In this document: positions 1 to 19,185 of the stretch, one piece after another
How the letters are laid out: each line of letters starts with the position of its first letter
Numbering within the stretch: position 1 is the first letter of the stretch
NCBI GenBank assembly: GCA_963799485.1
Contig: CAWCXJ010000011.1
Span: 1 to 19,185, forward strand
Direction: 5' to 3'
DNA from: an uncultured Trueperaceae bacterium
Lineage (GTDB): Bacteria > Deinococcota > Deinococci > Deinococcales > Trueperaceae
Length of the DNA: 19,185 nucleotides
Translations under genes and position numbers: made by a program
The notes under the pieces: generated by a model
What the model was told of the DNA's origin: nothing
What the model saw: the letters and a program-made list of their open reading frames with translations, nothing else
Database searches by the model: none

Positions 1-1
1 T

Positions 2-651
2 TGTGAACACTGGAACGCCCACCTGTTAGCGACCAAACTCATCGAACTGGCGATTGTCACAACGGTATCAAGCGAGACTGTTCGAACCAGGCTAAAAAAA
101 ACAAACTCAAACCTTGGTTGAAAGAGCAATGGTGTATAGCTCCAAAGCAGAGTGCTGAGTTTGTTTGTGCGATGGAAGATGTGCTTGCGGTGTATCACCG
201 ACCCCATGACCCCAAACGTCCGCTGGTATGTTTCGACGAGGGCACAAAACAGTTGACCAAAGAAATGCGTTTAGCTTTACCGACTCGACCTGGCGAGATA
301 GCTAAATACGACTATGAATACGAACGTAACGGGACGGGCAACCTGTTTATGTTTTTCGCGCCTTTAGCGGCTTGGCGGCACGTCAAAGTCACAGAAAGAC
401 GCACCATGATCGATTTTGCACGGTGTATGCGTGACTTAGTTGACATCCATTTTCCCAAAGCCGAGAAGATTATTCTGGTTATGGACAACCTCAACACCCA
501 CAAACTCGCGTCGCTTTACAAAGCTTTTGAAGCTGCTGAAGCAAGACGTATCATCGAAAAGTTAGAACTTCACCACACGCCTAAACACGGTTCCTGGCTC
601 AATATGCGGGCAGGCCCGGAAGGTGCTGTTTTGCCCAAGACGGCAGAGATT
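2..651 (+). pseudogene. IS630 transposase, 5' part (orfA tail plus orfB joined by a -1 frameshift)
   Basis: DDE motifs CFDE and MDN are present. WLNM-AEI is split by 12 extra codons and then by an IS insertion after ATT 649-651. Confidence 0.9.
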
Positions 652-1544
652 AGACCTCCGGCGAAAGTCAAGGAACTTGCAAATCGTGGTTGTAGAGGGC
701 GGCGATAAGGTTAAGCCGAAGACCGAAACGACGTCTTCTATGGCGATAGGTTTCTTTGAGAAGCCGAAAGACTTTAAGCTTGCGAATGACGTGTTCGGCA
801 AGAATACGCTCTTTGGCTAGTACGCGATTATGGGTGTGCTGCTCACAGGTAAGAACTTTGCCGCGCCAACGCTTATGCGGTGTGCGGCTGTTGGGATGGA
901 ACTTAGCGACACCTTGAAAACCGCTATCTGAGAGCAGTTCAGTGTCATCGTGTAAAAGGTGAGCGCAGCGGCTCTGCTCAAGTAGCTTGAAGTCGTGTCG
1001 GCGTCCTTTGCCGTAAGCCGTGCATAAGATACGTCGGCTGCTCTTTTCGACGAATACCTGGCTCTTTTGCGTATGTCGCTTTTTCTTACCCGAGTAGTAA
1101 GCCCGTTGTTTTTTTGGGGCGTTCAACCGGTGACTCGGCAATGTCTACGACTACCACCTCTAGGGTAGGGTCGTCTCTCAAAGCTTTACGTCCCGGTAAC
1201 GAAAATTCACCCGACTTGATGAGTGCGTCTTCGACCCGCTCTATCGTTCGCCGCACGGTACTCTCGTCTACGCTCCAGTCTTCTGACAGATGAAAGTGTG
1301 TCCTATACTCTCGCCAGAACGACAAGGTGAGAACGAGTTGGTCTTCTAAGCCCAGTGACGGCGTTCGGCCTCGTTTCTTCTTTTGCGCCTCTCTTGTTCT
1401 AAGTACTTCTAGCATCTTTCTAAACGTCGCTTGTTTGACGCCGAGTTTGCGCTTGAACTTCTCAGCTGGTAATTCCAAACTTCGTACCGTTTGCGCTCGC
1501 ATCTCTACAGTCTCGCATCTTTAAGCTACTTTCGCCGGAAGTCT
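652..1544 (-). mobile_element. IS5-family (ISL2/IS702-like) insertion sequence, apparently intact, 893 bp
   Basis: 17-bp terminal IRs: AGACCTCCGGCGAAAGT (652-668) and ACTTTCGCCGGAAGTCT (1528-1544), 16/17 match. A 3-bp ATT target duplication lies at 649-651 and 1545-1547. Confidence 0.93.
668..1502 (-). CDS. IS5/ISL2-group transposase expressed via a -1 frameshift (orfA 1086-1502, orfB to 668)
   Basis: orfA has an HTH region and VVVDIAESPVERPKK. The slippery A AAA AAC (T7 at 1109-1115 on +) leads into KQRAYYSGKKKRHTQK..DSGFQG..ERILAEHVIRKLKVF. Confidence 0.9.
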
Positions 1545-1733
1545 ATTGAACTCAGTGTGTTACAGCGGCAATGTCTCAAAGCGCGTATACCTCAGCAGCA
1601 GGCCTTGAACGACAGTCTCAATCTCTGGCAAACGGTTCGCAACACCTCCAAAGCTAAAGTGACCTGGCGCTTTACAACTGAGGACGCACGTATTAAGCTC
1701 CATAGTCTCTATCCGTCAATAGATGTTGGCTGA
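1545..1733 (+). pseudogene. IS630 transposase, 3' fragment
   Basis: IELSVLQRQCLKARIP..WRFTTEDARIKLHSLYPSI is the typical IS630 C-terminus and is contiguous with 643-651 once the IS5 is removed. Confidence 0.88.
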
Positions 1734-1851
1734 ACTACTAGACTTGAGTTTCACCTGCGTCATGCCTTTTTCTAGCAACTCAGCACATGAGATTGTCAAC
1801 AGAGCCTAGGCCCACTAGGGCTGGCCGAAGGTTGCCCGTTCTAGATGCGCT

Positions 1852-2363
1852 GATAGTCAGTCGGTCAAAGCCGGAAGCTCACATGGCAACGGTTTTGATG
1901 GAGCCAAAAGTGTCAACGGCAAGAAAAGACATCTGCTGGTAGACACGCTCGGGTTGGTGTTGTCTGTACTTGTGACCTCTGCCGACGTACCCGAACGTAA
2001 AGGTTTGTCACTGCTTCTGAATCAGGCTAGACCTCATTTGCCGAGGTTTCATCAGCTGTGGCTTGACCGGGGTTACAAAGGCGTTGCCTTCACCAACCGT
2101 GTCCTTTTGTGTTTCGGTATCGTACTCGAGATCGCTACCCGTCGTTACGAAAAAGGCTTCGGCTTACAGGCGCGCCGCTGGGTCGTGGCAAGGACTTTTG
2201 CCTGGTTGGGTAACTACCGCCGACTCAGCAAAGACTACGAAACTTTATCCGCCTCGAGCGAAGCCTTCATCTACCTCGCAAGCTGTGACCTCATCACTAA
2301 GCGCCTTGCTAGAACCAACCGCACCCCTTGGAGAAACCGCTGATCCTATTCCCAAACACCCTC
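1852..2363 (+). pseudogene. 5'-truncated IS5-family (IS1031-like) transposase with right IR
   Basis: In-frame from 1852: DSQSVK..GFDGAKSVNGKKRHLLVDTLG..LDRGY..RRWVVARTFAWLGNYRRLSKDYE, stop 2343. The right end TTCCCAAACACCCTC (to 2363) is followed by TAA. An upstream in-frame TAG lies at 1816. The catalytic E (VVERT) reads A. Confidence 0.85.
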
Positions 2364-3689
2364 TAAGCTATGTGTCACCACCGAGGCGGTTGCCTCACCT
2401 GTTTTCTCAGCCCAGCCAATCAGCCGCGCTGGACTCCAGTCGGCGTGGCGTCGGTGGGCTTTAGGCATGTGCTCGGTGAGCGTGGTGTATCTACCCTTGC
2501 TTCTCGCACCCAATAGGGCTCTGAGATGCGAGGCGATGCGCTTGCCCTGATAGAACACCTCGACGGTTGCCGAAGTGAGGCGCAGTTCTACCGATTGTTT
2601 GGCATGCTGATAGGGAACTGAGTAGTAGTGCCCTTCGACTTCAACGTGATAATCAATATTGACCTTGGCTTTCTTCCAGCTTGCCACCTCGAATCCAGTC
2701 GCTGGCAGCGGCTGCAACGCGGGTTTATCGAGGTCTTCAAAAGCACTCTGGCGGTTTCCGGGAAGCTTTTGAAAAGGCTTAGTATTCAGTTCAGTCAGCA
2801 GTTCTCGCACTGCTTCGTTGGCTTCTCGCAGGCTAAAGAAGGTGCGGTTGCGCAGCGGTGCTAAGATTTGCCTTTCGACAATCTGTACGCCTACCTCGGC
2901 TTTGGCTTTGTCTCTCGGTTTTCTAACCCTGGCGGGTACAACCGCTAAGCCATAATGTGCAGCAAATTCAGCGTAAGCAGGGTTCAGTTCGGGTTCATAG
3001 CGGCAAGCGCTTTTCACACCCGCTTTGAGGTTGGACGGCTTCGCCTCGGCGCAAAGCTGACCGGGCACGACGACTTTAGGGACGCCACCGAAAAACTCCA
3101 GGGCGCGGCGGTGCGATAACAGCCAGTCTTCGCTGCTTTGACTTTGCGTGACTTCGGCGTAGGTGTAGTTGCTTGCACCGAGCACGGCGACGAAGACCTG
3201 CGCCTCTTTCATCTCGCCGCTGGTAGGGTCGGTAATGGATAAGGTGACCCCGGCGTAATCGACGAATAGCTTTGCGCCAGCAATATGGAATTGGCGCATG
3301 GTAACGCTTTGTTTACCTAGCCAAGCTCGGTAGCGGATAGTAAAGGTGGAATACTCGTACCCCGTAGGATGTTGGGCTTTGTATTCCTGCCACAGCAAGA
3401 GCAGGGTGACGCCTTTACGTTGCTTTTCCTTGTGGACGTATTCCCAATCGGGTTCGGGACGCGCCGCTGCGCCTTTGACAGCGAACAATCTCGCCTCCAG
3501 CGCTGCGTCATTCCACTCTTCATTCAGCGGCCACGACAGCCCCGCTGCTTCGGCGCGGCGCAAGTAGTTACTCACGCTACCTTTGCTGAGGTTGCAGCTT
3601 TGGGCAATCTGCCGCTCGCTCAGCTCGCAGGCGTATCTCAGCCTTAGTATCTCTCGGACCTTCCTCATAGACGCTCGCTTTCTCGACAT
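2364..3689 (-). pseudogene. istA: IS21-family transposase IstA, 3'-truncated, second catalytic Asp replaced by a 30-bp insertion; istB absent
   Basis: N-terminal HTH, FVDYAG, VVVP[GQLCAEAKPS]NLK, PRDKAKAE, DYHVEVEGHYYSVP. The frame runs into the IS5 right end at 2363. Tandem TGGTCAA(A)TT end repeats at ~3741-3772 are cut off by IS1595. Confidence 0.9.
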
Positions 3690-3777
3690 GCCTTATCTTG
3701 CAAGCCATGTCTTTGGAGTGTCTCGCGTCGCTACGCTGAGGTGGTCAAATTCGTTAAAACGCTGGTCAATTTATGTA

Positions 3778-4796
3778 GGCTCTTAATGGATTCCAAGGAG
3801 GTAATGTAAAGCCGTTGCAACACGGGCAGAATCACCGTTAGACTCGACGAATGCTGAACATCCAGGTCTTGGTGGATGACGCCAAGTGTTTCGAGGAAGT
3901 GCGCAAGCTACGTTGGCCTGGTGGGGTGAAGTGCCCAAGCTGCGGGTCAGAGAGGATCATCAAGCGAGGCTTTCACAGCACCCAGCCGCATCGCCAACGC
4001 TACGTTTGTCAGGGAAGGTGCTGTGCTCGGTTCGACGATCTTACCGATACCGTCTTTGAAGGCCATCATCAGCCGCTGAAGGTATGGGTGCTGTGCCTGT
4101 ATTTCATGGGTCTGAATCTCTCCAATCGGCAGATTGCCAAAGAGCTAGATTTGAACGAGGATGATGTGCAGCAGATGACCAGCCAGCTTCGTGAGGGCGT
4201 GGTGGCGAAAAAAAGCCTGTCGAGCTATTAGGAACCGTAGAGTGCGATGAGGTGTATATCGTTGCGGGTCACAAGGGACAAGCTCAGGCGGTCAAGAACA
4301 AGGAGCGTCAGGGACGAAGGCGCAGACTCAAAGGAAGCCGCGGAAGAGGCACGCTCGAGAAGGAGAAGCCTCCTGTGCTAGGGATGCTGCAACGCAACGG
4401 TGAGGTAGTGATCAAGATGCTTGCCAACGTAAAGCAGAAGACTATCGCGCCATTCATCAAAAGCTTCATTTCCAGGGGCAGCCTTATCTACACTGACGAG
4501 TACTGCATCTATGACCGCTTGGAGCAGTGGGGATACGAGCACCAAGCCGTCAACCACTCTGCCGGTGAGTATGCCCGCAAGATGGCGATGGCTTTCATGA
4601 GGTGCATGTCAACAGCATTGAGGGCTTCTGGTCGCTACTGCGCTCTTGGCTTCGCCCCCATCGCGGCATCTCGCAAGAAAAGTTGCCACTCTATTTGGGC
4701 TTCTTCGAGTTCGTCCACAACGTTAGGAGCCGGGGTAGGGCACTATTACCGTCCCTCATTGAGGTTCTGGTAGCTCCTTGAAACGCAGGAAGAGCC
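3778..4796 (+). mobile_element. IS1595-family insertion sequence
   Basis: Imperfect 23-bp IRs: GGCTCTTAATGGATTCCAAGGAG (3778-3800) and CTCCTTGAAACGCAGGAAGAGCC (4774-4796), 18/23 match. No target duplication is visible. Confidence 0.88.
3851..4781 (+). pseudogene. IS1595 transposase (Zn ribbon, HTH, DDE) with a programmed -1 frameshift and an extra inactivating frameshift
   Basis: CPSC..C..C and an HTH are present. A7G (4208-4215) shifts into VECDEVY..YTDE. At 4579-4580 the frame breaks (YAR-aa-DGDGFHEVHVNSIEGFWSLLRSWLRPHRG), with the stop at 4779-4781. Confidence 0.85.
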
Positions 4797-5065
4797 AAGC
4801 CGTTATGCTTCATCTGAGTTCTCCTTTGTTTGCCTACGCACTAAACATTCTTCAGGGAGAACTCCTTTTTGCAAAATTGTCGTGTATTTAGCACAGCATC
4901 TCTAAAAACAACCTACCCTCACGCACCGAGTCGGCGCGTCACCGCCGGAAAATGTTCTGAAGAGCATAAGCCGCATCACCCGAGCTTATCCGCTCAGGAT
5001 ATGGCTCGAGCTGCAGTTTTAACTGCTTTTTGTGCAGCCTCACAGCCCGCAAAACACCGCCTGAA

Positions 5066-5105
5066 TGGTAGAATCGTGTGTTTAGAGCGCACAGTCGCTT
5101 GGAGG
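5066..5105 (+). promoter_or_regulatory. gyrA promoter: extended -10, 17-bp palindrome and RBS
   Basis: TGgTAGAAT 5066-5074, GTGTGTTTAGAGCGCAC 5076-5092 and GGAGG 5101-5105. Confidence 0.6.
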
Positions 5106-5110
5106 TCTTT

Positions 5111-7594
<2,484 letters not shown>

Positions 7595-7612
7595 CCGGTT
7601 TAGTGACGCTAA

Positions 7613-7659
7613 TGCGCGGACACCCTGTTGCGCGGACGCCTGCACAGGGTGTCCGCGCA
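7613..7659. repeat. Perfect 16-bp inverted repeat after gyrA (REP-like element or terminator)
   Basis: TGCGCGGACACCCTGT (7613-7628) and ACAGGGTGTCCGCGCA (7644-7659) enclose a 15-nt loop. Confidence 0.75.
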
Positions 7660-7892
7660 GTTTCATGGTATGTCAGGTAAAACCTTGCGCGGCGCGGCTG
7701 CGTAATTTTATACTTTACGGATACTTTTATCGCTGCTTTAGACCGGCAGCCCGTTTGGAAACCGCTCCGCTTTACCTTATGGTGCGGTTCTAAGGTCGTT
7801 TTTCCGTTGGCGCGTTGCTGCTAACTTGCGTTGGCGGTTCGGCGCGAGGCGCGTGAGACATTGCACGAAGCGACACGACAGGAGTTGACGAG

Positions 7893-8207
7893 ATGCTTAT
7901 CGGCGAAGCGGTACTTAAATCACCGGCGTTTAGTCCACGTCTTATGCTGCTCGTTCAGGACTTGAGAGCTGCCGGGTATACGGTGTGGCTCGAGGGTCTG
8001 CGCCTTCGTTTCGACCTAGACGCCGGAGCCGCGCCCGCCGACGTTGGAGAACTTATGAAACGTTACCGTGACGTAATCGAGTGGTTTCCGGGGCCGCGCG
8101 CCGAGTTTTCCGAGACCTCACCTCCGCGCCCACGGGTGCTCCAGCACAAAAAACGGTTGCGCGGCGCAAAAAACAGCGTAAAACTTTCACGACCTCCCAA
8201 CCCCTGA
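7893..8207 (+). CDS. Hypothetical protein (104 aa)
   Basis: AGGAG lies 8 nt before the ATG and the ORF fills the gap before the convergent SDR. No recognisable motif. Confidence 0.55.
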   Translation: MLIGEAVLKSPAFSPRLMLLVQDLRAAGYTVWLEGLRLRFDLDAGAAPADVGELMKRYRDVIEWFPGPRAEFSETSPPRPRVLQHKKRLRGAKNSVKLSRPPNP

Positions 8208-8221
8208 TCAACTGAAAATCT

Positions 8222-8932
8222 CTAAAGGTTCCAGCCGCCGGCGACCTCGAGCGTCACCCCCGTAACATAGGCGGCTTCAGCCGAAACGAGATACAAAACC
8301 GCGCTGCTTACCTCCGTCACTTTTCCGTTACGGCCTAGCGGAACGGCGCTGGCAGGTTGCGCGACGCTGTTTTCCATCACGCCGGGGCTGACGACGTTGA
8401 CAGTGATCTCGTCTTTCGCGTAGGTTTTGGCGAGCGCTTTGCTGTACAGGATCACGCCGGTTTTGGCAATGCTGTAGGGGGCGATACCGGGCCGGGCTTT
8501 AAGCAGTTCGGCCCCGGCAAACCCCAGGTTGATAATCCGGCCCCCCCCGGCGTTTTGCATCAGCGGCAACGCGGCGCGGCACAGATAAAAGGTGCAGTGC
8601 AGGTTCGAGTCGAACATCTCGTGCCAGGTTTCGACGCTCAGTTCGGCGAGCGGGCCCTGGTGGTAGTTGCCGACGTTGTTGACGAGCACATCAGGGCCGC
8701 CCATCTTGGCGTGAACGTTTTGAATGAGTCCTTCGGCTTCGGTCGCTTTGGTTACGTCGGCCTGAAAGGTATGGGCTTGAACCCCTGTAGTGCGGGCGCG
8801 GTCGGCGGTCTTTTCGGCTTCTTCGGCCGAAAAGCGGTAGTGAACCGCAACGTCGTAGCCGGCCCCGGCGAGTGCCAGCAAAATAGCTTGCCCGATGCCC
8901 TTGGCCGCGCCCGTAACGAGTGCTACAGGCAC
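8222..8932 (-). CDS. tmpR: SDR oxidoreductase, TmpR-like bifunctional dihydropteridine/dihydrofolate reductase
   Basis: VTGAAKGIG, VAVHY, LVNNVG, YSIAK (YxxxK) and C-terminal LEVAGGWNL, resembling Thermus TmpR from recall. GTG start at 8932 follows GGAGG. Confidence 0.75.
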   Translation of the reverse strand: MPVALVTGAAKGIGQAILLALAGAGYDVAVHYRFSAEEAEKTADRARTTGVQAHTFQADVTKATEAEGLIQNVHAKMGGPDVLVNNVGNYHQGPLAELSVETWHEMFDSNLHCTFYLCRAALPLMQNAGGGRIINLGFAGAELLKARPGIAPYSIAKTGVILYSKALAKTYAKDEITVNVVSPGVMENSVAQPASAVPLGRNGKVTEVSSAVLYLVSAEAAYVTGVTLEVAGGWNL

Positions 8933-9366
8933 CTGAGGTGTTCCTCCGGGGGCAAGTTGGCAAGGTAGAACTCGAGTAAAACGCGCGTCGGCGTGTTGAG
9001 GTCGAAGCTGAGCGCAGCTTCGGGCGTTACCCAAACGTGCGCCTGCGCTTCGCCGTTAAGCCTGACCTGTACGCCTCTTGTAAGGGCGATAAAATTGTGC
9101 AGGATAAAGTGCGCGTCCCTGTAAAACTCCGGGCTCTCTACCGCTTCTTGCACCGGCCCCTGATAGATATGGGTGAGAGTGAGTCCGGTCTCCTCGAGTA
9201 CCTCGCGTTTCAGGGCGTCCCTCAGGGTTTCGCCGTACTCGAGCTTGCCGCCCGGTACCCCCCACAAGTTGCGCCATTTGTGCGTTTGAATGAGCAAGAC
9301 GCGCCCGTCGGAACCCTGAATCAGCGCGCCGACCGTCGTCAAAGGGCATATTGAAGAGCGTTCCAT
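8923..9366 (-). CDS. NUDIX hydrolase (NudI-like)
   Basis: Nudix box GGKLEYGETLRDALKREVLEETGL. It overlaps the SDR start. TATGCT -10 lies 6 nt before the ATG. Confidence 0.9.
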   Translation of the reverse strand: MERSSICPLTTVGALIQGSDGRVLLIQTHKWRNLWGVPGGKLEYGETLRDALKREVLEETGLTLTHIYQGPVQEAVESPEFYRDAHFILHNFIALTRGVQVRLNGEAQAHVWVTPEAALSFDLNTPTRVLLEFYLANLPPEEHLRCL

Positions 9367-9466
9367 CCGTCCAGCATACGTGAGCCGACAGCGGACTTGG
9401 ACGCGCGGCTAGGGTTCTGGAGCGTTTTACGGTAAACTCTGCTTTAACTCGGCTAAGGAGGTGGTC

Positions 9467-10303
9467 TTGCACGCCTATACCGGCTCGTTTCGAACAGCTC
9501 AGGGCCCGACTCTGTTTACCCGTACCTATTTGCCGGACGGCACGGCGCGCGCAGCGGTTATCGTCGCGCACGGTTACGCCGAGCATTCGGGGCGTTACGA
9601 GGTGCTCGCCCGGAGACTGGTCGCTGAAGGGTACGCGGTCTACGCGCTCGACTACCGGGGGCATGGGCAGAGCGGCGGCAAAAGAGCGAGTGTGCAGGTG
9701 TTTCGTGAATATATCGACGACCTCATCCGCTTTATCGACCGGGTACGTGAGACCCGGCCCCACCCACCGCGCTTTTTGTTCGGTCACAGTATGGGCGGGC
9801 TTGTAGCCTTGCAGCTGGTGCTCGAGCACCCTGAAAAGGTCGAAGGTGTCGCCGTTACGGGGGCGCTGCTGGAAAACGCCGTGCAGGTACCGCGCCCGCT
9901 CGAGCAGGCTGCAGGAGTCGTCAGCCGTCTCGCGCCCGATTTGCCCGTGCAAGAACTCCGTGCTGAAGACGTCTCCCGCGACCCCGCCGTCGTCCAGGCG
10001 TATAAAGACGACCCGCTTATCTATCACGGCAAAGTCCGGGCGCGTCTAGGCTACGAACTCCTGCGCGCCGGGCCGTATGTGCTGGGCCGGGCGCACAACA
10101 TCGAACTGCCGATCTTGCTCCAGCACGGGACGGCAGACAAACTTGCGGCGGTCGCCGGCGTCGAGGCGCTCTTTAAGGCGCTGGGCTCGGCGGACAAAAC
10201 CCTCGAGCTTTACGACGGCGCGTATCACGAAATCTTAAACGATTACGGCAAAGAAGAGGTCATAGACGACCTCGTGGCTTGGTTTAACGCCCGCGTTGGT
10301 TGA
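9467..10303 (+). CDS. Alpha/beta hydrolase, lysophospholipase/monoglyceride lipase family
   Basis: HGYAEHSGRY, DYRGHGQS, GHSMG, HGTAD and YHEILND. AAGGAGGT RBS precedes TTG 9467 (alternative GTG 9461). Confidence 0.92.
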   Translation: MHAYTGSFRTAQGPTLFTRTYLPDGTARAAVIVAHGYAEHSGRYEVLARRLVAEGYAVYALDYRGHGQSGGKRASVQVFREYIDDLIRFIDRVRETRPHPPRFLFGHSMGGLVALQLVLEHPEKVEGVAVTGALLENAVQVPRPLEQAAGVVSRLAPDLPVQELRAEDVSRDPAVVQAYKDDPLIYHGKVRARLGYELLRAGPYVLGRAHNIELPILLQHGTADKLAAVAGVEALFKALGSADKTLELYDGAYHEILNDYGKEEVIDDLVAWFNARVG

Positions 10304-10310
10304 GCCGGAT

Positions 10311-11159
10311 TCAGGGCAATCCGGCAAAAAACCGCATCACTGCCGCCCCGGTTTCGTCGGGCCAGTTGTGCGGGTAGTAGCGCCCGCCGTAGGTGTAGTC
10401 TTGCGTGTGCGGACACCACAGCACCGGACTTTGAACCCTTTGCACCCCGGGCGCGCCGTAACGTTCGCAGTTCAGAGTGCGCGGTTCGACCGGTGTGGGC
10501 GGCCCGGTTAGTCCGTTCTGCGCCAAAAACTGGTCGCGAGCCGCCACCCCCAGTTCAAACGGGACGAGCCTGTCGTTCGGGTTGTGCAAAACCATCGCCG
10601 CCACCTGACCCTCACACGTCCCCGCTGCCGGCCCACCGCCGAGGCTGGCGACCGCCCGCAGTACCCCCGCCCGGTAACACCCGAGCGCGTTGACAAACGA
10701 ACCGCCTAAAGAGTGACCGACCGCGAAAATACGCTCGGTGTCGAGACAAATATCGGTGCTGAGCCGGTTTACGAGCGCGTCAAAGAGCGCAAAATCGCGC
10801 AGGGCGTCCGGGGCGTCGCCGGGGTTCCACCAGCCGAAGGTGCCGTCTTGTTGGGTCAGCGCGACCGGGTAGATAAACACAGTCGGGCCGAGCGTCTCTG
10901 AAGCGTGGGGCTCGAGGTCGTAGTAGCGCTGCACCTCAGCTGCCGGACTGGTACGCCCGTGAAACGCCAATACGAGCGCGTGCGGCGCGTCGGCGTCGTA
11001 AGGCTCGGGGAGGCTGACGATAAAGTCTCGTGCTTGCCCGCCAACGCGGATGGTTTGCAGCCCCGGTTGCAGGGAAGAGTCCGGGGCGTCGCAGCCACCC
11101 GAAGGCGCAGCGAGTGCGCCGCTTAACCAAAAAAAGAAGACCCAAAGGTAACGCTTCAT
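10311..11159 (-). CDS. Secreted alpha/beta hydrolase esterase (LpqC/PHB-depolymerase/feruloyl esterase-like)
   Basis: Signal peptide MKRYLWVFFFWLSGALA, LVLAFHG, GHSLG, HNPNDRLVP and PHNWP. Confidence 0.85.
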   Translation of the reverse strand: MKRYLWVFFFWLSGALAAPSGGCDAPDSSLQPGLQTIRVGGQARDFIVSLPEPYDADAPHALVLAFHGRTSPAAEVQRYYDLEPHASETLGPTVFIYPVALTQQDGTFGWWNPGDAPDALRDFALFDALVNRLSTDICLDTERIFAVGHSLGGSFVNALGCYRAGVLRAVASLGGGPAAGTCEGQVAAMVLHNPNDRLVPFELGVAARDQFLAQNGLTGPPTPVEPRTLNCERYGAPGVQRVQSPVLWCPHTQDYTYGGRYYPHNWPDETGAAVMRFFAGLP

Positions 11160-11193
11160 CAAGCCAGTCTAGCCTCAGCTGCCTCTCCAAAAC

Positions 11194-11221
11194 TTGGCAG
11201 AGCGCCAAAAGTCTTTACAAT
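11194..11221 (+). promoter_or_regulatory. sigma70-type promoter for a leaderless transcript
   Basis: TTGGCA (11194-11199), 16 bp, TACAAT (11216-11221), with ATG 6 nt downstream. Confidence 0.6.
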
Positions 11222-11227
11222 AGAGCT

Positions 11228-11491
11228 ATGTCTAAAACCACCAAGCAACGCAAAGTCGATGCCAAGGCGCTCGCCGAAGCGCGGCGTCTGACTCCCGGCA
11301 AGGTGCTCCGGCTTGTCCTCAAAAGTTTGGGTTTTGCTGTTATCGTCTCGCTGCTCGTGGCCCTGCTGAGCGCGCTCGGTATTCCGGTGCTCGAGAGTTT
11401 CTGGTTGCAGCTCGTGGTGATGCTCGTCGTTTATATTGCCGCCTATCCTTTTTTGATGCGCGAGTTTCGTCCCAAACGTAACGGGCGCTGA
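11228..11491 (+). CDS. Small two-TM membrane protein (87 aa)
   Basis: Basic N-terminus and two hydrophobic helices (LGFAVIVSLLVALLSALGI; FWLQLVVMLVVYIAAYPFL). It ends 9 bp before the kinase. Confidence 0.8.
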   Translation: MSKTTKQRKVDAKALAEARRLTPGKVLRLVLKSLGFAVIVSLLVALLSALGIPVLESFWLQLVVMLVVYIAAYPFLMREFRPKRNGR

Positions 11492-11500
11492 GTTTATCGC

Positions 11501-13315
11501 GTGGCGCTGACCCGGCGTGCTCCTCACCCGCCTGTGAAGTCGGAACCGCAAGCAGGCACGCTCCCCCGGAGTTTGTACCAGCAGCTGCGCTGGGCGCGGC
11601 TCTGGTTGCCGGTCGCTATCGTCGGGGTCGTGTTGCTGCAACAGCTTACGGTCGGCTGGGGCTGGGTCAACGTCTTGTTTTACGGCACGTTGGGCCCGGC
11701 GGTAACGTTTCTGACACTCAACTGGATCGCCTCGGAGGTGCGCCGCCGCGAACAGGCGCAGGGTGAACTGCGCGGGCTTTACGACGCGCTCAGTCGTTCG
11801 CACGCGCTCCTGGGACAGATTCAGCGTGTCACCGAGCGGTTTGCGCTCTCGCCCGACCTCAACGCGGTGCTGGTCGTTGCCGCCGAAGGGCTCACGAACG
11901 TGACCGGAGCTGAGGGTACGGCAATTCTTTTGGGTGAACGCGGACTGAGAATCAGCCATACGCACGGACTAGATGTAGACGCGGAGCGCGTCGTTGCCGC
12001 GCGTCACGACGCGCTCCGCCGGGGCGAAAAATTGACCGGGCAGGTAGGGGAGCGCTGGGCGCTGTCGTTTTCGCTCTACTGGGGGGGGAAGCTCGAGGGC
12101 AGCGTCCACAGTTTTTTTACCGCACCCCCCGAACCCGAAGCGCGTGAGAGCTTTGCGATTTTGGCCAACGAGTTTTCCGCCGCCGCCGAAGCGAGCCGGA
12201 GCCGCACGAAAGACCTGCTTACGCTGTTCGAGGCCGACCGCAGCATCCGCGCTGAAGGGAACCTGGAGCGGCTGTTAGAAAAACTCCTTACCCAGATGAT
12301 GCAGCGCGCCGACGCCTGTATCGGCGGCGTCTATTTGGCCGACGAAGACGGGCTCCTACAACTCCGCGCTGCCCGCGGCGTCGGTGAACCTGCCCTGCAC
12401 CTCGGAGAAAACTTCGTCGGTCAGGCTGCTACCGAACCGCAGGTCGTTCACCGTTTGAGCGCCGCCGAGCAGCAGGGGCCGATTCTCGTCTCGGCGCAGA
12501 GTACGGTGACTCTCCCGCTCCTGAGCGAAGAAGGGCTTTTAGGTGTCGTCGTGCTGGGGCATCCGGAAGCTGCCCACTTTAGCGAAACGAACCTGCCGTT
12601 TCTAAACCTGCTCGCCGGTCAGGTCACTCTGGCGGTTCGGAACGCCCGCGCCTACTTGCAATCCGAAGAGCTGGCTATCGCCGAAGAGCGCGCCCGCATC
12701 GCCCGTGAAATCCACGACGGGGTAGCGCAGGCGCTCGCTTTCAGCGCGCTTAAACTCGATTTGGTGGCGCGGCTCATTACGGGCGCTGGGTCGCAAACCG
12801 GGCCTCAAACCGACAAAGCGACCGCCGAACTGCGTACCGCCCAAGCGACTATCCGTGAGAGTATCCGCGAGGTGCGACGCTCGATTTTTGCGCTGAGACC
12901 GATTGACTTGGAGCGTCACGGGTTCGTCGAGACCATCCGGCGCTACTGTGCGGATTTTGAAGAGCAAAACGACCTCAGCGTCGGGTTGACCGTAAACGGC
13001 GCGCCGCAACTTAGTGCCAAATCCGAAGCGGTACTCTTTCGCATCTTTCAAGAGTCGATGAACAACATCGCCAAACACGCACACGCCCGTTACGTCTTCG
13101 TCACCGTCGGGCAGACGCGCGGGTCATGCGGCTACGTCGAAGTGCGCGATGATGGTCGGGGTTTCGACCCGACGATGGTCTCGGACAGGGTGACGAGTGC
13201 CGGCGGTCTCGGGCTCAAGCAGATGCGCGAACGGGTGCAGGCTCGCGGCGGACGGTTTGAAGCAGTGTCGGAACCTGCGGGCGGAACGAGGGTTTATGCG
13301 TCGGTACCGGAGTAG
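11501..13315 (+). CDS. Membrane GAF-domain sensor histidine kinase (HisKA_3, NarX/LiaS-like)
   Basis: Two TM helices, two GAF-like regions, EERARIAREIHDGVAQ, FQESMNNIAKHA, DDGRGF and GLGLKQMRER. Confidence 0.93.
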   Translation: MALTRRAPHPPVKSEPQAGTLPRSLYQQLRWARLWLPVAIVGVVLLQQLTVGWGWVNVLFYGTLGPAVTFLTLNWIASEVRRREQAQGELRGLYDALSRSHALLGQIQRVTERFALSPDLNAVLVVAAEGLTNVTGAEGTAILLGERGLRISHTHGLDVDAERVVAARHDALRRGEKLTGQVGERWALSFSLYWGGKLEGSVHSFFTAPPEPEARESFAILANEFSAAAEASRSRTKDLLTLFEADRSIRAEGNLERLLEKLLTQMMQRADACIGGVYLADEDGLLQLRAARGVGEPALHLGENFVGQAATEPQVVHRLSAAEQQGPILVSAQSTVTLPLLSEEGLLGVVVLGHPEAAHFSETNLPFLNLLAGQVTLAVRNARAYLQSEELAIAEERARIAREIHDGVAQALAFSALKLDLVARLITGAGSQTGPQTDKATAELRTAQATIRESIREVRRSIFALRPIDLERHGFVETIRRYCADFEEQNDLSVGLTVNGAPQLSAKSEAVLFRIFQESMNNIAKHAHARYVFVTVGQTRGSCGYVEVRDDGRGFDPTMVSDRVTSAGGLGLKQMRERVQARGGRFEAVSEPAGGTRVYASVPE

Positions 13316-13322
13316 ATGACAA

Positions 13323-13767
13323 GTGTTTAGTGCCGAGCTCGCCGGGTTTTTTATAAGGTTTACGCCGACAAAATACGTAGACGAGCCGCTTGCGTTTGCT
13401 GTCATGATTGCCAACTGTCAAGAAGGCTTTTTTCTGGTATAAACCGCTACCGGGGCTGGAAATACCCGGTGGACTTATCGATCCGGGTGAGACCGCGCAA
13501 GAGGCTGCTGTTTGTGAACTCTTTGAAGAAACAGGTCAGACAGCCGCGCGCGAATGTTTGTTGGGAAGGCTCGAGGTCGGCGAAAAATCGGGGACAAAGC
13601 GTACAGGGCTGCTTTACGGCCGTGAAGTGATCACCTTACGTCCATTTACAGCTAATGAGGAAATCGTTGAACTGGCGTTGTGGTGCGGTCAAAAAACTAT
13701 AGGCGTTGACTACACAAGTCAGGTTAGCGAGATAGACCGCCGCCTGGTGGCGCTCTACTCACGCTGA
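13323..13767 (+). pseudogene. Degenerate NUDIX hydrolase
   Basis: Frame from GTG 13323 gives ..PLAFAVMIANCQEGFFLV*. A second frame gives NRYRGW and a third gives EIPGGLIDPGETAQEAAVCELFEETG (conserved R replaced by C). Frameshifts lie around 13440-13460. Confidence 0.7.
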
Positions 13768-13959
13768 AGTCGAGACGGCTTGGTGGTAGGTTCGTTCTCG
13801 CGCTGCTAAAACGGCTAAAAGGCGGCAGACTGAATACTCCCGACGCCTCTCGCGCAGGACGTTCAACTTCAGCCGATAACGCCCACCGATTTTCCTCACC
13901 CTGCCTAGGCGCCGGGTACGCTCGAGGTCGATTCGGGGACGATGAAGCCACAAGTAACC

Positions 13960-13989
13960 TTGCCCTTCAAACAGTCTTTACGGTATACT
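13960..13989 (+). promoter_or_regulatory. Promoter of the tRNA cluster
   Basis: TTGCCC (13960-13965), 18 bp, TATACT (13984-13989). Confidence 0.6.
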
Positions 13990-14008
13990 CCGGAGTTGCA
14001 AGTGGTCT

Positions 14009-14085
14009 CGGGGCGTGGCGCAGTCTGGTAGCGCACCTGGTTTGGGACCAGGGGGTCGTTGGTTCGAATCCAGCCGCCCCGACCA
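14009..14085 (+). tRNA. tRNA-Pro(TGG)
   Basis: Acceptor CGGGGCG/CGCCCCG, anticodon arm CCTGG-TT TGG GA-CCAGG, GTTCGAATC and encoded CCA. Confidence 0.97.
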
Positions 14086-14153
14086 AAGCGCTAGGGGTAC
14101 CGCTTCCAAACTCGTAGGTATCGTTTGTGTTTCATAGATGATACCTATAGTTT

Positions 14154-14230
<77 letters not shown>

Positions 14231-14233
14231 TTT

Positions 14234-14260
14234 AAGCGTCGTCTTTAGACGACGCTTTCT
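14234..14260 (+). terminator. Hairpin or terminator after tRNA-Gly
   Basis: AAGCGTCGTCT-TT-AGACGACGCTT followed by TCT. Confidence 0.6.
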
Positions 14261-14329
14261 GAAATCCTTTAGTTACGGGCAAAGGGTCTCGGTGTTTTCG
14301 GATAGCGTTTATTGATAGATATCTGCCTT

Positions 14330-14406
14330 GCACCAGTAGCTCAGCCGGATAGAGCAGCCGCCTTCTAAGCGGTAGGCCGAGGGTTCGAGTCCTTCCTGGT
14401 GCGCCA
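14330..14406 (+). tRNA. tRNA-Arg(TCT); probable attB of the adjacent element
   Basis: Acceptor GCACCAG/CTGGTGC, anticodon arm GCCGC-CT TCT AA-GCGGT, GTTCGAGTC and CCA. Confidence 0.97.
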
Positions 14407-14428
14407 CAGAAAGGCCGTCCCAAACGGC

Positions 14429-14456
14429 AAAAAGCCCCTCGTCAAATACGAGGGGC
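14429..14456 (-). terminator. Rho-independent terminator of the integrase
   Basis: Minus strand GCCCCTCGT-ATTTG-ACGAGGGGC followed by TTTTT. Confidence 0.75.
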
Positions 14457-14491
14457 GTTCTCATGCACAAGCTTTTGCACCTTATTAGCAC

Positions 14492-15635
14492 CTACGGATT
14501 TTGTAAGAGTGCGCTTAAAGGCTTAACGGCGGTCTGCTTTTGCTTCTTGGTCAGGTGGTTGTACTGACGCCGGGTGAAGTTCGGGTCTTTATGCCCTACG
14601 CGGTTGCTGATAACCTGCAAATCGGTTCCGGCACGGTAGAGCATACTGACGTGGGTATGCCGGAGGTCGTGAAAGCGGATGTGGGGCACGCCTGCCTTAT
14701 CCATGAGGCGATACCAGATGCGGTCAAAGTTGCGCTGCGCTAGCGGCTTGCCCTCACGGGTCGTAAACATCAGGTCGTCAAACGGCGGCGGCGCTCCCCA
14801 AGTGTCACAGGCTAGCTGCTCGGTAGCCTGCTGTAAGCGGTGCTGCTCGAGTAGCTCCAAGGTCTCAGCGTCAACTAAGACATGCCGGGTTCCCGATTCA
14901 GTCTTAGGGGTGCTGATATTTTGACCTTTAACTGACACAAGGTTCTGGCAGATGTGAAGCGTGTCGTCTCCTAAGTCTTGCCAGCGCAACCCTAGCAGCT
15001 CACCGTGCCTTAGCCCGGTCGTCAGGGTGAGGTAGAAAGCAGCGTAGAGGCGGTGGTCTTTGGCGGCGGCTAGAAAGCGGTTAATCTCCGGTGCCGTCCA
15101 CTCTTTATAGACGGTTTGGGGCACCTTGTAAGGTTTGGTCGGCGTGACCGGGTTTCGGGGGATGAGGGCGTCGTGCACGGCCTGCCTGAAGGCGGTGTTC
15201 AGCACCTTACGCGCTTTGTTGGCGGCGTCGGGACTTACGGCATCTCTGACGGCAGCCAGGAGCGCCCGGACGTTGGCGGTCGTGACCCGCTCGAGCTTCA
15301 CGTGCCCTAAGTGCGGGATGATGTACAGGTCGATAATCTGCCGGTAGCCTGCGAGGGTTTTGGGTTTGACCTCATCCCCTTTAAGGTCTGTCCACTGCCC
15401 TAAGTAATCTGATAATTTAAGCGTGCTAGAGGTTTGGATGCCTGAAGCAAGGGACGTTTTAATCGCGTTCAGTTTCTTCAACGCTTCAGCCTGCGTCTTG
15501 CCTGACACCCACCTGAAGCGCTGTGTGCCGTCCTCTTTATAGCCGACCGTGACTTTGCCCCGCCAAGTCCCGTTCGGCAGTTCAAATACAAAGCCCTCAC
15601 CCTTCTCTTTTCGTGTTTTTACGGCGTCTTGGCAT
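14492..15635 (-). CDS. int: Tyrosine integrase (ICEBs1/Tn916-like), ~380 aa, with a +1 frameshift after codon 6
   Basis: Intact R-K-H-x-x-R-H-Y (GLRHGE, TPKT, HDLRH, VGH, RQY). The arm-binding N-terminus RKEKGEG..W..VTVG..SGKTQAEA lies upstream of 15508. ATG 15635 has an RBS but is out of frame by one base (T5 at 15616-15620). Confidence 0.9.
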
Positions 15636-15637
15636 TT

Positions 15638-15883
15638 TTAACCCTCTCTCTCCGCTGAAAGCTTGCTCAGGTCTGTGCCTTTGGGTACGGCTACCAGCTC
15701 GAGCCCTAGTTCGTCGAGCACCTTTTGCCAGCCCTCGTTGATCTTGCCCGACCTACCCGCTAGCAGCCGTGCCAAGTTCGTTTCGTGCATGTCAGTACGT
15801 CTAGCTAGCTCACGCTGAGTAAGCTTACGTGCTTTCATGCGGTCTTTGACGGTCTCCCGAATGTTGTCATTCATGCTGTCCAT
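15638..15883 (-). CDS. XRE-family HTH transcriptional regulator (81 aa)
   Basis: KLTQRELARRTDMHETNLARLLAG..WQKVLDELGLELVAVPK. ATG 15883 lies 7 nt after the -10 TAAGCT. Confidence 0.88.
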   Translation of the reverse strand: MDSMNDNIRETVKDRMKARKLTQRELARRTDMHETNLARLLAGRSGKINEGWQKVLDELGLELVAVPKGTDLSKLSAEREG

Positions 15884-15890
15884 ATTACGT

Positions 15891-15932
15891 AGCTTAGCAG
15901 GTATTGACAAGCTTGTCAATTTATGTCATACT
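15891..15932. promoter_or_regulatory. Overlapping divergent promoters with a central 18-bp palindromic operator
   Basis: ATTGACAAGCTTGTCAAT (15903-15920). Plus strand: TTGACA, 17 bp, CATACT (15927-15932). Minus strand: TTGACA, 17 bp, TAAGCT (15896-15891). Both have a TGn extension. Confidence 0.85.
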
Positions 15933-15999
15933 GTAGATGTCTAAGGGCTACGGCCTAGTAACTGAAGCCCTTAGAAATCCCGAAGTAGTTAGGATCAAG

Positions 16000-16209
16000 A
16001 TGAATCATATCACCCTCAACAAACGCCCCGGCGAATGCTACAAACCTCACGCCTTCAAGGTCTATGACGTAACCCGTAACGGTGAGATCGTCGGCACCGT
16101 TGCCCAAGACCTCTGGAACAAATGGGAAGTGGTAGACGCAAACTTTAACCGCGTCAGCCACCACACCACCATCAAAGCAGCGGTACGTGTCGCGTCGAGG
16201 GCTCTGTGA
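16000..16209 (+). CDS. Small hypothetical protein (69 aa)
   Basis: AGGA precedes ATG 16000 downstream of the promoter (alternative start 15937). The sequence is beta-rich and phage-like (KVYDVTRNGEIVGTV..WEVVD). Confidence 0.65.
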   Translation: MNHITLNKRPGECYKPHAFKVYDVTRNGEIVGTVAQDLWNKWEVVDANFNRVSHHTTIKAAVRVASRAL

Positions 16210-16349
16210 TGAGCCCCTTCTATTTCGTAGATATTGAGATGTACAACGACTGTAAAGAGGACTTGCAGACTCTGTACGCAGAACTGCCTGAAGAGGACAA
16301 GACAGACGATGAACCACCTCCGACCATTCAAGACGAGTTACCCGAATGA
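16209..16349 (+). CDS. Very acidic micro-protein (46 aa), missed by the ORF track
   Basis: TGATG coupling and a GAGG RBS. MSPFYFVDIEMYNDCKEDLQTLYAELPEEDKTDDEPPPTIQDELPE has 15 D/E versus 2 K. Confidence 0.6.
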   Translation: MSPFYFVDIEMYNDCKEDLQTLYAELPEEDKTDDEPPPTIQDELPE

Positions 16350-16577
16350 GATACCTTGGGAGAGGCGGCGTGATGCCGCTTCTCTCCCAACTACGACAGC
16401 CGCTAAGAATGGCTTAGAGGATGCCCATATCATCCTCTGTGGCGTGGTTGCAGCCCACTCTGAGGCTAAGCGAGCGTTCGGAGCGCTCCACTCAGGGAAG
16501 GATTATGTGCCATCAGTTGATCTCTCGGACTAGAACGAGGCGGGCAATCTGCAAAAGGTCGTATCGTTCAGCATCGC

Positions 16578-17915
16578 TTAGGCGGCTTTTACTAAAGTAG
16601 CTTGAAAGTAGACGCTCGAGGTCGGGCGTCTGGCCTCCCGGCACCGTAAACACGGTACTCCTTTGAACTCACCAGTATCGAAACGGCGGCGCAGCTCGAG
16701 TATTTCGGGCGGGTTCGTGTTCGCTTGCGTTGCACCGGTGACAGCGATGACAGGTAAGGGAGTTACGCTGTCCTGCACAGCGTTTGCACCTGTCATCGGA
16801 TCTGTTACTGCTTTTGTAAACCAATGACAGGTGTCACCGGGGTTGTCATCAGTCACCAACTTGTCATCGGAGGGTGGTGATGATTCTTTTTGCGTGCCAG
16901 AGGCCCTTTTTTGTCTACTGTCATCGCTGGCACTGGTGTTACTCATACGCACGTATAAGCCGCGTTCGGGTAACAGCACGAGGTTCTCCTGGAGCAGTTT
17001 CGACAGTAGGTTACGAACACTGCCGCGTGGGAGCCCCGTCCCTTCAGCTATCTGTTTAGGTGAGGCGGGTACTGAGTGCTGTGCGAGGTAGGCAAGGATG
17101 GTCTGACGCTCTTTTGTCAAGGCGTACACGTCTGCGTTACCCAAAAGTGACCACAGCCCTTTTGACGGGTCAAACTGAAGCGCGTGTGAGTTCTCTTCTA
17201 TATCGCGCCCGGTCACGTGCAAAACCGCGTCAGCTTCGCCGCGTTGACGGGTGAGGACAAGCACCGCGTCCGCTACGCCGGTTAAACCCGTCGAGCCCGA
17301 AACGGTGTCGAGAAAGTCCTCAGCTAGAGCTTTACGGACGTGATGCACCAACACGAGCGCTACGCTGTGCTTGGTTGCCAGTTCCTGAAGCTGAGCGCCT
17401 AGAATCGCGTCTTGTGAGTAGAGGTCAGCGCCCGGTTTCGTCGGCGGTCTCACCCTTGCGAGTGTATCGATCACCACTAGGCGACAGGCCGGGTGAGCGG
17501 TTAGCCAGGTGTCGAGCTGCTCGAGCCCCCCTTCGTGAAGTCGGGACATCGCGCCGCTCGTGGCAAGGTGCAACCCTGCCGGGACGGAATCCGTTATGAC
17601 CTCTAAACGACTCTGCAACCTGCGCTGATTATCCTCAAGCCCCAAGTAGAGGGCTTCACCTTTGTCTACCTGAATCTTGCCGAGGGCGCAGCCTCCGGTT
17701 GCTACGGCTACGGCGGTCGTGAGCATGAGCCAGCTCTTACCCAACTTCGGGCGGCTTGCGAGTAGGGTCAGACCTTCGACAAAGAAACCGCTGACGACTG
17801 CCGGGGGTTCGGGTAGGTTGAGCTGCATAAGCGCCGCGCCGGTGATGGTCGCGAGCCCGGAATGTCCGGGCTCATCATCAATGGGATAGGCGGGCAATGT
17901 ATTCGGCTTAGGCAT
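16578..17915 (-). CDS. AAA_25/RepA-type helicase with C-terminal winged helix (replication protein)
   Basis: Walker A ASRPKLGKS, YLGLED, Walker B LVVIDT, LVHHVRK, SGSTGLTGVAD, and wHTH SPKQIAEGTGLPRGSVRNLLSKL. Confidence 0.88.
   Translation of the reverse strand: MPKPNTLPAYPIDDEPGHSGLATITGAALMQLNLPEPPAVVSGFFVEGLTLLASRPKLGKSWLMLTTAVAVATGGCALGKIQVDKGEALYLGLEDNQRRLQSRLEVITDSVPAGLHLATSGAMSRLHEGGLEQLDTWLTAHPACRLVVIDTLARVRPPTKPGADLYSQDAILGAQLQELATKHSVALVLVHHVRKALAEDFLDTVSGSTGLTGVADAVLVLTRQRGEADAVLHVTGRDIEENSHALQFDPSKGLWSLLGNADVYALTKERQTILAYLAQHSVPASPKQIAEGTGLPRGSVRNLLSKLLQENLVLLPERGLYVRMSNTSASDDSRQKRASGTQKESSPPSDDKLVTDDNPGDTCHWFTKAVTDPMTGANAVQDSVTPLPVIAVTGATQANTNPPEILELRRRFDTGEFKGVPCLRCREARRPTSSVYFQATLVKAA
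16737..16925. repeat. TGTCAYC iteron-like repeats (putative origin) within the rep 3' region
   Basis: Forward copies at 16791, 16832, 16844, 16851 (AGTCACC), 16862 and 16919. Inverted copies at 16737, 16746 and 16823 (AATGACA). Confidence 0.7.
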
Positions 17916-18309
17916 CGTCTAGGGCTTCCAATATGCCGGGGGTTTCCAAGTAGCTAATGATGCGCTCTTTCGCCTTGCGGTCGCCTTTATAGGCGCGGTC
18001 AAGGTCGGCTAGCATCGCAGCAGCATTTGGCGGTCTAAACCGGCCCGACTCGAGCCCTAGTCTTAGACGCTGTACGTAGCTCGGTTTGCGGGTTCGAGGT
18101 TCGGGCCGGGCGCTGTCGCCCAAACCAGCGGCTTCCGTCGCGTCAGCCAACTCGCTATAGGTTTTAGCTAACCTACGATATTCCTGCACCTGCCGCTCGC
18201 GCTTCGTGAGAGGCCTAGCTGACCGCGCTCGCAGGTACGAATATGCAACGTTTGCCCCAGCGTAGCCCACGCTGCCCTCTGCCCCGGTTGCCTGCCGGGG
18301 CGTTTCCAT
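17908..18309 (-). CDS. Hypothetical protein (133 aa)
   Basis: TAATG coupling to xis and a GGAGGT RBS. Its 3' end overlaps the rep start. Confidence 0.75.
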   Translation of the reverse strand: METPRQATGAEGSVGYAGANVAYSYLRARSARPLTKRERQVQEYRRLAKTYSELADATEAAGLGDSARPEPRTRKPSYVQRLRLGLESGRFRPPNAAAMLADLDRAYKGDRKAKERIISYLETPGILEALDDA

Positions 18310-18515
18310 TATGCCACCTCCTCTCCGGCGTCTCCGCCCTCGAGCCACCGCTGCAATGCCGTGCGAGTGATGAGCACTCTGCGACCTGCACGGCGATGGG
18401 GAACGTACGGAAGAACCTCCTTAACGAATGTCGGGCGGGACACGCCCGCGTACTTCGCCGCCTCTTTAAGACCGCGGAACACCTCGTTGTCGTCTGGCTG
18501 CTTCGGTTTAGCCAT
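18309..18515 (-). CDS. Excisionase-family HTH_17 DNA-binding protein (68 aa)
   Basis: GLKEAAKYAGVSRPTF..VPHRRAGRRVLITRTALQRWL with a GGAGGT RBS. Confidence 0.88.
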   Translation of the reverse strand: MAKPKQPDDNEVFRGLKEAAKYAGVSRPTFVKEVLPYVPHRRAGRRVLITRTALQRWLEGGDAGEEVA

Positions 18516-18569
18516 CGTTGACCTCCATATCCCACGATATAGCGGACGGTTTGAGGGTAAGATCCGTCC

Positions 18570-19185
18570 ATGTCGTACCAAAGGCTAAAACAGTTCACTG
18601 AAGCTGAGAGACGGCGCGAGCTAACTAATGCATTTTTGGCGGAGCTAGAAGGGTTAGTTGTTGATTCGTTTTCGGAGACCATCTGGACATATGCAGTGGC
18701 TCGTGGTTTTTCCAAAAAGAGCACAGCCTATTTTGATAGACGTTTAGATGAGGGCTCAGTTGTAGCCCCTTCCGACGCACAAGACTACGCAGGCGAGTTT
18801 TTTGACTTTTGGAAAGAAGACCTTACCGTTTACGAAAGCCAGTCAGAAGGTCGCCAAAGTTCTGCAACTGCCCTCAAGTACATACCCAAAAAAAGAAAAG
18901 GCTCGTTGCAAAGCATCCTTTCCTATGCGACAATTCTGCCCTACATTGTGCAAGAACGAGAAACCCTTGTAGGAAGCAAAAACCCGTTGTGCGAAAATGA
19001 GGCACTCGAGTGGCTAGAGCTTGAGTCGGACGGCGAGGAACGCATAATGTGGCTGAACATCAGCTTCACTGTCACTGTATCCGAGGCGCGGGCACTGTCT
19101 CTACAAAAGTTCGGCGAGGCTGAGCCGACTCCGCATCAAACCGGGGTTTGGCTCTCACAGGTGCTGGGAGCTTGTGTTGATGGCA
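18570..19185 (+). CDS. Hypothetical protein, >205 aa, 3'-partial (not in ORF track)
   Basis: MSYQRLKQFTEAERRRELTNAFLAELEG.. is open to the window end. TAAGAT -10 lies 6 nt before the ATG. It is divergent from xis. Confidence 0.75.
   Translation, partial: MSYQRLKQFTEAERRRELTNAFLAELEGLVVDSFSETIWTYAVARGFSKKSTAYFDRRLDEGSVVAPSDAQDYAGEFFDFWKEDLTVYESQSEGRQSSATALKYIPKKRKGSLQSILSYATILPYIVQERETLVGSKNPLCENEALEWLELESDGEERIMWLNISFTVTVSEARALSLQKFGEAEPTPHQTGVWLSQVLGACVDG

Follow-up and report, generated by a model that had tools for sequence, protein, structure and literature searches.

A 27-nt mini-element splits the second catalytic aspartate codon of an IS21 istA remnant and recurs inside other insertion sequences of a Trueperaceae bacterium

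Introduction

Very small dispersed repeats are known from cyanobacteria, where SDR4-6 of Nostoc, reportedly described by Elhai et al. in 2008, are said to measure only 21-27 nt and where SDR5, according to sentences that cite that work, is said to lie precisely inside HIP1. Intragenic REPs, palindromes tagged with GTAG or CGTC, were described by Di Nocera et al. 2013 (PMC3733652), and in the parts of that paper used here they are hairpin repeats of 20-40 nt that lie whole inside open reading frames, are translated, and also occur at gene ends and inside larger palindromes. The same parts present the Rickettsia palindromic elements (RPE) as selfish palindromic DNA residing in frame in protein-coding genes (PMC3733652). 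A further arrangement, in the sections used here of Chenal et al. 2025 (PMC11893778), joins Ssn GIY-YIG nucleases to NTS/SRM hairpin repeats of ~28-30 nt with non-palindromic flanks; the SRM is recognised as single-stranded DNA, and SRMs flank the ssn gene and reach hundreds of copies.

Here we describe a 27-nt repeat, family A, starting from one copy in the window, that is, the whole stretch of 19,185 nt that was analysed, which is contig C11 of a 3.66-Mb assembly in 15 contigs from an uncultured Trueperaceae bacterium. Family A is like the intragenic REPs in its size, in lying whole and translated inside ORFs, and in occurring at gene ends and inside a larger palindrome, but it has no fixed GTAG/CGTC tag, the bases before its initial ACGG being those of the target, its predicted structure is two mini-hairpins and not one stem-loop, and it reaches at most 17 copies per genome, with no RAYT gene flanking it or co-occurring with it and with all copies in the present genome inside IS genes. 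The high copy number and mainly extragenic location typical of REPs are not those of family A. With the SDRs, by their usual definition, it shares very small size (27 nt), near-identical copies, precise insertion at a defined position of a short target, with exact borders and no duplication, and nesting, here in IS and in a GTAG palindrome. Unlike SDRs, it occurs in Deinococcota and not in cyanobacteria, its sequence is unrelated, its copy number is low and its dominant setting is in-frame residence in transposase genes. The likeness to RPEs is that of an in-frame palindromic insert that leaves the gene open, but RPEs are several times longer than 27 nt and reside in the housekeeping genes of a bacterium that lives inside cells, whereas family A here sits in IS. 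As to the Ssn system, the size and the predicted hairpin form are similar, but no copy of family A, nor of the four further families (B-E) described below, adjoins a small GIY-YIG gene here. In-frame REPs, RPEs and SDRs are already known. Family A is set apart from them by its predicted build of two mini-hairpins, by low copy number, by having neither a tag nor an associated partner gene, by its concentration in transposase genes, and by the company of several families, each with a length divisible by three.

Results

The window and its pile of IS remnants

Positions 1-4800 of the window are a pile of IS remnants, with the following features:

118-708, plus strand: 5' part of an IS630-type transposase gene (Pfam DDE_3)
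607-642, plus strand: 36-nt mini-element of family B in the IS630-type transposase, between SWLNM and AEI (Pfam DDE_3)
668-1502, minus strand: IS5/DDE_Tnp_4-type element interrupting the IS630 gene (Pfam DDE_Tnp_4, HTH_Tnp_4)
1491-1733: 3' part of the IS630-type gene, the continuation being shown by an intact 276-aa copy on contig C9
1803-1844, minus strand: 42-nt mini-element of family E in a short ORF (1787-1942), upstream of the DDE_Tnp_1 fragment
1954-2343, plus strand: DDE_Tnp_1 transposase fragment abutting the truncated 3' end of istA (Pfam DDE_Tnp_1, DDE_Tnp_1_2)
2346-3689, minus strand: istA remnant of an IS21-family element, 447 aa (Pfam, homologs and PDB alignment)
3033-3062, plus strand: the 30 nt singled out by an earlier note on this DNA, consisting of the mini-element, junction base 3034 and flanking target bases
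3035-3061, plus strand: 27-nt mini-element of family A, ACGGCTTCGCCTCGGCGCAAAGCTGAC, with 0 mismatches to the family pattern and absent from the X2 allele (see below)
3851-4773: IS1595-type gene

A full-length gyrA-like ORF of 838 aa follows at 5078-7594, so the IS cluster adjoins ordinary chromosomal genes. Further along, at 14197-14231, 35 nt are common to two places on contig C4 and look like a putative tRNA 3' end (TTCGAATC T-loop).

The istA remnant

The product of the istA remnant matches Sigma70_r4_2/HTH, rve (29.8 bits) and Mu-transpos_C_2 (1.6e-19) in Pfam, the rve score staying below the cut-off of 32.6 because of the insert. An HTH, an rve/RNase-H core and a Mu-type C-terminal barrel, together with homologs of up to 90% identity, identify it as an IstA. 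At 447 aa it is shorter than its homologs (486-541 aa), which continue beyond residue 442; ~70 C-terminal residues are missing and istA homology stops near 2360. A full-length istA followed by istB is not what the window holds, and no istB was found in the whole assembly, where the IstB_IS21 matches are weak AAA+ cross-hits of 22-29 bits only; the one other trace of istA in the assembly is a 39-aa fragment. With its istA truncated at the 3' end and no istB, the element is defective in more than one way, and the window's istA is dead for these reasons besides the insert.

The DDE triad of IS5376 IstA, whose structure has been solved, consists of D124, D187 and E233, and mutants are nearly inactive, as stated in the part of that paper relied on here (PMC10122671). 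In the window's istA the triad is incomplete: the equivalents of D124 (first Asp, in VDYAG) and E233 (Glu, in KAKAE) are retained, while the second Asp, which aligns with D187 in the PDB alignment, is gone, its codon being split and lost.

Extent of the insert

At the insert site the minus-strand ORF at 2346-3689 reads VVVPGQLCAEAKPSNLKAGV. The motif runs as VVV-PDNLK without extra residues in all 12 aligned protein homologs (61-91% identical), and CCN GAY AAY is uninterrupted in 11 of 11 istA DNA homologs found in other genomes of the Trueperaceae. In run X2, one contig aligns to 2700-3078 with 3 other letters and with 27 letters absent inside 3034-3061, and reads GAGGTTGT and then CGGGCAC across the site. 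It represents the empty allele, with the GAC codon intact, and is ~99% identical to the window (3 differences in ~350 nt); the contigs of runs X3 and X5 do not span the insert. Run X1, possibly the sample of the window itself, contains the filled form of istA.

What took place is an insertion of 27 nt (3035-3061) within GAC, the codon of the second DDE Asp, together with a T-to-G change at 3034, the base directly 5' of ACGG, which is G in the window and T in the empty allele. The borders are exact, a target-site duplication is absent, and the Asp is replaced by ten residues. The earlier note had claimed extra residues in the IstA motif and the replacement of the catalytic Asp; the protein homologs, the DNA homologs and the X2 allele bear out the former, and the splitting of the D187-equivalent GAC codon the latter. 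Its insert of 30 bp is indeed an insertion, but the size has to be corrected to a net gain of 27 nt with one substitution beside it.

The earlier note also saw a hairpin, and the GCGAAGC that it placed on the minus strand is there. A hairpin is predicted on the plus strand (-5.5 kcal/mol), but not one of a stability beyond chance, with a z-score of -0.73 and 43 of 200 shuffled sequences folding as well; the minus strand gave a z-score of 0.00. Hairpin stability was considered as evidence for the element and rejected, the z-scores being ordinary throughout (-0.73 to +0.65). A literature search returned nothing usable on GCGAAGC repeats or on IS motif definitions.

Family A in the genome

The insert is far from single-copy. 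The canonical sequence of family A is ACGGCTTCGCCTCGGCGCTTCGCTGAA (27 nt), which is predicted to form two mini stem-loops, GGC-NNN-GCC followed by TCGGCG-NNN-CGCTGA. The search for relatives that had been suggested from the sequence proved productive: the pattern ACGGC-NNN-GCCTCGGCGC-NNN-GCTGA has 12 exact matches in the genome and none when it is read backwards, and with 5 looser variants the family amounts to 17 copies at ~8 sites:

istA (IS21), window
IS3-family OrfB, 7 copies
IS4-like fragment, 3 copies (no hit in Pfam), named from a motif read as Y(2)R(3)E(6)K
IS701-like gene (Pfam DDE_5)
IS1 gene
degenerate IS3-like stretch on contig C13, two sites
contig C9, a pair of copies

All 17 copies lie inside IS elements; repeats of at least 300 bp make up 8.5% of the genome, yet all ~8 sites are in IS. 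The same 27-mer in ~8 unrelated contexts, together with filled/empty pairs at 99% identity or more, shows a dispersed repeat that behaves as mobile. Clustering of short repeats by k-mers gave one large noise cluster. A CRISPR origin was also considered and rejected, as a simple spaced-repeat scan detected no array in the assembly.

The loops vary (TTC, AAA, TAC, TGC) while the stems are fixed; the fold of the stems is no better in energy than that of shuffled sequences, and variation is found in the loops only. Across all sites the target ends in YGT or YGG and ACGG comes next, and the first bases are the target's. With a length divisible by three, and with five of six frames stop-free in the canonical copy by hand translation, copies can persist in reading frames; at least five translations occur in ORFs, namely TASPRRFAE, R(L/Q)(R/S)LGA(S/A)L, FSEAPRRSR, QRSAEA(K/L)P and, in the window, QLCAEAKP. 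The window copy has AAA as its second loop, not TTC or TGC, and C as its final base, and is the most diverged of the pattern-matching copies, which fits decay in a dead gene. Family A is identical at 27 of 27 positions between IS4-like copies that are 78-79% identical elsewhere.

Further families of mini-inserts

The second insert that the earlier note had pointed to, at 607-642, is genuine and belongs to another family, with both filled and empty paralogs. This family, B, is 36 nt long and is represented in the genome by six copies, which lie in IS630 and IS1 contexts; it was found in 4 of 127 other Trueperaceae genomes, and 3 of these are among the 5 other same-genus genomes searched. Families C (27 nt), D (42 nt) and E (42 nt), like A and B, have lengths that are multiples of three, and every copy of B, C, D and E that was examined lies in IS sequence. 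The family-E copy of the window matches, at 87% over 39 of 42 nt, a copy with clean filled and empty IS1 paralogs; relatives of it occur in IS1 genes after SFSKSDE and at C13:404781.

Family C is identical at 25-27 of 27 positions between IS1 copies whose identity outside the insert is 64-80%. Whether a site is filled or empty does not track IS1 similarity, and the same site is filled in diverged paralogs. Family B follows HHSD in each of two diverged IS3 genes, which belong to two genomes. Single IS1-type genes with three to four mini-inserts were seen at C9:88600-90200 and C9:121300-122900, carrying C, D and E in the one and E, C, an A-like variant and B in the other. A 61-nt variant of family B (C9:157176-157717, C4:145000-145035) looks like the 36-nt element with ~25 additional internal bases; its length is not divisible by three, and it may be a mini-element nested in a mini-element.

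Filled and empty sites, and tolerance of the inserts

In the IS3-family gene, no empty copy was found within the genome, and the comparison was made with other genomes: all three same-genus matches covering the site (72-76% identical) read CAR A|AY GGC TAC TGC GAR, with the bar marking the insertion point. Removing the 27 nt restores PWQNGYCESFN; the insert sits in the Asn codon and no base is duplicated or lost. From the Asp of CDNG to the Glu of CESF there are 35 residues without the insert (hand count), which is the DD(35)E spacing and places the IS3 insert 4 residues before the catalytic Glu. In an IS256 of the related genome OY759346.1 (G193), an empty and a filled copy (loci L049 and L053) could be compared over 1337 aligned nt; they show 2 mismatches, and both fall at the junction on the ACGG side (GGT to CGG). 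Besides the 27-nt difference, the alignment of this pair, 1379 columns in all, has a further 15 gap columns. IS1 paralogs provide clean filled/empty pairs for family A as well as for B, C, D and E.

Six of the IS3 copies are near-identical and have an identical whole ORF of 309 aa, the remaining one being diverged and broken. G193 has one empty copy of its IS256 and 7-8 filled ones, in which the open frames measure 389-436 aa, and the IS630 that bears family B has the intact 276-aa copy on C9. Insert-bearing IS3, IS256 and IS630 have apparently multiplied while carrying the insert, although trans-mobilisation from copies since lost may have spread them. As the multi-copy IS3 and IS256 keep whole frames with their inserts, these are tolerated and not generally lethal, which does not bear out the suggestion in the earlier note that such insertions kill transposases. 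Its other suggestion, of tiny mobile palindromes accumulating in dead IS, holds for the mobile behaviour of a dispersed repeat and not for mere build-up in dead IS, so that its interpretation as a whole is partly supported.

Position relative to catalytic residues

Of the 15 sites that could be placed, eight are no more than 5 residues away from a DDE residue, the catalytic positions of all families except IstA being taken from generally known family motifs:

family A: IS21, second Asp (distance 0); IS3, 4 before the DD(35)E Glu
family A: IS4-like, directly after the Y(2)R(3)E(6)K Glu; IS1, 5 after IER
family B: IS630, 2 before the Glu; IS630-like gene, 3 after
family B: IS3 at HHSD, 1-2 after the second Asp, two genomes
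family C: IS1, 2 after the first Asp

A bias to catalytic motifs is suggestive only, since the tally of 8 in 15 was made post hoc and, outside IstA, on positions taken from such motifs.

Distribution in other genomes

A narrower form of the family-A pattern, searched in one genome per species (185,579 species), was found in two other genomes, both of Trueperaceae: OY759346.1 and Truepera sp. CROMO_A_191. Among 200 sampled other genomes of the order, one had family A. The three species genomes hold 17, 7 and ~8 copies, 17 being the maximum.

In that Truepera genome, and in metagenome contigs that resemble it, the repeat is also found outside IS: in the signal peptide of a solute-binding protein, just after rpoC and at the end (C-terminus) of a GNAT gene, besides an IS3 gene, an IS1634-like gene and a position among short tandem repeats. 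In four of these loci (L012, L104, L110, L118), 2-3 head-to-tail copies with a period of 27 lie just upstream of the GTPase domain of lepA and read in frame as repeats of QRSAEAKP(Y/C). In four others (L003, L073, L120, L121) the repeat occupies the loop of a palindrome starting with GTAG (GTAGGGGCGAAC ... GTTCGCCC), and thus forms a small repeat within what resembles a classical GTAG-tagged REP; such a position would fit insertion into extruded hairpins. Runs of AGTATTC-type heptamers were seen near family A in the same four loci. The pattern scan of metagenomes returned 56 loci (44 distinct), many of them GC-rich chance or convergent matches, for example to a DUF1501 motif, and for this reason no context counts were taken from it.

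Candidate mobilising genes were also surveyed. Co-occurrence of Y1_Tnp (IS200/RAYT) genes with family A was not seen: G016, with 11 matches, lacks family A, and G193, in which family A is present, carries Y1_Tnp only as fragments with stops. No A-like sequence was found near Y1_Tnp genes, and no informative repeats around the single-copy Y1 gene. Near small GIY-YIG genes, no copy of families A-E was found in four genomes, and G193 has family A without a small GIY-YIG gene.

Discussion

Taken together, we consider it probable that the insert in istA is a decayed copy of family A, a 27-nt non-autonomous dispersed repeat that is carried by IS and inserted by a structure-specific enzyme acting in trans. 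The repeat lands after 5'-YGT or YGG, precisely and without duplication, with an occasional base change at the junction, and its copies can ride along as the host IS multiplies or moves between genomes. Insertion would act on single-stranded or hairpin DNA, in a manner perhaps like that of REP, SDR or IS200/IS605-type elements. The restriction to IS here would be due mainly to IS being tolerant, amplifying and horizontally moving carriers, and the hit on the catalytic Asp would be one outcome of insertion before AC in GAC, AAC and TAC codons, not its purpose. The IS21 element, whether disabled already before the insertion or only later, happened to lose its Asp. Several findings sit uneasily with this explanation: no mobilising enzyme emerged among the Y1_Tnp and small GIY-YIG candidates, the junction substitutions (GT to GG in istA, GGT to CGG in IS256) are unexpected for clean peel-and-paste, hairpin energies are ordinary and copy numbers are low, unlike typical REPs. 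Moreover, the inserts are far better conserved than their flanks and the filled and empty states are independent of IS1 similarity, and carrier effects may not fully account for the IS-only sites.

The exclusive presence in IS of all 17 family-A copies of this genome and of all examined copies of B-E, the closeness of 8 among 15 placeable sites to a DDE residue (at most 5 residues away) and the filling of the same site in diverged paralogs are what would be expected of inserts aimed at, or selected in, transposase genes beside catalytic residues, by IS-specialised mini-elements or an anti-IS process; the elements could be hyperparasites living in IS genes, or the resulting dominant-negative or down-tuned transposases could benefit the host. 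We find this improbable, because whole ORFs in the multi-copy, insert-bearing IS3 and IS256 argue against killing, family A lies in host genes and in palindromes between genes in related genomes, 7 of the 15 placeable sites are away from catalytic residues, the tally has the limits given above, and dominant negatives come far more easily by point mutations. In its boldest form, which is unlikely in our judgement, the idea would be that Trueperaceae are home to a guild of hairpin mini-elements, 27-42 nt long, frame-neutral and of at least five families, which are specialised for IS transposase genes, enter preferentially beside DDE residues, revisit the same codon in diverged paralogs and tune or poison the transposase, as hyperparasites or as host anti-IS tags, by an insertion chemistry without target duplication that is not tied to known REP/Ssn enzymes. 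The recurrence at one site could also come from templated patch repair or gene conversion, in which short patches are copied from existing copies by template switching or break repair without any element-specific transposition, the conserved DNA of the motifs being the microhomology by which inserts move between diverged IS paralogs. Both of the two IS256 mismatches in 1337 nt lie at the junction, istA has its T-to-G change, an identical insert occurs at the identical site in paralogs only 64-80% identical, and the IS256 target has GCTGA beside the element's own GCTGA end. We nevertheless hold copying of this kind to be a poor prospect, since the sites in unrelated IS families have no common flanking homology beyond YGK, the events in IS3 and IS1 are precise to the base and the flanks at family-C inserts are no more alike than the rest. 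Readings by targeting or selection and by gene conversion were both ranked below simple carriage by IS.

A known enzyme could be the source of the insertions, family A being then the REP of a Y1 HUH transposase or the cognate hairpin of a small ssDNA nuclease of the GIY-YIG type. Seven Y1_Tnp matches, of which five are full length, and a small GIY-YIG ORF are present in the genome, and the repeat itself is a predicted 27-nt hairpin that inserts after a short motif without target duplication; intragenic REPs are known (PMC3733652, in the parts used here), and Ssn nucleases pair with ~30-nt hairpin repeats (PMC11893778, likewise). The failure of either gene to co-occur with or adjoin the repeats, the lack of a fixed GTAG/CGTC tag and the low copy number make this very doubtful. 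That the ten residues are a native, lineage-specific loop of IstA or that the likeness to other copies is due to chance has negligible probability: the open reading frame alone speaks for a native loop, against an allele 99% identical without the insert and 11 of 11 DNA homologs without it, and the same 27-mer is found in unrelated genes.

The present case shows that IS elements can themselves be colonised by smaller repeats of 27-42 nt, which are invisible to gene callers because the reading frame is kept. The filled/empty pairs map where DDE transposases (IS3, IS256, IS1, IS630) accept 9-14 extra residues, and some of these positions are close to the active site, only a few residues off. Such maps are of use in engineering transposases and in telling live IS copies from dead ones. 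Should the bias to catalytic motifs be true, it would amount to a new level of conflict, or of regulation, among mobile elements. The lineage is radiation-resistant and known for unusual DNA repair, and in it the manner of insertion, with no duplication, a changed junction base and no known partner enzyme, is a puzzle of its own.

Follow-up and report, generated by a model that had tools for sequence, protein, structure and literature searches.

The 19,185-nt stretch of DNA analysed here (the window) carries a decayed copy of a repressor-controlled operon of three genes, genes 1 to 3, at 16000-16533 of the + strand. We tentatively favour reading it as a pseudogene version of the rightward-transcribed 'early' operon found in a family of small mobile elements of Trueperaceae. 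In its intact form, this triad is a fixed core of small mobile islands that carry anti-phage defence genes in Truepera bacteria, and it is probably a backbone early operon acting on DNA replication, recombination or host nucleases. Anti-restriction activity or nuclease inhibition by the triad is possible, and the anti-defence role that had been proposed from the sequence alone (the original prediction) is possible yet unsupported. The window copy can no longer perform the full function.

Organisation of the element

Read from the left, the element consists of a tRNA, an integrase and an HTH repressor reading leftward, a promoter with its operator, a structured leader and three coupled genes reading rightward. 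After the triad come a variable slot, mostly with defence genes, and a replication gene that converges on the operon. The triad is the sole rightward operon of the element family. The window contains the following features:

14330..14406, + strand: tRNA-Arg (TCT), found with ARAGORN; likely integration site and left border of the element
14492..15635, - strand: tyrosine integrase whose frame is apparently broken by 1 nt near codon 12 (Phage_integrase 1.1e-25, phrog_1 5e-70)
15638..15883, - strand: Xre/Cro-C1-type HTH repressor (HTH_31, HTH_26, HTH_3; phrog_3 transcriptional repressor 1.9e-7)
15882..15910, - strand: leftward promoter-like site for the repressor gene (TTGTCA, 17-nt spacer, TAATAT; 9/12, consensus match only)
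15904..15932, + strand: operon promoter (TTGACA 15904-15909, 17-nt spacer, CATACT 15927-15932, TG before the -10; 10/12 matches)
15940..15975, + strand: stem-loop with a 10-bp stem, an inverted repeat that folds in 24/24 loci; predicted 5' end of the transcript
15976..15999, + strand: remaining leader, with Shine-Dalgarno AGGA at 15991-15994
16000..16209, + strand: gene 1, 69 aa, intact (65 relatives; dN/dS 0.32; AlphaFold2 pLDDT 93.1)
16209..16373, + strand: gene 2, acidic; 46-aa ORF 16209-16349 with TGA at 16347-9, old frame to the TGA at 16371-3
16373..16533, + strand: gene 3 remnant, its frame broken by 1 nt near 16400; the alignments with every relative stop at 16472-16480
16578..17915, - strand: AAA_25 (RepA/DnaB-like) ATPase with a winged HTH (AAA_25 1.2e-24, HTH_IclR 2.2e-7)

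The same tRNA, 97% identical, lies to the left of a related element (L011). Its 3' part was not repeated in the window or the genome as a second att copy (attR), and the right end of this element was not found. In the integrase gene, the ATG at 15635 gives MPRRRKNTKREG followed by a stop, while the integrase frame is open with GTG 15508 as its first start codon; related integrases have 380-383 aa and the N-terminus MPRRKSTRRGRGEG. The repressor gene reads away from the operon, and its regulator type and operator are shared by L007, L012 and L017. The AAA_25 ATPase is presumed to be the replication protein of the element.

The order of the triad genes was identical in the window, in a second copy within the same genome and elsewhere, namely at 7 loci from two Truepera MAGs and at 17 from metagenomes. 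Each element combines a divergent HTH repressor with a replication gene of primase/helicase type and either encodes an integrase or takes a plasmid-like form. All named relatives are Truepera MAGs. The operon sits on a satellite-like element of integrative type in a Deinococcota genome, in agreement with the earlier proposal of a Deinococcota satellite. One relative (L003/L004) appears as a tandem of a 10.5-kb unit (10,471 bp) that lacks an integrase and looks plasmid-like; it keeps the triad and bears its own HTH_17 excisionase-family genes. The triad stays constant while the regulators (Xre; HTH_26; HTH plus ParE-like toxin) and the replication proteins (AAA_25; Toprim + AAA_30; NrS-1-type primase-polymerase) vary between loci. 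The window relic indicates a family of small mobile elements in Trueperaceae that is as yet undescribed. Our literature searches found no work naming both 'Deinococcota' and 'phage satellite', and nothing relevant on Truepera islands.

Promoter, operator and structured leader

A near-consensus promoter had been predicted to drive the 69-aa ORF, and the motif found (TTGACA, 17 nt, TG-CATACT) bears this out. A scan of 15500-16900 returned 2 promoter-like sites, compared with 0.9 +/- 0.9 in shuffled sequences; the leftward site and the operon promoter stand back to back. The perfect 16-bp palindrome TTGACAAGCTTGTCAA at 15904-15919 spans the -35 box and is the presumed operator, through which the operon is placed for control by the divergent repressor, as the suggestion of a mini-operon under HTH control had it. 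Across 24 loci the -35 box reads TTGACA in 21, TTGACG in 2 and TTGTAT in 1, and the -10 boxes are TG-extended.

For the leader hairpin, RNAalifold on a plain MAFFT alignment gave 4 pairs only, because the arms were out of register; each leader was then folded singly and the sequences were aligned to a covariance model. The covariance model matched once per locus in 417 kb and also found 4 Truepera loci left out of its building, together with 3 distinct loci in two other genera (5 rows, among which L030/L069 and L031/L060 overlap, plus L045). In the stem, 87.6% of cells pair against 72.2% in shuffles, a value reached by 0/500 shuffles, and changes on both sides occur in 8/10 pairs. The Rfam scan of 15500-17000 returned no match, and the operon brings a compact covarying leader structure absent from Rfam. 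Single mismatches in the stem were A.C on the + strand in 6/6 cases (12 A.C against 1 G.U overall), a bias that is unexpected for an mRNA hairpin on that strand. The A.C bias points to the minus strand.

Upstream of the Shine-Dalgarno site, an AAUCC(C) stretch pairs with it in many relatives (about 12/24 leaders in minimum-energy folds); this pairing is weak in the window. A 90-aa frame starting at ATG 15937 was rejected as gene 1, since this ATG lies inside the hairpin and is absent from the relatives, 63/65 of which have 67-70 aa.

Three coupled genes under purifying selection, decayed in the window

All three genes are joined by TGATG-type overlaps. The predicted coupling of the 69-aa to the 46-aa ORF was confirmed, the TGA of gene 1 (16207-9) overlapping the ATG of gene 2 (16209-11), and so was the count of 15 D/E and 2 K in the 46-aa ORF, made on the printed sequence. 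Past the TGA at 16347-9, the gene 2 frame continues as DTLGEAA and ends in the second TGATG (16371-5). The database relatives of gene 2 (n=3; 54, 57 and 63 aa) end in ..PEWDTWGEAA or ..PDYDFWGEAA and have W or Y at the site of the window TGA, which is therefore a nonsense codon; the suspected former length of 54 aa was right. Several further conserved residues of gene 2 are also altered in the window (R15C, A27P and L-to-P in DELPP).

A third, frameshifted gene reaching to 16533 had likewise been proposed. One frame reads MPLLSQLRQPLRMA up to a stop and the next AKNGLEDAHIILCGVVAAHSEAKRAFG..D, ending with a stop at 16533, whereas intact relatives (MAPLLSQLxxAKNGLEDAQI..., 107-118 aa) keep a single frame. 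BLASTN alignments of the window to 19 loci ended at 16472-16480 and never beyond. The remnant keeps the first ~35 residues of helix 1 only, and the family profile misses it in the window. The partial decay that had been suspected is borne out: gene 1 remains whole, a nonsense codon interrupts gene 2, gene 3 combines a frame break with a truncation at about 16480, the cargo slot has been lost and the integrase frame is apparently broken in its 5' part. In both triad copies of the host genome gene 3 is damaged. Short, independent metagenome contigs (4 studies) match at 99% or more and cover 15937-16508 only, all of them from DNA, with no RNA data set listed among the matching sequencing runs; two of them present the same TGA, frame break and breakpoint as the window, with an additional CGA-to-TGA nonsense change at 16394 in gene 3.

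The median dN/dS values of genes 1, 2 and 3 are 0.32, 0.13 and 0.155, and the triad is under purifying selection. The original prediction would have fallen with unconserved ORFs, which is not what the 65 relatives of gene 1 and the dN/dS range of 0.13-0.32 indicate. The same values bear on the notion that these short frames arose by chance within a non-coding leader or spacer and are never translated. In the window, two of the three are indeed broken, but 65, 3 and 185 database relatives exist for genes 1, 2 and 3, start/stop overlaps and Shine-Dalgarno sites are conserved together with the selection signal, and the folds are confident; for the family this notion is refuted and its probability negligible.

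None of the three proteins matched Pfam, PHROG, NCBIfam or PADLOC, including their anti-restriction and anti-CRISPR families, and sequence profiles searched against PDB chains gave nothing better than E 0.14. A C-terminal Ala-Ala was present in 17/17 acidic proteins, 16/19 Truepera gene-3 proteins and 23/118 proteins of the wider gene 3 family, compared with 53/2345 background frames.

Gene 1 and the developmental switch

Gene 1 has 65 relatives, 63 of them with 67-70 aa, and its family was found in 4/364 Deinococcota genomes. The AlphaFold2 model presents five strands and a C-terminal helix without a helix-turn-helix, and Pfam gave no HTH family match. Foldseek returned no PDB structure at E 0.001 or better; matches in BFVD were to uncharacterised small phage proteins only (best E 9.9e-3, TM 0.72), the VIA wide fold search gave generic matches that reached Z 5.3 at most, and ESM Atlas scores were 0.87 or less. 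The single IMG/VR match was weak (34% identity) and was discounted.

Gene 1 could act in the manner of Cro or Cox, closing down the repressor promoter, directing excision or both, with genes 2 and 3 as an antirepressor or other short-lived regulators. The arrangement recalls the switch of P2/186-type phages, in which int and C are transcribed leftward, cox/apl and the early genes rightward, and the first rightward gene is Cox/Apl. The Truepera operon shares the leftward repressor and integrase, the rightward early operon and an operator overlapping the promoter; moreover, the two back-to-back promoters enclose its palindrome, the window shows no other obvious excisionase candidate, and the Ala-Ala tails suggest unstable regulators. 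However, P2/186 promoters are face to face while those of the Truepera operon are back to back by consensus scan, and the first rightward protein has neither the HTH or winged-helix fold of Cro and Cox nor co-variation with the repressor: gene-1 subfamilies differ under the same Xre operator (window, L007, L012 and L017), so that the subtypes are independent of repressor and operator types. The triad is also kept in the 10.5-kb unit that lacks an integrase and has excisionase-family genes of its own, and related elements of other genera keep promoter, leader and gene 3 while gene 1 is absent. We consider such a switch unlikely. The idea that gene 1 binds the inverted repeat of the leader was weakened, given that the hairpin persists in elements without gene 1.

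Gene 3, a predicted helical hairpin, and its putative acidic partner

The gene 3 family is much wider, with members in 72/364 Deinococcota genomes and 185 representative clusters worldwide. AlphaFold2 predicted one long antiparallel helical hairpin (pLDDT 96.9), and the intact relatives present the features of the family: about 110 aa, two long antiparallel helices and a nearly invariant tip, G-x-x-G-x-N-x-x-x-R-x-A. In two related, prophage-like loci of Thermaceae-family (f5) genomes (L066 and L068), the only ones where this placement was seen, the gene 3 relative is flanked by a DnaC/IstB-like loader on one side and a Rad52-type annealase on the other.

PHROG 31827, which has no assigned function, was matched at E 0.001 or better by 9/118 members of the wider family (best 2.6e-6), the Truepera proteins staying below threshold (E 0.2 for L002). 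Foldseek gave no PDB match at E 0.001 or better for the model, and the 101 chains found by the VIA wide search at Z 8 or more were generic helical hairpins (top Z 11.1), with UvsY at rank 38 (Z 9.0). A lead to UvsY from the ESM Atlas was weak (score 0.87, with the Pfam family assigned to 14% of one cluster); the clusters closest to gene 3 in that atlas are unnamed and mostly viral (85% and 74% Viruses). Three family members gave no tblastn match in 50,697 isolate phage genomes, no Truepera-type gene 3 was found in IMG/VR viral contigs, and a cluster look-up of 10 family members yielded no informative names. Gene 3 represents a wide, uncharacterised family borne by mobile elements, whose fold is predicted with confidence and whose hairpin tip is nearly invariant.

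In other Trueperaceae genera, the protein encoded just ahead of gene 3 has 98-105 aa and is homologous to gene 2 in its C-terminal half; in L018 and L022 a Cys-rich protein replaces the middle gene. When the acidic protein was predicted in complex with gene 3, its own fold was uncertain (pLDDT <50 in at least one run), and the prediction gave no answer (score 0.00), which speaks neither for nor against a complex. Its motif DDELPPIIQDELPEW is similar to the tail of the host SSB, DEEFPPEEDLPF. The acidic protein might then act as a decoy of the SSB C-terminal tail that, together with the helical hairpin, captures or blocks host proteins docking on SSB (RecJ-type nucleases, helicases or primosome parts). 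If true, the fixed core of defence-carrying Deinococcota elements would encode a takeover or counter-nuclease module of a new class. The motif, however, has few residues and low sequence complexity, and it does not end in the free C-terminal aromatic residue seen in genuine SSB tails; the homologous module of L060 and L069 does not have it at all. We regard the decoy as quite improbable.

Replication and recombination or counter-defence

The original prediction saw in these genes a counter-defence cassette. In such a cassette the acidic protein, by itself or together with the adjacent proteins, would act as a DNA mimic or otherwise block a host restriction, CRISPR or nuclease system when the element enters or awakens. 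The triad has in common with anti-CRISPR/aca loci, Ocr and ArdA its small acidic proteins, a strong promoter and an HTH regulator of a promoter palindrome. Small, coupled and strongly promoted proteins beside an HTH repressor are expected under this hypothesis, and the acidic protein, with its 15 D/E in 46 aa, is highly conserved (dN/dS 0.13). The mostly viral ESM Atlas clusters nearest to gene 3 point the same way, and its context in L066 and L068 also fits the pattern of phage lambda, whose nuclease and restriction inhibitors gam and ral lie in an early operon beside recombination genes.

Several results speak against such an identity. No anti-defence family was matched in Pfam or PHROGs, and no homology to anti-CRISPR/aca, Ocr or ArdA was found; with 54 aa, the acidic protein has well below the length of Ocr (about 116 aa) or ArdA (about 165 aa). 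The regulator is the divergent immunity repressor and not a downstream aca. Acr and anti-restriction loci described so far tend to be accessory genes that vary, whereas the cassette is invariant backbone, its middle gene can be replaced by the Cys-rich protein, and gene 3 is damaged in both copies of this genome. A check for self-targeting spacers in the host, which had been suggested, came to nothing: the genome (3.66 Mb, 99.99% complete by marker genes) gave no Cas1 match, and a 20-mer repeat scan gave no CRISPR-like array, so an Acr would be without a target in this genome. The anti-defence identity found no support in the databases searched (NCBIfam and PADLOC included), and the f5 relatives of gene 3 sit in replication and recombination modules; we judge a counter-defence cassette to be rather unlikely. 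Early-operon position, small size and acidity fit anti-defence and regulatory roles equally well.

An induced early operon acting on replication, recombination or host nucleases seems to us plausible as a whole, with more doubt than confidence. In such a mechanism, the repressor would leave the palindrome over the -35 box and the strong promoter would fire. The 5'-terminal hairpin would shield the mRNA, the stretch pairing with the Shine-Dalgarno site could tune translation of gene 1, and the three small proteins would be produced in a fixed ratio, two of them probably short-lived through their Ala-Ala C-termini. As the induced cycle begins, the 110-aa helical hairpin and its acidic partner would act on replication, on recombination or on nucleases of the host, favouring or protecting the replicating DNA of the element with no direct block of CRISPR or restriction enzymes. 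As no triad protein has a characterised relative, we infer each of these functional steps. A role of the triad at element awakening would inform how the cycle starts in satellites and integrative plasmids outside the well-studied Proteobacteria and Bacillota.

Relation to phage satellites and a defence hotspot behind gene 3

The window presents an integrase at a tRNA site, a repressor switch and an own replication gene (tRNA-Arg, integrase, Xre HTH, and AAA_25 with the winged HTH), the combination expected of a satellite. No virion structural family was found among the island ORFs tested, and Pfam/PHROG scans of these ORFs gave none of the satellite markers psu/sid/delta, alpA, terS, cpm or ppi. 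The triad might accordingly be the helper-phage exploitation operon of a true satellite, its proteins redirecting the capsid, packaging or late transcription of a helper. This would suit the element size (the 10.5-kb unit) and the integrase and primase/helicase without structural genes by Pfam/PHROGs in the island part of the window, and the Cys-rich variant of the middle gene recalls Ogr/Delta, which are zinc-finger activators. Against it, no related locus with gene 1 or a Truepera-type gene 3 was found in IMG/VR, the three gene-3 family members had no match in the isolate phage genomes, there is no known helper phage and no packaging signal was identified; besides, gene-3 relatives lie inside prophage-like replication modules, away from morphogenesis genes. 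Helper exploitation is thus very unlikely in our view, even though a defence hotspot stands directly behind the last gene of the operon, similar to the psu-int hotspot described for P4 (PMC9122126).

P4-like satellites, as portrayed by Rousset et al. 2022 (PMC9122126), have a sid-delta-psu operon and this psu-int defence hotspot. On that description, they share with the Truepera element a small integrative form with integrase and primase/helicase-type replication gene, and a short operon of small helper-type proteins directly followed by a 1-5 kb anti-phage slot of high turnover between conserved anchors (PMC9122126). They belong to another phylum and have no sequence or convincing fold relation to it (Psu 3rx6, match probability of only 0.44 and TM 0.36 by our comparison), and the Truepera element has no known helper phage, cos site or capsid-size function. 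The Truepera slot lies between gene 3 and the replication genes, that of P4 next to the integrase (PMC9122126). PICI/SaPI, PICMI and marine VEIME-type satellites, following the descriptions in PMC10085698, PMC10803314 and PMC9618062, likewise have a tRNA-site integrase, switch by means of a divergent repressor and carry a replication module; they also share the absence of visible structural genes, a size of ~10 kb and defence cargo. They differ in that their markers alpA, terS, cpm, ppi and fis were not found in the Truepera element, which also has one plasmid-like relative without an integrase.

In the relatives, 1-6 kb of cargo is located between gene 3 and the replication gene, while 45 nt separate 16533 from 16578 in the window, where the cargo slot is deleted. 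PADLOC matches occur directly behind gene 3 in 11/14 loci and cover at least six system types, among type I, II, IIG and III R-M, CBASS and AriA/Gabija-like ATPases. The slot behind gene 3 is a defence hotspot between conserved anchor genes in the sense of Rousset et al. 2022. The conserved triad offers a ready anchor for mining defence hotspots in Deinococcota, and the slots without a PADLOC match (L004, with a DUF4238 protein, L009 and L022) are candidate new systems.

A decayed three-gene operon in the window

The operon in the window is the relic of a fixed rightward operon belonging to a modular, defence-cargo-carrying family of mobile elements. The original prediction had described a candidate anti-defence (Acr/DNA-mimic-like) mini-operon under HTH control at 16000..16533, and its promoter, 69-aa ORF (gene 1), TGATG coupling, acidic 46-aa ORF (gene 2) and split third gene (gene 3) were all recovered at the predicted positions. 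The features of the region are:

14330-14406, plus strand: tRNA-Arg gene
Right of the tRNA-Arg gene, ATG at 15635, minus strand: tyrosine integrase gene with a broken 5′ end
15638-15883, minus strand: Xre-type HTH gene
15904-15909 (TTGACA) and 15927-15932 (CATACT, preceded by TG), plus strand: operon promoter, 17-nt spacer, 10 of 12 matches
16000-16209, plus strand: gene 1, 69-aa ORF, with AGGA upstream at 15991-15994
16209-16349, plus strand: gene 2, 46-aa ORF, its ATG overlapped by the gene 1 stop codon in TGATG
16578-17915, minus strand: AAA_25 and winged-HTH protein gene, converging on the operon

A perfect 16-bp palindrome, TTGACAAGCTTGTCAA, encloses the -35 box of the operon promoter, and a leftward promoter-like site at the Xre gene lies back to back with it. 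By hand count on the sequence, the 46-aa ORF contains 15 D/E and 2 K; past its TGA (16347-16349) the frame continues as DTLGEAA to a second TGATG at 16371-16375. Gene 3 is divided between two frames, MPLLSQLRQPLRMA, closed by a stop codon, and AKNGLEDAHIILCGVVAAHSEAKRAFG...D, likewise followed by a stop. A G+C-rich 6-bp hairpin across the gene 1/gene 2 overlap (16199-16216) was scored as terminator-like, this being one site against 1.2 expected by chance.

Comparison with relatives showed that the genes are genuine and how far the copy has decayed. Gene 1 had 65 relatives in a collection of 5.8 billion proteins, 63 of them 67-70 aa long. Among the matches listed, gene 2 had three relatives (54, 57 and 63 aa) ending in ..PEWDTWGEAA or ..PDYDFWGEAA, so the TGA of the window stands for a W or Y codon and gene 2 formerly encoded 54 aa, as had been proposed. 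Intact gene 3, found in the DNA around relatives, encodes 107-118 aa (MAPLLSQLxxAKNGLEDAQI...), with overlap between its start and the gene 2 stop; the suspected frameshift is borne out as a 1-nt frame break. Moreover, similarity between the window and its relatives ended at 16472-16480 in 19 loci and extended beyond in none, and gene 3 is therefore also missing about two thirds of its length. Read against the relatives, the partial decay that had been suspected thus consists of a nonsense codon in gene 2 and a frame break and truncation in gene 3. Median pairwise dN/dS was 0.32 for gene 1 (24 loci), 0.13 for gene 2 (17 loci) and 0.155 for gene 3 (19 loci).

The stretch 15937-16508 was matched, with identity of at least 99%, by short contigs of low depth and partial coverage from four metagenome runs of four studies. 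The TGA, the frame break and the breakpoint of the window recur in two of these contigs, indicating that the lesions did not arise by misassembly of this genome; in both, a C-to-T substitution at 16394 additionally converts CGA to TGA within the gene 3 remnant. At the integrase gene, ATG 15635 reads MPRRRKNTKREG up to a stop codon, and the integrase frame runs without a start codon until GTG 15508 (15509-15637, minus strand), while its relatives have 380-383 aa. This 5′ break lies in an A-rich run, outside the stretch matched by the metagenome contigs, and may be a sequencing slip.

The cargo slot of the family is missing from the window, the gene 3 remnant and the AAA_25 stop codon being 45 nt apart, and no second att copy was found in a search of the genome and of the window, which is the whole 19,185-bp contig. 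The 3′ end of the AAA_25 gene contains, at 16719-16952, iteron-like TGTCATC(G) repeats and an imperfect 35-nt inverted repeat with 77% complementarity and 164 nt between its arms, which together make up a candidate replication origin of the element. G+C content reaches 0.65 in the left two thirds of the contig (1-13900), compared with 0.51-0.54 over the operon.

The operon is the fixed part of a modular element family

As the window copy is decayed, its own interest is modest and that of the family is greater, since the latter offers a covarying leader and a triad of proteins that are uncharacterised. Relatives were found at seven loci in two Truepera MAGs, at 17 loci from one metagenome assembly and one other contig, and as a second copy in the same genome. 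The common plan comprises, leftward, a repressor followed in integrated forms by an integrase and, rightward, the promoter, the leader and the three genes, then a variable slot and minus-strand replication genes. Modules other than the triad are exchanged between loci: the regulator is Xre, an HTH_26 protein of 77-83 aa or an HTH with a ParE-like toxin, and replication proteins are AAA_25 (27% identity between the two compared), Toprim_3 plus AAA_30 (987-1065 aa) or an NrS-1-type primase-polymerase.

One 21,040-bp Truepera MAG contig (L003/L004) consists of two 10,471-bp units that are 99.4% identical, with 57 differences over the 9,646 positions compared. The contig lacks an integrase and has HTH_17 genes and a primase-helicase; the triad alone points rightward, all other genes running leftward from the same control region. 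It probably represents a dimeric assembly of a circular, plasmid-like or episomal form.

Decay and replacement also occur elsewhere. The second copy of the same genome (G000:C7:469080-469760), which adjoins an HTH and ParE-like pair, retains genes 1 and 2 in intact form; the last ~17 residues of its gene 3 are divergent and an IS1 InsA gene follows directly. An IS6/IS240-type transposase inserted in the acidic gene or gene 3 at two metagenome loci (L014:2453-3169 and L016 near 3628) is another decay route of the operon. At L018:1451-1651 and L022:7043-7267 the middle gene encodes a Cys-rich 66-74-aa protein that replaces the acidic one and keeps the ..VAA end. Near gene 3 relatives at L036, L037, L042 and L061, too, CxxC-type Cys-rich small proteins stand in for the acidic partner or occur beside it, upstream or downstream; the only matches of these Cys-rich proteins were weak ones to DnaJ_CXXCXGXG and anti-TRAP.

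The closest systems described so far are P4-like satellites with a psu-int hotspot (PMC9122126), together with PICI, PICMI and VEIME-type satellites. They have the same build and hotspot logic as the present elements, whereas proteins, leader, phylum and the possible plasmid-like form differ. The satellite-like build and hotspot would agree with a role of the triad in exploiting a helper phage; however, the triad genes were absent from the viral contigs and phage records searched, and we consider this role rather improbable. Literature searches found no paper joining 'Deinococcota' and 'phage satellite' and nothing relevant on Truepera islands.

Defence genes occupy the slot behind gene 3

PADLOC recognised defence genes in the slot after gene 3 in 11 out of 14 loci, comprising type I, II, IIG and III R-M, a CBASS cyclase with a 2TM effector, an E2-like protein, AriA/Gabija-like ATPases and PDC candidates. 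It gave no match in the slots of L004:6743-7981 (a DUF4238 protein), L009:6773-9666 and L022:7539-10363 (several unknowns). Because the genes at these three loci sit where 11 others have known defence systems, they are candidate new defence genes, and the element family provides an anchor for mining defence hotspots.

The triad itself had no match in Pfam, PHROGs, NCBIfam or PADLOC. Direct counter-defence, the function originally predicted, agrees with the size and charge of the proteins and with the promoter, but it lacks homology support, no CRISPR target was found in this host and the cassette behaves as backbone. The description of the cassette stands, while the function assigned to it appears unlikely.

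Gene 3 and its acidic partner form the constant pair

Gene 1 was found in only 4 of 364 Deinococcota genomes. Its model (pLDDT 93.1) has five strands and a C-terminal helix; structure searches gave no convincing solved relative, and BFVD yielded unnamed small phage proteins only. Gene 3 was more widespread (72 of 364 genomes, 18 of 60 genera; 185 representative clusters with E ≤ 0.001). Nine of 118 members of its wider family matched PHROG 31827 (function unassigned), none had a credible Pfam family, and its nearest ESM Atlas clusters were mostly viral. The protein is modelled as a single long antiparallel helical hairpin (pLDDT 96.9) whose fold matches are generic hairpins and whose tip residues G47, G50, N52, R56 and A58 hardly vary within the family.

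In other Trueperaceae genera gene 3 is preceded by a protein of 98-105 aa that shares homology with the acidic protein over its own C-terminal half (shared pattern D[VI]E[VM]x[AS]DREE[ED]LQxL[FY]xELA ... W..AA), so that the acidic module and gene 3 form a constant pair. Deinococcus-like loci have a zinc-ribbon stretch or a different small protein as its upstream partner. At two prophage-like loci in Thermaceae-family genomes, gene 3 is flanked by a DnaC/IstB-like loader on one side and by a SWIM protein and a Rad52-type annealase on the other. C-terminal Ala-Ala, which resembles ssrA-like ClpXP signals, was present in 17/17 acidic proteins, 16/19 Truepera gene 3 proteins and 23/118 members of the wider family, against a background of 53 in 2345 long frames of the genome. 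The stretch DDELPPIIQDELPEW of the acidic protein is similar to the tail of the host SSB, DEEFPPEEDLPF, but the similarity is no more than short and of low complexity.

The layout would suit a Cro/Cox-like function in switching or excision; nevertheless, gene 1 has no HTH in its model, varies independently of repressor type and is dispensable in sister genera, which makes such a function doubtful. We tentatively favour a triad that may act as the induced cycle begins, by taking part in replication or recombination or by shielding element DNA from host nucleases. This role is suggested by the constancy of gene 3 across elements with unrelated replication proteins, its presence in replication/recombination modules of prophage-like loci, its coupling to an acidic partner and the signs of short-lived proteins.

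A covarying hairpin in the 5′ leader

A 9-10-bp stem-loop a few bases past the -10 box folded in 24/24 loci, with a perfect stem of at least 7 bp in 20 of them and at least 10 different arm sequences. A covariance model built from 20 loci gave exactly one match per locus in the 417 kb searched, among them the four Truepera loci withheld from the model and, in two other Trueperaceae genera, three distinct loci (five rows, since L030/L069 and L031/L060 overlap). In the alignment, which was fitted to the model and is thus biased toward structure, 87.6% of cells were paired compared with 72.2% in shuffles, none of 500 reaching the observed value; both-side changes occurred in 8 of 10 pairs, and slid controls were at most 61% paired. 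The hairpin also precedes operons without gene 1 (L060, L069 and L061), indicating that it is a feature of the operon rather than of gene 1. No match was found in Rfam. By hand count of folds, about half of the leaders have a second small hairpin in which the SD is paired with an upstream AAUCC(C).

All six single mismatches traced in the leader stem (15940-15975 and the same place in 23 relatives) were A.C on the plus strand, and the model alignment contained 12 A.C versus 1 G.U. Since A.C on the plus strand corresponds to a G.U pair on the minus strand, the mismatches hint that the hairpin may be functional on the minus strand, as RNA or as single-stranded DNA.
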